Position numbers and translations under genes: made by a program | IMG/VR virus record: IMGVR_UViG_3300028591_000129 | Location: 40,811-104,810 of that record | From: a virus | Taxonomy: Duplodnaviria; Caudoviricetes | Reading direction: 5' to 3' (one strand) | DNA: 64,000 bases | The notes under the pieces: model-generated | The model's database searches: none | What the model saw: the letters and a program-made list of their open reading frames with translations, nothing else | What the model was told of the DNA's origin: nothing | Part shown: positions 1 through 64,000 of the stretch, one piece after another | Position numbering within the stretch: position 1 is the stretch's first letter | Layout of the letters: each line of letters begins with the position of its first letter

Positions 1-322
1 TCTTGGCGTACTTAAGCTCACGCTTCCAATACACTTTCCACTCTTCGTCAGTCTCGACAGCAAGCACTTCCTCGTACCTCTTAATGTCTCTCTTCCAAAT
101 GGCAAGGATTTCTTTCTGCTTGTCAATCTGTCTGTCGACGTCTTCGTTCCAAATAACCTGCGCTTCAGTCAGGTCGTTATTTACGAGCTTCTTACCGTAC
201 TCGTAAATCTTATCCTTGGGTATGTCAGAATTCATATACATAACCTCAAGGTCTTTGAATACCTGAAAATTCTGTGCAGTGTCTCTGCAACCCGTACCTG
301 CAATAAATTCTTCGTATAACAT
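1..322 (-). CDS. hypothetical phage protein, runs off the window edge
   Basis: ATG at 322 behind GAGGGGG; open frame MLYEEFIAGTGCRDTAQNFQVFKDLEVMYMNSD... to position 1 (translated by hand). Confidence 0.7.
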   Translation of the reverse strand, partial: MLYEEFIAGTGCRDTAQNFQVFKDLEVMYMNSDIPKDKIYEYGKKLVNNDLTEAQVIWNEDVDRQIDKQKEILAIWKRDIKRYEEVLAVETDEEWKVYWKRELKYAK

Positions 323-325
323 TGA

Positions 326-511
326 TTACACCCCCTCACGTTTAACTGAAATTACCTTGTACTTGTCTTCGTGCTCGTGCAAAATCCGCACGACACGGTG
401 ATAATCCTCATATGTGTATGACGTGTGCTCTCGCGCATATCCGCCAAAGGGCTCTTTGTACAGCCACACATATCTAATCGTGATAGGCTTGCGCATTTTC
501 TTTTCTTCCAT
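326..511 (-). CDS. hypothetical protein
   Basis: ORF track; AAACTCATAGAAAGGAG leader and promoter upstream. Confidence 0.7.
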   Translation of the reverse strand: MEEKKMRKPITIRYVWLYKEPFGGYAREHTSYTYEDYHRVVRILHEHEDKYKVISVKREGV

Positions 512-550
512 ATCTGTTTCTCCTTTCTATGAGTTTCTATTTGCACTTAT

Positions 551-579
551 AAGGTAACATAGTAAGTATAGTTTGTCAA
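551..579 (-). promoter_or_regulatory. sigmaA-type promoter
   Basis: TTGACA-17bp-TACCTT with TG extension; near-identical to the promoters at 2571-2599 and 3578-3606. Confidence 0.7.
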
Positions 580-617
580 GCATAAATTTAGGACAGCTTT
601 TGACTGCCCTAAAAGTC

Positions 618-734
618 TTACTTTTTCTTTTTGCTTTCCTTGTACTTCTTAATCTCGCTCGGCTTGGGCGCAGGGCGCTTCTTTACGAGTTTTACAGGGT
701 TAAGCAGGTCTCGATTTTCGATTCTCTTTGTCAT
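618..734 (-). CDS. 38-aa Lys-rich peptide following the JAB-like gene
   Basis: MTKRIENRDLLNPVKLVKKRPAPKPSEIKKYKESKKKK; GAGGTG RBS overlaps the upstream stop. Confidence 0.65.
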   Translation of the reverse strand: MTKRIENRDLLNPVKLVKKRPAPKPSEIKKYKESKKKK

Positions 735-739
735 TTTAA

Positions 740-1489
740 TCACCTCTCTAATCCGTATGTGTATCCGTACTTGCCTTGGTTCTCTAACAGCCAATTGTGA
801 GCATTTATATGTGCCACATTGTTTATCCTGTTCAACTGTGCCACGCAATTGTTATATGCTTGGTCGTTCTGTGTGGCGTACTCGGCGCGACTTATCTCAC
901 CTCGCACGCACCTATTCCACAACTCCCTTGATAACGCCCTATATTCTCGTGTTATCGGTGACGCTTGTGCACTTGCTGACCTGCTATTCTCACGTATAAA
1001 GTGTGCATAGTCATTAGCAAACGCAACTGCACTTGCGCGGTCAGCAATCATTGCGGGCGACTTGGTTATGCTGTAAGTGCCCTCGGAAGCAACTGCACGA
1101 AATGAAGATATATTGAACCTTGCCCAATTGTTAATATCTGCGTCGCTGAATGTGCCACCAAGTTCGTCACTTGAGTAGCCTGACCTCGGGTGGATATGTG
1201 AAAAATAATCACCATTGATAAATGCTCGTACAGACGACTTAACAGCGCCCTTACCGCCTCTACGTTCCTCAAGCACCGTTCCGTCAGCAGTTACTACCAT
1301 ACCAAATTCTATCTTGGCGTTCTTACGCTTACTCTCAAACTCTTGTATGCTCCTTGGCATTACGGGGCTTCCGCTATCCGCACTGTATACGAGCGGAATA
1401 TCAACGGTAATCTGACCTCTTGCGCCAAGGTCAACGTCCGTTACGCCTATCGAACGGCTGTTATTATTGTCACTTCCCGAGCTTCCCAT
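740..1489 (-). CDS. JAB/MPN-like metalloenzyme with MGSSG N-terminus
   Basis: E (KIEFG) ... SHIHP ... TFSDAD matches the JAB E-xn-HxH-xn-S-xx-D pattern. Confidence 0.6.
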   Translation of the reverse strand: MGSSGSDNNNSRSIGVTDVDLGARGQITVDIPLVYSADSGSPVMPRSIQEFESKRKNAKIEFGMVVTADGTVLEERRGGKGAVKSSVRAFINGDYFSHIHPRSGYSSDELGGTFSDADINNWARFNISSFRAVASEGTYSITKSPAMIADRASAVAFANDYAHFIRENSRSASAQASPITREYRALSRELWNRCVRGEISRAEYATQNDQAYNNCVAQLNRINNVAHINAHNWLLENQGKYGYTYGLER

Positions 1490-1504
1490 TAGCTTCTTCT
1501 CCTG

Positions 1505-1642
1505 TCACTTCTTACTGTTAAGCTTCTTCTTAAGTGCATTGACTGCCTTTGTATTCTTTGTGTTCTTAACAGGATTGTTTGTGTCATTGTCCGTAGCGAC
1601 AAACCTCATTTTTGCGTTGTTGTCTCTCTTTGTTCTCGGCAC
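1505..1642 (-). CDS. 45-aa Lys-rich peptide, RFVAT family
   Basis: GTG at 1642 behind GGGGGG RBS; MPRTKRDNNAKMRFVATD...KKKLNSKK. Confidence 0.65.
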   Translation of the reverse strand: MPRTKRDNNAKMRFVATDNDTNNPVKNTKNTKAVNALKKKLNSKK

Positions 1643-1659
1643 TTTCAATTCCCCCCTTT

Positions 1660-2397
1660 TTATAAGATTACGTCTATCTCCAAGTACGCCGCGTTCTCGC
1701 CTCTTGCTGTTGACCACTCACGTACTATCCTCGCGTCACCCGTGAAGTTATAGTGCTGATTTCTCTGCACAAGTACCTCGTGTTCTGCGTGATTGTTCGT
1801 CATTATCGCACCCGTACCCTGTTGGACTACTACCCTAAATCGTACAGGGTATGCGTCGAATGTTCCGTGCCCCTTTGTGTATGTCAGTGACGTATATGCA
1901 CGCTGTGTATAGTCCGTTGACTGCAACACATCTCGAAGTGCACTGCTCATACTCGGGTCTGACGCCATTGCCACTTTAAGCCTGCCAAGCTCGCTCTCGC
2001 TTAATCCGAGTATACGAGAAGCTGACCTCAATGACACGTACCTGTACGCTAACAAGTCCTCTGACATAGGCTTCATACCGTTGTCTATCTGTGCTATGTC
2101 CCGCTTAATGTCGCTCTCGCTGTACCCCAAACGTGTCCAATCACTGTCAGGACTTCCGACCTTGCCTGTGTTCAGATAATAGTTAATATCGAATGCCTTT
2201 GAGGTCTTTACATACACCTTTTTACGGGACGGTGCGTCAGGGTCACCTGCTTCATAGCCTGTCTGACCCATATCATTCTGCAACCTGCGCACTTCCTCAC
2301 GCTGTTCCGACCTTGTAAGCCCCTCTAAATTGGTAGCTTCCTCGAACGGGTCGCGCTCCGAAGCGGTGTTTGTTATACGTTCCCCTCGACTGCCCAT
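1660..2397 (-). CDS. ADP-ribosyltransferase, R-S-E (VIP2-like) family, ExE type
   Basis: INYYLN helix, LAYRY (R), AYTSLT (S), AEHEVLVQRN (ExE); N-terminus MGSRG. Confidence 0.75.
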   Translation of the reverse strand: MGSRGERITNTASERDPFEEATNLEGLTRSEQREEVRRLQNDMGQTGYEAGDPDAPSRKKVYVKTSKAFDINYYLNTGKVGSPDSDWTRLGYSESDIKRDIAQIDNGMKPMSEDLLAYRYVSLRSASRILGLSESELGRLKVAMASDPSMSSALRDVLQSTDYTQRAYTSLTYTKGHGTFDAYPVRFRVVVQQGTGAIMTNNHAEHEVLVQRNQHYNFTGDARIVREWSTARGENAAYLEIDVIL

Positions 2398-2401
2398 TCG
2401 A

Positions 2402-2539
2402 TTACTTCTTCACAATCTTAAGCAGACCGTTAGGCATTTTCTCGAACTTCTCGTCAGGCTTAAGCATTCTGCCATATGCAGGTGCGTCAAATCCCGACTT
2501 CTTTTTTGCGTTCTTCTTCGCTGTCTTCTTGTTAGCCAT
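2402..2539 (-). CDS. 45-aa Lys-rich peptide, SGFDAPAYG family
   Basis: MANKKTAKKNAKKKSGFDAPAYGRMLKP...; own promoter and RBS. Confidence 0.75.
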   Translation of the reverse strand: MANKKTAKKNAKKKSGFDAPAYGRMLKPDEKFEKMPNGLLKIVKK

Positions 2540-2570
2540 TACCTTAACCCCTTTCGTGTTGTTTGAGTAT

Positions 2571-2599
2571 ATACTAACATAGTAAGTATAATTTGTCAA
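2571..2599 (-). promoter_or_regulatory. sigmaA-type promoter directly after the ART stop codon
   Basis: TTGACA-17bp-TAGTAT with TG extension. Confidence 0.7.
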
Positions 2600-2601
2600 C
2601 A

Positions 2602-3360
2602 TTAGCTATAATCGTGCTCGATACGTCTGACGACTTCAAGTACAACACGATACTCGGCGCGTCCGTGTGCTCTTCCGCTACCGCCTACGCGCTCATATGA
2701 TACAGGCATAAGAATAAGGTCTCTGTTTAACATAAACTCGCGTTGTCTGTCGCCGTAGTAAGAATTAACGTCGTCGTTACCTAACCACATACCGTAGCCT
2801 GTGCCCGACGGAACTCTAATCTCGTACTCAATCTGCTTGTTACTTCCGATTGTGAGACCCTCACGTGCCGCACCCGTAGACATATTACCTCTTGAATATA
2901 TTTCCTGTCCTATCATACGCTGTATATCCTCTTCCGTTGCTGTCCTGTTTCCTTTTCCCAACAATAACTCAGCCGTTGCACGACGGTGTACCACAAAAGG
3001 GGTATTAATCGTTGAACGGTCAAGGTACTTATCGTATATCCGAGTGGCGTCTTGGTCTTCCTTGTCCATTTTACTGAAACCCTCGTACTGCTGTCCGTCC
3101 ATAAAATGACCATATACCCAAGTGTGGTCAAATGCTAACCACTCGTCACGGTCTTTATTTATCTCGTCATAAAGCTCTTGGGCATTACTATGCTCCAAGA
3201 ACCAACGATTAGTCGCGCCCCCGTCACGCTCATAATTATGCGTATCCGAGTGCCGACTATCGAATGTTTTATATTCGTCCTTGTCCTTGCGTCTTACAGG
3301 CAGTTCACCGCCCGATACTGCGCCTGTGCTCCCCGCAGAAACTCTTCCTGTACTTCCCAC
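2602..3360 (-). CDS. ADP-ribosyltransferase, R-S-E family, QxE type
   Basis: VVHRR (R), GNMSTG (STS-like), YYGDRQREFMLNRD (QxE); N-terminus MGSTG. Confidence 0.75.
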   Translation of the reverse strand: MGSTGRVSAGSTGAVSGGELPVRRKDKDEYKTFDSRHSDTHNYERDGGATNRWFLEHSNAQELYDEINKDRDEWLAFDHTWVYGHFMDGQQYEGFSKMDKEDQDATRIYDKYLDRSTINTPFVVHRRATAELLLGKGNRTATEEDIQRMIGQEIYSRGNMSTGAAREGLTIGSNKQIEYEIRVPSGTGYGMWLGNDDVNSYYGDRQREFMLNRDLILMPVSYERVGGSGRAHGRAEYRVVLEVVRRIEHDYS

Positions 3361-3385
3361 GGCTAATTCTCCTTACACCAAATGC

Positions 3386-3547
3386 TTATTTCTTTGCTCC
3401 CTTGGGTGGTATCATTCTGTATGTTCCGTCGGGAAGCTTCTTGTATGTTGTTCCCTTGGGTACGATTTCACCGTAAGCGGGTGCGTCGAAACCGCTCTTT
3501 CTCTCTGTTGCCTTTGTGTTCTTCTTTGTTGTTTTCTTATTTGCCAT
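3386..3547 (-). CDS. 53-aa Lys-rich peptide, SGFDAPAYG family (not in ORF track)
   Basis: GGAGG RBS; MANKKTTKKNTKATERKSGFDAPAYGEIVPKGTTYKKLPDGTYRMIPPKGAKK. Confidence 0.8.
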   Translation of the reverse strand: MANKKTTKKNTKATERKSGFDAPAYGEIVPKGTTYKKLPDGTYRMIPPKGAKK

Positions 3548-3577
3548 TTTTAGTTCCTCCTTGTATTGTTTGAGTAT

Positions 3578-3606
3578 ATACTAACATAGTAAGTATAGTT
3601 TGTCAA
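3578..3606 (-). promoter_or_regulatory. sigmaA-type promoter directly after the ART stop codon
   Basis: TTGACA-17bp-TAGTAT; one mismatch to 2571-2599. Confidence 0.7.
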
Positions 3607-3609
3607 CTA

Positions 3610-4365
3610 TTAATCGTAATTATGTGGCTGTCTGCCTATATACTCAAGAATTACACGATATTCAGGCGCGGTATCCCACGTCCTATCTTCAATATCTTGC
3701 CTCTCACTTTGTGATATACGCTCATAACCAACTATACGATATGCAGTGTCTCTATTCAGCATAAATTCACGTTGTTGGTCTCCCCAAGTAGGGTTTACAC
3801 TATTGTGTCCTATATACATTCCTGCACCAACAGAGCCCGCAGGGATACGGATAGTATAGTCAATAGGCTTGGAAGCGCCTCTTCCGATAGTAAGTCCGTC
3901 TGCCGCTGCTCCCGTAGACATATTACCGAGAGATATGACCTCATTACCTACTGCATTACGCAACATTTCTTCAGTAACACTGCGTCTGCCCTCTCCGAAT
4001 AATAACTCGGGCGTAGCTCGTCTATGTACTTCAACGCCCTCATTAATGACGGAACGGTCAAGAATATTATCGTAAATACGCGTGTATGTCTGTCTTGTGT
4101 CGTCCATATCAGAGAACTTGCCATACTGTTGACCGCCCATAAAATGACCACGTTCCCAATAGTCAAACGCGTTCAAATGCGCCCTCACCTCGGGGTATAA
4201 CTCTTCAACATTAGAATTTTGTTCAAACCAACGGTAGGTTGCACCTCGGTCACTTTCATAATTATGTGTGCCCTCTGCTTCCCACTTAAATTGGTGGTAC
4301 TTGCCGTCACTTGCACCCGCAAGCATTCGACTTCCCTTATTTTCGTTACCCCCTGTGCTTCCCAC
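3610..4365 (-). CDS. ADP-ribosyltransferase, R-S-E family, QxE type; paralog of 2602-3360
   Basis: EVHRR, GNMSTG, WGDQQREFMLNRD; same TAAGGAGAATTAGCCGTGGGAAG start region as 2602-3360. Confidence 0.75.
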   Translation of the reverse strand: MGSTGGNENKGSRMLAGASDGKYHQFKWEAEGTHNYESDRGATYRWFEQNSNVEELYPEVRAHLNAFDYWERGHFMGGQQYGKFSDMDDTRQTYTRIYDNILDRSVINEGVEVHRRATPELLFGEGRRSVTEEMLRNAVGNEVISLGNMSTGAAADGLTIGRGASKPIDYTIRIPAGSVGAGMYIGHNSVNPTWGDQQREFMLNRDTAYRIVGYERISQSERQDIEDRTWDTAPEYRVILEYIGRQPHNYD

Positions 4366-4390
4366 GGCTAATTCTCCTTATCCTGACTAA

Positions 4391-4495
4391 TTACTTCTTC
4401 TCGGGCTTCTTCTTTCCCTTGGTAATTGTCATTCCTTTGCCTGTTGCAACAAAGCGAGCTTTTGCTTTCTTTGTATCTTCCTTGATATTTGCCAT
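4391..4495 (-). CDS. 34-aa Lys-rich peptide, RFVAT family (not in ORF track)
   Basis: MANIKEDTKKAKARFVATGKGMTITKGKKKPEKK; AGGGGA RBS. Confidence 0.75.
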   Translation of the reverse strand: MANIKEDTKKAKARFVATGKGMTITKGKKKPEKK

Positions 4496-4524
4496 TTCCG
4501 ACTTCCCCTTTCTCGTTTTCTTAC

Positions 4525-4552
4525 ATTATATCACGGTAATTACTACTGTCAA
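4525..4552 (-). promoter_or_regulatory. sigmaA-type promoter overlapping the ART stop codon
   Basis: TTGACA-16bp-TATAAT with TGn extension; the TGA stop lies inside the -35 box. Confidence 0.7.
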
Positions 4553-5247
4553 GGCACTGTCTCTACGGATATAATCAACTGTCTTCCGTCGGCGGACACT
4601 TGTATATCATTAATGCCATAACCGACATTACGGGACAGCACGCACTCCGATTCCATTCCTGTCGGACTGAATATGGCGGGTGTACCCGCTTTTGCGTCGA
4701 TATTTATGCGTACTCTACGATACGAGAACTCCGAATCGGTCAAGGACGTGTCATATGTTGTTGACATATATGCGTGCTCACGCACAAAGTCACCAAGAAG
4801 CACCCTGCGAAGCTCTGCTACGTCATTTTCGTCGAACTTTCTAAAGCCTTTTGAGGCGTCCATAAGGCGTCCTCTCACGTCGTCGTCCAACTCTGCCCCA
4901 CCGTTCGTTATCAAATTCTCTAAATAGCCATTATCCGCCATTCGGACTAACTCAATATCTTTGTTGAGTGGAAGCATACTTTTGTCCATTGCGTCTATCG
5001 TCCTGTATGCCTCTGCAAGCTCGTCCTCGTCACCATATTCAAGCTCAAGTGACGCGCGTACGCTTATTCCGTCGGCTACCGCGTCTCGTAATGCGCCGTT
5101 AATCTTCCACGAGTTTGCAGACTGAAAATAGCCCGAGTTATATATGCCTGACCTGTGCACCATATGTGTAAAGTCGTCGGGGTTTATCTTCGTATAATGT
5201 GTATCTACGTCCGAGTAGTTATCTTTGCTACCGCCTGAACTGCCCAT
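4549..5247 (-). CDS. ADP-ribosyltransferase, R-S-E family, ExE type
   Basis: INGALRD, ELVRM (R), AYMSTT (STT), MESECVLSRN (ExE); start MGSSGG overlaps the upstream stop (TAATG). Confidence 0.75.
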   Translation of the reverse strand: MGSSGGSKDNYSDVDTHYTKINPDDFTHMVHRSGIYNSGYFQSANSWKINGALRDAVADGISVRASLELEYGDEDELAEAYRTIDAMDKSMLPLNKDIELVRMADNGYLENLITNGGAELDDDVRGRLMDASKGFRKFDENDVAELRRVLLGDFVREHAYMSTTYDTSLTDSEFSYRRVRINIDAKAGTPAIFSPTGMESECVLSRNVGYGINDIQVSADGRQLIISVETVP

Positions 5248-5396
5248 TATCTCTTTTTCCTTTTTCGCTCTGTCCAACCGCTCTCTTCGATAGCCTTGCC
5301 TTGCGCTTCAGCTTTCCTACGGGCATTTTTGGCGCGATAGACTTTGCCCGTCGTACCCCATTGGTATCCGTCTTTACCGACCTTATGAACAGGCAT
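5247..5396 (-). CDS. 49-aa small basic protein (not in ORF track)
   Basis: MPVHKVGKDGYQWGTTGKVYRAKNARRKAEAQGKAIEESGWTERKRKKR; GAGG RBS; translationally coupled. Confidence 0.7.
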   Translation of the reverse strand: MPVHKVGKDGYQWGTTGKVYRAKNARRKAEAQGKAIEESGWTERKRKKR

Positions 5397-5401
5397 AGCG
5401 A

Positions 5402-5551
5402 TTACCTCTTCTTATCCTTGACAATCATATGACGTCCGTTGACCGTTACCCAACGCTCGCCTTTCTTAAGCTGACTGTCAATCTTGTCGAAGCTTGCTCT
5501 CTCCTTGGCTGTGACCTTATGCGGTCTCGGTGCGCTCTTCTTCTTCGCCAT
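5402..5551 (-). CDS. 49-aa small basic protein with WVTVNGRH motif (not in ORF track)
   Basis: GGGAG RBS; MAKKKSAPRPHKV...GERWVTVNGRHMIVKDKKR. Confidence 0.7.
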   Translation of the reverse strand: MAKKKSAPRPHKVTAKERASFDKIDSQLKKGERWVTVNGRHMIVKDKKR

Positions 5552-5589
5552 AATGTTCTATCTCCCATTATCCTGTCGAGGGCTTATTC

Positions 5590-5602
5590 ACTTATCAGTA
5601 TA
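5590..5602 (-). promoter_or_regulatory. candidate late promoter TATACTGATAAGT
   Basis: identical 13-mer at 34714-34726 upstream of the terminase-containing operon; no canonical -35 at either copy. Confidence 0.4.
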
Positions 5603-5605
5603 ACA

Positions 5606-5637
5606 TAAAAGTGCCTCAAGCGAACTCAAGGCACTTT
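5606..5637 (-). terminator. intrinsic terminator after the DUF2828-like gene
   Basis: AAAGTGCCTTGAG...CTTGAGGCACTTTT hairpin with T tract. Confidence 0.6.
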
Positions 5638-5642
5638 ATATC

Positions 5643-7115
5643 TCACGCTGTTATGTCCTTATACCTGTCAGACGCAAGAATTTCATTCATAACGTCCAAC
5701 GGTGTCTTCCCCAAGTTATCCATTACCTGCTTCATAATGTTCGGTGAGTATCCTGACACGAGGGACACGCAACTGTCCGACATAGACGCGTGGTAAGTAG
5801 GGTTGACCGCATTCACGTTCCAATAGATAACGTGAGGCAGTCTGTACCCTGCACGCTCGTACTCACCGCGTACGACGTCAGTGAACGTCATAAAGCCGTC
5901 ACTATCACAGCCACGGACACAGTCTACCTGCATATCGGATATGACACAGATAGCTTCAGGCATTTCGTCAGGGTCGATATGATACTTAACGCCTATCTCA
6001 AGTATCCTGTCAAAGACAGCCTTGAGGTTAGTGGAATTACCCCACTCGGAACGATGTACGTCTTCGTACATTTGCCCAAGCGTCTCACCTTTAATCTCTT
6101 TGAGCGTAGGTGTGCTTGAGAAAGTAAAGAACTTGTCCTTGAACTCACCGACGTTGTTCTGTGCGAAGTAGATACCAAGAGAGATAGCAACCGTGAGCGG
6201 TGACATACCGCCACGCCCCCAAGTCATTGAGCCTGAAGTATCCACGACGGCAAGGGCTCTTGTCGTGACCTTGGGTAACTGTGCCCACATAGTGTTTATC
6301 TCGACAGAGTTATCACCCTTGACCACTTTCTGCATAATGTCACACGGATTAGCCGTCGCCATATTCATTTTGGCGTCACCTGTCTTGACCTTGGAAATGT
6401 ACGCGGTGTATCTTTCCCCGTCGTGCCTCTTGAACGCTTCCCTGTTCTGCACGTTACACTTTGAGGGGACTGTCTCGTAGTCAATCTCGCCCCAACGGTT
6501 CGTGGACATTTTAGCTTCAGGGGTGTCTATCGCTTTTCTCAAGGCAACAAGGGCTTTCCTGTACACTGACATAGTCTTAAAGGAATACCCTAACTTCTTG
6601 GCTGTAAGCTTACCTAACTCTGCTGTCTTCTTTGAGGACGCATTCGGTGTGGCAAGCCACTTCGAGAGCAAGGATACAGGCTTGCCCTCCGCGAGGTTAT
6701 GCAAGTCTCTGCGGTACTGACAGGCAATGAAGTCCCACATAGCGTTCTCGGCAGGTGTCCCTATGAGACTGTACAAGTCTTTAGCTCGACCAAACTCAAG
6801 CACGTTGGGAATGTTCTTGACGACGCTGTCAGTATGCGTCTCCGCCAAGTGAGCGAAAATCTGATTAAAGGCGTCTCTCTCCCCAAGCCCGCCACGAATG
6901 TCACGGGCATAGAACAACAGCTTCATAGCACTGTCCTTATCTTCCTTATACGCCTCGTCGAACAGGTCACATTTAGCGTACGCAGACGCCCCGCGAAGAG
7001 CGCCCACTCTCCCAAGGAAGTCAAGACACCTGTTCGAAGTAGACGTAAGGCAGTCAGCCCCATTCCACGTCTTGCCGTGTGTCAGTTCAATGTTAAACGC
7101 GTCAGAAAAATTCAT
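5643..7115 (-). CDS. DUF2828 / TROVE(Ro60)-like protein with C-terminal vWA domain
   Basis: LFYARDIRGGLGER, SLLSKWL, MIDAS motif VVDTSGSM, STNL, ISDMQ, YWNV. Confidence 0.8.
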   Translation of the reverse strand: MNFSDAFNIELTHGKTWNGADCLTSTSNRCLDFLGRVGALRGASAYAKCDLFDEAYKEDKDSAMKLLFYARDIRGGLGERDAFNQIFAHLAETHTDSVVKNIPNVLEFGRAKDLYSLIGTPAENAMWDFIACQYRRDLHNLAEGKPVSLLSKWLATPNASSKKTAELGKLTAKKLGYSFKTMSVYRKALVALRKAIDTPEAKMSTNRWGEIDYETVPSKCNVQNREAFKRHDGERYTAYISKVKTGDAKMNMATANPCDIMQKVVKGDNSVEINTMWAQLPKVTTRALAVVDTSGSMTWGRGGMSPLTVAISLGIYFAQNNVGEFKDKFFTFSSTPTLKEIKGETLGQMYEDVHRSEWGNSTNLKAVFDRILEIGVKYHIDPDEMPEAICVISDMQVDCVRGCDSDGFMTFTDVVRGEYERAGYRLPHVIYWNVNAVNPTYHASMSDSCVSLVSGYSPNIMKQVMDNLGKTPLDVMNEILASDRYKDITA

Positions 7116-7191
7116 AAAAAATACCTCCTACTCTCTAACGTCCTTTGTGTCGCTATCAACCAAGGCAGTTAAATCGTAAAAGGTTTAAGAC

Positions 7192-7326
7192 AAGACCCCG
7201 TGTGGTTTTATTCTGCATATCTGTTTATCATAAGAGTTGCTGTATGGGTCTTTCACCTTATGTTCATAGCAACGAGACACCGTTTCATATCCGCATTATG
7301 TAAAATCATTTTGCTGTCTGTGTCTC
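7192..7326 (-). ncRNA. two tandem ACAGCAA stem-loops (candidate Y-RNA-like or leader elements)
   Basis: GAGACAC-AGACAGCAA...GTGTCTC (7326-7274) and AAGACCC-ATACAGCAA...GGGTCTT (7252-7192). Confidence 0.45.
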
Positions 7327-7340
7327 AACTAATCAAACAT

Positions 7341-7369
7341 AGTATATATCTATTCAAGCGCACTGTCAA
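7341..7369 (-). promoter_or_regulatory. sigmaA-type promoter for the stem-loops and DUF2828-like gene
   Basis: TTGACA-17bp-TATACT. Confidence 0.75.
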
Positions 7370-7809
7370 CATCATTTTTCTCTGCCCGCCGTCAAAATAA
7401 TACTCACCTGCGCGGGAAATAACTACACACTCTGCACTAATAAAAATCAAGCCACCACTCAACACCTGCTTGACGAAAACGCCGTTTTTTCAGGTGGGTG
7501 GGGGTATCCGTGCTCCCGTATGCTCCCTTATGCTCCGTATCGCTCCTGCTTCCCTTGCCAACACTCGCTCGGAAGGTTTTCCTATCACACGTATATGCCC
7601 CGCTCGGAAGGTTCTTGCACGGGAAATTAACTACAATCAATGACATTCAAAAAATTAGCAAGCCCCTCTCCCTCTTGCGGTTTCCATATGGTTTTCTCGG
7701 GGCAGGGGGTGGGGTGCGTGGGGCATAAAATTGCGGGCTGATTTTTGGGTGGGGGTTAAGGTCGTTTCAAGGTGTGGGGGCTGTCCCCCTATATGAAAAG
7801 AAGACAATT

Positions 7810-7836
7810 AAAAAGTCCCGCCTATTGGCGGGGCTT
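7810..7836 (-). terminator. intrinsic terminator after the FtsK-like gene
   Basis: AAGCCCCGCC-AATA-GGCGGGACTT followed by T tract. Confidence 0.7.
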
Positions 7837-7861
7837 GTGGCTGTTGGCTGTCGTTGGAAGA

Positions 7862-8542
7862 TTAACGCTTCCAAAAAGCTATAAGCGGTTCTGTATCTAC
7901 CTCGGGGAATGTCACGCGCTCGACCTTGCAACCTGTCTTGATTATTGCTTCCCCTATGCTCAACGTTTCCGCGCCTGCAATACCTAAAATAACTCTGCTC
8001 TCTGATACTGAAGAAACGGGGACGGATACACGTGTATCAAGGTTACACTTCAAACGTGTTGGGATAACCTCTGCATTGATATTCTGTGTTGCACAGATTA
8101 ACTGCACCCCTGCCGCACGTGCTATGCGTGCCAAACGCTCTAATAACTCAAAAGCTCTTTTACTTGTAAACGCAATGTCTGCAAGCTCGTCAACGATTAT
8201 ATAAAGCTTCGTGCCTGTATACTTGCGCGCGCCTGCTTGTTCCATTTCGCGGTAGCGATAGTCTACGAGTGCCAAGCACTTATTAAGCAATGCCTCTATG
8301 TCCTCGGGCTCTGTCGCGTAGCCTGCGCAATGCGCTGTATGCTTAAAACGGCTCAACTCAACGCGCTTAGGGTCTATCAAAACCATTTGACATTCTGCGG
8401 GGTTATGAGTGAGAATGTCATATATGATATTCTCAAGAAAAGTTGACTTTCCGCTTCCTGACGCGCCCGCGATTAATGCGTGGTGTGCGCTTGCTGTGAT
8501 TGCTGAAAAGACGGGGTTTCTGTTGATTGTCATTGTTGCCAT
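7862..8542 (-). CDS. stand-alone FtsK/SpoIIIE-family ATPase domain
   Basis: HALIAGASGSGKS (Walker A), LIDPK, IIVDELAD (Walker B), ARAAGVQLICATQ. Confidence 0.85.
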   Translation of the reverse strand: MATMTINRNPVFSAITASAHHALIAGASGSGKSTFLENIIYDILTHNPAECQMVLIDPKRVELSRFKHTAHCAGYATEPEDIEALLNKCLALVDYRYREMEQAGARKYTGTKLYIIVDELADIAFTSKRAFELLERLARIARAAGVQLICATQNINAEVIPTRLKCNLDTRVSVPVSSVSESRVILGIAGAETLSIGEAIIKTGCKVERVTFPEVDTEPLIAFWKR

Positions 8543-8859
8543 TGCTTACACCCCCTCTCTAATTGCCTTGATAGCCTTAATGTATCCCTCAACCTGCGAA
8601 ACTGTCAGATAGTGACCAAAGCGGTTTAACAGCTCTGTTGCCTTGTCTGCGTCCCTAAACAGCTTAATCTGATTGTCGAGTAATACCCTAATGTCTGCGG
8701 GGTTTATTCTTGTGTCTTTCATAGTGTTTTACCTCTTTGCTTTCTATGAGTTTTCGTGGGGAATTGCTCGGTATCCCCTACTAATAGTATACGCCTCTCT
8801 TCCTTATTTGTACATACCACTTTTCTAAACAAAAAGTTCAATATAGCTTAACTTGTATA

Positions 8860-8966
8860 TGTCCCATTAATGGGGCACTTCCGTGCAACGGTTAGCACTG
8901 GCTAACTGATATGTCCTATTATTGGGATACAGAACAAACACGGCAAGCTGTCCCATTATACGGACA
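8860..8966. promoter_or_regulatory. three copies of an 18-bp palindromic operator (consensus TGTCCCATTAATGGGACA)
   Basis: copies at 8860, 8912, 8949; more at 15565, 16708, 17632, 25754, 30897, 56459. Confidence 0.6.
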
Positions 8967-10005
8967 CACTGTAATTGTCAAAACGACTTGACACCCCTGC
9001 CCCTCAAAAATATTTTTCTGTCGGAGCTGACCCCCTGCCCTCGCGCGCACGCCTGCACGGGCGCATTCGCACGCTCGGAACTGCTGACCAAACCACAGCA
9101 AAAAGTTCGTTGCGAACTACACACTCCCCGTGACTGCGTTGGACTGCCCGCCTGCTGTCTGTTCTCTGCTGTCGGATATTCACTGCAAAATAAAAGACAC
9201 CTGCCGTGTTAGCAAGTGCCCTTTACTGCCTGTCTATACTGTCCGTATTACGCGTTATATATCGGTAGGCTTTCCTCTGCGATTACGCGATACTTGCCGT
9301 GTATAATATCCTCTATTGTCTCTATATCGACGCCCCACGCGTCAGCTACGAAACGACGGCAAGTCTTATAGTTATTCTCTAATATCCTGCATATAGCGCC
9401 ATAGTTGTATTCGTCCTCGGGGCGCTGTTCAAGACGTGTCTCCATATCCTGCCACTGCTCGCGAAGTCTGCGAAGCTCGTTATAGATTGCTGTCTCTGCG
9501 TTATTAAGTACGATAATATCTGTATACATAATTATGTCTCCTGTCAATAATGTTGAGTATCGTTTGGCTCGGAATGTCAGCGCGGTCAGACCATACGCCA
9601 ACCGCACCAATATGCCTCGTTGTATCCGTCCACGAAAGCGTCCTCAAGGCTCTCCTCGCCCATTGCAAGCTCGCGCTCTGTAAAGTCGAGCACTCTCTGC
9701 TGAAAAGCAAGCTGTGCCTCATAGTATCTGTCCATTGCTTCCTCGAATGTAACCTGTGCGAATGTAACCTTTGCCATTGTTCTAATCTCCTTTATATGAG
9801 TTTTATGAGTGTTAGCACCTAACGTGCTTGTAAGTATAGTATATACCACATAGGATAAAATGCAATACATTTTTTCACATTTTCCAAAAATTCTTTTTAC
9901 CCGTCCTGACTGCCTACTCTCCAATCAAAACAAAACACCGATAATCTCGGTATCTTCAGGTGTCAGCTACACCTCTTTTCGTTGGTTTGGTATTTACAAC
10001 GAGCA

Positions 10006-10060
10006 AAAATGTCAATCTGAAATTGACGTATCTAAAATGTCAATCTGAAATTGACGTATC
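10006..10060. repeat. 27-bp tandem direct repeat, each copy containing an inverted repeat
   Basis: AAAATGTCAATCTGAAATTGACGTATC at 10006 and 10034 (GTCAAT-N5-ATTGAC). Confidence 0.85.
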
Positions 10061-12479
10061 AGTGCGCGTGCCTGCCTGAAGAGTTCACAATAGCCACCAA
10101 CCGCCGACGAAATGCGGAAGCTACACGTCGTGCTGTGCGCACTCGGCTGTCCTGTCCGCCTGTCACTGAAGCATACAAAAAGGGGCGCTGTACACGCCCC
10201 CTGTCTGCTGTCCTGCGCTGTCCTTAATTCAGATACAGCACACGCCCTGTTACTGTCTTTACTCGTGACGGTTCACCGTGGAAATATCCAACGACTGCCA
10301 CATAGGAATTAACGATACCGTTAACTGTGCCCTCTTCGTAGTACTTGATAAGCTCTTCGTACTGTCTGCGCTTTACTTCCTGAAGTTCCATTGCCTTGAT
10401 AATGCTCGTTGTCATATTACTTCTCTCCTCTCTTCATTCTCTCGATAATTTCTGCCTTAACAAGCTCGTAGTCCTCGCACCTGTCCTCGTCAACGGGATT
10501 GAAATTGTTTACGTACCACAGAAAACGCTCCATAAGCTGTTCTGCCGTGTCTTTCTGAATGATTGCCTTATGTGTTGCTCTTCTCTCGTCTGTCATATGC
10601 TTATACCCCCTTTGTATACTCGCGAATTAAATATGCCTTATGTATCTGAATAGCGATACGCTTTGCCTGACGAAGCTGTGCTTCTGTAAGCTCGCGTCCT
10701 GCCTGTACTCTCTTTGCGAAAGAATGAACGTACTCGTATCCAATATATGTGTATACGGGTGCAACGTTATCAGCGGGAACGTTAACGCCTGCAAGCTCTG
10801 CGAGAAGCTCTGCCTCATTGGCGTAGATAGCTGTCCACTTTACGGGCTTCAAGCCCTCGCCATACTGTGCCTCTGTCTCTCTGCAAATTCTCTGTGCTTC
10901 ATTAATAGTCATAATCAAATCTCCTGTCTATGAGTTTTCCGAACTGTGATTATAGATTAACATATCTCGTGGTAAATACAATAGGTTTATGTTACAGTAA
11001 TGTTACAAACAGATTACAAACGAGAGCAACAGGTTGACAACTACTTCAGAAGTCATTCGTCCTTCGCTCGGTCAGCTACATTCATTTTTGCCTCGAAGCA
11101 GACCTCTCGGCTTTCCTCTACTCGGCTCGGAAAACCTGCAAACCCCTGAAAACACTGCATTTGCAGGCAAATCAGCCCTCAAGTCAGCTCACAGGCTGTG
11201 CGGAAGCTACACTCACGCCTCGTGCCTGCGATTGGCGCGTACCAAGAATGTCTGCAATAGAAAAACGGGAACTGTGCCCCGCTTCTCCTGTCGTGCTGTA
11301 TGCTATGTTCTCGGACTTAACTTCTCATAGCACACGCCCAATTGACGGCGTCTCGTGCCATACCGTATTCCTTGCCTGTCAACCACACGATACCTCGTGC
11401 GTCTCTGCCCATAAAGACGTCGAGCAAGTCTCCAAGGTCATTAATGAGCTTCTCGTACCTCTCGTCCTCTTCAGCAGTAAGCGTGCCGTTGAACGCCTTG
11501 TCAGAACGCTCATTCATAGCACGATTACGTCTGAATATAATGTCGTGCGCGTGCTTCTCTACGTTGAACGGATACCTCTTCTGTGCCATAACTTATACCC
11601 CCTTTACAAGCTCGCAATTAGCAACGTTAATCTTACCGCCCTCTACGAAGTAAGCATATGTTGCTACCCAACGTCCATATCTGTCATTGAAGTCACAAAT
11701 CTTACGAACTGTACCTATGAAGCCGTGCTCGATTGTTCTGCCCTTAACAACACGGACTGTATCTCCCTCAAGAATGATACCGCGAGAGTGCAGGAAAGCT
11801 CTGCGTGCTTCCTCGTTAATCTCCATATAGTACAGCTCGTCATTATCGTGTGAACCGTCAGCATAATCATAATCTCTAACACAACAGGAATTAACCTCGT
11901 TAGTTACAGGATTATAGAAAGTTGCTGTAACGAATGTTCCGCCCTCGTGGGATACCTTATAGAACTTATTCTCTAACATTTGCTTTACCCCCTTATGCAC
12001 GTTTAACACCGACGACTACTCCGTTTACCTCACGCTCGTCCATAACGTCGTCGTAACAGGACGTTGCAACGGCTACTTCCATAGCGGAAACCGTAGCATT
12101 TCCACAAATAGCTACTGCGAGCCATCTTTCGACCTCAACCTCTTCTACGTAATTGGATACTGTGTACTTGAACATAATCAAAATCTCCTTTGCTTGTTAT
12201 GAGTGTTCTGCACTTCCGTGCTTGTGAGTATAGATTATCACATTTCGTAGTGATTACAATGCCCTTTATGTTACAAATATGTTACAAAACTGCACCAAAT
12301 CGACAGCTCCGAGCGCCATTCAAAAGCTACACTCGCCCCAAAAATCACAGAAAATACCAAAAAGTGCCTCGAAAGCGGGCGGTCAGCTACACCTGTTTTT
12401 GCTCCGAGACGAATTGATGACAAACAAAAAGACGGAAGTTGTATCCGCCTCTCTGCATATATAGGAGATTTTAGATTGA

Positions 12480-13106
12480 TTACTCTGACTTTACTCTCTT
12501 CGCTGTTGCCTCTCTGTAATAGTTGTTGATATTGTCCTTGTCGCCTGTCTCAAGTTCGTCAGTGAACGGCATTCCTTTAACGTTTGTTCCGTTAACTCGT
12601 CTGTTGTCTCCGAAGCCCTGCACGGTCAATGTCTTGAACTCGCCTTTCCAATTCTGAACGATAATTCTGTCGCCCTTTTTAAGGTCTGCTGTCGGTACGT
12701 CTTCTGCGTGCCAATATTCTGCACCAATAGGGCGTGCCTGTCTCTCGTCGATAGCCTCAAGCATTTCGTTAAGCTCGTATGTATCCTGCTCTATTCCACG
12801 GAAATACTCGCGCCCTGTGATTTTCCACCCCTCGACAATGTATGTTCCGTTGTCGCCGTTGTCAGTGTCAAGTCTGTCCAATGTGTCGATACCTACGGAA
12901 AGTCCGTCGTCTCCGAAGAAGTTAGCGATAACCTGTGCAAGTCTTGCGAAGCCGTAGCAGTCTGTATCAGGTGCACGGAAACCTCTTATCTCGCAATACT
13001 TCAGGAAAGCTTCTACGCTGTCCCTGCCACCATTCCAATGAAGATAGATACCAATACCGTTATTCTCGAAGTTCTCACGTGTTGTTATAACTGCTCTGTT
13101 GCCCAT
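12480..13106 (-). CDS. hypothetical phage protein
   Basis: MGNRAVITT...IYLHWNGGRDSVEAFLKYC; GGAGG RBS. Confidence 0.75.
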   Translation of the reverse strand: MGNRAVITTRENFENNGIGIYLHWNGGRDSVEAFLKYCEIRGFRAPDTDCYGFARLAQVIANFFGDDGLSVGIDTLDRLDTDNGDNGTYIVEGWKITGREYFRGIEQDTYELNEMLEAIDERQARPIGAEYWHAEDVPTADLKKGDRIIVQNWKGEFKTLTVQGFGDNRRVNGTNVKGMPFTDELETGDKDNINNYYREATAKRVKSE

Positions 13107-16100
13107 TATCTTATACCTCCTCAAAGCTTGCTACTCTTGTTAAGTGGTTGTGATTTCCGCCTGTATACACCGTTGCGTGGTGCTCTTTTGCGTACTTAAT
13201 AGCTGTATCCTCTTCCCATACATATGCGTGAACTGTCGCGTCCTTTGAGCTTCCTACCAAGAACCAATAACCATACATATAATAGTTATCGCGCCAGTCC
13301 TCAATGGAAAGATAGTGGTGCTTGTGTGTTACCATTCTGTCTGCTGTACTCATTGATAAAATCTCCTTTTGCTTGTTATGAGTTTTCCAAATTGTGATTA
13401 TACAATAGCAAAGTATTTACCACCTGTCAAGCATTATTTTCACATTTTCAGAAAAATAATTAAAAATACTACCGAACTCAACAAAGACGGGAGCTACAAC
13501 TGTTTTAGATTGTTTGGTATTTACTGCTCGGCTCACCTGTCAGACAGTACCAAGGAAACCACTGCAAACTCCAACCACTGCCGACATTCAGCGCTTCCGA
13601 GAAGCTACACACTGTCGGTGGTCGGCGGGCTGTGCGCGTTTTCCTGCGCGACAAAAGGGCGGGATTTGTCGTCCCGTCCCTCTGTCATAAATATAGGAGA
13701 TTTCGCGTAGATTGTCTTAATGAATACGAACTAAAAGCTCCGCTTCAATTGCTGTCAGAATTCTATTCAAGTCCTTGTATCTGTCACTGTCTTGATGGTG
13801 AATGTATTCACGTGACGCGCGGGCTGAATAGTCCCTGTGGTAACTTAACAGGCGGGCGCTGTCAAGCTCTCTGCACTTTGCTGTTATCTCATTAATATCA
13901 GTCAACATATTTTCACCCCTCTCTTAATTGTAATACCAAACGATATACTTGCTTTCTGTAACACGTCCCTGCGCGTCTCTCGCTTCCCACGGTGTATAGT
14001 GGGCGGGTTTATGTGTCCTGATATATCTCGTGCAATGCGCGTTAATTCTGATAACCTCTGCGCGTGCCTCTCTTTCCGTGTCCGCGAATTCAAAAGTAAG
14101 TCTGTAACGTCCTCTCATTGTCAATCCTCCTCTACTGCCTTTCTGATAAGCTCCTGCTCTTCAAGCGTGATTAAGCCAAGAAGATACAGAATATGTGTTG
14201 CACCCTTTGCCTGCTCCTGCACTTTAGTGTCGTCCCCAAGTGCGATACAGTTACGCAAATATCTGCGAAGCTCTCTGTTATCCTTACCAAGTCTCTCAAC
14301 TGTCTCAAGCGCCTGTAAATACTCGTTCATTGTGTTTGTTCCTTTCTATGAGTGTTTATGCGATAAGCTCTGCGGGTGTTCCTAACAGCTCTGCTGTTCT
14401 TTCCTTGCTATATGTGAAAAGGTCGAAGAAATCTTCACTTGTGATAGCCTTATCATTAGCGATAGCCTGCAAAATGTCCATTACCTGACAGTTGCTTGTT
14501 GCTACTGCGATTAAAACCTTGTACATTCTTGCCTTTGTCATTTCCCCGTCCTGCCTTTCTATGAGTTTTCCTTTGTTAAGTATAGAATATCACTTTCGGT
14601 GGTAAATACAATACCCCTTTAGCTGTTTTATGTTACAGTTGTGTTACAAACAGATTACACTGTCAATCTGCTCTTGACACCGCAGGCAACAGGTGGCACT
14701 GTCAGCTACACCCGTTTTTGCTCTGAAACTGCTCCTCTCCGCCTGCTTCTGTCTACCGTCAGCTAACAGCAAAACGGCGGAAATGCCTGATATTACTGCG
14801 TTTCAGCCTGTCCGTCAGCCCAACCGAACCACAGCAGACCGAGCTCCTCGCGCGAAGCTACACTTCGTGGGTGCGGAATTCGGGCATACAAAAAGCGGTC
14901 TGTGTGACCGCCTCTGCTTATTCTTCCTCGTCGGGAACTGCTATCTGTACCACTCGACCGTTCCACCAAACCTCTTTGCCTGTGACCTCTTCAAACATAA
15001 ACACACAAGTCATAAAACGCTCGTGTACACGGTGCGCAATGTCTGTAAGGGATACTTCACACGCCTCAAGATACTCGCTGTAAAGCTCATTCAGATAATC
15101 CAAAGACTTCTTCTCGTATTCTGTCAACTCTGCCATACTTGCACCCCCTCACTCTACGACAAACCTAACAACTACTCCGTCGTCCTCGTCTAACCACTCT
15201 TCCACAAAACCGTTATCCTCTCCGTCGTACTGCCAAGAATACGTTGTATCTATGACGTCGTCCTCTCTCCAAAGCTCAATCTGCATATCAGGTGCACTCT
15301 CCATATATTCGCTGTACTTCTCATAAAGACGGATTGCTTCCTTTACAGACTTCGCACGAACTACTTCGTCCATAACCTCGGCAAGTGTCATAGTATTTGA
15401 CGCCTCACCGCAGTACTTGTCCCAAGCTCGCTCTACCATTAAATCGTAATTGTCGTAAACGTACATTTTGAAATCTCCTTTGCTTGTTATGAGTGTTTAA
15501 ACTGTACTTACATTATATCACTTCCAATAGTGAATACAACCCCTAATTTACACTTTTTCCAAACTGTCCCATTAATCGGACTTTCTCGCGGAGCTACACC
15601 GTGTCGGTCTGTGCGTGGTTGGTCGGGGCTGTCAGAATTCGGGCATATTAAAAGGGCGGTTACTGTCCGCCCCTTATGTTATCAGTAGTGATTGTATCCT
15701 GCTTCTGTGTGCTCTCTTGCAATCTGTACAACCTTTCTTGGATAATCGCCGTTAGGATAATATCTCTTAACCTGTGCGGGTCTTGCTATGAGCTTTGTGA
15801 TAATGTCGTTTGTTGTGTTGTTGTAAACTATGATAATTCCGTTATCTGTCAGCTCGTGTCTCTCTAATCCGTGCCAATGTCCTCTGTCTACGTAGAACTT
15901 GCCTATAACGTTTCCCTGTCCGAGGTACTTAATGAGCTCTTCGCGGTACTGTCTATCGTTCATATAGTGTCTGCTAACTGCCATTGTCTTTTCCCCCTTA
16001 TGAGTGTTTTGAGCGATACCCTGTATCTGATTATAGAATATCACCTTTGGTGGTATTTACAATAGGTAAATCGTAGTGTTCACAATTCGTTAACATTTGC

Positions 16101-17201
16101 CAACTCTCCCTGTCACCACGGTGCGAAAAGGTCAGCTACACCTGAATTCTGCTGTGGGTTTGCGGGCATAATAAAACGCCCCTGTTAAGGGACGTCTTAC
16201 CTCTGCTGTCAATGTGCCGTGTGCCCTATTATGCTACCCCCTCAAGCTTGATAGTTGCGGACAGTTTGCAAAGGTTGTTATAGTTCTTCTTGGTTACTGT
16301 CTCACCAATTACCTCTGAGCTCTCCTGTATTACTCTATAACAGCCCGACTCCAAAGGATAAAGAGTGTTAACAATATGCACGGGCTTGTGCACCTCTGTG
16401 ATTGTGCCGTTCTCTCTGACGTACTCAGAGGCATATCTGATTTTGTGCTGTGTATATGTGCCGTCCTCGTGCTTGATATTCTTGATAAGTGCCTTTTCGC
16501 TCCAAAGTACATAATACTCAACGTCAAATCTGAAAGAGCCGTACTTCTTAGCCTCTGTATCCCACTTAATAGCCTTTTCTCTTGTAATGCTTGCCATTGT
16601 TCTAATCTCCTTTATATGAGTTTTATGAGTGTGTACCTATTGGGTACGATATGAGTATATACCACTATGCAATTCAATGCAAGCCCTTTTTTGAATATTT
16701 TTTCAGGTGTCCCATTATTCGGACAGTTTGCGAAGCTACACCGAGGCGGTTAAAAAGCGGGATTGCTCCCGCCTTGTGGTCACGCCTCTTCGTGCTCGAT
16801 AAAGGCTCGAAGAATTGTGTCGCCTGCTACCTCTGCGTTCTGCCTTATCTGCTCGTCTGTAAGCTCGTTGTATTCCATTGACAATCTGATAAGCTCAACT
16901 GCACGTTCTACCAACTGCTCGTGTGTTGCGTTGCGTGTGTCTGTCATACCTTGCACCCCCTTATGCTGTAAGCTCGTTGTATCTGTTCTTGAGTACGTCT
17001 ACGCGGTATCTTGCCTGATTTGCGTAGTCCTCGTCGCCGTAATTGTTGATACGGATATTGTATACCTCGGTGTAATAGCGGATTTCTCGCCTAATCTCGC
17101 GTGTGTCTGTCATAGCATTAACACGGGCATTGATTACTTCTCTATATCCTGCGGGTACATAATAGTTAACGTTCATTTTCTTTCGTCCTTTCTATGAGTG
17201 T

Positions 17202-17516
17202 TTATGCAACCTTTTTAGGCTGTGTGCCAAGCTCTACCGTCTGCTCGTATGTGAAGAAAGACGTTGCGAAGTATCCGCGTGCTTTCTTGGGAGCTAAAAG
17301 GTCAATCTGTGCAACGTGTGTCTCGTCGTGTCTTACTTCACGTCCTACGAGTGTCCAACCATACCACGTTCTAACTTCGCCGTATGTGTCGCGGATTTCT
17401 GCTACTGCCTTTGCGTCTACCCAAGCAAGGTGCAGGCAGTTAGCGAATGTGCCATAGCGTCCGCTTCTGTATGCCTCGTGTGCCTTTTTCATAATAAGCT
17501 TCTTGTCGTATCTCAT
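17202..17516 (-). CDS. small protein with possible ArdC-N-like ssDNA-binding motif
   Basis: VRTWYGWTLVGREVRHDE resembles the T-x2-W-x3-G-x2-V-x3-E signature. Confidence 0.35.
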   Translation of the reverse strand: MRYDKKLIMKKAHEAYRSGRYGTFANCLHLAWVDAKAVAEIRDTYGEVRTWYGWTLVGREVRHDETHVAQIDLLAPKKARGYFATSFFTYEQTVELGTQPKKVA

Positions 17517-17973
17517 TGCTAAAATCTCCGTTCTATGAGTGCGTCAAGTTATCTAACTTGCACCTTAAGTATATCGAAGTACTTACCACTTGTCAACACT
17601 ATTTTTAATAATTTTCCAAAGTCGCGCAAAGTGTCCCAATAATCGGACAGTTTTCAGAAGCTACACTGCGTGATATTTCGCAGAAATGGCTCGGGGAGCT
17701 ACACCTGTTTTCCTGCTGAAACGGAACTGCATTAGAAAAGGTGGGCTTGTCAACCCACCCTGTATGCAAGGTACTCGGTATTCCCTACCGTGCCACCGTA
17801 CATTCCTGTACGTCCTCGTTTTAGCTTGTATCCGACGTATTCTGTGACCTCGTCAAGCCCTTTGCAGTATATCTCAGGCGCGTTCTCTAACGCCTGCATA
17901 TATGCGTCCCTGTCCATTCCTTTAGTAAGCTCAACTTTCTTTACTGCGTAGATATTCATATACTGACACCCCC

Positions 17974-18492
17974 TTATGCTGTCTTTCCATTAACGGGCTC
18001 TTTAAGGAACTTCTTGAGCTGTCGCGCTGTCTTGAAGCCGTCGAACTTAAGTCCTGCAAGCTCTGTAAGTTTTACGTCTTCCTTATACAGAATATCCCAA
18101 TAGGTGTAATCTGTTGTGAATGACCTGTACAAGAAGTCGCAACCCTCGGGAGAATAACCTGTCTCTGTCTCCATTGTATGCGCCCACATACCGTTAGCAC
18201 AACCGCTGACGCCTACCTTGAAGCAGACATAGCCTGTGAAGCCAAGCTCGATAGCTGTCTCCAAGAACTGCCTCATTTGGTAAAGCCTTGTCAGTGACAG
18301 CTTGTCAATCCACCAATCGAAGATTGACAACTCTTTGCACACCTCGCGCATTTCAAAGTACAACGGTGTATAATACTTGCGCTCGCAGTAAGACATATTG
18401 TCCCAATTAGCCTTTCTCTCCTCAAGAATAAAGATACGCTCGTTTACCCTTGCCAATACTTCCTGTGCGTTCTTGTCTGAATACTTACCCAT
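17974..18492 (-). CDS. hypothetical protein
   Basis: 172-aa ORF with AAACTCATA leader and AGGAG RBS. Confidence 0.75.
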   Translation of the reverse strand: MGKYSDKNAQEVLARVNERIFILEERKANWDNMSYCERKYYTPLYFEMREVCKELSIFDWWIDKLSLTRLYQMRQFLETAIELGFTGYVCFKVGVSGCANGMWAHTMETETGYSPEGCDFLYRSFTTDYTYWDILYKEDVKLTELAGLKFDGFKTARQLKKFLKEPVNGKTA

Positions 18493-20325
18493 TGATTTAA
18501 TCTCCTTTACTGTTTATGAGTTTGTTTTACTGTACCCATATTATAGCGCGTACTACCCGCCCTGTGTGTTACAGTTGTGTTACAAACACATTACAGCGCG
18601 GACAGCCACGGCGAGCCCCAACCCCCGACGGGCACGCACCGCGGAGCGGTTGGTGTAGCCACCTCGCAGGGGCAAAGAAAAACGGGGTGAACCCCCGCTT
18701 CTCAACCGTCTGCCCACTCTCGGGCTTCCTTTAGATTGTCCTGATACTCGTCAGCAGTAATCGGTAAGCTTACCGTGTAAATCGGGCTTCCGTCTGTCCA
18801 ATCGTAAATCGCGGTGACTGTGCACCCGATAGACTGAAAAGCACACGCGACCTCGTCCCCATAGGTAGTCAACCCGTAATCGGACACTATTTTGTTAATG
18901 TAGGTCGCTACGTTACTCTCGTCTATGCCCCAATCACTCCACTGTACCCTGCCTGCAACTTCCCTGATATTATCCGCTGTCAACATATCGTCTACCCCCT
19001 CAACGCTCTATACCTGCAAGCTCGTCATACCTCGCGTCTGCCAAGCACTGCCAACGCTTGATAGTATGGTCAGAGTGAACGTTCTTAACGAGCTTCCTGA
19101 CGTCGTCATAGAATGTATCAACATTAGTAAGCGTATTGAGCTTGTCAATTCTCTTATAGTCGTTTCTTTCCATTGCGTAATCGTATGTCATTTTGTTTTA
19201 CCCCCTTAAATAAGCTTCCAACCGATACCCTGTGTCTTATACGCGATACCGCAGTAATCGAGAACCTTTACAACGTCAGAATTGATTGTCGTGGTCTGCT
19301 CGCCACGGTAAATATCCACTAACTCGTAGATACCATAAGGAGTAATACTGATACCCCTTACAGCGTGACCGTCCATAAGTGCGTTGATAACATTTGCTAA
19401 CTTTTCCATACTGAAATCTCCTTTGTATGAGTTTTAAAATTGTGCCTTTAGTTTATCACGGTGGTATTCACATTGCAAGCGATTTCACGTTTTGTAACCT
19501 GTTTGTAACATTCAGTCAGGGGCGTCGGTGGCTTCTCTGAAGCTACACCTCGCGGGTCGTGTGGTCGGCTGTGCTCGGGGCATAAGAAAAGGGGCTTCCT
19601 GCCCCTTAATCCCACTCAAGATATACGTCAGTGATATGTTCGTTGTCGACCCCCATACATTCTCGACAGTACCGCTTAGCCTGCCTGCTACTCACTGCTC
19701 TGCACCTGTAATGATAATGAATTCCGCACACGACGTATACGACACAATACGGCTTTAACTGCATACTCACACCCCCTCTATTCTGATAATGTCTTCCTTG
19801 CCAACAGTCTTATAGTTGTATCTGTCAACCTTGAAGTAATACAAGCTTGTTCCGTCAGGAATGAAATAGCTTATTGCGTGAAGCTTACGCTCAAAATCAA
19901 CGCAAGTATAGGGACTTGTGAAGTGTCTTTCTCTGTAAATAACTGTCATACCGATAATCTCCTTTACGTGTTATGAGTTTTCTTAATGTGCCCACAGTAT
20001 AGCATATGTGACTGCTCCGTAGGTTACAGCTGTGTTACAAACAGGTTACAAAAGCAAGCTCGAAGTTGACAGCTCCGAATCAACGAGTCGGCAGAAGCGA
20101 GCTTTCAGCTACACCCCAAAAATAGCAAAAGTTGCTCCAAGGTCAGTATTCCGACTGCGGGATTAGCGGTTTCCTGCACGGAAGCAATGGTTTTATCGGT
20201 GCTCGGGTCTCTACTCGCTTATAACACGTCTTACCGTAGCCCAATATCCGTGCTTCCTCGTTCTTCAGCCTGCGCCCACAGCGCAAACAGTACTTGTACT
20301 CTTTCATTCCTGCCTGCCCCTTATA

Positions 20326-21249
20326 TTAGAATATATGCGACAGTGCGTATTCCACTGCCACAGCGTCGTCTACTTCTCCTGTCTTTATCCCTTTCTCTAC
20401 TGCCTGCAACACCTTAAGAAACTGCACAAGGTCAGCTCCGCCCCAAAAGCCCAAGTTCTTCTTCGCGCACTTCACGTCCCACTGCGACAGCCCCGTTGTA
20501 GCGCACACGTCACTGCTTGCACACGTCTGCACCTGTAAAACACGCTTCATATTGGTATAAAGTACGCTAATTAGCCTTAAAGACGGCTCTCCTATCGCCT
20601 TGCAGTCCTCTAAAAGCATATATGCTCGATATGGGTCAGCTCTCAACACTGCGTCAGTAAATGCGAAGATAGCGTCAGTCGGTGGTCGGTGTATCGTACC
20701 GTCCTCAACCAATCGGGAAAACGCTTCGTCAGGAGCTACATTCGTTTCTTGTGTGTACTGCTGTACCTTGTCTATCTCTAAAAGAATTCGTCCGTAGTTT
20801 TGCTCGCACAGCATAATTAACTGCTCGGTGTGCTCGTCAGATAGTGAAATCTCCTTTTGCACGTACTTATACAACACGTCAACGTCCATATAATTAAATG
20901 TAACTACCTTATCCTTGAAGAAATTATAGAATTTTGTACGCTTATCTACCGTGGTTATCTGAAAAATGAGCATTTTATCACCTAAAAGGGCGTCTATCTC
21001 GTCCCACGCGTTCTCTGCCTGCATAAATTCCTTGTCGTCGCGCACAACATACAGTGTCGGTCTCGGTATCAAACCCGTCCTTTTACGTAGGGCGAAAGCT
21101 ACACTATCTGTGCGTTCCACGGTGCGACCTGTGACCTCGGCGATTTTGTTAATGTATATACGCTGTGCCTCTATCTCGTCCCCTGTAAATATATAAAATG
21201 GGTCAAGATTTTTACCCATAATCTGCTTTTTTACGGCGTTAATCTCCAT
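20326..21249 (-). CDS. holA: DNA polymerase III delta-like clamp-loader subunit
   Basis: FYIFTGDE N-terminus, LLEIDK, IFAFTDAV, C-terminal EKGIKTG. Confidence 0.75.
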   Translation of the reverse strand: MEINAVKKQIMGKNLDPFYIFTGDEIEAQRIYINKIAEVTGRTVERTDSVAFALRKRTGLIPRPTLYVVRDDKEFMQAENAWDEIDALLGDKMLIFQITTVDKRTKFYNFFKDKVVTFNYMDVDVLYKYVQKEISLSDEHTEQLIMLCEQNYGRILLEIDKVQQYTQETNVAPDEAFSRLVEDGTIHRPPTDAIFAFTDAVLRADPYRAYMLLEDCKAIGEPSLRLISVLYTNMKRVLQVQTCASSDVCATTGLSQWDVKCAKKNLGFWGGADLVQFLKVLQAVEKGIKTGEVDDAVAVEYALSHIF

Positions 21250-21259
21250 AGAACTTCTC

Positions 21260-21925
21260 CTACTCGAACTCTTTGTAATTTTTCATTCTCGAACCACAGA
21301 AAGAACAGTACCGCAGATAATATCCCGTTACGAGGCTGTCACTGTTGTACGCCGAATTACGACAGTTAGAACACCTCAAACGGTATCTGTCACGCCCCAC
21401 AGCGGTTGTTTTGGACTGCACAAGCCACATACCGTCCCGAGTACCGTCGTCAGCTTTCAACGCTAAAATAGCCCTGTTTACGGCTGTCTCAAGGTTACTT
21501 CCGCGATGTATGCTCCGCTTCAGGTACTTCAAACATACAATTGCTTCTTCATTCGTCATCTCATTCATTGATTCGTCTCCCTGCGTCGGGCGGGGAGCTA
21601 CACCCGCTTTTTCACAAAAGTTCTCCTTTGAGGACTTCCTGCTACTTCTTATGTTCGTTCCGCGTATAGTGGATATTGCGTCTGAAAATTCCCGTACCTC
21701 ACGGTCAACCTCACCGTCAGCTTCATAATTCTCCTGTCGGTCAGGGCTGTCAGACACCGTATCCTCATTATCTGCCTCAACCTCTGCCAATAGCACGTCA
21801 GGAATACCTAATGCTTCCTTTGCGTCAGACACGAACTGTCCAAATAGTTCTAATAAACGTCCCCAACTGTCTATTAAGGTACGTAAATCAAGCTCAACCG
21901 AACTCTCTTCTTTCTTATCTGCCAC
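21260..21925 (-). CDS. hypothetical protein with C-terminal CxxC...CxxC zinc ribbon
   Basis: CSNC...CSFC; a possible internal start at MNEMTNEE. Confidence 0.55.
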   Translation of the reverse strand: MADKKEESSVELDLRTLIDSWGRLLELFGQFVSDAKEALGIPDVLLAEVEADNEDTVSDSPDRQENYEADGEVDREVREFSDAISTIRGTNIRSSRKSSKENFCEKAGVAPRPTQGDESMNEMTNEEAIVCLKYLKRSIHRGSNLETAVNRAILALKADDGTRDGMWLVQSKTTAVGRDRYRLRCSNCRNSAYNSDSLVTGYYLRYCSFCGSRMKNYKEFE

Positions 21926-23057
21926 GTCCTCACTCTCCTCTCCTCGTTATCATATCTTTCCTCGGCTACCCGTCCTCGGCAGTCAGCTTCTCCTTACTCA
22001 CGCGCACACGCGTATCCTACGGTCTGCCACCCACAGGGTCAGCTTCCAAAAATTTTTCCTATCCGCACCCCGATTAATGTAGTTTTCCGCCAACTACTCG
22101 TCGGGTACTACCTCATATTCCAAGTACTCGGGGCACAGCCTCGCCATATCAGTGTATGCCTCATAACAGTTATCCCTAAACTGACATGCGTCACACCCTG
22201 AATTCTTGGTGGGGTCGCGTGCACTGTCAGAACTTGCCATAGTCAGCTCGCTCTCCTTAATACAAGATTGCCGTCCTCGGACTTCAGGGTATACTTCGGA
22301 TTATTCTCAAGGAACAGCTTGAACTGTCGAAGCAGATTATCCGCACCATTCACGAAAATATCTCTATCCGTAATAGTGAAACCCTCACCGTCGGCATAAT
22401 ACAGGAAGTCGTCGTATGTGCTATCCATTTTAACACCGCCTGTCTTTGCAAGCCAATAACGGATTACGTACTCCTGTCTGTCTCTGTAATTGTCACGCCA
22501 AAGGAATTCTGCATTACCGATATGAAGCTCATTCGTCAGCGCACTTGCCTGCTCGGTATACTCTGCAATCTTCTTACTTCCTCGCTCTGTATTGATTTCA
22601 GGCTCAAGATACAGGTATACTTGATTATTCTCTGCACGCAAAACAGGGAAGAAGCACGCGTCTGTCTTCGCTGTCCACTCGTTTATCTGCCTATCAAGCT
22701 CTCTGCACTCCAATATGGTCATACATTCACCCCCTCGGGGATATTCTCGTACATTGCCATACGAAGAATGTCCCTATCCTCAAATGAGATTGCTCCTGCA
22801 TAATAAAGTGCCTGTGTGAAGCCTCTGAAGTACTCCTCGGATAACTTACACGCCTCGTCCTTTGCGTGCGTGCGTACAAGTGCATTTCTGAATGCCTTAC
22901 GGTCAAGTGTTGCATTGTCTGCACACGCTCTGTCAATAATCTCAAGTGCTCTCTCAAAATTTGTCATAGTTTTAATCTCCTTTGTATGAGTTTCTAATTT
23001 GATAGTTATATACTACCACAGAATTCACCACTGCAATGTTACAGTTATGTTACAAAG

Positions 23058-23588
23058 TCAGTCGCCCTCGCGACGATACGGATAATGCACGTCATAGTAA
23101 GTATCAAAGAACGGCTGAAAGTCATAATCATAATATACACGCCTCTTGTGACCCCCGATAGTGTAGCTTCCCGCAAGCTCCGCGTCATACTTAATGCTCT
23201 TATCTCCCCTGTCTCTTACCGCCTGTGCAGTCTGTATCGGAATGAACCTTGTCACGTCTCGGTCAACCCACCAAACAAGTAAACCTGCTACAACACCGCG
23301 GTGGTGGCTCGCCTCGGTCAGACCGTCCCACTGTGCATTACTGATATTTCCATAGATATGCTGTCCTGTTGGGTCGTTACTGAATATCGGAAGTCTGTTA
23401 CCGTGAACTGATTTACACTCGAACATATAAAAAATACCCTGACGATACACGATAATATCGCAAGGGTTGGCAATTCCTTTAAGATACGGCGGTGGGTCGT
23501 ACAGGCGCAAGGAATAGGCGTCTGTCCTATCCAACGCTTCTCTTACCTCGTCCTCAAAGGGCTTTCCTACGTTCTTCCTTTTAGCCAT
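23058..23588 (-). CDS. recU: RecU-like Holliday junction resolvase (PD-(D/E)xK)
   Basis: GKPFEDE, NPCDIIV, FECKSV, Q-W-x2-L. Confidence 0.7.
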   Translation of the reverse strand: MAKRKNVGKPFEDEVREALDRTDAYSLRLYDPPPYLKGIANPCDIIVYRQGIFYMFECKSVHGNRLPIFSNDPTGQHIYGNISNAQWDGLTEASHHRGVVAGLLVWWVDRDVTRFIPIQTAQAVRDRGDKSIKYDAELAGSYTIGGHKRRVYYDYDFQPFFDTYYDVHYPYRREGD

Positions 23589-25075
23589 TAAGCGGTTCTT
23601 CCCTGCTCCATAAACAAGTCCATTTCGAATTCTTGGAACTTACGCCACATAAGCTCAAGCTCGTCTGCACCCATTTTACCAATAAGTGCAATCATTTTCT
23701 CCCTCTTTTGGTCAAGGTCAGCAGTATACTCTCGCCACAGCTCCTCTTGGAATACTCTCTCTGTATTTGTCATATCATTTCTCCTCTCGATTCGTACTTT
23801 TGGATTTTCTTGGGTGTAGCTCCCTGCCACCTCTGACTGCCTTTCCACCAATCGCTCTTACCCAACTGTTGTTTCTCCTGACACGTCTCTTAATCTCACG
23901 CACCACGTCTTTCTTATATCTCGTGAACTGCTCGTCTGTACAACACCTCTCCAACTCCCTAATCAGCTTATTCACGCCGACCTTATAGAGCTGTTCGCGT
24001 GTTAATGGTGCTTCCTCTGCTTCCTGTCTAAACAGCTTCCGATAGAAGTTAAGCTTCATACATACCTCATTCTGCTCATTCCGCACCGTGGACACCTGAC
24101 CACTGCGTACTTATATCTCTCGTCCATTGCTATCCGCTTCCCACACCTCGCGCACACGAATACGCGCTTACGTTCTATCACTCAAAGTGACCCCCTGATA
24201 CTATTTTTAACGGGGAATTTATGTAGTTTTTAGCCCCACAGGCGCTTATCAAAGCAAGTCAGCCTGTGTAACGAACACGTTCTGCCGTCCGTCACCAATA
24301 TCCTCGTAGCCCATAACCCAATCAGTATTCTCTGACAGGAACTTCAGCAAGTCATTCATTACGTCAACGGTAAGCTTGCTCGGCTCGATAATAATGTTCC
24401 CCATATATTCATTATAGAACCCGCCAAGGTTATATGAAAATACCAATTCGTATGTTTTCTTTCCCTGCTCTGTAAGCATTCCTATTCTCCTCTCACCAAA
24501 TGAACATTGTAACTTTTGAGTTGCAGTAAATCTCAACCTTGTTCTCGAAGTAAAGTACAAGGTATTCGTGGTTCTCGTCAATCTCGTCAACGATTTCCTC
24601 AAGCACTTCTGCTTCCTTACCGCCCTCAATAACGTCCCACCTACGAAGTCCTGTGAACTCAAGTAACTCTTCGTCCTCGGGTACGTCGTCAGCCATATAG
24701 ATACGGCTTCCACGCTCATACTTATTCTTCTTGGATACATAAAGACGTACCTCTGCCTCTGTAAGGTCAGGGTGGAATAATGTGCCTGTGTATGTTCTCT
24801 TCATAGTGTTACCCCCTCATACGTTATTTGCCCTAATACAGGCAAGTCTGAAGTTAGAAGCAAAGCAGATATGTCTGCCATTACAAGACGAAATAGCATA
24901 ATCCTCGTCCCTCGTAATGATATATGCACGACCACCGAACGTTCTATAAAAACCCTCGCTAATCTCGATAACGTTGTATTCTTTTGCGATTTTCTCCATT
25001 ACAGGTGTCATATGCGTCTTCTCCTTTTATGAGTTTTCTAATGTGTCTTTACAATAACATAGTAACGAAAGAATG

Positions 25076-25681
25076 TCAAGCGTGAATATACAACGCACGC
25101 TTCTTGCTGTCGGCTGTGAAGTAAACATAATACCTATTACCCTCACGTGTAACCTTAAGGATATTCTTCTTGGGCGTTGTGGCATAACCTCTCTGCTTCT
25201 TAACAAGCTTATAGATAAGTGCCAACCTTGCAGGGTCAGTTACTACTTCCCTACGGTCATTTCTACGCGCCTGTAAGCGTGCCTCGCGCAACTCAATGTG
25301 CCGCTTTGCATTCTCAATTGTATCTACGAAAGCTTTTCTGTCGTCAATGGAATACCAAATCTTCTCTTCCACTAACTCTCCCTCGCCACCCCACAGGATT
25401 GCGAATGTGTCGAGTGCAGGGGCTCTCTTGTTCTCAAACTTCTCAACGGTAAGATTAACCGTATGTGTTCTAAAGTCATAGTCGTTCTCGGCAACTTTCA
25501 TATAGTCTCTGTCGAGCTTAATGCGATAGATATACTTACCGTCTGTTACATCAATACGGCTGATTTCGCCTGAAGTGCCCGACATTGTACCAACGTTAAT
25601 CTCCATACCCTTTGCAAGGTACTCATTAACCTTATTTGTGAATGCTGTTCTGATTTCATTTGCCAAGATTACGTTTTCCAT
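25076..25681 (-). CDS. hypothetical protein
   Basis: 201-aa ORF with own TTGACA promoter and AAACTCATA leader. Confidence 0.75.
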   Translation of the reverse strand: MENVILANEIRTAFTNKVNEYLAKGMEINVGTMSGTSGEISRIDVTDGKYIYRIKLDRDYMKVAENDYDFRTHTVNLTVEKFENKRAPALDTFAILWGGEGELVEEKIWYSIDDRKAFVDTIENAKRHIELREARLQARRNDRREVVTDPARLALIYKLVKKQRGYATTPKKNILKVTREGNRYYVYFTADSKKRALYIHA

Positions 25682-25933
25682 AGTGTTATCTCCTTTACGT
25701 GTTATGAGTTTTATGATTATGAGTACATACTACTACGGATATTGAGGGTTGTCAATACCATTAATGGGACAGTTTAAGATTTTTCTGAAAAATTATCCCT
25801 TAATCCGCTCGTCCCTGCTGAAAACCTGCTTACAGAAACGACAACGCCAAGGCTTATCTGCCTTAACAAAGTAAGGTGCGTCATTTCCACAATAAGGACA
25901 ATAGAATATCTTCTCTTTCTTCTTTGGCTTCAC

Positions 25934-26491
25934 TTACTCAACCCTCACTGTTATATTTCGCCTGCTTGCTAAATAATCACACATATGTACAAACTGCTGT
26001 TCTCTTGTAATAGGTTTATCTAATACCACGTCTGACTTCGGTGACGTATTCCACTGTCCCATATGACTTCGGACTAAATGGCATATCGTATTCACCTGAC
26101 TTATCGGTAAGTCTGCTCGGTTAAGCACCATAAACCCCTCGAAGCAATCCGACGCTACGTTCGGGTGGTCAAACACAGTATGTCCTGCGTCTATGTCACC
26201 GTGCTTAAAGGTGTCGTGTATGATACACGCAGTGATTATCTCGTCGTGATAGTTGATATTTAAGTCCTGATACTGCTCAAGCTGAAGTAATTCTTCGGCT
26301 ATCTGAACGACTGCCTTTGTGTGCCTGACCAAGCCACCTACACCCAAGGCATAGGACGGGTGGTATTTCCCTGACGAACTCGCGGGTACGGTGAAAAAAT
26401 AGGGTGGCACGCAACTGTCGAGGTAGCGCGCAACCCATAACTTAAGCTTCTCGTCTCGTATCAACTTAACTTCGGCTAACAAATCACTCAT
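25934..26491 (-). CDS. HD-domain phosphohydrolase
   Basis: PASSSGKYH, GLVRHT, IIHDTFK, HMGQW, VHMCDYLASR. Confidence 0.85.
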   Translation of the reverse strand: MSDLLAEVKLIRDEKLKLWVARYLDSCVPPYFFTVPASSSGKYHPSYALGVGGLVRHTKAVVQIAEELLQLEQYQDLNINYHDEIITACIIHDTFKHGDIDAGHTVFDHPNVASDCFEGFMVLNRADLPISQVNTICHLVRSHMGQWNTSPKSDVVLDKPITREQQFVHMCDYLASRRNITVRVE

Positions 26492-26926
26492 ATGTCTGCA
26501 ATGACCTTTACTTCGGCTTTCGTGACCATATCAGTCACGCTGAAATACTCCAAACGCCCCGTGTCAAGCCTTACTGCCACGCCTTTATCAGGGTCAGACT
26601 CCTTTGGGTCAAACACTTTCATATACAGTGTGTCAGTCTGATAAAAAGCGTCACCGTATTCCAAGTCACTAAAACAGACAGAACACGCATTATAACAGGC
26701 AACTTTCATTTCCGCACCACCTTGTTCAAGTATTTGTCTGCCCAATCGTTCATTGCTCCCTGTAATTCAAGCTTTGCTTCCTTATCAAGGTGTCTGATAC
26801 GTGGGTTATCAACATAGTACATATCTATATTATCCCAAAAGCTATTTAGACACAATACCGCCTGCCTAAATCCGTTAACGTAATCTTCACTGTGCATTGG
26901 TAGCTACATTTCCTTTCTGTATTCAC

Positions 26927-27451
26927 TTATGTTCCGATGGACTGTTTGGTCATAATGTACTCATTGGTACGTCTTGTGAGAACTTTCTTACAAGAACTCA
27001 TAAGCTCCTGCGCGTTCTCTACCTTTGACTTCATAGTCTTAAAGGCTCTTGAATAGCAAATACTGACCAACTGCTCCTGCTGTGACGCTATCTCCGCTCG
27101 GCTGTTCTTATCCTGAACTGTTCCTTTCGTCTCGTCTCGGGCGCTGTTAAATGCTTCCTTATAGACTGCATTGGATATGTCGTCTCTGATACCCAACTGC
27201 TCTTGTCCACCGCCTGCCCAATAGATATAGGCGGCGAGGTTCATACAGAAATCTTCAAGCTCTTGGTCTGACGGCGGGTTATTACCGTCCTTAAGACAAT
27301 CGGATACGAACTGCACGTAATTATCCAAGTCTCTGATGTACGGCTCGATAATCTCTGCTACGATACTGTCTATCGTCTGTGAGTTAGTCTCTACGTGAAG
27401 TCTTATCTTACTTACTGCCTCGGGGTTAACTGAACTGAATAAAGTACTCAT
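26927..27451 (-). CDS. helical hypothetical protein, possibly a recombination accessory factor
   Basis: predominantly helical 174-aa ORF near the Cas4-like nuclease; function inferred from context only. Confidence 0.45.
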   Translation of the reverse strand: MSTLFSSVNPEAVSKIRLHVETNSQTIDSIVAEIIEPYIRDLDNYVQFVSDCLKDGNNPPSDQELEDFCMNLAAYIYWAGGGQEQLGIRDDISNAVYKEAFNSARDETKGTVQDKNSRAEIASQQEQLVSICYSRAFKTMKSKVENAQELMSSCKKVLTRRTNEYIMTKQSIGT

Positions 27452-28275
27452 TATTCCACCACCTCTCCTGCTGTATAATGCTCTCTCAACACTCTTCTGA
27501 ATATCTCATATGCTCCGTCCTCTCCCCACGTTGGTGTGGACTTAATGGCGAATACGATATGCTTAAAATAGCCGTTATATACGTTAAGCACCTCTGCAAA
27601 CGCCTGTGCAACCACCTTTGGGTCTTGTGCAAATGCGCCACAGCCCCAAGCACCAAGCACGATACAATCTGCACCATTATCTACCGCTGACAGCACAATC
27701 TGCTCCATTCTGCCCTCATACAAGCTCAACGCGAAGTCAGGCTTCAGGGCTTCCTTGGGCGCGGGGCACGTAATAACGTCAAGCTTTCTCGGTGCAACGT
27801 TCTCATAAGAAGTGTCGTCCTTAAACACTGTCACGTCCCTTGCATAGATAACTCTGTTCGTATACAGCTCAAATCCTGTCTCAAGCACATTCTTCTTGTT
27901 CGGGGCATAGTAATTCTTATCAGCGTCACTTTTGCCCAAAACGGGGTGTAGGTTTGTGCACCGACAGATGTTCTCCTCCTGCGTCTGCGCACCGTTCTCA
28001 ACCCAACCGCCATACTTCATTGCGTCAGCAAAGTTAAGAATTGCTACTCTTTCCTTGTCTGCATAGCTGTATCCTGTATTTACCGTACCGCCTCTTACAA
28101 GTGTTATCGGTACTCCGACGTTCTTCTCGGGCGCTTCAAGGTCGTCATTATAGAACTTAACCTGAACGTCCTTTGGGCTGTACCTTTCCTCTATCTGCTT
28201 CAGAGTGTCCTTAAACACACCGATATTCTTAACCTCGCCTCTTATAATGTTGTCAAAGTATTCCTTCTTCCTCAT
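27451..28275 (-). CDS. bacterial-type PARG / TIGR02452 macrodomain ADP-ribose glycohydrolase
   Basis: LNFADAMKYGGWVENGAQTQEENICR (GG-x7-QEE), DVITCPAP, LGAWGCGAF. Confidence 0.8.
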   Translation of the reverse strand: MRKKEYFDNIIRGEVKNIGVFKDTLKQIEERYSPKDVQVKFYNDDLEAPEKNVGVPITLVRGGTVNTGYSYADKERVAILNFADAMKYGGWVENGAQTQEENICRCTNLHPVLGKSDADKNYYAPNKKNVLETGFELYTNRVIYARDVTVFKDDTSYENVAPRKLDVITCPAPKEALKPDFALSLYEGRMEQIVLSAVDNGADCIVLGAWGCGAFAQDPKVVAQAFAEVLNVYNGYFKHIVFAIKSTPTWGEDGAYEIFRRVLREHYTAGEVVE

Positions 28276-29095
28276 TCTTTTCCCCCTTGTTTGTCTTCTC
28301 GTACTCCTTACACCTCTCTCTATAACTGCAATACTGACACGTGGACTTAAGCACACCCTTTGGCTTCGGGGGCACTTCATTTTTCTGCACGTACCCGTCG
28401 CACTTGAGAATGTCACTTATCAGCTTCCTCTTCATTTCCGCAGTCGGCTCGAACATAAAGGACTTCATATCAAGAATATCCCTGTTGATATACACGAATA
28501 TAACTTGGTCGATACCAAACGCTATTGAATATGCTGTTCCCTGTGCATAATGCTTCGGGTCGACACTGTCGCGCTTCTGCCACTTAAAGGAACTCTCCGT
28601 CTTCAGCTCAAGGATATAGTACTTACCCTTGTACTTAATGATACCGTCGCATAAGAAGCTCATATTGTATGTCTTATGAAACAGCTTCGTCTCCATTCCC
28701 TGCTTGGACACCACGTCTATCCTGTCGAGACCTTGGTCTGCCACGAACTGTCCAACGTCGATATACTCGCAGTCGTAGCCGTTCTCTTTCATTGCGTCTA
28801 CGTACCTCTGCGTCCTGTCGTGTATGTCCGACCCGCTGTTGCAGATACCAACGAGTGTGTACGGCGTCATTCCCTCGTCCTGTGGCGCGCCCGTGACCTG
28901 ATAATACATATTCCTGATACACGCCATTGACGACGGCTTGTAGCTTCGGCTCGGCTCACGGCTCTCCGCCTGATTGGTCTGTTCGATAGACTTCTTCAAG
29001 TCCTCAAGGAACTCGTGTTCTATATGACGCTCTTCTCGCGTCTCGTCTGCCTCAACCAAGCGAGCCTTAAGCTCTGCTAAACTTCGTCTGCTCAT
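28253..29095 (-). CDS. Cas4-like PD-(D/E)xK exonuclease
   Basis: PSSMAC, GSDIHD, CDGII, LELKT, QGTAY, C-terminal CQYCSYRERC. Confidence 0.8.
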   Translation of the reverse strand: MSRRSLAELKARLVEADETREERHIEHEFLEDLKKSIEQTNQAESREPSRSYKPSSMACIRNMYYQVTGAPQDEGMTPYTLVGICNSGSDIHDRTQRYVDAMKENGYDCEYIDVGQFVADQGLDRIDVVSKQGMETKLFHKTYNMSFLCDGIIKYKGKYYILELKTESSFKWQKRDSVDPKHYAQGTAYSIAFGIDQVIFVYINRDILDMKSFMFEPTAEMKRKLISDILKCDGYVQKNEVPPKPKGVLKSTCQYCSYRERCKEYEKTNKGEKNEEEGIL

Positions 29096-30932
29096 TTTAA
29101 TTCTTCTCCCCCTATCGGCAGTCCCTCTACGCTGTCCATTATTGCGTTATATATAGTCCGCACAATATGCACGGGGTCTCCGTCGTGTGCGTATGCCCAC
29201 GCGTCAATGTCTGCACAAAGTGTTGCACAGAACCACTCAAAGTTATCTATACGCTCCAACGCGGTCTTTGACGCAAGGGCGTACTTCTCGTATGTCTCGT
29301 AACCTGACATTATGCTTCCTCTCCTTTTACTTTACCTGTATATTTTCTGCTTCTTGCAACCAGTTGCTTAAGTTCTTCCAAATCTTCGTTAACATATGGA
29401 CTGCCTGTGCACTCTACTAACCTTTTGTCAGATAGCAGTTTATATAACGCACGTGCATTATTCAGCAAGTCAGTCGTATCTGCTTCTATATTACACATAT
29501 GTATAAGTAAACAAACCACCTCTATACATAAGGATACAAGCATAACAATAACCATAGTCTTCTCAAAAACTGTCATAATTCCCTCCTCTCAGTCCGTAGT
29601 CCTAAAGAAATATGTAAGGTCGTCACCCTCAAGATTGTCATAGCACCAACCCTGTGCCTCGTAGAACAGGTCAACGTATACCTTGGAATACTCGGGGTTC
29701 TTCTCTGCCCACTGCCAAGACTTCCAATTAAGTACCATTACAAGCTCTGTAACGTATATAACGTTAGTCTTCCAAGCCTTGAACGCTCTTCTGTAAGTGT
29801 CCTTGATAGCGGAAACACCAAATGCGTCCGCAATTGAGAAGTCCTGCCAAAATGTTGTCTGCTGTGTGTAACCGCAGAATGCTTCTGAGTCGAATACTGA
29901 ATAAGTCATAATTGATTTCTCCTTTGTATGAGTTTTTGATTTGTAAGCATAGGATAGCATAGTGGTATTCACTTGTCAAGCACCCACACAAAATTTTACG
30001 GCTCACTGCAAGTCGTCAAGAAATATCTGCGCGTTCTCAAAGAAAAAATACGGCTTCCCGTTAGAGTGTTTTATCTTTGCTGTGTGCACCTTTACCTTTC
30101 CATACAGGGCGGGCACGGTAAATATCGCCGTATCCCCCTCTACCGCACGCACGGTCACGTGAGGCATTGTCACTGCCACCCCGAGTGCGGGCTTATTTAT
30201 GTACTTCTCTTTCTCTTCTTTAGTCATTATATCCCCCTGTGTTCTGTTCCCACACTACCTGATACCCCGTGGGGCTCTTTCGGCTCGCCTTTGTGTAGCA
30301 TTTCTTCGCCCATTTGAGGCTTCCGTCGCTGTTAAGGAACATTACTCCCTATCAGCAAACACCCGTCTTTGCGAAGCAATATCCAACGTGGTCATAATAT
30401 GTCCAAGTCCTAAATGCCTCGCACTTTCCCAAGTTCTTAAAGCCACTGCCCTCGGATACATTAAAATCTACTGCGTCCAACAGCTCAATGTCATATGTTT
30501 TCGGCTCACCAAAAACTCTATCCCCTGTATCCTCGGATATATGGCTCTCACGTACTGTAACGGTATTATCCGTACGCGTGACCACCTCGTAGTTCGCAAT
30601 ACCGCCATACAACATTGTTGTTGCAAGGTGCTGTCCTACCTCAAATCTGAATACGTTTGCTGAATTTTCCATTTGATTGTCTCCTTTTTATGAGTTTTCT
30701 TGATTTCCTCTCGATTATAACATAGTAAATAATGTTGTCAAGTGTTTTCTCGGGAATTTTGACCATTTTTGCCGATTTTCCGTATCATAGTATATAAATA
30801 TAAGGGCTAAAATAGGGTATAAAAGTCCACCTCAACACCGTTGGTGTAGCTTTTTTAACACATAAAAGCCGTCCCATTTCAGTATATCAAAACCACTGTA
30901 CCATTATTCGGGCTATTATACGAACTGTCCTA

Positions 30933-32636
30933 TTAATTACCTTTTCTGTTGCAGTACTTCTCAAGAGCATAACGACAATTATGCACAACAACCCCGTTAG
31001 ACAGTACAAAATTGTGGTAGATTGGCACTTCCAAGTCATATACCGCAGTCCTTTTAGCTGTCTTCGTCACGGACTTAACATACGCGTAGCCGTCTTCACA
31101 AAATAATGCGTCCTCGTGGGTAAGCTCGTCAGCTCTCACGTAACCTCTGTCTGTGGTTAACAGCCTGTGGTTATCAGTACATTCAACTGTCCTACCGTCC
31201 TCAAGTGTAACTCTGTAAATCTCGGCATAATCAAACGTCTTTCTGCAATGACAATAAGGTGTCAAAACAAATCTGTTCCGCTTAATATCATACGCGTGAA
31301 GATAACCCTCGGTATCCACCATATCCTCGATTTTCTTATTTCCGTCAGCAGTAAATACCTCGGTATCTCCCGTAAGGCACGCGTCGATACTGTGGTCGTT
31401 ACCATCAGGATATTGAGATATAAAGTTGCCGTCTTTGTCTTGTTCATACTCATAATTAGCAAATTCCCAAAACGAATCAGGACAATATTTCGGGTCAATA
31501 TAGATATGATTAAGTCCCTGCAACCACTTGATGCCGTAGCGCCTGCTCTCCGCTCCCTTCTGTGCGCCACGAATAAACGCTCCGTATGCTTTGAAGTCAG
31601 CAATGGACTTTGGCTCGGCGCTGTCTGCTATTACCTGCTCTGTCTTATCCACTAAATGTAGCTTCTCATAAAGCTCGTCGAATATCTCGGCATTACGCTT
31701 CTCGTGTGTGCTGTACTCCCTGAAGATATACAAATCAAGCCTTGTCGGGTCAAAATGCATACGGACAAATCGTGTCGGGTCTTTTGCATAGCCCCAATCT
31801 ATGCCGTTGTATATATGGTCAAATGTATCTGAACGCCTACAACCATTGTCCATAATCTCGTCGGCGTCGAACTCACATACATTAGGGAAGACGTCTCCAC
31901 CTGTACCGACAGCAATTCCGAGATACTCGTGCGCGTATGCTCGCTCATTTCTCTCTTTCAGTAACTCGGCTTCCTCGAAGAACGGGTATCCCAACCATTC
32001 AGGCGGTACGTCCAAATATGTATTGTGGGTAACGAGAACTCCGTCACGGTCTTTCATATCTTCCGCATACTCGTTCGCCCAATTGTTTCTGCTTATCGGC
32101 GGGTTGAACGTCATAAAGTTCCAAAAGTCTTTTCCGCCTCTCATTGTGGACTGAAGAACCTTACGCATTTCGTTCTCGCCTGCGAATTGGTCAAGCTCTT
32201 CCCACCAAGTAACTCCGATATAGCCTTTCTCTACCTTAATAGACTTGACCTTGTTCGGGTCGTCCATTCCCATAAAGATTATCTTCTGCCCCGTCGGTCT
32301 GTATACTATCGGGTTACTGTATATCTTCGGTATATGAAACAGTGGTGTCAGCCCAAGCTTCTCTATTCCCCACACTACCTGTGAGTACACGCTGTTCTGT
32401 ATGGTAGCTCCGACCTTACGGAAACATACCGCATTGACAAGCGGGTTACCGACAATGAGCAACGGTATCGCTATGCCCCCGTAAAATGAGGACTTCGTGC
32501 TACCTCTTCCGCCCTTACCTATATAATGCGTGTGCCCGTGTGTCAGTATATCCTTAAGTATCGGTTTGTACATCGGTATCACACACTCATTAACGGGTAT
32601 GCTTATCTCCGCGCTCTCTACCTGTCTGCCTGCCAT
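30933..32636 (-). CDS. terL: terminase large subunit (PBSX-type) with mini-intein
   Basis: GGRGSTKSS (Walker A), WWEE (Walker B), TFNPP, GIDWG, ADSAEPKS, DHSIDA//CRY. Confidence 0.9.
   Translation of the reverse strand: MAGRQVESAEISIPVNECVIPMYKPILKDILTHGHTHYIGKGGRGSTKSSFYGGIAIPLLIVGNPLVNAVCFRKVGATIQNSVYSQVVWGIEKLGLTPLFHIPKIYSNPIVYRPTGQKIIFMGMDDPNKVKSIKVEKGYIGVTWWEELDQFAGENEMRKVLQSTMRGGKDFWNFMTFNPPISRNNWANEYAEDMKDRDGVLVTHNTYLDVPPEWLGYPFFEEAELLKERNERAYAHEYLGIAVGTGGDVFPNVCEFDADEIMDNGCRRSDTFDHIYNGIDWGYAKDPTRFVRMHFDPTRLDLYIFREYSTHEKRNAEIFDELYEKLHLVDKTEQVIADSAEPKSIADFKAYGAFIRGAQKGAESRRYGIKWLQGLNHIYIDPKYCPDSFWEFANYEYEQDKDGNFISQYPDGNDHSIDACLTGDTEVFTADGNKKIEDMVDTEGYLHAYDIKRNRFVLTPYCHCRKTFDYAEIYRVTLEDGRTVECTDNHRLLTTDRGYVRADELTHEDALFCEDGYAYVKSVTKTAKRTAVYDLEVPIYHNFVLSNGVVVHNCRYALEKYCNRKGN
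30978..31379 (-). mobile_element. 134-aa mini-intein without endonuclease domain
   Basis: block A CLTGDT, block B ECTDNH, block F VYDLEV...HNF, block G VVHN followed by +1 Cys. Confidence 0.9.
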
Positions 32637-32844
32637 ACTCTCCTGACCGTACCTGCCTCTTCCTTATCGTCTCGTATTCTCTCCCCGCAGGGGAAAGTGT
32701 GTAGTTTTCCACCATCTGTTATGTACGTTATACCGCCTATAAGTTCCCCTCGCCACGAGTTTGTGTAGTTTTTCAGCTCCTATAAGTGTACGTTATACCC
32801 CGCAGGAAATCAACCCACGGGGCAATCGGTGTAGTTTTTCACTG

Positions 32845-33552
32845 TCAATCCGACAGACCCTCTAAATTAATGTCAGGCTGTACTGCTTCCACTGAAACCT
32901 CTCCGCTACTCGGCATATCCTGACCAAAGTCTAACTTTATCTTCAGTGTCGGCTCTTCATTTCCTGCTAACCTGTTAGGAATATCAATCTGTCTCTTCGC
33001 CAACTCTTGTGCCGCCTTTGTTCTCTCTGACAATGACGCTTCCATATCAAATTGGTCTTTTATCTTGCCCCTCATCACGTCCGTAAAGTACTGCATTATC
33101 TCTTCTGCACTCGCTATACTCTCATTTTTCGCTTGTTCTAAACGATAATTGATTTCATCAGTGACGTAACCTTTGTTTAGGAGCTTCTGAGCATACTGTG
33201 CAGGAGCTTTGCACTGATAACCTGCGTCTATAACGGACTGTTTACCGTTACCTGTTTCTATATATCTGTCGATAAAAGTAGCTTCTTGAGGGGTAAGGGC
33301 GTGACCGTTATGCGTAGCGAATGATACACGGTTAACTTTAACAGCATTACGTGTATTATAGGATTTCTTCTTACCTGTATCTTGTTCTACTACTGCTTCT
33401 GATAGGGATTGATTAGCAATATCTATAACGGTATCCTTATCATTAGGAATAGACTTACTGTCAGTATTAATAACAGTAGGATTATCTATAAGAGTAGGAT
33501 TAACAGTATCAAGGTTATCAGGAAGATTAGGTGTATTCATTTCTTTTTTCAT
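32845..33552 (-). CDS. terS: terminase small subunit
   Basis: LTPQEATFIDRYIETGNGKQSVIDAGY HTH, IASAEEIMQYFT, ERTKAAQELAKR; upstream of terL. Confidence 0.8.
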   Translation of the reverse strand: MKKEMNTPNLPDNLDTVNPTLIDNPTVINTDSKSIPNDKDTVIDIANQSLSEAVVEQDTGKKKSYNTRNAVKVNRVSFATHNGHALTPQEATFIDRYIETGNGKQSVIDAGYQCKAPAQYAQKLLNKGYVTDEINYRLEQAKNESIASAEEIMQYFTDVMRGKIKDQFDMEASLSERTKAAQELAKRQIDIPNRLAGNEEPTLKIKLDFGQDMPSSGEVSVEAVQPDINLEGLSD

Positions 33553-33649
33553 TTTCGCCGGCGCGCCCCTTATTCTATGGTAAAAGGGTAAGTGTGACTG
33601 TCTCTTGCCTTACTTACCCTTCTCCGAGTGTGTTTCTTATCCTATTGTA

Positions 33650-33829
33650 TCACTTGTCTGCCGTTTCGTCAGTAACTCGTACTATACCTTCCTTACGGTC
33701 TTCTTCTTCCTCTCCCTCTTCGTATGCTTCATCGGCTACCCTGTTTATCTCGTCTCGCATACTCTCTACTACTTCATCTATGTCCTTGTATATCTTCTCA
33801 AGGTCAAACTTCTCTTTCTTCTCTGCCAT
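33650..33829 (-). CDS. 59-aa acidic protein (not in ORF track)
   Basis: MAEKKEKFDLEKIYKDIDEVVESMRDEINRVADEAYEEGEEEEDRK... Confidence 0.55.
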   Translation of the reverse strand: MAEKKEKFDLEKIYKDIDEVVESMRDEINRVADEAYEEGEEEEDRKEGIVRVTDETADK

Positions 33830-33860
33830 CTTTTCGTACCGTCCTTTGCCTTATTTTTCC

Positions 33861-34382
33861 TTACGCCTTGTCAAAGTCGTCTCTTCTTATGTTTCTCGTC
33901 CTGATGTGTCCGCCGAACCTTCTTCCGCCTCTTCGATTATCCGCCGCTACCATTCGGTCTATCATTTGTCTCTGTATCGTGCTCCTCACTATCTCCTCAA
34001 CAACTCTCCTCTGTGCACTGTTCAGGTTAGGGTTGTTCGCAAGTATTCTCGATATTGCCTGCTGTATCTGCCCGTTCTCTCCCCTTGCTTCCTCTCTTTG
34101 CATCATTGTGTTCAGCTTGGAGATAAAATTGTCCTTTTGTGACTGCGTCGCGCCTGACATTGCGATTGCATATCCTCTTACTGCGTTTGCTATGTCTATC
34201 TTGTCACTGTACTTGTTTAAGCTGTTGAGTGTCGACTCTATTGACGTGAAGTTGTATGGGAAGATTACAAGGGAATTCGCGTCCCTGAATTTGTCCCTCA
34301 ATACCCCTGTCGCGTCCTTAAGGTTTGTTACCTGTGTGCCCGTTATCTGTCCTCGACCTGTGTGTACGCCTACTGCTCCCAT
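33861..34382 (-). CDS. Arg-rich hypothetical protein (MGAVG...)
   Basis: ATG at 34382 behind AGGAG. Confidence 0.6.
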   Translation of the reverse strand: MGAVGVHTGRGQITGTQVTNLKDATGVLRDKFRDANSLVIFPYNFTSIESTLNSLNKYSDKIDIANAVRGYAIAMSGATQSQKDNFISKLNTMMQREEARGENGQIQQAISRILANNPNLNSAQRRVVEEIVRSTIQRQMIDRMVAADNRRGGRRFGGHIRTRNIRRDDFDKA

Positions 34383-34696
34383 TGCTGTAAATCTCCTTTG
34401 TCTTTCGCCTTTATAGCGTCCCATACCTCGTCTTGAGGTATCTCTTTACCGATTACAGTGTACCACATATCGCGTAAATACTTGACTATACGCATCTGTG
34501 ACGTGCTCTCATACAGCTTCACATTCTTCCAACGCCCGCTCTCTTCGTCATATACCGCCTGCTTAATTGTGTATATCGTCACGGGTCTCTGCTGTTGCTC
34601 CGAATAAAACTGTGAGGTGGAATACATTATCTTCTTCCCACCCCTCGTGTTGAGCGCTTTCTGTAACTTGCGTATAAGTACTGTGTTACTCGGCAT
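34370..34696 (-). CDS. hypothetical protein, first gene of the terminase-containing operon
   Basis: ORF track; AAGGAG RBS; TATACTGATAAGT motif upstream. Confidence 0.7.
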   Translation of the reverse strand: MPSNTVLIRKLQKALNTRGGKKIMYSTSQFYSEQQQRPVTIYTIKQAVYDEESGRWKNVKLYESTSQMRIVKYLRDMWYTVIGKEIPQDEVWDAIKAKDKGDLQQWEQ

Positions 34697-34893
34697 TTGC
34701 AGATACTCTCCTTACTTATCAGTATATACAATCTTTGAGGGAATTACAATATTATGTACTCTCTTTGCTACCCCGCTTTTTCAGCGTTTTTAATTGGTGT
34801 AGCTACCGATTTTTAATGGGTTTTGACCGCCCCCTACCCTGTCCTGTCAAAAATACAAGACGGATAAGGGGCAATATGTCAAAAACACAGGAG

Positions 34894-35979
34894 TTAAGCC
34901 ATAAGTGCTACTACTGAAGTGACGTCTCCGTCGATAATCTTGATAGCTTCCTCGCTTCCGTAGTATATGTCTACCACGTTTCCTATCTGCGACTTAATCT
35001 GCGTGGTCAGTGTGGCAATGTCTGTCCTGCACTCGAACTCACCGACGTTAGCTGTTCCCTCTGCGTACTCTATCTTCTCTTCCGCGTCCTTGCTCGTTAC
35101 CGTAAGTCCGTCCTTACCGAATGACAGCTTTATCTCTCCGTTGTCGTAAAGTCCTACGAAAAGTGCAATTCTGTCGAGCAGGTTAAGGAACGGCATTTTG
35201 GATACCTTGCAAGAATATCCGAAGTCCTGCGTTACGTATGTTCGAAGACCCTCAATGTTAAATCTCTCGATACTGTCAGGGATAGTTGTGTATACGTGTC
35301 CGTCGTCAGATACAAATATCATATTGTTTCCGTTAACATAAACGTTTATGTCCCCCGTAAGAAGTCCGACCAAGTCCATTGTACGTGCGTCAATGAGATA
35401 CGGGCTGTTCAAGAAACCCTTTGCAAAGCTTCCTACCGTGTATCTGTCTGTCGTAAGCACGCCCTTACTGTCGGCGTAATAACAACTGTACCAAGGCTCG
35501 TCATTAGTAGTAAGAAGTGCTGACTTGATACTTGTGATAACTGTGCTGATGTCCGCAGAATTTGCCTTACCGACGGCGTTCTGCTCTGTCGTATACTGCT
35601 CAAGCTCCTTGAGCGGGTCGTGCAATACGATAGGCTCTCCGTCAGGTGCGTCAAGAGCAATCTGATACTGTCCGTTACCCTTAACAGTGAGTGCCTTGTT
35701 CGTAATCTCAAGTGTCGTCTTGTCACTCGTAATCTTGGATACAAGTCTCGTGAGAATATCTACGGATACTGCAACATACAGGTCGTCTCCCTCAATGTTG
35801 TCTGCCGTGATATACAGATAGTTTGCTCTCATTCTGTCGATTGTCATAAGGGTCAGGTGTCCGCCCTTAAGGCTGATAGCAACATACTCTGTCTCGGGCT
35901 TGAGCTTGTCGTTACCTGCACCCTTGACTACCTTGCCAAGCATTGCCTGTAACTGCGTCGTGTTCATTGTAAGTTTCAT
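34894..35979 (-). CDS. dnaN: sliding clamp (DNA polymerase III beta-like)
   Basis: 361 aa; three-domain beta-clamp pattern (LTTDRY, FLNLLDRIALF, C-terminal VVALM); clamp-loader genes present in the window. Confidence 0.75.
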   Translation of the reverse strand: MKLTMNTTQLQAMLGKVVKGAGNDKLKPETEYVAISLKGGHLTLMTIDRMRANYLYITADNIEGDDLYVAVSVDILTRLVSKITSDKTTLEITNKALTVKGNGQYQIALDAPDGEPIVLHDPLKELEQYTTEQNAVGKANSADISTVITSIKSALLTTNDEPWYSCYYADSKGVLTTDRYTVGSFAKGFLNSPYLIDARTMDLVGLLTGDINVYVNGNNMIFVSDDGHVYTTIPDSIERFNIEGLRTYVTQDFGYSCKVSKMPFLNLLDRIALFVGLYDNGEIKLSFGKDGLTVTSKDAEEKIEYAEGTANVGEFECRTDIATLTTQIKSQIGNVVDIYYGSEEAIKIIDGDVTSVVALMA

Positions 35980-36000
35980 ACCTTACCTCCTGTGTTTATA

Positions 36001-36915
36001 TTATTCTTTGTTTTGCTTCTTATACGTACTGCTCACTATCTTCGGTACTGCGTTCTCCCACTTCACGTTGTGGTGTACCCTCGCGTGATTATTACCTAAA
36101 ATGCCTATCTTACAAAACGACGGGCAACACATTACCGTATAGAATGACTTACAATACGTTCCCTCTGACGTGTACGGTGTTATCAGTCCGCCTTTTCGCA
36201 TTCCGCCCCGCCTGTTTCTCTGCTGTGTATCGTTCTGATTGATACTTACGTCCATAACGGTCAGAAACAGGTCTCCACGAGCACCTAACATACAATACGT
36301 GTTCACGTCTTCATTCAGTCTTCCTACGAACGTGAACGGTCTGTCCGTCGAGCATATAAAGCTGTTCATTGCCTTGCGCATAACTCGCGCCTTGAAATGT
36401 GAACCCTCTATACCGCCCATAAAGTCCCCGTTTTGCGCGATACATAACGTCTTCAGTGTCGGAATACTCTTATAATAGTCCAACAACGCCTCGAATACCA
36501 CGTCAAGCTTCGTAGGAAACAATGTCTTAAGCTTCCCGTCTGCCTCGAACCTGAATTGGAACTCATAATAGTCGTCGTCAAGTACCATAAAATAAGTGTA
36601 ACCAAGCCCCTTGGCGATGTCAAAGCAGGCATTTCTTGCATAAGTTGCCGAATTCCGTAACGGCACGTTGTCCATATGGTCGAACTTATCTGTCACGCTG
36701 TCCTTATCGAACTGAATTATCTTATCCTTGCCGAAACGCTTCACGTACTTGTCATATGTGTCGTCGTCACTTCCAAGCACGATATACCATTCTCCCGTGT
36801 ACCCGTACTTATTAAGAGTATCTACGGTCAGTATAAGGTCAGCATTGTGGTGGCTGATAATCAGCACGACAAGGTCACTCAAAGTCTTTGGCTTGTTTTG
36901 CAAGATTTCCGTCAT
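36001..36915 (-). CDS. GT-A fold glycosyltransferase (TAGT/GREB1-like), candidate DNA base modification
   Basis: YARNACF, YFMVLDDDY (DxD), RKAMNSF, GRLNEDV. Confidence 0.65.
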   Translation of the reverse strand: MTEILQNKPKTLSDLVVLIISHHNADLILTVDTLNKYGYTGEWYIVLGSDDDTYDKYVKRFGKDKIIQFDKDSVTDKFDHMDNVPLRNSATYARNACFDIAKGLGYTYFMVLDDDYYEFQFRFEADGKLKTLFPTKLDVVFEALLDYYKSIPTLKTLCIAQNGDFMGGIEGSHFKARVMRKAMNSFICSTDRPFTFVGRLNEDVNTYCMLGARGDLFLTVMDVSINQNDTQQRNRRGGMRKGGLITPYTSEGTYCKSFYTVMCCPSFCKIGILGNNHARVHHNVKWENAVPKIVSSTYKKQNKE

Positions 36916-37294
36916 TGCGGATTGCCTCCAATCTCTTTGACAGCTTCACATATCCGTTTGCTATCGCGTCGTCAAAGTCGATTAATACCAACGCTGATTC
37001 TTCCATAAGCTTTTGCATTTCAGGCGTAGCGCTTGCATAATAATCCGCGATAAGTCCATAGTTAAATACGATATGTCGGGTCGCACCGTAACGTAAGAAC
37101 CTCTTTTCCTCGTCGGTAATGTCTGCCTCGTCTATATGCCTTAACAGCTCGTTATACTTGCGATAATCATAGCAGGCGTCGACTGACGGCGGATTATCAC
37201 TCGGTGTGTATTGCGGTATCTTGAGCAATCTCGAATACTTATTATCGCCGTCCATTGCAGTACTTTGAATGGCTACTAATGGCTTCATTCTCAT
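36875..37294 (-). CDS. hypothetical protein coupled to the glycosyltransferase
   Basis: overlaps the glycosyltransferase start; RHIVFNYGLIADYYA...IDFDDAIANGY. Confidence 0.6.
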   Translation of the reverse strand: MRMKPLVAIQSTAMDGDNKYSRLLKIPQYTPSDNPPSVDACYDYRKYNELLRHIDEADITDEEKRFLRYGATRHIVFNYGLIADYYASATPEMQKLMEESALVLIDFDDAIANGYVKLSKRLEAIRNDGNLAKQAKDFE

Positions 37295-37297
37295 ACG

Positions 37298-38347
37298 TTA
37301 TTCCTCACTCTCGCTGTCCTCGTCGTCAATATCCCACTCCTCATAGTTATCCCACTCAATGTTCTCTCCGTACCACGCGTCGGATACGGTAACGTCGCAC
37401 TTGATAGGCATTTGCAGTATCTCCTCGGCGGCGTGAGACATTGTCTCGGCAAGTAACTCTGAGCACTCTTTCATATTCTCTCTCGGGCACTCCGCGATAA
37501 TTTCGTCGTGTACAGGGATAAGCATTCTGAACCCCAAATCACGTAAGCGCTCGTTCTTATAAAGCTCTATCATTGCTATCTTTGTAAGGTCGGCGGCACT
37601 GCCCTGAATACGGGAATTTACGCATTGTCTCGTGGCATTGCCTATCCTCTTACTGTTATCTGTGATAACAAAATGCTCGCGCTCTGCTTGGTCAAATATC
37701 GTAAATTTCTGCTTTCTGCTCTGCGCATTCAACAGCTTTGTGATATAGTACTTTTCCTTTTGATACGGAACGGTCACGTCGGTGTTCTCAAAGTCGAGAA
37801 TATCTCCGTCGGGTTCAAAACCTTTCTTCCAAGCAATCTCGTACTTGGGCAACTGCAAATCAGGAAGTCTGCGCTTACGTCCGCAAACGGTGGTAACATA
37901 CCCAAGCTCGCGTGCCATCTGTAAAGACCTGTCCTCAAATGCCTTGATTGCAGGAAACGCTCTAAATACGCTGTCCTTAATAGCCTGCGCCTCTTCTTCC
38001 GTACAGCCTAACTGCTCTGCGATACTCTTAATGCCTCTTCCATACAGCACTCCAAGTAAGATACTTTTAGCCTGTCCTCTTCGCGTCTTACCCGCGTCAT
38101 ACGTGTCCGTCTCTCCGTCAGCAAGCTTATCATAATGGTCGTCGGTGGCGTAATACCAATTCCCGTCTTCACCCTTTACGATAGGTGTACCCTTGGGGAA
38201 ATGCTCAAGACATTCCTCATATGATACGTGAAAAGACTTACTCGCAATCTCTGAATACAAGTCCTTGCCCTGCATAAATGTGTCGTACATTTGACTATCG
38301 CCGTCCATACGGCACAAGGCGGCAAGGCATTTTGGTTCTTGCTGTGA
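37298..38347 (-). CDS. polA: family A DNA polymerase, C-terminal frame (second half of motif A, motifs B and C)
   Basis: SQQEPKCLAAL, RGQAKSILLGVLYG (B), NSRIQGSAAD, IPVHDEI (C); the frame opens only downstream of a TGA at 38365-38363. Confidence 0.85.
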   Translation of the reverse strand, partial: SQQEPKCLAALCRMDGDSQMYDTFMQGKDLYSEIASKSFHVSYEECLEHFPKGTPIVKGEDGNWYYATDDHYDKLADGETDTYDAGKTRRGQAKSILLGVLYGRGIKSIAEQLGCTEEEAQAIKDSVFRAFPAIKAFEDRSLQMARELGYVTTVCGRKRRLPDLQLPKYEIAWKKGFEPDGDILDFENTDVTVPYQKEKYYITKLLNAQSRKQKFTIFDQAEREHFVITDNSKRIGNATRQCVNSRIQGSAADLTKIAMIELYKNERLRDLGFRMLIPVHDEIIAECPRENMKECSELLAETMSHAAEEILQMPIKCDVTVSDAWYGENIEWDNYEEWDIDDEDSESEE

Positions 38348-38352
38348 CCGCT

Positions 38353-38406
38353 CTAAGAGAAGTCACTTGACAGTAAGACGTAATTCTCAACTGTTCGTAA
38401 CTTCAC
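38353..38406 (-). CDS. polA: family A DNA polymerase, middle mini-frame carrying the catalytic Asp of motif A
   Basis: GTG 7 nt after GAGGGGGTG; MKLRTVENYVLLSSDFS-stop. Confidence 0.7.
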   Translation of the reverse strand: MKLRTVENYVLLSSDFS

Positions 38407-39982
38407 TCATTATCACCCCCTCAACAATGTCAAATGTAATAGTAGTGTCGGTTTTCGTTATCTCGCGGATAACAACATTTCCCTCGTCAGTAACAAGTGT
38501 GTCACCCACACGCATATTATCTGCGTATGTAAATCCACCAAGCGTCTCTACGTTACACCAACGGCTCACCGTAAAATGGTTGTCCTGTGCTTCCACGTCT
38601 TCCGACGCCCTGCTCGCAACAAACATTGGTCGTATATCTTTTGCGTGCGACGGGATATTCTGCATATTAGGGTCACTTGAACTCATTCTGCCCGTATCTG
38701 CGCCGTATTGGTTGAACTTGCAATGAAGCCTGTGGTCATTCGGATTAAGACATTCAGGCAACTTATCAATATACGTTGATAAGAGCTTCTTTGCACCTCG
38801 ATAGTCAAGGATAGCTTTTGTCAAAGGTGTGCCAAATGACTTAAGTATCTTTTCTCCTGTACCTCTCGGTTGCTTCCTGCTCACGCTCTCATATTTAAGA
38901 ATATCGTAGAACAGCACGGCTAACTGCTGTGAACTTCCAACCTTGATAGGGTCGTCCAACTTACAGTCGCTATGGCTTGCCTTATATGCCTCTATTTCCG
39001 CGTCATATTCGTGCAACAACGTATGGAAATGCTGTAATGCCTCTTCCTGCTTCTCGTGGTACTTGACGGACAACTCACGAGCGTACATAACGTCCAACGA
39101 TACCCCTGCGTCTTCCATATCAATGATTACGTCGATTAACGGCATTTCAATGTTAAAGAACACGTATGACACACCGTTCATACCATTACGGTCACTTAAC
39201 GGCGCGTCAGGGTCATAATACAAGTACTGATACTGAAACTCGAAGTCCTCGTCAGTTATCTTTGCGTCGTGTCCTGCATACAGATAACCTATGTTGATAG
39301 GAATAAGGCTAAACTTAACCTTGTCGAACAACTCGTCAAAGCTAAATGCGTCAGCAGTGCCCCCAAGTACGTACTTTTGGTGCAACTTCTTTAAGCCGAC
39401 CTTACCCTTAATCTCATACTTCTCGTTCTCGTTAAGACACCTGTGCCCGATAGAACAGTCCCACCAACAGTGAAGACGTACCCCAATTTGGTGCATAATG
39501 ACCCTTATATCGAACGGGGCGTTAAACATTATTATCTTTGTACCTGCCTCGTTAAGACGTTGTAATTCCTTTGCTACGACCTCTTTAGGTAATTGGTCGG
39601 GACATTTCTCACCCGTGATATAGTTAACGTGATTTAACGGCACATAGACCGTCTTCTCGCCCTTTACATATAAGCTTGTACCAACACAATCGTCCAACAT
39701 TGGGTCAAGTCCCGTTGTCTCTGTATCTATCGCAACCCTGCCAAACTCAATTGCCTTGGTTATATACGAATACAGCTCAATCTCATTCTGAATGCAGGCG
39801 GTCTCATTCTCGTACATTCCAAGGTTCTTAAGTACAACCGTCTTGATATTTGCGATTTGAGACGCGAGACCGCCATTACGTTTTACCGTAGTGGCGGGCT
39901 TCTTCGCGCTCTTCTTGGCTTTCTGTACGATAGCAAGGTCATTCGCCCTGTCCGAACGTGGTATTAAGCTCCTTATGGGCAT
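38387..39982 (-). CDS. polA: family A DNA polymerase, N-terminal frame (3'-5' exonuclease and thumb) with Hint-like tail
   Basis: AIDTETTG (ExoI), FNAPFD (ExoII), YAGHDA (ExoIII), TGRMSSSDPNMQNIP. Confidence 0.9.
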   Translation of the reverse strand: MPIRSLIPRSDRANDLAIVQKAKKSAKKPATTVKRNGGLASQIANIKTVVLKNLGMYENETACIQNEIELYSYITKAIEFGRVAIDTETTGLDPMLDDCVGTSLYVKGEKTVYVPLNHVNYITGEKCPDQLPKEVVAKELQRLNEAGTKIIMFNAPFDIRVIMHQIGVRLHCWWDCSIGHRCLNENEKYEIKGKVGLKKLHQKYVLGGTADAFSFDELFDKVKFSLIPINIGYLYAGHDAKITDEDFEFQYQYLYYDPDAPLSDRNGMNGVSYVFFNIEMPLIDVIIDMEDAGVSLDVMYARELSVKYHEKQEEALQHFHTLLHEYDAEIEAYKASHSDCKLDDPIKVGSSQQLAVLFYDILKYESVSRKQPRGTGEKILKSFGTPLTKAILDYRGAKKLLSTYIDKLPECLNPNDHRLHCKFNQYGADTGRMSSSDPNMQNIPSHAKDIRPMFVASRASEDVEAQDNHFTVSRWCNVETLGGFTYADNMRVGDTLVTDEGNVVIREITKTDTTITFDIVEGVIMSEVTNS

Positions 39983-40629
39983 TAGAACGCCTCACGTCTG
40001 CTTGAATTACCTGCGGGTGTGCGTCTCTGATACTGCTGTCCGCCACCTTCATTAGCCTCGCGTGTGTTACCGTTACTCGGGAAACTTCCGCTGTTAAGGT
40101 AAGCATTCATTTCCTCGGCTGTCTTGACCATTACGACTGTGCCTACGGGGTTCTGAACGTCGAAGTCATTAAGGGATACACCCTCTGTCTTCTCTTCCTC
40201 ATAAATCTCGTAAGAAGTCTGCTGATAGCCTGCCTTACCGTGTCTCTCGATTGTGAACACGTGAGAATAAGTGTCGGGGTATCTCGAACAGATAGACGAA
40301 AGCTTACTGCCGAAGTCCTTACCTCTCTCCCAAATCTGCGTTGTGTTCGCGTCAATGTTGAAAAGCGGAATGAAGTACTTGATATTGACATACCTGCCCG
40401 CCTTACAGAACGGGCACGCGTCAACAGGGTCTCCATAGCCTCTCAAACAGTCTACCCAACGCTTCTTTCCGTCTACCTCACATTCGTGTACTGACTGCGG
40501 GTGAACGCTGTCTGCACCGTTGTACAGGATACGTACTCTTGCTGTGTCAAGGTCATTCTTAAGACGGAAAAAACCGCCACCGCCCTGTCCACCAATACTG
40601 TCTGCCTGACTGATACTAAAACTCGCCAT
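39982..40629 (-). CDS. phage single-stranded DNA-binding protein (gp32-like)
   Basis: FFRLKND..ARVRIL, H...C...CPFC zinc ligands, QIWERG; directly upstream of the polymerase. Confidence 0.65.
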   Translation of the reverse strand: MASFSISQADSIGGQGGGGFFRLKNDLDTARVRILYNGADSVHPQSVHECEVDGKKRWVDCLRGYGDPVDACPFCKAGRYVNIKYFIPLFNIDANTTQIWERGKDFGSKLSSICSRYPDTYSHVFTIERHGKAGYQQTSYEIYEEEKTEGVSLNDFDVQNPVGTVVMVKTAEEMNAYLNSGSFPSNGNTREANEGGGQQYQRRTPAGNSSRREAF

Positions 40630-40679
40630 TTTCTTTTCTCCTTTCACGAGTGTTTTTATTTATTTGCCCTTATAGGGCT

Positions 40680-40754
40680 TGGCGGGGGTGACAGGAATTG
40701 AACCTGTGAGTAATGGAGTCAAAGACCATTGCCTTACCACTTGGCGACACCCCT
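40680..40754 (-). tRNA. tRNA-Gln(TTG)
   Basis: cloverleaf; anticodon loop CTTTGAC; T-loop TTCAATT; encoded CCA. Confidence 0.9.
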
Positions 40755-43700
40755 GTTATAAAATCAAGTGTTGTGAAGTTACTTGAATATTCTATCATAC
40801 ACAGCCTTAAACTGCTCTTCAGTCATTGTCTCTGTGTAAATAGCCATAAGCTCTTCAACAGTTGCTTCTTCCGTGATAATCTCGGCGTCACAAAAGCCAA
40901 GGTTCATATACTTGTCGTTGTCCTCAAGCATATCAAGCACGTTACGCTCGATTACCTTTCTCGGGACATACTTATTGCCAAGTGCGTTTACCTTGTAACC
41001 GACACCGTTTACTCTGCTCATTGTAATTCTCATTCTGATTACCTCGTCTTTCTATGAGTTTGTTTTACTCTTCCATTATAACAGAGTAACGAGTGTTGTC
41101 AATACCATTTTTAAGTATTTTCTGTTCCCGTCAGATTAGGACATTCGTTAGCTACCTCGAACTGCTTCTTTTCCCAACAAGACGAGCAAATATCGCTCTT
41201 TCCGACTACCCTGCCGTTCTCCAAGTTACGGTACACGGTAAAGTAATCCCCCTTGCATTCCTGCTTGCATACGTCACACTTACATACGTTATAAATCATA
41301 CCGTTTTCCCCTTTTTAGCTTCAACTTCCTGTCTTGCGTCACTCAACAATCTGTCGTACAGACTATCCATAAACGAATGGTCAATCGTCATATAAACGTG
41401 CGTTCTATCGTCTTCCCTGCGTGATTTTACTGCACACCACATACCCACATAATCATAGTATGACTTCATAAAGATAAATTCATTTGGGTATTCCTCACGC
41501 AATGCTTCACGCACCTTGGTCACATAATCAAAATAAACCGCACGAAACATACTATTAGCCACTTCACGCACATAGTTAGCAAGAAACTTATAGTTGTAAC
41601 AGTCCCCCTCAAACTCAAAGCAAGTCACGCGTTTTTCTATCGCCTCGGTAATATCTGCACGGATACATTCACGCTGTCTGCTCCCTCTTTCCTTACGGCT
41701 CTCGGGTATACTATCCATTGCCCTAATGCTCACTTCGCTTCCCCCTTACCCATTTCAGCACCACAATGCTTACAGAATTTATCAAGTTTACCCCCTCTAC
41801 CATTACATATAGAACATCTGTATTCATCGGGTTCGTATTGTGGAAAACTTGAATGAAATGTGCAGTTCCACTCGCCTTGCGGTCTTGCCTCTACTGTTGG
41901 GGCATTTGCTATCTGACTTTGACTTATCGCCAAAGCTCCATTTTTAGTCATACAGTCGGGGTATATTTTATCTGCGTTAATTAACCTCATTCTCTGCCCC
42001 CTCTCTCCCTCTCTATGCAGGCGTAATATCTCCAAGTGCGATATAAGGCTCTTGATATAGGCTTTCTCGTAGTCTTGTCTTTTCTTTCTATCGCCAAGCA
42101 CTCAAGGAATGTTCTAATTGCATTTTCAGCACTTACCTTTCTATACCAAATCATTCTCGTCACCCTCGTCAAAGCCTAACCACTCATTCTCGGATATAAC
42201 ACCTGCGATATATTGCATATCTTCTGTGGTAATTACCTGACCTTTACTCTGTAATACTGCGATAAGTCTTTTCATATCTTCACTCATTCTTCTTCTCCTT
42301 TCCTCTCATATCAGCTCCGCACCAATGACAAAATGGATAATACTCGTATTTATAGCCGAAGCCTGTGTCATGACTTATAAGTCTTGTTCTATTGCCACAT
42401 TCGGAACACTCTGCCGTCTTATAGCCTATGTCTATACTATGCTTATTTATCCACTCGCCTTGCGGTCTATCTTCATATGGTGTGCCATTTGCGATAATAG
42501 CTTCTGCAACTTGAGCAATACCTTGTTTCCGCAACCGCTTACACTCATTGTAATAATCTTCAGGAATATCAATTACTATCTTCATTCTCATCCTCCTTAT
42601 AAGGTTTTGGTAAGAATTGCCAAGCAATTATTTCTGTGCCCTTTAGTTCCTCACCACCAAATGTCCAAACGTCGTCAGATAAACGCCTCGCTATATCAAT
42701 ACCTATATAACCTCTACTAACATTCTTTCCTGTCACAAGGTACATTCCACCGACAGCAGGTTCTTGCTCACTAACAGGAATCCACTCGCCTGTCTTTCTT
42801 TTCTCACAACCACGAAGTAGATTGATTGCAAATCTGACAGATTGCTTATCCTTATCATCTGTTAGGTTTTCTAACATTTTCTCCAACTTTGTTATTTCTG
42901 CTTCCGTATCAATTACTATTTTTGCCATTCTCTGCCTCCTTATCATAATCGCTCAGAAAATCCTTCAACAACTCGTAGCACTTGGGACAAAGGTCAAGGT
43001 CTGTTCTCCCTTTACGAGCAATATACGGCTCGCCATTCTGTAACACTCTCGGCTCAAAAATTCTCTTGCACTTATCACATTGAGTTACTTTACTCATTCT
43101 CTGCCTCCTTATCTGATTCTATGATTGTTGGTGCAATAAAATATTCTCGGAGATAACTCGAAAGCACCTCGGGTTTGTATGTACCAAAGCCTATAATATG
43201 TTCTCCATTTTCTTCATACTGGATTGAAAAATATGGTTTACCTCTATATTCGGGATATATGCATATTTCATCGGGCAGATATCTAACCACTATTTCCTCA
43301 AATCTTCTTCCGTGTCCTTTAGGAATAGGTGTGCCATTTGCTATTGCCTGTGCTATCATATCCATTCCTTCATCACCTAACATTGGCGGTCTTCCTTTGT
43401 ATCCTTCATAAAGTTCTTCGGGAATATCAATTGCTATCTTCATTCTCTGCCTCCTCTCATATCATTACCGCACTCCATACAGAATTTAGGTATGTAATCT
43501 CCTTCGCAATAGGTAGTATTCTCACAGAAGGGACAGATATAAGTATCATCATCGCCTTCGATATGTAACCACGCACCTCTCTCAACTATTCTTAATTTAG
43601 ATACATCGACCAAGTTACTACTTTTCTGTTCTTTCTTCCTATGATTCCGTTCTTGCTTCTGCATAGCGGTTTCATAGCCACAACGATAACCCTTTTTGTA

Positions 43701-45565
43701 ATCTTCACTTTTACCTTCAAGATTAGTTCTTTTACTCATTATCTGCCCCCTCATCTTGTGTCATTTTCGTACCACACCAATAACAATATCTTTGATACTT
43801 GATGTTTTCGTTGCCTGTAATTCGTGCCTTGCACACAGGACACATAAATGTATTCTTGCCGACCATTAACCAACGACTGATTAAATCACTACTCATTCTC
43901 TTTCTCCTTGAGAACTTGTATCGTTAATTTTACACCCATCGGGCATTACAAACGAATTTAAGCATTTATCACAATATATCCATTCCGCTTCAATAACTCG
44001 TTCGTGTATATCCTGCGGAACAAAAACATCTTTTTGTCCGTGATGTGATGATTTAATTTGTGCAAGTAATGTATGACACTTTTCACAAACTATCGTAGCT
44101 GTATATGAACTCACTATTAACACCGCCTTTCTTCCGTGATATACTATATTTGCATTTTATATGTGTTGCACTTCGCGTGTAATATTGATAGCATCCCTCT
44201 TGCAAATTTTATCGGGGATGCTATTTTCATTTAAGTAGGTCAGTAAACGCTCTCAACCCAATTTCTATAACTCGCTTAATATTTGCGATAAATTCGTTTA
44301 ACTCCTCGTTGCTCATATCTTCTAAAAAGTCGTAATCTTTCATATCGAGGTCGTAGGTACGGCTGATTAAATCATCACTCATTCTCTGCCCCTCTCATAT
44401 CTACCCCACAGTTAGGGCAGAAGTCAGATAAAACATATCCTTCGTCATTACAAAAAGGCTCTGTATGACATTCTGAACATTCGCACGGATATTTTGCTCC
44501 TTGCCCCTGATTTATCCAATGTCCTTGCGGTCTTTCAAACTTAGCCTTAGCCATTTCATAGCCGAGCTTAAAGCTTTCGTCAATCGCAAATTTAATGTCC
44601 TCACCTGTGAATTTAATGTCCTCGTTTGTGCTATCTTCTTTTGTCGTATCGCACTTTCCTTTAGACACACAGCTCTCACACCACGAAGCGTCATTGCCAC
44701 AATATGACGTGTTTTTCTGTGAGAAATCTATCGTGGGTATACTGTCGATAACCTTCTCCCATAATGGCGTAAGGGTATCAGGAAAGTCACAATTTAGCGC
44801 ACAATAAAGCTTTTTATTAGGGCAAATATCGCACACTCGGCAATTAGCAATAAATTCCTTTAGTGCATTCGCGTCTATTAATCTCACGTTCTCTTGCATA
44901 TCAACCACCATAATCTGTACCAATTATTGACGGCGGATAGTACGTCAGTCTCACCGTTGGTCGCTGTGCATTGTACCTATACTCCACCTGCGCTTCAACA
45001 ATATCCTTAAGCGGAATAATAAGACAATCTTCGCCGTTGTATGTTCCCTGACTGCCATATGTTATCGGAAAATTACTCATTATTGTCCACCTCTTTAACG
45101 CCTAAAAACTCAAGTGCTGTGTGCATACATTCAGGGCACAGGTCAAATGCGAGACAATTACATATCCCGTCATTGTCACTTCGCTGAAAAAGCCTTACAC
45201 CGTTTACAGTCTTGTAAGTACCTGCACCTCTCTTGATACGCATAAAGTAAACGTCGTAATAGTTACCGCACTTATCACATTTTCTTGCTAACACCGAAAT
45301 CGCCCCCTAAACCGTCGTTGAACCTTGCAACGAATTCCTCAACTGCCTGCTTCTTCTCATACGCGAGCAGTGTGTCAATGTGCCCCTTGCTAAGGTAAAC
45401 ACTCTCACCGTTCTCAAGCGTGCATACAGGGCGTATTACAGGCTTAATCCGCACTGCTCTTGTGTCCCCTCTCAACCCTGTCAGCACAAGTGTAAGTTGG
45501 TCAGGGTCGTCACGCCTGAAGTATTGTAAAAAATCGTCGTCAAATACTGCTATGTATTTCATATC

Positions 45566-46075
45566 TTACTCCCCAATCTTGTACGGCAAGCTCGGTTCTG
45601 CCTCGCTGAAGTAATTACCGCCAATGCAGGCATACCCTTGATAATACGAGCCGTTAGCATATCCGACACAATTGAAAAAGAGTAACCACGGGTATTCCTC
45701 ACCGCTGTTTATCCACTCGACAGCCTCGATAACAGCTTGGTCTGATAAGTCCGTTCTGTTCGTTACGGCTGACCCCCCACGCACGGTGGAAAATTGACCA
45801 CTTTGGCACAGCACGTCTTGTATGGTATTCGGAAATCTCGTGTCCATTACACGACACAAAATACAAAGTGCGATATAGCGGCGGGCTTCCGTGCCCTCGT
45901 CAAATCGCCGGTTGCTCTCGCTCTCAACGACTGACGAAATGAGCACAAAATCTTCAACTGACATTTGTGCCATTTCTGCTCTTTCCTCAAGTGGTATTGC
46001 CTCGAACGGCACAGGTGCTTTAAACAGATTAATGCCTAAAGATACGATTGCCACGAGTGTGATTATTCTGTTCAT
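45566..46075 (-). CDS. SleB-like cell-wall hydrolase (Hydrolase_2)
   Basis: hydrophobic N-terminus, VVESE, RVMDTRFPNTIQDVLCQSGQFS, IGGNYF. Confidence 0.75.
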   Translation of the reverse strand: MNRIITLVAIVSLGINLFKAPVPFEAIPLEERAEMAQMSVEDFVLISSVVESESNRRFDEGTEARRYIALCILCRVMDTRFPNTIQDVLCQSGQFSTVRGGSAVTNRTDLSDQAVIEAVEWINSGEEYPWLLFFNCVGYANGSYYQGYACIGGNYFSEAEPSLPYKIGE

Positions 46076-46090
46076 TTCTTGTTCTCTCCT

Positions 46091-46531
46091 TTACTCTGTG
46101 TCTCCTGACACACGCATATCTGCACCGCATTCCATACAGAATTTAGGTACGTAATCTCCTTCACAATAAGTAGCGGTTTTACAAAAAGGACAAATGTATG
46201 TATCGTCGTCACCCTCAATATGAAGCCACTCCCCTTTATTTGGGTGTACGTGATAATGGTCTTTCTTCCACATAAGATTTTCAACGTGATTATTCTTGGG
46301 GTTTTTATCCTTATGAACAACGTATGTTTGATAATCTTCGTGTGGTAAGAATGCCTCAGCAACTAATGTATGTACCCCGCGTTTCTTTCCGTCAAGACTT
46401 ACACACAGATAAGCACGTTTTGTCCCACCAAGGAACTGCTTGAGTATTCTGCCTGTCTTGTTATTACGCACCTGTCCGTCTGTACTTACGCTATACTTAG
46501 GGTGTGCACCCACTTCTCTCCATTCACTCAT
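46091..46531 (-). CDS. NUMOD4/HNH endonuclease fused to a zinc-ribbon module
   Basis: YSVSTDGQVR, VHTLVAEAF, VVHKDKNPKNNHVENLMW. Confidence 0.75.
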   Translation of the reverse strand: MSEWREVGAHPKYSVSTDGQVRNNKTGRILKQFLGGTKRAYLCVSLDGKKRGVHTLVAEAFLPHEDYQTYVVHKDKNPKNNHVENLMWKKDHYHVHPNKGEWLHIEGDDDTYICPFCKTATYCEGDYVPKFCMECGADMRVSGDTE

Positions 46532-48442
46532 TCTCTGTCTCCCTGTTATCTGTGTTTTCTTTGGCTTTATTCAATAGCCATACAAGGGCTTTATTCATAG
46601 CTTCAAAGAAATCATTAACAAAGTAGGTTTCAATAAACCAGCAATCAGATTTATCTGAATAGTATTTGACTTTTACTACGGTCTTGTAATCCGTCAAATA
46701 ACGCTCGAAGAAAATATCAGTAACAACAAAATCGTGTACTTCCTTATCTCTCCAATATAAAAGCTGTACCGTGCTACCAATTTTAATATCGTTATTCATT
46801 CTCTGTCTCCTCTTGTTTGCAGATTTTCAAAATTCTCTTTGTTTGAATATCCTCGATTATCTTAATTATCTTGCACCCGAAGCGAACACGCTTATCACAC
46901 CACTCGCAACAATCGTTCAATTCACAGAATGCGTGCTTATAACCATATATCCTGCCACCAATATGTCTACCTTGTTCTAATTCTTCCCTTGTCATTTTCT
47001 GCCTCCTCACATATAGTCAGCCTTGCATTTCTTAATGCTGATAACAACTTCTGCTTCTCTTCTTCCGTATCACATTTAATTGTTATCTGTTCGGTTATAT
47101 TAGCTGTCGGGGCATTGTCGATAACCTTTAAAATCTTGTTATAAACGTCAATGGGGGATTTATCACGCATATATCTAATAAATCCTGTTGCTGTTATTCC
47201 GTGAAATATAGTCACTATTTCTTCCCTCAAAGCGTCAGCGTCAATTAATCTGCTCATTATCTGCCCCCCTATAAAACTCCATAAGCATATCTATTATCAT
47301 TAGGTCTTTAGGTGTTAAGTTCTTTCTCCATTTAATTCCATATTGAACATAACCTCTGTCTTTATAATCTTTCATTCTTCGTCACCTCTCATATCCGCCC
47401 CACAATTAGGGCAGAATTTAGTGTAATTGTTATTGTGCAGAAAGCACTCCGAGCATAAGAACCCGTCAGCATATGCGTTCTTCCACTTGCCTTGCGGTCT
47501 TTCTTCATAAGGTATCCCTTTAGAAACTGCGCCTAAAATGTGCTCTGCACCTAACCAATCTACTCCGTCATTCTTAAGTACATCAAGAGCCTTTTCAGGA
47601 ATATCAATTATCAGTTTCATTCTCTGCCTCCTTTATCCTTTATGAATACACCCTCATCATTGTCATACCCTTTACTATTACGAATGGTATCTATTTCAGA
47701 CCTCACTTCTTCATAAGCCTTAACAAACTCTGGGTTCTTTAACTGCTCATTTAAATAATCATTAAGTGTTTTCATCTTCATTCTCCTTCAATAATTGCTC
47801 TATTGCATCTAACTGCCTTCTCCATACATTGATACATTCTACTGAATGAAAATGCAGAACTATCGGGAAATCAACTCGTTCGGCTTCTTGTGGTACTTCT
47901 GTACCGACAGGGAAAGTGTTTGCGAGAGGTTCGATGACTATACTTGGAATATCATATACTGTTCCCGAAGCGACCGATACTTTTCCTTGACCCAAATGAA
48001 TCGATAAAGCCATTTTATTACTCATTCTTCTTTCTCCTTGTCGTCTTCAGATACGCCAAATACTCCCATATCGCGTAACCAATGCTTAATGCCGTCTGCT
48101 ATACCTGTAACGTCCAATGCAAATGTCATAAGGACTATGCATATAATGAATGTGATAAATAACTGTAATCCGCTCATTATCATTTTCCTTTCTATGAGTG
48201 CTTCAAGTGTTTCCGTCTCTCTTGTGATTATATCATAGTAACGATATAATGCAAGCTCTTTTTACACAACCCTTGTGTGATTGTACACCTTTTGTGGTTC
48301 AGGCTTCTCACCGAACTCAATGTTATCCAAGGCAACCAAAAGCTTAAGCCATTCCTCATACTCTGACTTCTCAAGGGTAAGCTTGACAATATCCCTGCCG
48401 TCATTCCATACAACAGGGGTAGCGTCCAATATCCTCAAAATC

Positions 48443-49150
48443 TTATGTGCCTGATAGCTTATATTCATTAAGCCTTTTCTCCAAGTCCTCTATTATGCTG
48501 TCGTCTATCCAAAAGATTGACCGTGTATTCTGTCCCTTATCTCTCTGCTTATTACAAACTGTTCCGCCTATGAGGTCGTCTATGTGATTAACAAGATTAG
48601 GTGCAAGGTTAAGTACGTCAGCGTATCCGTACCTATCGAACAACCATTCCTTAAAGATTAAGTCGTCTCCCTTGTTTCTGCGTACCCAACAACCGAAGTA
48701 ATCACTTTGCCATAGATTTAAGTTAGCCCAAGATACAAATTCCTCAAGTATCGTAGTCGGTATCCTTATGCAAGGAAAACTAAACCACAGCTTATCCTCG
48801 TGCACCTTAAATCTTCCCGCTTCAGGCATTTTATCATACGCACAAGTGAAACCGCAAATGATAGTGCTTGCAGGCTCAAACTCTTCAAGAGCACGTATAC
48901 GAACTTCAAAGTCCTTACAGATACATATGTCGTCCTGTAAGTGCCACACGCTCTGTATGCCGTTCTTAAGGCACATTCTGACAAGTCTGTTACTGCTGTC
49001 TACGAACGCCCTCAAATTGCCTATTCTGTTAATATCCTGATAGACAAAGATATGCTCGGGGTCAATGCCTTGCTCGACCATTGACGGCAACAGGAAGTCC
49101 TTTACGTACCACATACGGCTCGGACAAGTATGTATTATGAAATATGCCAT
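48443..49150 (-). CDS. GT-A fold glycosyltransferase-like protein
   Basis: IIHTCPSR, WHLQDD, GDD, PNLVNHID. Confidence 0.55.
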   Translation of the reverse strand: MAYFIIHTCPSRMWYVKDFLLPSMVEQGIDPEHIFVYQDINRIGNLRAFVDSSNRLVRMCLKNGIQSVWHLQDDICICKDFEVRIRALEEFEPASTIICGFTCAYDKMPEAGRFKVHEDKLWFSFPCIRIPTTILEEFVSWANLNLWQSDYFGCWVRRNKGDDLIFKEWLFDRYGYADVLNLAPNLVNHIDDLIGGTVCNKQRDKGQNTRSIFWIDDSIIEDLEKRLNEYKLSGT

Positions 49151-49827
49151 TCTTCTCCGCCCTCAAATTTCTTTATGTCTTCAGGAACGTCAATGTCGCA
49201 AGTATAGTCGTTAATCGTAATGTAGTTGGTGTAATCAATGTGGTTAAGCTCCGTACCCTTGATAACCTGCCACAACTCCCACGCGATAGGACTGCGTCTA
49301 AACGCTCCCTCTTCTGCATATTTCTCCGTCTTCCTGACAGCTTTCTCGAAGCCCTCAATGTCCACTACCTTGAACGCAAACGGCTCTGCCCACGGCTTGC
49401 TGTAATTACTCGCAAACGGCGGTGCTGACGCAAAGAAGTCAATGTCCTTTGTCTCCGTCTCGACTATCTTCTTGATAGCTTCAGGCGAATACACCACGTC
49501 ACCCATAAGGAATGTCGTACCAAGCTTATGTCGCATTCCGAAACAATCTAACCACAGACCGTTAGTCACGCGGTTAACTTCAGCAACCTCATAGTCATTA
49601 CCGCTAAGCCAATACGCCATAGGTAAGCCTGAAAAACGCTCTTCATTCGCACGCAGAATGTTTATAAGCTCATAGCTTGCTGTTATAAACATATCTTCGA
49701 GTGCCACGCCGTTCTCTTTGAGCAACCTGACTGTACGCTCAATAAGTGTCTCACCGTGTATCATTGAAAGCTGTTTAGGATACTTCCAATATTTATAACT
49801 ACCACCACACATTATGCAATACTTCAC
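49135..49827 (-). CDS. NTP-transferase (LicC/MobA-like nucleotidyltransferase)
   Basis: IMCGG...PKQL...GETLIERTVRLL, LMGDV, DIDVPED. Confidence 0.7.
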   Translation of the reverse strand: MKYCIMCGGSYKYWKYPKQLSMIHGETLIERTVRLLKENGVALEDMFITASYELINILRANEERFSGLPMAYWLSGNDYEVAEVNRVTNGLWLDCFGMRHKLGTTFLMGDVVYSPEAIKKIVETETKDIDFFASAPPFASNYSKPWAEPFAFKVVDIEGFEKAVRKTEKYAEEGAFRRSPIAWELWQVIKGTELNHIDYTNYITINDYTCDIDVPEDIKKFEGGEEWHIS

Positions 49828-50831
49828 GCAAACACCACCTCAAGGTTATTTATCTCTTCATCTGTCAACTCGCCTATGTCTTTCTTTCCGCTCGGTATCA
49901 CAAACTCGTCTATAAGTTTATTCCGAACGGCTCTTCTTATCTTCACCGCTCCTGCACGTCCCGCGTCGTCATTATCCAACCCAAGTATTAACTGACGTGT
50001 CGGTAATGCCTTTAGCTGTGACATTTGGTAGTCACTGAAAAGACAACCAAATCCTGCAACTGCAAGCTTACCGTTACACCAAAGGCGTAAGCAATCAAAC
50101 AACCCCTCACACACGCATACGGGCTCGGGGTACGTACTTCGCTTACCGTACTTTTCCTCTAACGCGTGAATGCACTCATACAGACCATATAACGGCTTCT
50201 CTATGCCTTTAGGAATATCAAAACGCTTACTGCCGACGGCACGACGAGCAACAAAAAGACAAGTGCCCTCGATACCTTTAACGGGAAACGTAATGTCACC
50301 ACGAACAGGGTCATACCCAAGGTCAAAAAGCTCAATAATGCTATCATTTAACCCCCTCTTGTACAGATACTCGTGTGTGTACCTGTAACTGTCCAACTCT
50401 TCCTCGCTTACGGCGAGCAAAGGTTGATTAGGATTATTATAGCCCAAAACAGTATTCTTATCGGCAACGTTAGCACGCGCCACATTAATTTCAATAGCAA
50501 CACGGTCACTCACCCCCACTGATAAAAAATTCTGTGTTAACCAATGGTAGCCCCAATTACGGTCTTCGTATCCGAAACACCTCGCGATTAGCCTGTCTAA
50601 ACCCATTGTCTCATCACACGCCAAGCAATGCGAAACACCGTCGGCTTTACGGATACCCATACTCGGTTTACTCTCCTGACCGTCCTTATGGAATGGACAG
50701 CATACCATTATGTCGTCACCACAATCGTTTATCTTCGCAAAGCGCTTTATTCCGTTCTCGGCTAACTGCCTGCGAAGTTCTACCAATATGTCCATAAGGT
50801 CAACCGTGAAGATTGTTCCGTTAATCAGCAT
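49824..50831 (-). CDS. dnaG: DNA primase (CHC2 zinc finger and TOPRIM)
   Basis: CPFHKD...HCLAC, VCEGLFD, LGLDNDDAG. Confidence 0.9.
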   Translation of the reverse strand: MLINGTIFTVDLMDILVELRRQLAENGIKRFAKINDCGDDIMVCCPFHKDGQESKPSMGIRKADGVSHCLACDETMGLDRLIARCFGYEDRNWGYHWLTQNFLSVGVSDRVAIEINVARANVADKNTVLGYNNPNQPLLAVSEEELDSYRYTHEYLYKRGLNDSIIELFDLGYDPVRGDITFPVKGIEGTCLFVARRAVGSKRFDIPKGIEKPLYGLYECIHALEEKYGKRSTYPEPVCVCEGLFDCLRLWCNGKLAVAGFGCLFSDYQMSQLKALPTRQLILGLDNDDAGRAGAVKIRRAVRNKLIDEFVIPSGKKDIGELTDEEINNLEVVFA

Positions 50832-50942
50832 TGTTATTCCTCCTCGGATAAGTAGAATGCCAACCAACTTAAATAAGCTTTAGCAAGCTCGGCACAAATC
50901 TGTGCTATATCCGCCCTGCTCAACTTATTCTCCGTGAACACA

Positions 50943-51542
50943 TTAATGCTTTCCTGCGTTATCCTGTTCACTAACAGCTTCCGCTCCCGAGAGTTCATTA
51001 TTAAACACCCCCTCTATCTGTCTGTATTCGTCATAGCTTACTGCACCGTATATGAGTTCCATAGGGTCTCCTGTCCCACACTTAATTGCGTCGTGGAATG
51101 CAGAAAACACGTCATACGATACTTTACCATAAAGCATACTAAACAGGGTAGCTTCTTGCTCACTCGTCGTATTCGTACGTGCAACGATAACCTCTGCCTC
51201 AATCTCTTTCGGCTTTGTATTATCAACACGCCTGAAGAACGCGTCCTTTTTCTCGACTTCCATAGCTCCGCTCTTTGCTACCTGCTTCGCTGTGCGGTGC
51301 TCGCTTACCCATTCCTTATGGTCTTCCGCGAAGTGTGCCTTACCCTCGTCAAAGTCAACGTCAAAGAAGTTACACAGCTTCTCGATTACGCCGTCACTCG
51401 GCATAACCTGACCACTGAAGTATCCACCCCAACTCGAAGACCCTATATCGTCAAAAGCACTCACCAAGTCCTTATAACGGATATTGCACTCAACACGCTT
51501 CCTGTTCCACCAAGTAACCTTGCGCATACCTGAAAATGACAT
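50943..51542 (-). CDS. XRE-like HTH protein
   Basis: YKDLVSAF...GYFSGQVMPSDGVIEKLCNFFDV resembles the XRE helix pattern. Confidence 0.5.
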   Translation of the reverse strand: MSFSGMRKVTWWNRKRVECNIRYKDLVSAFDDIGSSSWGGYFSGQVMPSDGVIEKLCNFFDVDFDEGKAHFAEDHKEWVSEHRTAKQVAKSGAMEVEKKDAFFRRVDNTKPKEIEAEVIVARTNTTSEQEATLFSMLYGKVSYDVFSAFHDAIKCGTGDPMELIYGAVSYDEYRQIEGVFNNELSGAEAVSEQDNAGKH

Positions 51543-54500
51543 ACATTTAACCCCCTAATTTCTTTGGTCTATATGGCTTGTACTTCGGAATGTCCCTGTA
51601 ACCCTCTGTAAGCCACTTAATAAACGCTCTTACCAATTCATAAAGTAATCTGACTGTTCTCTTGAACATTGTCTTTCTCCGTCCCTCACGGCTCGTGCTA
51701 CGCCCTGTCTCAACAACGCGTCTATCTGTCTCTGCTTCTCGGCGACCTTATCCTCAAGTCTCCAATTCTCGCGTCTGAACATTGCCCACGCAACAACAAA
51801 ACCGATAAGTGCACCTGCTACGATTAATTCCATATCAATCTCCCTCCTCTAACTGTAAGTCGATATACATTGCGTCGTCGTGTACAGTTATCAAGCATAC
51901 GTCTGCATTTAACAAGGCGTCGCTTAAGATACCGTCAGCATAACCCTCACAGATAGCCTTTACGCAAACGTTCGGCTTGTCAATGTCTCCGTTACCGTCA
52001 CGTGCTGTGTTGATATACACGTCACACAATGCACTTGAAATTAAGTCCTTTACTGTCATTCTGTCTACCTCGTTTCTGTTTATGAGTTTTAATTTGCAGT
52101 ATCAATATAACATAGTACCGATATATTTGTCAATACTATTTTTTCAACTCAAACGACGTCTTCTTTCTTTTGCTCAAATCCACGCTTACAAGCTCTGTCA
52201 CTTGGCTTATGATACCTTGAGATAGAATGCTCACTCCAAGTCGCCTGCATAACCTTACTCATACACTCAATGCCTACGACAGTCTCTTCGCCACACAGCC
52301 ACTTGCAATCACGACAATGGTGTATGTCATTGTCTGCTTCATACTTCGCTGTTCTCGCTTTCCAACCGTCCTTATATCCTTGGTCATATATCTGCTTGAA
52401 TATCTTCTCCACTCTCTTGTGAATGTCCATTCTCCTGCTCCCCCTCAACCGTTAGCTTGACCTGCTTTTCAGGTAACTTCTCCATTACCATAAGTGCGTT
52501 ATGGAAGTTAAGCATAATCGTGCGTATGGCACTGTTCGCCTGCTCCATATCGGACACCGTCGCTAACACGTGTTCAATAACCTCAAGCACATATCGAAGT
52601 AACTCTGCGTGATTACCCTCTTCAAGGATTACACGATTGACCACTGTTGCTAATTCGCCGTTAACAGGTGCACCCAACAAAAAACTATGCATTGGCGTAT
52701 ATGTCTCGTCAGTAATAGCCATAAGCTTATCCTGATTGCTCGTAGGCACTCCCTGCATTGCGTTAATCGCTATGCCAAACGCTTCAATATCCTCGTCTAA
52801 CAGATTTGACGGTGACGCCTGTAATCGCTCCCTGTACGCCTTGATAATCTCTAACGCTATCTCTTCAGTCATATCACTGCCTTTCTCGCCACTCGCGAAG
52901 TAAATTAGGTGTAACGAATTCAACGGTCACCTGATAAGGCATTAATGCTTCACTCCACTGTGCTTGTGTATTCAAGTCAAGCACTCTGTTCTTTTCCTCA
53001 AGAACATAGCCTGCGTCCTCTCCCTCTAAAATCTCAACTCTCAAGTCTACCTTTGCTCTCATTCTCCTCTACTTCCTTTCTAACACGTTCCTTTCTAACA
53101 CGCACTACTTCACAGGCGGGACAACATATTGGAAAGCTCTCTTGCTTGCCCATAGTTATATACCCCGTTTCTGACATAACATATGTGCCTCCAATACCAT
53201 CTACCCAAAGTGACATATAACCGATTATCTGTCCACACTGTCCGCACTTTAATGCATACCGCTTCATTCTCGTTTTCCCTCTTATATGTCTCTATGCCAC
53301 TTGCACGTTTTGCAATCGCCTTGAGCTAAATACTCTTCCGAATGCTCCCAATAATCTTCCATATTGTACGTCTTCATTCGCTTGCAAGCGGGGCAACAGA
53401 TAACCGTTATATCAGGCGTACCGTAGTCTGTAAGCTGTTGATACTTATACATTTCATACCTGTCATATTCCGCACCCCAATCGGTACAAGTCTCACAATT
53501 ACCGTTACAAGTGTCGGCGTCGTCGTATAAACTGCAACTCATTTCTGTATCACTCATTTTTCTTCCCCCTTGTATGTCGCACCTTATCAATATGAATGTA
53601 AGCGGTATTGGAATGTGTAAAGAAGTCGTCATTAAGCCAATTAGTGAATACCTTTAACAAACACTCCGTACAACAAGCCTCTGTATCAGTTACACTGTCA
53701 CAGCTATCGTTACCCCAATCACGGTGTCCTGTTTGTATGTCAAAATAAAAAGTTTCTTCCCAACCATATGCGTTGCACTTGTATTCTCCCTTTTTACCAC
53801 ACACGTCGCACACAAATTCTTCCGATACAACCTCGTCAACTTCCTTAACTACTTTCTTGGTTACCTTATTTATCATTCTCTTCCCCCTTTATCCAACGAT
53901 TATAGGCTTCGATAAAAGCTTCTTTGGTAATGACGATACTATCGCTAAAATACTTGTCGTCAATAACCTTACGAACACATATCCCACTGTCTGTAACTAT
54001 CATTTTGTTATAGTATTTATTCATTATTCCCCTCCTTGCACCCAACTCTCGCAATCTTTTTCACTCCCGTATGCTTCGCAAAGAATGTCGTGAACACAAT
54101 CACAAACTTCATTACACGTTGTACTGTTGATATATGCTTTCTTTATCTTCTCTACTACTTCCAATGATTTAATAGCCTGTGATATAGCGTGAATATGAGT
54201 TCTTTGAATTTCTAAACCACGTTCTCCAATAGGTAAACGACACCCTGCACCTAACCCTGCTCGAAAATTCTTTAAATCATCTATTGCTTCTTTGTTAGTC
54301 ATTCTCTGCCCCTTTCGTCATCTTTGCACCGCAGTTAGGACAATAGTTTGACTTTACTTTCTGATTGGCATATTCAACTCTATATACCTTTTTACGGCAG
54401 TTAGAACAGTAAACACCCTCGTTTGAACACTCGTCTAATAAGAACCAATGCCCTGTTGGTCTTTCTTCCGCCTTACCTCGCTCATAAGCCTGTTTCCACA

Positions 54501-55485
54501 GCTTATCGGAATACTCGGATAAATCGTCTATCGTAGGTGCATTTTCGATAACTTCTCGTCTGAATATATCCATTTCCGTAATCCCAAACTCTGACTTACA
54601 TTTCAGTATGAAATGTTCTCCCTCAAGAAGTTTGTCTGCATCAATTAATCTCATTCTCTGCCTCCTTAAAAACTTCGAGCAATTCCTCTAAATCAGAATG
54701 AACAGTACCTAACACTTGCTTTCTGCCATATGAATAATCACTATTGCCATCTTCAACTTCGTATAGACGAAGTGCGTTATCTCTCATACTCATTAAAGAT
54801 TTGATTACCTCTAACGAATCAACAGCAAGTCTAATAGCCTGATTTGCCTCATTATCTGCTTTGCACCCGTCATAAGGGCTGATATGATTTTCTAATACTA
54901 AAATAGCTTCATCAATTTTCATTCTCTGCCTCCTTTAACTCGTCTTTAACTCGCATATCCGCACCACAATACGGACAAAATTTGAAAAACCTTATTGAAG
55001 CATTGGTGTTATGGCTTATTCCTGTTCTGCAAAACGGACACACTTTGTCGCCGTTAAGTATAAGCCACGCACCTTGCGGTCTTTCTTCCTCATAGGAATT
55101 GCAATCAATAACATTTGTGTATTGAGCATTAAATAACTCAAAAAGATAATTGCACATTTTATTATGCACGCATTTGACTCTATCACATTCTGTATTACTC
55201 ATTCTCCCACACCTCTTCAACATCGGGCTCTTCACAACCGCATAACGGACACACGCAAACGTCGTCACCGTTAGGCGCATAGTCGTATCTGTAAGCAAAC
55301 TTCTCAAATAATCCGTGACAACAACCGCACTTATACTTCATTAACCTCTCAACTGTATATCCCATATCAGCATTACAGTTAGGACAGGTTCTTGTATAAC
55401 TATCGGTAACAACGCCACAAGCAGAGCAAGTATGCTTACCGCTTTTAGCCACTAACCATTTAGCTTCTTTCATATTCTTTCCACC

Positions 55486-55818
55486 TCACTTCAGGTGCTT
55501 CTTAATCTCGTCAAGGTTCAACACATACACGGGGTACTCACACCAACCCGACGGTATTGCCATACCCAAGGGCGCGCCAAGGTTATTCTCTTCTATCCAC
55601 TCGGTAACACCGTGCAGATTATTAACGTCAATGCACACGTGCGTCTTATTACTCGGACGGAATAACGGAATGTTCACCGTGAGCATTGCAAACGGCTCAT
55701 ATCCATACTCACCCTTTATCTTGCACCACATTTCTACCGCTGTACCGTCACCCTCTGTGTACTTTTCGAGCGTGAAGCAAATGTCATACTCATTGTCCCA
55801 AGCCTTATACTTCAGCAT
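55486..55818 (-). CDS. DUF4313-like protein
   Basis: EPFAMLTVNI, IDVNN, SGWCEYPVY. Confidence 0.55.
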   Translation of the reverse strand: MLKYKAWDNEYDICFTLEKYTEGDGTAVEMWCKIKGEYGYEPFAMLTVNIPLFRPSNKTHVCIDVNNLHGVTEWIEENNLGAPLGMAIPSGWCEYPVYVLNLDEIKKHLK

Positions 55819-56477
55819 AACGTCACCTCACTGAAATACCTTTTCGTAGTCGTATTCAATCCCTGTCGTGAAAAAGAAACTGTCCACTCTCTCCCACTGC
55901 TCGTCAGGGTCTTCCACGTCCCACGCAAGAAACAGCTCGTGCAGTGTGCCCGCCCCAAGCCCCTCAATGAAGTCACGGTCAAACCCTGCCTCAATAAGGC
56001 TCTCTCTCATATGCTCAAAAAACCACTTTGTTCCACTCATTGTGTCTTTCTCCTTTTTACGAGTTTTTAGATTTATGTATATAGGATAACATAGTAAGGA
56101 TAGTATGTCAACTACCCTTATGCTACCTTAATGTTTCCGTTAATACGCCTTAAATGTGGAACAAATACAACTGAATGTCTCATAATCAGTGTAATAGATA
56201 TGAATATACGCCTTTACCTTATCCGCACCAAGCAGGTGAAGTTCGTCGTCTTTCATTACGGCATTATAAATATCCTCTTCTGTTCCCTCAATAACTGCTT
56301 TGTCGTTTTCGTTATCATAATAGCAACAGTCACAGTCCCAATCTAAAATTGCTGATAATAACTTTCTTACTCGTTCTGTCTGTGTCATTTTACTCTCCTT
56401 ATCGTATTATGAGTTTTCGTTTGATGGCTATATACTACCAAAGGATTTTTTGGTTGTCAATACCATTAATGGGACAG

Positions 56478-57629
56478 TTAGAAAAGTCGCCTGTGAACGC
56501 TTCCAAATAACTGTCTCTCAACGTCCTGTCTATACTCGTCAGGGATTAGATACAGGTTGTCCTTGACGTACTTCTTTACCACGTCTTTCACGTACACTGT
56601 CGGCTTCCCCGCGCCTATGTTCATATGACGTCTTACGTTGCTCTTGGGAATAAACATTTCAGATACGTCACTCTTGCCCGTAGACAGATAGCAACTATTG
56701 AACTTAAGGAAGTTATCAAACTGCCCGCCTATCGTATCCGTACCACAGCAACAACGTGACTGACTTAAATAGTGAAAGTCGTTATCCGCCACACCGACCT
56801 TAACACCAAAGCTGTTCGCAACCTTTATCAAGAAATCTATGTTCTTTCTCTTCACTTTCGGGTCAAAACACGTGACACCTATGTCCTGAATAAAATCAGA
56901 CATATTCTTACAATTCTGCTTAAGCGCTTCCTGTCCTGCCCAACTATCCGCGATTACGTGCAAATGCTCAATGGAATAATAACTCGGCAAGTCACGCAGA
57001 TTTAACATAAGCAAGACCGCTTCCCACTTATTGATTATCGGTTGAATACGCACACTGCACCAAAAACCTTTATTCCTTAACAGCTTAACAAACTCGGCTC
57101 TTTCCTGTGCCGTCGGTGTGTTATGTTCCCACTTCTTTATATACTCGGGTGTCCAACCCATAATGGAAGACTGAAACGCGTGTATCTTCGGGTCTAACAA
57201 CTCAAAATACTCGTCAGGCAAGTGCGCTGTCTTTGTGCTAAACACTATCGGATAATCATACTCTTTAGACAGCTTTATAAGCTCTTTTGTCAGCCCTAAT
57301 TCCCACTCTCGGGACTGAAAAGGGTCAGACATTCCACCGCAATGCAGGGGAACTTTATGACGCAATAACTCGACCAATACGCTCGCTGTCTCCTTATCAG
57401 TCTCAAATGCTATGTTGAACATTCTGCGCACTTTCTTTACGTCAGCATTACGCCACGTTGACAGCCCCGTGCCTATCTCGTGAAATGCGTTCATATTAGA
57501 AAAGCAGTAGGCACACCCGTAATCACAGCCCCTATACATATCAATTCGAAATGCCATAGGGCAAAACTTGAATTGACTTGTTAACTGCATACACTCGTGA
57601 TATATGCCCGTATCCTTTACTTCACCCAC
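56478..57629 (-). CDS. radical SAM protein (SplB-like)
   Basis: DMYRGCDYGCAYC (CxxxCxxC), GGMSDPFQ, FSTK, VRIQPII. Confidence 0.8.
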   Translation of the reverse strand: MGEVKDTGIYHECMQLTSQFKFCPMAFRIDMYRGCDYGCAYCFSNMNAFHEIGTGLSTWRNADVKKVRRMFNIAFETDKETASVLVELLRHKVPLHCGGMSDPFQSREWELGLTKELIKLSKEYDYPIVFSTKTAHLPDEYFELLDPKIHAFQSSIMGWTPEYIKKWEHNTPTAQERAEFVKLLRNKGFWCSVRIQPIINKWEAVLLMLNLRDLPSYYSIEHLHVIADSWAGQEALKQNCKNMSDFIQDIGVTCFDPKVKRKNIDFLIKVANSFGVKVGVADNDFHYLSQSRCCCGTDTIGGQFDNFLKFNSCYLSTGKSDVSEMFIPKSNVRRHMNIGAGKPTVYVKDVVKKYVKDNLYLIPDEYRQDVERQLFGSVHRRLF

Positions 57630-58672
57630 TTTATGCTCCTTGTCATTAATCGCGCTTTCAACATCTTCTCGTATATCTTCGACTTTTGTGGCGGGTAGAA
57701 TATAAACTCACTCCACAATGCGAACATAGACATAATCAGAAATCTCTCTGAAACAGTGACCCTATACAACTGCCCGAGACAGTACTTATAGTAATCTTCA
57801 TTGAATGGCAACTTATCGTGGTCAGCCATATAGATATATTCAACACAGCACTTATAACACGACCCGCACCTGTTATGAAAAAGGTCTACTCCAAACTTTT
57901 CTTTTACCCAATTTCTGCGGTAATCCCTTAAGCTGTGACGACACAGGCAAGACAAACTCTCGTTAAGTAAGTTCGCCCTGTCAGCTAACAGATTTAACGT
58001 GTCGCCCATATTGTCGAGCACTGCCATTACCTTGAAATCAGGTATTGCACGCTGAACGATAACGTCGTACGAATTCCACATATCCATACAATCACCCGCA
58101 CAACGGTCAAACGCGTTATCTACCAACTCACTTGTCAGATAGTTACCAAAGGCAATATTTGTCGTTATCCCCTCACGAATACCATATGACAATGCACCGT
58201 TAGCGATTATCATATTTTTCATTGGGTGTTCCATCCACATATGGTGTCCCTTAAACCCTATGTCGTCAAAGAAGATAGGCATACCCAATAAGTCCGCTGA
58301 CCTTTGCGCACACTCCCACTCGTCAGCAAAAGACGGGTTGATATGCTTCAAGTGATACAGTTGTACGTTATAGCCTAATTCCTTGTATTTAATCGCCGCC
58401 GCGATACTGTCCTTGCCCCCGCTGAAGCACAGGATAATATTCTTATTCTGCATTGCATTCAACGGCGGGTAGGGTGTGTCCGTATACGCAACTTCCCACG
58501 TATACTCCCACGGATTAAATTTATTAAACACGTCAACTAAACTCTTGAATGAACGGTCAAATACAGGCTTGACTAACATTCTCTGTGGCGCGTCAGATAA
58601 CAGCGCAAACAGCCTGTCAATATCGTCCATTAATGGGTGTATGTTAGGCTCTACGTGATTAATCGTCTGCAT
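57617..58672 (-). CDS. PP-loop ATPase, QueC-like
   Basis: CFSGGKDS; C-terminal SC...CGSCYKC zinc site. Confidence 0.65.
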   Translation of the reverse strand: MQTINHVEPNIHPLMDDIDRLFALLSDAPQRMLVKPVFDRSFKSLVDVFNKFNPWEYTWEVAYTDTPYPPLNAMQNKNIILCFSGGKDSIAAAIKYKELGYNVQLYHLKHINPSFADEWECAQRSADLLGMPIFFDDIGFKGHHMWMEHPMKNMIIANGALSYGIREGITTNIAFGNYLTSELVDNAFDRCAGDCMDMWNSYDVIVQRAIPDFKVMAVLDNMGDTLNLLADRANLLNESLSCLCRHSLRDYRRNWVKEKFGVDLFHNRCGSCYKCCVEYIYMADHDKLPFNEDYYKYCLGQLYRVTVSERFLIMSMFALWSEFIFYPPQKSKIYEKMLKARLMTRSIKWVK

Positions 58673-59486
58673 TTGTTCGACACGCCCCTCGTATCTCGAA
58701 TATCCACATATCAAATACTGCCTGCTTATTTATCGACCTGATTTGAACCTCTTGCAACTTTGCGGAAGTAATCTGTATCCACGCGATATACTTGTCTCTT
58801 AAATCCCTGTCACCGTTCTCTTTTATCCTGCGCATACATTCTGCACGGAATGCCTGAAAGAATATCTTAACGTCATAACCCTCGGCGTCGTCGGTAAACG
58901 CTAACTTGTTCTCCATTTTGAGAGCATTGCTTCCCGACACGTCCGCAATGTTATCTATTACAAGCGTGACAAAATCAAAGAAGTTGTTTCCCCACTGCTT
59001 CACAAGATTAACTTCCCTGCCGTTATTACAGCAGTTAGCGTACAAGTTTAAATCAGCTTCAGGGTCGTTTAAGAATGACGCAATATCACTGATTGAATAG
59101 CTGTCCATATTGTACACATTTGCTCTGCTCGTCAATGTCGGAAGTACCCGTTCCTTATCCGTAGTTGACATTACAAAATATGCGTTTCTCGGGGGCTCTT
59201 CCGTGACCTTTAACAGTGCAGACTTTGCAGGATTACTCATAATGTCACAATCAGGAATAAAGTACAACGTTAACTCGGGTGTCTTATAACTGTTTCCGAC
59301 TGCCTCACGAATAGCCTCAACTGCCTTATCAACCTCGATAAAGTCAGCCTGCATTTCCTTGGCTAACCACTGTGCGATAGTGCGCCTGCCACTGCCCTCT
59401 TCTCCAACAAGAATGATAAACCTTGGCAACTTATTAAGGTGCACGAGTGACCCTAATCTGCTTATTAAGTTTCTTTGACCAATCAC
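58659..59486 (-). CDS. holB: DNA polymerase III delta'-like clamp-loader subunit
   Basis: MIGQ, degenerate Walker A GEEGSGRRT, ALLKVTEEPP, LPTLTSRA. Confidence 0.8.
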   Translation of the reverse strand: MIGQRNLISRLGSLVHLNKLPRFIILVGEEGSGRRTIAQWLAKEMQADFIEVDKAVEAIREAVGNSYKTPELTLYFIPDCDIMSNPAKSALLKVTEEPPRNAYFVMSTTDKERVLPTLTSRANVYNMDSYSISDIASFLNDPEADLNLYANCCNNGREVNLVKQWGNNFFDFVTLVIDNIADVSGSNALKMENKLAFTDDAEGYDVKIFFQAFRAECMRRIKENGDRDLRDKYIAWIQITSAKLQEVQIRSINKQAVFDMWIFEIRGACRTNADD

Positions 59487-59770
59487 TTCTTCTTCTCCTT
59501 CAACTTAAATGTATTGTCTATCGCCACGGCTAATGTCTGTACTAATGCCTCGTCTTCCGATAAATCGTCTCTGCCTATCTGTATAAATATTCCGTGTACC
59601 ACCTCGTGTATGAGCGTCTGTCTTTTTATTGCGTCAGGCTGATTTTTTCGAAGATATATAACCCCCTTGGTGTACTTTATCTTACCTTGTGTTATACCCT
59701 CTCGGCTCTCGTCAATGACGTCAACCTCTTCAATCTTAAATGGCACTCCCAATATGTTAACAGTTCTCAT
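59483..59770 (-). CDS. small HExxH metallopeptidase-like protein
   Basis: TLIHEVVHGI...E. Confidence 0.6.
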   Translation of the reverse strand: MRTVNILGVPFKIEEVDVIDESREGITQGKIKYTKGVIYLRKNQPDAIKRQTLIHEVVHGIFIQIGRDDLSEDEALVQTLAVAIDNTFKLKEKKK

Positions 59771-60568
59771 ATTATAACCCCCAAGTCACACACGATTTGC
59801 AACAGTAAATGACACAACGATTACTCCCACGAGCAGAAAAATCAATAGCATAACTAACAGCAATTCAAACGACGTCATACCTCTTCGCATATCTCACCTC
59901 AATAACGTCTGCAACAGTTCTATTACCCACTTGAGTATAAGACTGACCGCTATCAACAGCCCTATCAACGTCAACAAATTTACCAATATGCTCTCCATTA
60001 CGACACCTTATACACCCCAATTATCCTATCCAAGCTGAATACTGCAACAAGTACTACCGCGGGGTCTTCCTCTTTAGCGTTCTTACCTTTTGCATAAAAG
60101 CATATGGCATTATCAGAATAATCACATTCGTCTGCCGACACCTCTACTAACATAGTCTTATCTACTATCACTTCCCACCTGCACATATCACTTCTTCTTT
60201 CCTGTATCTACGCCTGTCCGAAACAAGCACGTGCTCAACAATGCCAAACACAATGCCTGCTTAAATGTAATCGTTGTAAGTCCGAACACCTCGGGCATTA
60301 CCCAATTCCACAACAACATTACAGGCAATGCTATTAATATTGCCATAATAATAAGCGTTACTGCTACCACTACTGCTCCCTTAACTGCGTCGCTCCACTT
60401 CATATCAAATCTCCCCGTCTATAATCTCTTTCAGTTTCGTAAGACAATCCTCGGCACTCATTGGCTCGATTATCTTGCGTGTCCGTCTCACATAGTTCTC
60501 CATTAAGTCATAACGCTGTGCTTTTTCTATGAGCGCCTGCATACACTGCATAAATTCCTTATCTGTTA

Positions 60569-60880
60569 TCATATCAATCTCTTCCTGTGTCTTTGATTTG
60601 CTACCACCGCTATTCTTGCGTCTGCAATAGGTAAGTACTCGTCAGTAAGCTCGATACCAACATAACTGTAATCTGCGTCTCTGTCTCGGTTCTCGTACAT
60701 TACAGCTTTACCTGTACTACCACTTCCGTTAAACGGGTCAAGCACTGTACCGCCCTCGTTACCCTTAACTTCCTTATAGAAACTCTTGAACTCTTTAGTC
60801 TCTTTCTGCTCGGGAACTTGGTTATCACACATTAAGTCACACAAGTCCTCTAATGTCTCTACCTTGAACTCTTTACCCAT
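60569..60880 (-). pseudogene. chimeric remnant ending in the motif-I half of an N4/N6 DNA methyltransferase
   Basis: VLDPFNGSGSTG...VGIELTDEY present; no DPPY/SPPY catalytic motif. Confidence 0.65.
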
Positions 60881-61109
60881 TGTCCTCTCCCACTGATATT
60901 CTGTAAGTAATCTGTGCACCACAGTTGGTACAGTGGCATTCGTGGATTATTCACTCGCCCTCTTCGCCATAGTCGCTGAAATCAAAATCAGTGTCCCAAA
61001 TAACTGATTTACACCCGCAGTGGAAACATTCGTATTCGCCATAGTCGCTGAAATCAAAATCAGTGTCCCAAATAACTGATTTACACCCGCAGTGGAAGCA
61101 TTCGTACAT
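60873..61109 (-). pseudogene. zinc-finger gene with a 72-bp internal duplication and an in-frame TGA
   Basis: M-[YECFHCGCKSVIWDTDFDFSDYGE]x2-EGE*IIHECHCTNCG; TGA at 60953-60951. Confidence 0.7.
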
Positions 61110-61122
61110 ACTACTATCTCCT

Positions 61123-61626
61123 TTACCTGTCTATTGCACCGACCAAAGTTGCTTCAATAAGCACCTTGGGCTGTGTGTCATACTTAACTGCACTGTTCAA
61201 CTTGACGACAACGTCGAGCAATCTCTGACACGTACCGAACCAATCAGGACACTTCTTCTTTATCCCCTCTAATGTATCCTTATACGTGCTCGGCATTTGC
61301 ATATACTCGAACTTACCTGTAATGTCATACTTGACCACGTCAAGCAGGAAATTCATATAATCCTTGAGAAACTGCTTCAAGTCTTTTCCGTCAGCGTGTA
61401 CACCCTCAAGCACCTTAATCAGATTTGCAGGCGCTCTGTCTTGCACCGCGTCAGTAAGCTCGAAAAATAATTTGTAGTCGACTGTCCCCAACGCCTTGAC
61501 TATATTCTCGACTGTAACGTCCTCGGAATATGAAATGCACTTATCAAGAAGTGTGATTGCGTCACGCATTCCACCCTCTGACATACGCGCAAGATACTCC
61601 AATGCTTCTTCCGTATATGTAATCAC
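61123..61626 (-). CDS. dnaX: DnaX-like clamp-loader subunit, C-terminal part
   Basis: EALEYLARMSEGGMRDAITLLDKC. Confidence 0.8.
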   Translation of the reverse strand: MITYTEEALEYLARMSEGGMRDAITLLDKCISYSEDVTVENIVKALGTVDYKLFFELTDAVQDRAPANLIKVLEGVHADGKDLKQFLKDYMNFLLDVVKYDITGKFEYMQMPSTYKDTLEGIKKKCPDWFGTCQRLLDVVVKLNSAVKYDTQPKVLIEATLVGAIDR

Positions 61627-61636
61627 TCGTCCTGCC

Positions 61637-62299
61637 TCACTCTATCTTAAATGGTAAATCTAATGCACCAAAACCGTCCGTATTTGCGTTCTGCTCTTCC
61701 GTCGATACACTTTCCCTTTTCTCTCCCACGGGCGCAGATTTGACCCCATTCTCGCTGTCTATGATATATCGCAGACGCTCAACGATAGCGTGCTGACTTA
61801 ATCTGTGAAAATCATATCTTTGAACTCTCGACAAAATCGTGCTCGGGATTTTCTCGGGGTTTGTCGTACAAAAGATAAAGATACTCTTCTTCGGGGGTTC
61901 TTCCAACGTCTTAAGAAACGCCGCCCACCCGTTAGGCGTGACTGCGTGCGCCTCGTCACAGATAAACACCCTGTACTCACTGTCAAGGCTCTGTGTCTGC
62001 GCCTGCTGAATGATATTCCTTACGTCGTCAACACCGTTATTACTTGCCATATCCAACTCGATAGGCTCACCCTGTCCGTGGTTTATCTCGTTAGCAAATA
62101 TCCTCGCTGAACTCGTCTTTCCACAGCCTGCGCTTCCACAAAATAAGTATGCGTGCTTAACCGTATTTGTCTCGATTTGGTGCTGTAATATCTTCCTTAC
62201 GGACGTCTGCCCACAAATCGACTCAAACGATTGAGGGCGATATTTCACAGCAAGCGATACATTTACACCACTAAACTCGTTTTTTACACCACTCACCAC
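61637..62299 (-). CDS. dnaX: DnaX-like clamp-loader subunit, N-terminal AAA+ part
   Basis: KYRPQSF, GSAGCGKT, DEAH, LKTLEEPP, TILSRVQ. Confidence 0.9.
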   Translation of the reverse strand: MVSGVKNEFSGVNVSLAVKYRPQSFESICGQTSVRKILQHQIETNTVKHAYLFCGSAGCGKTSSARIFANEINHGQGEPIELDMASNNGVDDVRNIIQQAQTQSLDSEYRVFICDEAHAVTPNGWAAFLKTLEEPPKKSIFIFCTTNPEKIPSTILSRVQRYDFHRLSQHAIVERLRYIIDSENGVKSAPVGEKRESVSTEEQNANTDGFGALDLPFKIE

Positions 62300-62312
62300 T
62301 AATACCTCGCCT

Positions 62313-63209
62313 TTAATTTTTCTCTCTATTCTGCTTGTTTATACGTCTACTATTTGCATATTTAGCAACTCGGGGGTCTGAAATAGTTAGCCCTTTATTC
62401 CAAGCGATTTGCCCTTTATGTGCTTCGCTTGAGCGTTTTCTCCATTCTTCCGTATGAACTTTCCCTTTATTTGCTCTGCCTATATTTTCCCTATGCTCCT
62501 GCGATAAATGCTTCCCTTTATTACCACATATACCTAACTTTCCAAGTTCCGAAATAAGCTTCTTTGTCTCCTCTGTATGCGGGTGTGTAACTGCGCAGTG
62601 TTTACAACAAAATCTACCCGAACCATATAACTCCGTCATTACATTGCCACACCGCTCACAAGTATGCTTTTCACTAATCCATTTACGCAATGCATTCTCT
62701 TTACGTAAAATAGCTTTTTTCTTTCTTAACTCCGCCCTTAACCTGTATTCGTCAGACTGATAATACTTATGTAAAGACCCACTAATCTTTTCCCCATTGA
62801 AATTAAAATTACCATTAGCTCTCCGTGTTTCCCACGCCTTATATCTACTTGAAGTAGGTAAGTTATGAAAACAAGAAACTTTACCTGTTTTTTCACAGCG
62901 TTTCTTACGGTCTTCTTTTGACAGCATAAAATATGTATCTCCCCCGTCGCCACCGCGAGATATATTATACATTTTTACACCCAAACCACTGTAATAACCT
63001 ATCCAATACACCTCTCGTTCATTTTGCCTTGGTAAATCCTCACAGTACTCTATAACCTCGACTGAAAAATTTTCACTACCATATTTACTTAAGGCATTTC
63101 TCAAATATCTTCCACTTCCCTTATATGTCTCGTCAAAATTACCTTTCTTTTTACCAATATATATTGTGCCATTAAGAATATTCGTAGTCTTATAAATATA
63201 TCCGTACAT
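62313..63209 (-). mobile_element. free-standing GIY-YIG (Seg-like) homing endonuclease with NUMOD3 repeats
   Basis: GYIYKTTN...IYIG, YKGSG, ERE, YNI..GG; HTEETKKLIS, LSQEHRENIG and HTEEWRKRSS repeats; AT-rich. Confidence 0.85.
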
Positions 63210-63273
63210 ACACACACCTATTAACGTCGTCCCAAGTGTGCGGACGATATTTCACTGCTAATGCTTCCGCCAT
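63190..63273 (-). pseudogene. orphaned original dnaX 5' end
   Basis: GGGGG RBS and MAEALAVKYRPHTWDDV, then out-of-frame run into the endonuclease gene. Confidence 0.75.
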
Positions 63274-63296
63274 ATAGCCCCCTGATATATCTAAAT

Positions 63297-63386
63297 TGGC
63301 GCAGATAACAGGACTTGAACCTGTACTACCCATTACAGGTAGGACGGATTAGCAATCCGCTGAGATGCCTATTACTCCATATCTGC
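63297..63386 (-). tRNA. tRNA-Ser(GCT)
   Basis: GCAGATA/TATCTGC acceptor stem, GCGGA-TTGCTAA-TCCGT, long variable arm, TTCAAGT T-loop, CCA. Confidence 0.9.
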
Positions 63387-63397
63387 GTGAAATTAAA

Positions 63398-63503
63398 CGT
63401 CTGTGGGTATGGATTTACACCATACATAGCAGATACCATAACGATAGATATTCTGCCACACCGTCAAGTGGTTTGCACGTCTACTTATTCCGTCACCACA
63501 GGC
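63398..63503 (-). ncRNA. tRNA-like RNA without a canonical anticodon arm
   Basis: acceptor-like GCCTGTGG/CCACAGAC, D-arm-like GACGGAATAAGTAGACGT, T-arm-like GTATGG-TGTAAAT-CCATAC. Confidence 0.5.
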
Positions 63504-63517
63504 ATTTAACTGTGTTC

Positions 63518-63787
63518 TCACTTCTTATTTGCGAGTATGTCGAACTCCTTGTGATAGATATACTTCGTAAATGTACAAGTATTACCATAGCGGTCTTTCT
63601 CTGTCACGTCCTTACTCTCTACTGAAGCTCTGCCGTGAGCCTTTCTGAAGCGTAAGATAATGTCTGACAGCCTTGTTGCACCGAACTTCTGAATAGCCTG
63701 CCACGAAGTAATACTGCCATACCTCATAAGATACTTCGTTACTTCACTTGTCTTTGTCTTCTTTTCTGTCTTGCCCTTTGTTGCCAT
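63518..63787 (-). CDS. winged-helix DNA-binding protein
   Basis: YLMRYGSITSWQAIQKFGATRLSDIILRFR. Confidence 0.6.
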   Translation of the reverse strand: MATKGKTEKKTKTSEVTKYLMRYGSITSWQAIQKFGATRLSDIILRFRKAHGRASVESKDVTEKDRYGNTCTFTKYIYHKEFDILANKK

Positions 63788-64000
63788 TACATTTCCCCCT
63801 TGTCTTACTCAATATTCAGCCTTACGCCGAATTTTGTCTTGCTCAACGGCTCTACCATACAAATGTCTTTATCAAGAATCCCATTATGATATGCCTTGAT
63901 AGCGTTCTTGTCTCCGTCGTAGAGAAACACGCCACGCTTATTCGTGACCTTAACAGTCTCCCCGCCGATACAACCTAAAAGTGTCTCTAATTTCATTTGG

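Follow-up and report, generated by a model that had tools for sequence, protein, structure and literature searches.

A tandem phage array of tagged ADP-ribosyltransferases and a JAB-like enzyme, each followed by a lysine-rich micropeptide, resembles an unannotated modular toxin-plus-inhibitor system

The array described here occupies positions 618-5247 of the window (the whole 64,000-nucleotide stretch of DNA that was analysed) and comes from a phage of the sheep gut. Five enzyme genes encoding 232-252 aa lie on the minus strand and alternate with Lys-rich ORFs of 34-53 aa, in the transcription order ART-A, pep34, ART-B, pep53, ART-C, pep45, ART-D, pep45′, protein E and pep38. This layout had been proposed in a preliminary description, and every ORF named there was found in place on the minus strand. 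The features of the array and its borders, in order of transcription, are as follows.

5608..5637, minus strand: terminator-like hairpin (13-pair stem, then a T run) closing a TROVE-like gene just 5′ of the array
5402..5551, minus strand: 49-aa basic ORF at the head of the array, starting MAKKKSAPRP and ending KDKKR (SD score 5, K+R 0.33)
5247..5396, minus strand: 49-aa basic ORF preceding ART-A, its stop overlapping the ART-A start (TAATG); phrog_31267, E 2e-6
4549..5247, minus strand: ART-A, ExE-type ADP-ribosyltransferase (PF03496 45.1 bits; phrog_3895 at 1e-10; E-S-E; N-terminus MGSSG)
4525..4552, minus strand: promoter-like site TTGACA-16-TATAAT with TG in the ART-A/pep34 gap (12/12 consensus matches)
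4391..4495, minus strand: pep34, RF[VIT] class, partner of ART-A (AK[AM]RFVAT; net charge +9)
3610..4365, minus strand: ART-B, QxE-type ADP-ribosyltransferase (PF03496 21.7 bits; Q-R-E; GTG start; N-terminus MGSTG)
3578..3606, minus strand: promoter-like repeat TTGACA-17-TAGTAT with TG in the ART-B/pep53 gap, one of three near-identical copies
3386..3547, minus strand: pep53, SGF[DE]AP class, partner of ART-B (MANKKT..KSGFDAPAYG; predicted to bind the ART-B catalytic cleft)
2602..3360, minus strand: ART-C, QxE-type ADP-ribosyltransferase (PF03496 24.0 bits; Q-R-E; N-terminus MGSTG)
2571..2599, minus strand: second copy of the promoter-like repeat, in the ART-C/pep45 gap, near-identical to the copy at 3606
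2402..2539, minus strand: pep45, SGF[DE]AP class, partner of ART-C (MANKKT..KSGFDAPAYG)
1660..2397, minus strand: ART-D, ExE-type ADP-ribosyltransferase (PF03496 42.4 bits; E-H-E; N-terminus MGSRG)
1505..1642, minus strand: pep45′, RF[VIT] class, partner of ART-D (AK[AM]RFVAT)
740..1489, minus strand: protein E, JAB/JAMM-like putative metallopeptidase (motif and fold match; N-terminus MGSSG)
618..734, minus strand: pep38, basic, partner of protein E (divergent; lacks the Cys typical of DCGG[IV]K peptides)
587..613, minus strand: terminator-like hairpin at the array end, with the third promoter copy beyond it at 579

The ORF at 5402..5551 had no match when compared with Pfam and PHROG, and it is paired with no enzyme. 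Portal, scaffold and major head genes lie 2.7 kb downstream of the array, and a terminase or portal gene adjoins it in relatives. No prohead protease gene was evident between the portal and the major head protein, and a search for MuF domains in the five enzymes and the rest of the genome found none. The phage is likely virulent; a search for a tyrosine integrase in it found none.

Four of the enzymes are ADP-ribosyltransferases (ARTs) of the PF03496 family, for which the cut-off is 23.4 bits, ART-B scoring slightly below it, and the catalytic R-S-(Q/E)xE residues are intact in all four. Their motifs upheld the proposed division into a QxE class (ART-B, ART-C) and an ExE class (ART-A, ART-D). 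R115, S150, Q198 and E200 are invariant in the ART-B family alignment (A3), as are E205 and E207 in that of the ART-D family (A5). Searched against solved structures, the ART-B family profile retrieved Certhrax (3e-06), Lmo0066 and C3stau2 (9e-04), Certhrax and C3 being the nearest relatives of ART-B. ART-B and ART-C are paralogues with 48% identity.

The earlier assignment of protein E to the JAB family stood as regards motif and, weakly, fold, but not as regards family models, since no Pfam model, JAB models included, matched the protein. Residues E61, H98, H100, S115 and D118 are invariant among 219 family representatives and form a JAMM-like signature, E..HxH..SxxD. The best fold matches of the predicted model (pLDDT 95) were all JAB/MPN proteins and all weak, among them 5ld9 (JAMM1; Z 5.7, rmsd 3.5 Å over 106 residues) and 9ild (Cap3; Z 5.4).

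All five enzymes start with MGSxG, a start seen in no other credible gene of the 104.8-kb genome. Across tag residues 2-8, different families encoded by the same phage showed an identity of 0.64, and members of a single family from different phages 0.24; the N-terminal tag tracks the phage, not the enzyme family. Synonymous codons differ between the tag copies, which points to selection at the protein level.

The proposed micropeptide classes were confirmed, with pep53 and pep45 sharing one motif, pep34 and pep45′ another, and pep38 standing separately. These families have had no name so far and represent a new feature. Each small ORF has its own SD, and the class motifs are conserved as protein across more than 130 clusters with identities of 30-60%; from these SD sites and motifs, we take the peptides to be real genes. 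RNA-library contigs 100% identical to the window span the peptide ORFs, which is weak evidence because DNA can be present in such libraries. Within the SGF[DE]AP family, S, G, F, P and G are near-invariant (at least 132 clusters). Among nine RF[VIT] peptides, two lack the Arg (K-F in L037 and P-W-I in L036), and the aromatic residue is more constant than the Arg. The pseudo-substrate role suggested earlier for the Arg of RFVAT would thus fit the family imperfectly.

Pairing of enzymes and peptides was assessed in 40-odd related phage loci. The preliminary description had assigned each peptide to the enzyme upstream of it and had found no match with the downstream enzyme, and the related loci agreed on both points. 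Enzyme and downstream peptide matched in class in 26 of 33 cases among the fetched loci, compared with a shuffle mean of 8.0 and with no instance of 26 in 20,000 shuffles, so that the co-occurrence of ART class and peptide family is non-random across many independent phages with shuffled cassettes. Pairing in the opposite direction gave 2 of 16 matches versus 3.0 expected. Of 13 loci with a QxE ART, 12 have an SGF[DE]AP peptide (K-H-SGF[DE]AP-x-[YI]-G) downstream of it, and the remaining one, L002, has the peptide next to the enzyme on its upstream side. In 7 further loci, RF[VIT] peptides (..N..RF[VIT]..) come after W_D-type ExE ARTs, and a peptide of this class lies downstream of ART-D homologues in L035, L036, L038-L040 and L042. 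JAB-like enzymes precede DCGG[IVY]K peptides in 5/6, and a fourth enzyme family is paired with a D[YF]DR[WF] peptide in 3/3. Cassette order and content vary among phages, which identifies the enzyme with its downstream peptide as the mobile unit, and in the array itself ART-B with pep53 and ART-C with pep45 look like one duplicated unit, in line with the modularity suggested earlier. In L003, a Phage_Mu_F domain (73.8 bits) is fused to an ART-B/ART-C-type domain (40% identity, 241 aa) and the peptide is still downstream, indicating that the peptide travels with the catalytic domain rather than with the N-terminus.

Complex prediction, envisaged in the preliminary description, was applied with controls to one pair, ART-B with pep53, and placed the conserved motif in the catalytic cleft with an ipSAE of 0.86, the best of 3 controls giving 0.51; the calibration mark for this score was reached by 58/80 solved complexes and 2/110 mismatched pairs. 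At least 74% of contacts were common to three runs, with a partner pLDDT of at least 68. In the predicted complex, pep53 residues 16-29 contact ART-B residues 115-118, 141-150, 198 and 200, including the invariant catalytic R115, S150, Q198 and E200. The SGFDAPAYG motif is thus predicted to sit on the catalytic residues of ART-B, namely its Arg, Ser and QxE.

We lean towards reading the array as modular, capsid-destined phage effector cassettes, each made of a tagged enzyme and a downstream inhibitor micropeptide, and as such it resembles an unannotated toxin-plus-inhibitor system of phages. The first part of a cassette is an enzyme whose N-terminus bears a short tag specific to the phage (in this case MGSxG) and then a flexible linker; the second, directly 3′, is a micropeptide of 34-53 aa with an enzyme-family-specific central motif and uniformly Lys-rich ends. 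The peptide would most likely occlude the catalytic cleft of its own enzyme as an immunity or 'safety-pin' inhibitor, so that the enzyme, ADP-ribosyltransferase or JAB-like peptidase, stays silent in the producing cell. On the model of MuF-fused toxins and T4 Alt, the tagged enzymes would go to the capsid, accompany the DNA into the next host and then modify host proteins. Against inhibition, a likely virulent phage has no obvious need to protect a cell soon to be lysed; against packaging, the genome lacks MuF and no prohead protease gene is evident near the portal.

Sigma-70-like consensus promoters, which the preliminary description does not mention, separate ART-A, ART-B and ART-C from their own downstream peptides. 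Transcription units therefore begin with a peptide, even though conservation links each enzyme to the peptide after it. Such host-type promoters fit early, non-packaged expression and an excess of inhibitor equally well. The enzymes might accordingly be unpackaged early effectors of host takeover, with the peptide as a labile, antitoxin-like timer of enzyme activity or amount. This is unlikely in our judgement but deserves serious weight: the promoters inside the array are strong (4552, and the repeat at 3606, 2599 and 579), the genome has no MuF domain, and the predicted active-site binding fits equally well. A phage-tracking tag on unrelated enzymes would nevertheless be hard to explain in cytoplasmic proteins, the array or its relatives consistently lie beside portal or terminase genes, and one homologue exists as a fusion with the head protein MuF.

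Inhibition does not account for the uniform charge of the peptides, which needs another explanation, a point not raised in the preliminary description. Net charge is about +10 in every peptide class (uniformly +9 to +10, with an overall range of +8 to +13) and is unrelated to that of the enzymes (-16 to +10), and some related effectors have no separate peptide but end in a short Lys-rich tail in cis, which suggests that the basic tail has a function of its own. Together with the missing conserved Cys of pep38, these observations speak against inhibition as the whole account. The peptides could instead be packaging or ejection adaptors whose motif grips the enzyme and whose Lys-rich ends hold on to DNA, the cargo thereby loading and leaving with the genome; the constant charge, the cis tails and the nearby head genes suit this idea. 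We nonetheless regard it as rather improbable, as the MuF-fused homologue, presumably already head-targeted, retains its peptide, contact is predicted at the catalytic cleft rather than at a neutral handle, and the conserved Cys in partners of the zinc-type peptidases resembles an active-site ligand.

Predicted binding at the active site would also suit peptides that are substrates or activating cofactors, for example ADP-ribosylated or cleaved, and most peptides paired with ExE (Arg-specific type) ARTs have a conserved Arg. We give this little credence, because the most conserved SGF[DE]AP residues are Ser, Gly, Phe, Pro and Gly with no Asn or Arg acceptor among them, the Arg is missing from two RF-class members, and one dedicated substrate per enzyme has no evident use. 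That the small ORFs are non-functional, either chance ORFs or leaders for translational coupling to the next enzyme, is close to refuted by their protein-level motif conservation, their individual SD sites and the tracking of the upstream rather than the downstream enzyme, even though their sequences are low in complexity and very short, and ART-A and ART-D, neither of which has a good SD, begin 0-4 nt beyond the small ORF in front of them (ART-D 4 nt past the pep45 stop).

The favoured reading, tagged effectors with inhibitor peptides, has parallels in several known systems. Like the array, MuF toxins include ARTs and other toxin-type enzymes encoded near head genes with a small cognate ORF after each, and the ART-B/ART-C homologue is itself a MuF fusion with the same peptide. 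Small immunity genes lie downstream of MuF toxins, which have been reported in temperate phages only (Jamet et al. 2017, PMC5576092), and IapK, the immunity protein of MuF-Apk2, blocks the active site (PMC12226406). The fusion homologue that retains its peptide links the array with MuF polymorphic toxins and with active-site-occluding immunity proteins, in keeping with the polymorphic-toxin logic proposed earlier. The array differs in that its enzymes and genome are without MuF and carry a phage-specific tag of 5-8 residues in its place, in comprising five tandem cassettes rather than one gene, in having unstructured-looking, uniformly basic micropeptides of 34-53 aa as partners, and in its phage of about 105 kb with no tyrosine integrase found.

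T4 Alt, an ADP-ribosyltransferase of the R-S-E type, travels in the phage head and is injected together with the DNA, and in T4 a short N-terminal sequence common to unrelated packaged proteins sends them to the prohead (reviewed in PMC9503650, PMC9958956). Phage Alt/VIP2 ARTs near head genes have likewise been predicted to be head-packaged (PMC9503650). The array shares with Alt and the T4 internal proteins the ART enzymes and a short N-terminal sequence on otherwise unrelated proteins, whereas its tag differs in sequence from the T4 capsid targeting sequence and shows no sign of cleavage, no prohead protease gene is evident beside its portal, and packaging would be by analogy. We know of no cognate inhibitor peptide of T4 Alt. 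With the C3/VIP2/Certhrax exoenzymes (PF03496), the array ARTs share the fold family and the R, S-T-S and (Q/E)xE residues; the similarity is remote, and the array genes are phage-encoded, small and single-domain, without a translocation component, their targets being presumably bacterial. JAB/JAMM deconjugases (Cap3 of CBASS, archaeal JAMM1) share the signature and fold likeness of protein E. The canonical JAMM motif has 7 residues between HxH and SxxD, compared with 14 in protein E, which also differs in its long C-terminal helical hairpin. Finally, orphan CDI/Rhs toxin-immunity arrays are, like this one, tandem toxin-then-immunity modules shuffled as units (Zhang et al. 2012, PMC3482391). 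Whereas those modules are silent C-terminal tips awaiting recombination, the cassettes here are stand-alone expressed genes, each having a start codon and an SD to itself and, in several cases, a promoter as well; what they have in common is a peptide tag, a few residues long, at the N-terminus.

The virus record is 104,810 bp long and rated 100% complete by CheckV; the window is its right-hand 64 kb, in which the minus strand carries almost all genes. In the stretch from 5551 to 618, open reading frames (ORFs) of 34-53 codons are interleaved with five longer genes (232-252 codons). This alternation of enzyme-like genes and basic micropeptides, reported in the preliminary description, was confirmed and extended to related loci. 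The enzymes are four ADP-ribosyltransferases (ART-A to ART-D) and a putative JAB/JAMM-like protein (protein E), and the peptides are named by their lengths.

Features of the array (all on the minus strand)
5637-5608, minus: terminator-like hairpin flanking the array
5551-5402, minus: basic ORF, 49 aa; head of the array, no enzyme upstream
5396-5247, minus: basic ORF, 49 aa; stop overlaps the ART-A start (TAATG); matches phrog_31267, function unknown
5247-4549, minus: ART-A, ExE, PF03496
4552-4525, minus: perfect TTGACA-16-TATAAT site between ART-A and pep34
4495-4391, minus: pep34, 3′ of ART-A
4365-3610, minus: ART-B, QxE
3606, minus: promoter-like repeat of ~40 nt, within the array
3547-3386, minus: pep53, 3′ of ART-B
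3360-2602, minus: ART-C, QxE, PF03496
2599, minus: promoter-like repeat of ~40 nt, within the array
2539-2402, minus: pep45, 3′ of ART-C
2397-1660, minus: ART-D, ExE, PF03496
1642-1505, minus: pep45′, 3′ of ART-D
1489-740, minus: protein E, JAB-like
734-618, minus: pep38, 3′ of protein E
613-587, minus: terminator-like hairpin flanking the array on the other side
579, minus: promoter-like repeat of ~40 nt, just past the terminator

Homologue alignments were built for ART-B/C, ART-D and protein E and used to fetch related loci from collections of viruses, metagenomes and genomes; the ART-B family alignment contributed three further loci from the metagenome collection and two from the genome collection. 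IMG/VR scans that started from a single protein (ART-D, protein E or a TROVE-like neighbour) found no relatives, and alignments were needed. In 12 of 13 loci with QxE enzymes, the gene 3′ of the ART encodes a peptide carrying [KR]-[HKR]-S-G-F-[DE]-A-P-x-[YI]-G, the two genes often overlapping or lying at most 25 nt apart; in the thirteenth (L002), the peptide adjoins the ART on its upstream side. In seven further loci, a peptide of the ..N..RF[VIT].. type lies 3′ of an ART-D homologue, and in five of six loci a ..DCGG[IVY]K.. peptide lies 3′ of a protein E homologue. A fourth enzyme family is accompanied by D[YF]DR[WF] peptides in all three of its loci, and two more families match more loosely.

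The preliminary description held that peptide class tracks the upstream enzyme, on the strength of two instances in the window, and proposed class co-occurrence in related phages as a check. We assigned enzyme classes by BLAST and peptide classes by motif, and compared the observed pairing with 20,000 shuffles. Downstream pairing gave 26 class matches in 33 against a shuffle mean of 8.0, and none of the 20,000 shuffles reached 26, a figure that is not a true probability because the loci are related by descent. Upstream pairing gave 2 matches in 16 against 3.0 expected. The proposed rule holds beyond the window. Cassette order and set vary between phages while enzyme and 3′ peptide remain together, which is the signature of a functional unit. 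These comparisons, with the structural prediction described below, support the micropeptides as probable cognate partners of arrayed phage effectors.

Phages of gut and rumen bacteria carry as many as five such cassettes per array. The richest relative found (L045:3180-6603) carries four MGRGSSKA-tagged effectors directly upstream of the terminase, three of them with their own basic 3′ peptide. In a rumen-type phage, two MGGRG-tagged enzymes are followed by acidic proteins of 83-85 aa (starting MTFEDAKK and MTFEEAKS; L048:5503-5754 and L048:6460-6717) in place of basic micropeptides; the array layout is the same, with another type of partner. Several viral contigs contain effector homologues broken by frameshifts or stops beside intact 3′ peptides (L007:7916-8689, L035:2011-2682, L039:5001-5660 and L049:319-918); these may be decaying toxins that keep their immunity genes, or assembly errors. 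The 54-aa ORF at L017:951-1115, with an SGFEAPAIG motif and an acidic C-terminus, stands alone: no ART adjoins it, and its neighbours on the viral contig (81.8 kb, from the genome of an isolate) are lysis and tail genes on the opposite strand. An orphan immunity gene directed against superinfecting phages is one possible reading.

By family model and by the conserved catalytic Arg, Ser-x-Ser/Thr and (Q/E)xE residues, the array ARTs are assigned to the PF03496 R-S-E ADP-ribosyltransferases. ART-A (45.1 bits), ART-D (42.4) and ART-C (24.0) score above the curated cut-off of 23.4 bits; ART-B falls just under it at 21.7 bits and is 48% identical to ART-C. The motif residues are Q-R-E in ART-B and ART-C, E-S-E in ART-A and E-H-E in ART-D. 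R115, S150, Q198 and E200 (the catalytic Arg, Ser and QxE) are invariant in the ART-B family alignment, as are E205 and E207 in that of the ART-D family. By sequence, the solved relatives of the ART-B/C family are remote, the closest being Certhrax, Lmo0066 and a C3 exoenzyme, and a sequence-profile search found no solved relative of the ART-D family. Among the closest homologues is P0002, 81% identical and located on a 220 kb contig. A further subfamily of ExE ARTs (L037:181-846, L040:4202-4918 and L042:4245-4985) has a Lys-rich C-terminal tail of 6-10 residues in cis and no separate 3′ peptide.

Protein E belongs to a family with 219 representatives among 1.8 billion proteins. E61, H98, H100, S115 and D118 are invariant in 50 members and form the JAMM-type E..HxH..SxxD signature, with an unusually long spacing of 14 residues between HxH and SxxD; the canonical JAMM spacing is 7. 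No Pfam match was obtained at E values up to 1, the curated JAB model included, and the sole PHROG match was phrog_5057 (function unknown, 0.0016). The AlphaFold model has a pLDDT of 95, and its top Foldseek matches are all JAB/MPN proteins, although weak (E 0.04 or worse). In the VIA comparison, protein E aligned to 5ld9 (archaeal JAMM1) over 106 residues with Z 5.7 and an rmsd of 3.5 Å, below the tool's safe level, and to CBASS Cap3 with Z 5.4. Because the Pfam match is missing and the fold matches are weak despite the signature, we call protein E JAB-like rather than a proven member of the JAB family.

The SGF[DE]AP peptide profile recovered at least 132 clusters among 5.8 billion proteins, with S, G, F, P and G near-invariant, and none of the 132 carries a name or a Pfam domain. 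These peptides come from genuine micro-genes that lack annotation. Pfam and PHROG scans of the array peptides gave no known domain and nothing usable except the phrog_31267 match of the ORF at 5396-5247. A degenerate DNA pattern for SGF[DE]AP..G matched 22 stretches, only three of which were true peptides.

Complex prediction for ART-B with pep53, each with its alignment, gave an ipSAE of 0.86 for this one pair; the highest-scoring of three controls had 0.51. Such a mark is attained by 58 of 80 solved complexes and 2 of 110 mismatched pairs. At least 74% of contacts are common to the three runs, and the partner pLDDT is at least 68. The predicted interface on ART-B includes residues 115-118, 141-150, 198 and 200, among them the catalytic residues (Arg, Ser, Gln and Glu) that are invariant in the family, and that on pep53 comprises residues 16-29, the conserved motif. 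The prediction supports, short of proof, binding of pep53 in the ART-B catalytic cleft. The preliminary description suggested that the Arg of RFVAT could serve as a pseudo-substrate; in the RF class, this Arg is missing in two of nine family members and the aromatic residue is always present. For a putative zinc-type peptidase, the conserved Cys of the DCGG partner peptides would fit a metal-ligating plug.

The net charge of all peptide classes lies between +8 and +13 (mean +9.6), and that of the enzymes between -16 and +10. Charge complementarity between an acidic enzyme and a basic peptide is ruled out, as the peptides stay near +10 across this enzyme range. Some related effectors bear a short Lys-rich tail in cis and then have no separate peptide. 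Inhibition alone leaves this charge pattern unexplained, and the obvious candidate explanation is binding to DNA or RNA.

All five enzymes start with MGSxG, which no other credible gene in the genome has. Other phages have their own shared effector starts, such as MGSRGGGG, MGATG, MGRGSSKA, MGNGKSGV and MAKGNTGG. Over residues 2-8 of this tag, identity is 0.64 across enzyme families in one phage versus 0.24 within a family across phages, and synonymous codons vary between copies. The differing synonymous positions rule out that the tag arose by gene conversion or is a repeat at the nucleotide level. Given the higher identity within a phage than within a family, and the differing codons, the tag follows the phage, as an address would. 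In a bovine-gut relative (run X2, ~95% identical), unlike sequence replaces the ART-A body (4668-5222) between two retained flanks, and one break comes directly behind the codons that specify the MGSSGGSK tag. This single observation fits cassette exchange.

The promoter-like repeat starts TTGACAAA[CT]TATACTTACTATGTTA and has exactly three copies in the genome, ~97% alike versus 48% for the flanking paralogous genes. Promoter-like sites lie between each of ART-A, ART-B and ART-C and its own 3′ peptide, and therefore transcription could begin at the peptide and continue into the next enzyme. No terminator was found in the array between an enzyme and its own 3′ peptide. Peptide and downstream enzyme as a single recoded gene can be dismissed, as the two are in different frames with stop codons and a Shine-Dalgarno sequence between them. 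RNA contigs from one sheep-gut library (100% identical to the window) cover parts of the array, namely every peptide ORF along with the 5′ end of the next enzyme, and one contig spans the end of ART-B into pep53; the parts without coverage are uninformative. The contigs give no more than a weak hint of transcription, because such libraries can contain DNA. DNA of the whole window is present in one sheep-gut metagenome run, maybe the source, and partially in bovine- or sheep-gut runs. No near-identical DNA was found in the phage record collection. Two relatives sit on MAG contigs.

A distance of 2.7 kb separates the array from the portal (phrog_533), scaffold and major head protein genes downstream of it, and related arrays adjoin the terminase or portal. 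Directly upstream of the array (5643-7115, minus strand) is a gene for a 490-aa DUF2828/DUF7788 protein (phrog_850, 'RNA-binding protein', E 1e-116), itself preceded by ~750 bp without a long ORF (7116-7860), in which Rfam and ARAGORN find nothing. One related locus, L003, encodes a fusion of 417 aa in which a Phage_Mu_F domain (PF04233, 73.8 bits) forms the N-terminal part and an ART domain 40% identical to ART-B the C-terminal part, and this fusion still has an SGFAAP peptide 3′. The peptide thus belongs with the catalytic domain, and the fusion ties the array to MuF polymorphic toxins. PF04233 was found nowhere in the genome studied here, and a search for the tyrosine integrase PF00589 found none.

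Inhibition by the peptides, packaging of the enzymes and their targets are inferences. A broader reading, which we consider rather improbable at present, is that the cassettes form a general capsid cargo system. The phage-specific tag would be an address recognised by the head or portal machinery of that phage. The micropeptide would plug the active site, and its polycationic ends would tether the enzyme to DNA; plugged and tethered, the enzyme would therefore be loaded and would stay silent inside the virion until ejection into the next host releases or activates it. If this cargo reading is true, a tag and an evolved plug peptide would turn any enzyme into injected cargo. A tag that acts as a packaging address would offer a simple, testable handle on how tailed phages without MuF fusions select protein cargo to inject. 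Peptides that act as active-site plugs would provide ready-made, natural inhibitors, each specific to its class, for bacterial-type ARTs and for a JAB-like peptidase. More generally, phage ORFs of 34-53 codons, which gene callers commonly discard, have conserved functions.

Parts of this theme are known. Packaging and injection have been predicted for phage Alt/VIP2-type ARTs encoded next to head genes (PMC9503650), MuF-fused toxins with small 3′ immunity genes have been described, and the immunity protein IapK blocks the active site of its toxin (PMC12226406). Undescribed in the literature searched are unannotated micropeptide families each faithful to one enzyme family, a very short tag common to the unrelated effectors of one phage and differing between phages, and the assembly of such cassettes into arrays of up to five; the uniform polycationic peptide ends are a further undescribed feature of the phage polymorphic-toxin or packaged-effector theme. 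MuF toxins and the array enzymes are alike in having a small cognate ORF immediately 3′. They differ in that MuF toxins carry an N-terminal MuF domain, whereas the array enzymes carry a 5-residue tag instead. MuF toxins are reported in temperate phages; this phage is seemingly large, and no tyrosine integrase was found in it. In type II toxin-antitoxin modules, a proteic antitoxin binds and neutralises its toxin, and its DNA-binding domain autoregulates the operon; on the first point the evidence here is the one controlled prediction for ART-B with pep53, and on the second the peptides match no known domain. In T4-type capsid targeting, internal proteins are present in the virion and are processed by the prohead protease. 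For the tag, the nearest analogy is the T4 capsid targeting sequence, likewise a short N-terminus common to unrelated proteins of one phage.

Follow-up and report, generated by a model that had tools for sequence, protein, structure and literature searches.

Five genes on the minus strand between positions 740 and 5247 of the window (i.e., the whole stretch of 64,000 nucleotides analysed, from a Caudoviricetes phage) encode four PF03496 ADP-ribosyltransferases (ARTs) and one JAB/MPN-like metalloprotease that all begin with the same short sequence, MGS[S/T/R]G. The premise that this tag represents a common, selected N-terminal signal carried by unrelated cargo is well supported by the comparison of protein sequences, because the tag is conserved over a varying linker, recurs on at least 12 cargo groups, is written with synonymous codons and reappears in variants behind a Prp-type leader. 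The best explanation, to which we assign a probability of about 0.45, is that this cap recruits effectors into the assembling virion, the effectors being swappable and built like polymorphic toxins. The genes of the array are:

740-1489, minus strand: JAB/MPN-like metalloprotease, 249 aa, MGSSGS start, tag codons 1475-1489
1660-2397, minus strand: ADP-ribosyltransferase ART2, 245 aa, MGSRGE start, tag codons 2383-2397, PF03496 E 6.5e-11
2602-3360, minus strand: ADP-ribosyltransferase ART3, 252 aa, GTG start, MGSTGR, tag codons 3346-3360, PF03496 E 2.8e-5
3610-4365, minus strand: ADP-ribosyltransferase ART4, 251 aa, GTG start, MGSTGG, tag codons 4351-4365, PF03496 E 1.4e-4
4549-5247, minus strand: ADP-ribosyltransferase ART5, 232 aa, ATG start, MGSSGG, tag codons 5233-5247, PF03496 E 9.2e-12

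The five starts are those that a sequence-only reading of this DNA had reported, all on the minus strand, and its assignment of folds also holds, four proteins matching PF03496 and the fifth being JAB-like by motif and Foldseek. Three of the four ARTs pass the PF03496 cut-off and ART4 falls just below it (21.7 bits vs 23.4). By inspection, the elements of the ART catalytic pattern (R, STT/STG and ESE, EHE or QRE) could be located, for instance R118 and EHE 205-207 in ART2, where a regular expression search found no clear S-T-S, and STG and Q-R-E in ART3, which has a Gly/Ser-rich linker. ART3 and ART4 are paralogues whose entire 5′ region is common to both through recent duplication, and BLAST clustering of the tagged proteins groups ART4 with ART3 and with the tagged ARTs of three related phages (G002, G003 and G004). 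The start of ART5 is placed at the ATG at 5247, because this codon overlaps the stop of an upstream micro-ORF (TAATG) and two 59% identical homologues (P0002 and P0003) begin with MGSSGGSK; the TTG at 5277, an option in the ORF list, was rejected in its favour.

To call the product of 740-1489 “JAB-like” is reasonable at the level of fold and motif only, because a metal-site pattern E...HxH...SxxD (E61, H98, H100, S115 and D118) is invariant in 63 homologues and the top Foldseek matches of its model (pLDDT 94), weak as they are (E-values 0.02-0.4), are exclusively JAB/MPN chains, a Pfam search having given no match. Residues 1-10 of this model and residues 1-12 of that of ART2 (model pLDDT 92) have pLDDT <50, so that a disordered N-terminus is predicted for both proteins. 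The low-complexity linker said to follow each tag is clear in the products of 2602-3360 and 3610-4365; in the others the segment is short or merely variable.

Scanning the whole genome and its relatives for the tag yielded a sixth gene here, directly after the gene of a conserved protein:

34370-34696, minus strand: conserved 108-aa protein, phrog_33130 (PHROG match E 3.5e-10), aligned across relatives
33861-34382, minus strand: sixth tagged protein, 173 aa, MGAVG start

The sixth protein gave no Pfam, PHROG or Atlas lead, and a seventh match, at 63190-63333, was set aside as probably having no genuine start. From the background frequency of G2, S/A/G3 and G5 in the five related genomes, 0.027 tagged starts would be expected here, as against six observed. 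In all five genomes the alignment places the phrog_33130 gene before the first tagged gene. Four related phages (portals 56-62% identical) have 3-10 tagged proteins each, and the 26 tagged proteins of the five related phages represent 12 or more cargo groups with no relationship by BLAST (expectation ~0.02 tagged proteins per genome), with PF03496 ARTs and, on a relative's tagged protein, a PF15644 Gln_amidase toxin among the cargo. With 127-269 aa, the tagged proteins are all small, and none includes an uptake or a receptor domain; they must therefore act inside a cell that the phage has entered.

The sequence-only reading had asked, among other things, whether the tag recurs in homologues or on other cargo, and both are found. 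Among 35 homologues of ART2 (36-78% identical) collected irrespective of the tag, MGxxG is kept in 23 and the next 15-60 residues are hypervariable. As to the JAB-like proteins, 78 of 126 full-length cluster representatives start with MG, the second residue is permissive for Met excision in 90%, and Gly accounts for 32% of residues 2-13 vs 9% in the domain; in the wider family the cap loosens to a fuzzy Gly/Ser/Lys/Arg-rich tail (MGRGSSK, MAKGNSK), whose role might be less specific than that of an address. Eukaryote-type N-myristoylation (MGxxxS/T) was considered and rejected, because the six proteins have S, E, R, G, G or V at position 6, where relatives mostly show K, A, G or T; furthermore, we know of no bacterium having an N-myristoyltransferase.

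Because synonymous variation occurs at every position of the tag codons, selection acts on the tag as protein. A motif operating at the nucleotide level or in translation initiation, or merely inherited from one duplicated ancestor, would account for the fact that Ser3 is AGY in 15 of 16 cases (44% genome-wide) and for the 5′ region shared by ART3 and ART4. Nevertheless, such an origin is extremely improbable, as the Gly, Ala and Arg codons vary freely, the cargo groups bearing the tag are unrelated and the leader variants described below put the motif 8-10 codons from the start; the AGY bias could itself have arisen, we infer, by the single-step change G(GGY) → S(AGY) from an MGGxG ancestor.

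In several homologues (P0020, P0085, P0112, P0117, P0146 and an ORF of phage Jekyll) an L27/Prp-type leader directly precedes the glycine cap. The variants (MLNLNLQFF-GGRG, MKLNIQFF-GGRG, MIKVNLQLF-GGRG, MIVDLQLF-GGRG and ..DIQFF-GRG) match the published L27/Prp motif, MLxx(D/N)LQ(F/L)F'A (PMC9405229), and in the cultured Roseburia phage Jekyll a gene with ..VVNLQFF-GGRGGSSG adjoins one with MGGRGASSG. Cleavage of the leader before GGRG would leave an N-terminus identical to that of MGGRG once its Met is lost, and the functional form of the tag, judging from these sequences, is probably a free N-terminal glycine. A ..NLQFF leader is likewise found on the proteins processed by Prp, i.e., ribosomal protein L27 and the capsid and scaffold of phage 80alpha (PMC5744158, PMC9405229), and the known phage substrates of this protease are capsid, scaffold and tail proteins (PMC5744158). 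However, Ala follows the cut in these proteins whereas Gly would in the leader-bearing homologues, and a leader is present on the former but on none (0/6) of the tagged proteins of this genome. A link with Prp would account for the unexplained Prp leaders of phage virion proteins.

The exact alignment of the leader variants at the junction of F and G also speaks for a cap that is nothing but a scar or hinge, left by or required for processing of the N-terminus (through Met excision, through Prp or through a cut that separates the modules of larger polyvalent proteins), with no role of its own in trafficking. This alternative is quite unlikely, since most members are leaderless and stand-alone, so that only Met needs removal, and Met excision requires a small second residue but neither the conserved G5 nor a small residue 3.

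The proposal that the tag is a virion-loading or processing signal has thus fared unevenly: a shared, selected N-terminal signal stands, whereas loading into the virion, followed by injection, has only circumstantial support, from the fusion of the cargo to MuF1/MuF2 domains, the position of the tagged genes next to those of terminase or portal and the small ORFs downstream. The JAB-like cargo is fused to Phage_Mu_F (MuF1) in P0154 and to Phage_min_cap2 (MuF2) in L033 and L034; MuF domains are head-associated protein domains for which toxin delivery has been proposed (PMC5576092). In the complete 104,810-bp genome there is no match at E ≤ 0.1 to PF04233 Phage_Mu_F or PF06152 Phage_min_cap2. 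The portal, scaffold and major head genes follow, in this order, 2.7 kb after the end of the array, with no prohead protease gene between them. In three genomes (G001, G002 and G004) tagged genes are found either 0.3-2.4 kb upstream of the portal gene or between it and terL, and just before terS/terL-portal-MuF2 are those of L031, L037-L039, L041, L043, Jekyll and the cluster A mycobacteriophage Chargerpower. A location just upstream of terminase or portal genes applies to 11 of the 12 loci examined; some relatives' tagged arrays are ~10 kb away from the head genes. Our searches found no cultured phage with a homologue of the ART or JAB-like proteins of the array.

Next to the effector genes are small basic ORFs:

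618-734, minus strand: Lys-rich micro-ORF, 38 aa, downstream of the JAB-like gene
1505-1642, minus strand: Lys-rich micro-ORF, 45 aa, NAKMRFVAT motif, downstream of ART2
2402-2539, minus strand: Lys-rich micro-ORF, 45 aa, SGFDAPAYG motif, downstream of ART3
3386-3547, minus strand: Lys-rich micro-ORF, 53 aa, SGFDAPAYG motif, downstream of ART4
4391-4495, minus strand: Lys-rich micro-ORF, 34 aa, AKARFVAT motif, downstream of ART5
5402-5551 and 5247-5396, minus strand: two basic micro-ORFs, 49 aa each, at the head of the array

Every effector of the array is thus followed by a Lys-rich ORF of 34-53 aa whose motif matches the effector class. The NAKMRFVAT class is also found downstream of the ART2 orthologue in L004-L007, and at distant loci the JAB-like genes are likewise followed by a Lys-rich ORF of 41-47 aa. 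By analogy with the small downstream ORFs of polymorphic toxins, i.e., immunity proteins, these products may be regarded as immunity-like.

The possibility that the cap is an intracellular signal unrelated to packaging (a degron or stability element that requires a free N-terminus and sets how long the toxic enzymes last, or a flexible tail at which a protease, chaperone or localisation factor would initiate) implies that the enzymes are made after infection, as are ModA and ModB of T4, which are synthesized de novo. The cassettes indeed carry strong, consensus SigA-type promoters, located immediately behind the stop codon of the gene before, which would permit early expression, but these are not decisive on timing, because the scaffold gene is preceded by the same type of promoter. 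The predicted disorder of the cap, its compositional rather than strict nature in the wide family and the need for a free N-terminus, as compatible with a degron as with a receptor, fit this possibility too. It leaves unexplained, however, the head-domain fusions of the same cargo and the clustering near the packaging module that most of the examined loci show. Furthermore, each phage favours its own tag variant (MGATG/MGAVG, MGSRGGGG, MGS[VI]GA or MGS[ST]G), a homogenisation that fits a reader encoded by the phage and not by the host, and we know of no Gly N-degron in bacteria. An intracellular signal is, on balance, unlikely.

The clustering before terminase genes involves yet another gene, since one encoding DUF4417, often fused to ParB_N, is found directly upstream of the Gly-capped genes in all six informative metagenome loci, in Jekyll and in Chargerpower. 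The literature searched reports no function for DUF4417, and the N-terminal glycine might be the substrate of this neighbouring enzyme, which would modify or ligate the effector. Yet, the adjacency may reflect a common insertion slot before terS, and DUF4417 is absent from L031 as well as, by Pfam search and a self-built HMM, from this genome and four relatives with tagged arrays, in which the phrog_33130 protein (34370-34696) bears no relation to it. A substrate role is accordingly very improbable, and its bolder version, that in DUF4417-bearing phages the glycine amine becomes enzymatically joined to another molecule, is a long shot.

According to the preferred reading, recruitment into the virion, each effector would consist of a short N-terminal address, a disordered linker and a variable enzyme domain (ART or JAB-like protease and, in relatives, papain-fold glutamine deamidase and others), accompanied by a small cognate ORF downstream. 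The address would be the glycine cap M-G-[S/A/G]-x-G, its free glycine probably arising when methionine is excised or, in some relatives, when Prp of the host cuts the L27-type leader; the cap would take over the role played by the MuF minor-capsid domain in MuF toxins, and the enzymes would enter the next host together with the DNA. Against this stands the fact that four to five residues are very short for a targeting signal. The more general proposal of a plug-and-play address, active only as a free N-terminus and read by a phage component, which loads small enzymes without MuF or prohead protease across Firmicutes gut phages and, as MG[G/K]RG, actinobacteriophages, is tentative and somewhat doubtful. 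If the cap is a loading address, there would be a large hidden class of virion-delivered effectors (ARTs, JAB-like protease, deamidase) acting before phage gene expression, which could be found by a five-residue rule instead of homology, and foreign proteins could be loaded into phage particles with the help of a very small tag.

The sequence-only reading had also invoked the capsid targeting of T4 internal proteins, a comparison that is valid in principle, a short N-terminal peptide being carried by otherwise unrelated proteins in both cases, but does not extend to sequence likeness. The T4 capsid targeting sequence, ~10 residues long, attaches to the scaffolding core and is cleaved at Leu/Ile-x-Glu by gp21, the prohead protease; the tag has no such site and does not resemble it, and whereas the T4 sequence is removed by gp21, here Met excision or host Prp cleavage likely exposes the tag. 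The plan of peptide, linker and enzyme is also that of the cargo of encapsulins, HK97-fold shells loaded with diverse enzymes through a short terminal peptide and a flexible low-complexity linker. Encapsulin peptides, whose binding to the shell has been shown structurally, have another consensus and are mostly C-terminal, whereas the tags are N-terminal and their docking to a shell would be hypothetical.

Similarly organized are the MuF polymorphic toxins, described from temperate phages (Jamet et al. 2017, PMC5576092), which likewise combine a trafficking N-terminus with a C-terminal toxin that varies (ART, metallopeptidase and others), an additional small ORF downstream and a portal/terminase neighbourhood, and on whose MuF1/MuF2 domains the JAB-like cargo itself occurs elsewhere. 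In place of the MuF domain there are here a 4-5 residue tag and a disordered linker, 10-60 residues preceding the enzyme domain, and instead of one gene after the portal there are several effectors in tandem arrays, in a large (105 kb), uncultured gut phage having no integrase among the genes annotated here. By this analogy, we read the array as a MuF-less variant of the phage polymorphic effectors. Precedents for delivery of such enzymes with the DNA are T4 Alt, a packaged and injected ADP-ribosyltransferase (PMC5512222), and the polyvalent proteins of phages and conjugative elements, for whose effector domains, of the same kinds as in the tagged genes (ART, JAB/RadC-like, peptidase), packaging and injection have been predicted (Iyer et al. 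2017, PMC5512222); the latter are single giant multi-domain chains, whereas here the domains are distributed over separate small genes, each with its own cap and partner ORF.

The genome is complete at 104,810 bp and carries every gene on the minus strand; the window covers its right-hand 64 kb. The ADP-ribosyltransferase (ART) genes and the gene for the JAB-like protein, all of which bear the N-terminal cap M-G-[S/A/G]-x-G, lie in one array; these and the other capped gene of the genome are:

618-5551, minus strand: tight capped array, transcribed in the order ART5, ART4, ART3, ART2, JAB-like
head of the array, before ART5, minus strand: two basic micro-ORFs
4549-5247, minus strand: ART5, starting MGSSGG, followed by a micro-ORF
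3610-4365, minus strand: ART4, starting MGSTGG, followed by a micro-ORF
2602-3360, minus strand: ART3, starting MGSTGR, followed by a micro-ORF
1660-2397, minus strand: ART2, starting MGSRGE, followed by a micro-ORF
740-1489, minus strand: JAB-like protein, starting MGSSGS, followed by the last micro-ORF of the array
33861-34382: sixth capped protein, starting MGAVG, found in a genome-wide scan

All five array starts are present as the sequence-only reading had described them. Two of the five effectors use GTG as start codon, whereas ART5 begins with the ATG at 5247 that overlaps the preceding stop, a start supported by two homologues (59% identity) beginning MGSSGGSK. Four of the array proteins match PF03496; the JAB-like protein has no match in Pfam, but the E...HxH...SxxD set, invariant across its family, a confident model (pLDDT 94) and best structural matches that are all JAB/MPN proteins (STAMBPL1, RadC, JAMM1, Cap3 and Rpn11), albeit with weak E-values, point to a JAB/MPN fold. 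In both models made, those of the JAB-like protein and ART2, the first 10-12 residues are predicted to be disordered. The ART2 family also contains an invariant internal, cap-like LQ..MGQTG.EAG at residues 39-51 (window 1660-2271), at which the database homologue P0032 exactly starts; since in the model this motif lies at the end of a confidently predicted helix, it probably belongs to the folded domain and does not mark a second start.

The genome encodes six capped proteins; by chance 0.027 would be expected, as calculated from how often the residues occur at positions 2, 3 and 5 in five related genomes. At 63190-63333 there is one more match (MGSTGSS, from 63333), which is probably spurious as a start. 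Four related viral contigs, whose portals are 56-62% identical to that of this phage in a portal search, were recovered with an alignment of ART2 homologues as query, and such a query was required: viral contigs scanned with one protein at a time (ART5, the JAB-like protein or the TROVE-like neighbour) gave no matches. Each relative encodes 3-10 capped proteins. When the 26 capped proteins, all of 127-269 aa, were compared by BLAST without their first ten residues, they fell into at least 12 unrelated cargo groups, namely two ART groups, one JAB-like, one with a PF15644 papain-fold glutamine deamidase toxin and eight singletons. When 50,697 phage records were searched at the DNA and protein level, neither the array nor ART2, the JAB-like protein or a leader-bearing homologue had a match, and no ART or JAB-like homologue was found there in cultured phages; longer, fused homologues of ART2 were also sought and none turned up, which is weak evidence. 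An Atlas look-up yields no function for the MGAVG protein, and the literature searched holds no description of the cap itself.

Conservation of the tag was assessed on ART2 and JAB-like homologues gathered without reference to the N-terminus, and it held. MGxxG opens 23 of 35 ART2 relatives sharing 36-78% identity, and the 15-60 residues that follow the cap are unalignable among them; in the JAB-like family MG opens 78 of 126 full-length representatives, and in 90% of the representatives the second residue permits methionine excision. Gly accounts for 32% of residues 2-13 in this family, Ser for 17%, Lys+Arg for 17% and acidic residues for 3%, Gly making up 9% of the domain itself. Across the wider family there is a gradation of the cap into MGGRG[AS]S, MGRGSSK and MAKGxSK forms; there it is partly compositional, a point against the loading reading. 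Because the cap codons differ synonymously (GGA/GGT/GGC/GGG, GCA/GCT, AGA/CGT/CGA), the constraint acts on the protein. The serine at position 3 almost always has an AGY codon, which we would explain by descent from an MGGxG ancestor in which a single step turned the glycine codon GGY into AGY. Furthermore, each phage has its preferred cap variant, even across unrelated cargo, a pattern more in keeping with a reader encoded by the phage than by the host. A myristoylation signal, a P-loop and a signal peptide were considered as readings of the cap and dropped, as were RGG-type nucleic-acid binding, the tags of this clade bearing no charge, and a homologous-recombination junction, for which 15 nt are too short.

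A clue to what the cap exposes comes from five homologues in which a leader directly precedes it, aligned in register: MLNLNLQFF-GGRG, MKLNIQFF-GGRG, MIKVNLQLF-GGRG, MIVDLQLF-GGRG and ..DIQFF-GRG. These leaders match the N-terminal extension of the Firmicutes ribosomal protein L27, MLxx(D/N)LQ(F/L)F'A, which is removed by the host protease Prp (PMC9405229). Among phage proteins, those known to be cut by Prp belong to the capsid, the scaffold and the tail (PMC5744158). The predicted cut after FF would produce the same N-terminus as removal of Met from the MGGRG proteins, and the cultured Roseburia phage Jekyll encodes both forms, a ..VVNLQFF-GGRGGSSG ORF being followed by an MGGRGASSG ORF; the two occupy 23481-23753 and 23074-23469 of LR596902.1. 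That the cap is a shared N-terminal signal predicted to expose Gly is well supported, and its working form is probably the free N-terminal glycine.

Loading into the virion is the best available explanation of such a signal, unproven as it is and supported by indirect evidence throughout, and we would give it slightly less than an even chance (about 0.45). Of the known systems, the MuF polymorphic toxins, proposed to be head-loaded and injected (PMC5576092; PMC5512222), come closest, and the JAB-like domain is found fused to head-associated domains, to Phage_Mu_F in the homologue P0154 and to Phage_min_cap2 in two genomes of the same order as an Oscillospiraceae MAG (locus L031). The defining MuF domain was looked for and is absent from this genome; the cap would accordingly occupy its place, and the capped set, which probably works like the MuF toxins and on the capsid-targeting principle of T4, would represent a variant that is a member of neither system. 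The end of the array is followed, 2.7 kb further downstream, by the genes for portal, scaffold and major head protein. Among the relatives, a capped JAB-like gene precedes the portal by 297 bp in G004, the capped array extends to ~2.4 kb before the portal in G001, and two capped genes lie between terL and the portal in G002; capped genes likewise stand just before terS/terL-portal-MuF2 in the Oscillospiraceae MAG, in seven metagenome contigs, in Jekyll and in mycobacteriophage Chargerpower. Behind every effector comes a small ORF matched to its class, an arrangement like that of toxin and immunity genes, and the capped proteins have no domain for entry into cells from outside. A complex prediction with the major head protein, the scaffold and residues 2-45 of ART3 scored 0.00, which speaks neither for nor against binding, and phage Kampy (cluster A4), for which transcriptome and proteome data exist, has no DUF4417 or ART genes and is of no use as a proxy.

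As to the time of expression, near-consensus SigA-type promoters (TTGACA, 16-17 bp spacing, extended -10) occur at 2600-2640, 3600-3640 and 4525-4555, at or a few bases from the points where ART3, ART4 and ART5 stop and with no intervening terminator, so that each downstream micro-ORF has a promoter of its own. These promoters could mean early expression, but the same type is found in front of the scaffold and lysis genes too; promoter type was therefore rejected as a clue and leaves the timing undecided.

The micro-ORFs match the class of the upstream effector (window 618-5551; contigs L004-L007 of the relatives; distant metagenome loci L037-L048): a ..AK.RFV.T.. peptide follows ART2/ART5-type genes, and a ..SGFDAPAYG.. 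peptide ART3/ART4-type genes; the peptide behind JAB-like genes has a Lys-rich tail and contains (C)GGIKP, EGSI.NP or LLNPVK. Since JAB proteases usually cleave after Gly-Gly, this last peptide may mimic a substrate or be one itself. The first micro-ORF (5402-5551) contains GERWVTVNGRHMIV, and its motif (..DDDGRWVTTE..HHIHIN..) is the N-terminus of the longer JAB-like homologues P0058, P0105, P0135 and P0156; P0179 and P0183 have instead ..KFNPYHD..GRFAT, and the two N-termini may be alternative modules on the same cargo.

All six informative metagenome loci (L037, L038, L041, L043, L046, L048), as well as Jekyll (L056) and Chargerpower (L057), have a gene for DUF4417 or ParB_N-DUF4417 directly before the capped genes. 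The capped gene of Chargerpower, gp3, bears the annotation VIP2-like ART toxin and has a very long poly-Gly linker. In these distant phages of Firmicutes and Actinobacteria DUF4417, often fused to the ParB N-terminal domain, stands before the terminase genes as well; the literature searched gives no function for it, and since this genome and its four relatives (G000-G004) lack it, it was rejected as a partner that the clade would require. In all five, the first capped gene is immediately preceded, often with overlap of its start, by a conserved gene of family phrog_33130 (104-123 aa, 108 aa here), unrelated to DUF4417 and without a function in the Atlas look-up:

window 34370-34696: phrog_33130 gene of this phage
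L004, 8160-8489: phrog_33130 gene
L005, 9565-9876: phrog_33130 gene
L006, 7939-8280: phrog_33130 gene
L007, 8784-9152: phrog_33130 gene

Elsewhere in the window, the clamp-loader gene (61637-63333) is apparently interrupted, a 47-aa ORF ending ..MAEALAVKYR being followed by a 300-aa ORF (62313-63215), and a second ..SLAVKYRPQSF.. opening a 220-aa ORF at 61637-62299; the interruption may be an intron or a homing-endonuclease insertion. Finally, the large terminase (30933-32636) has 567 aa compared with 435-438 aa in the relatives, and its ~150 extra C-terminal residues have matches in PHROG families whose annotation is that of helicase or polymerase fragments.
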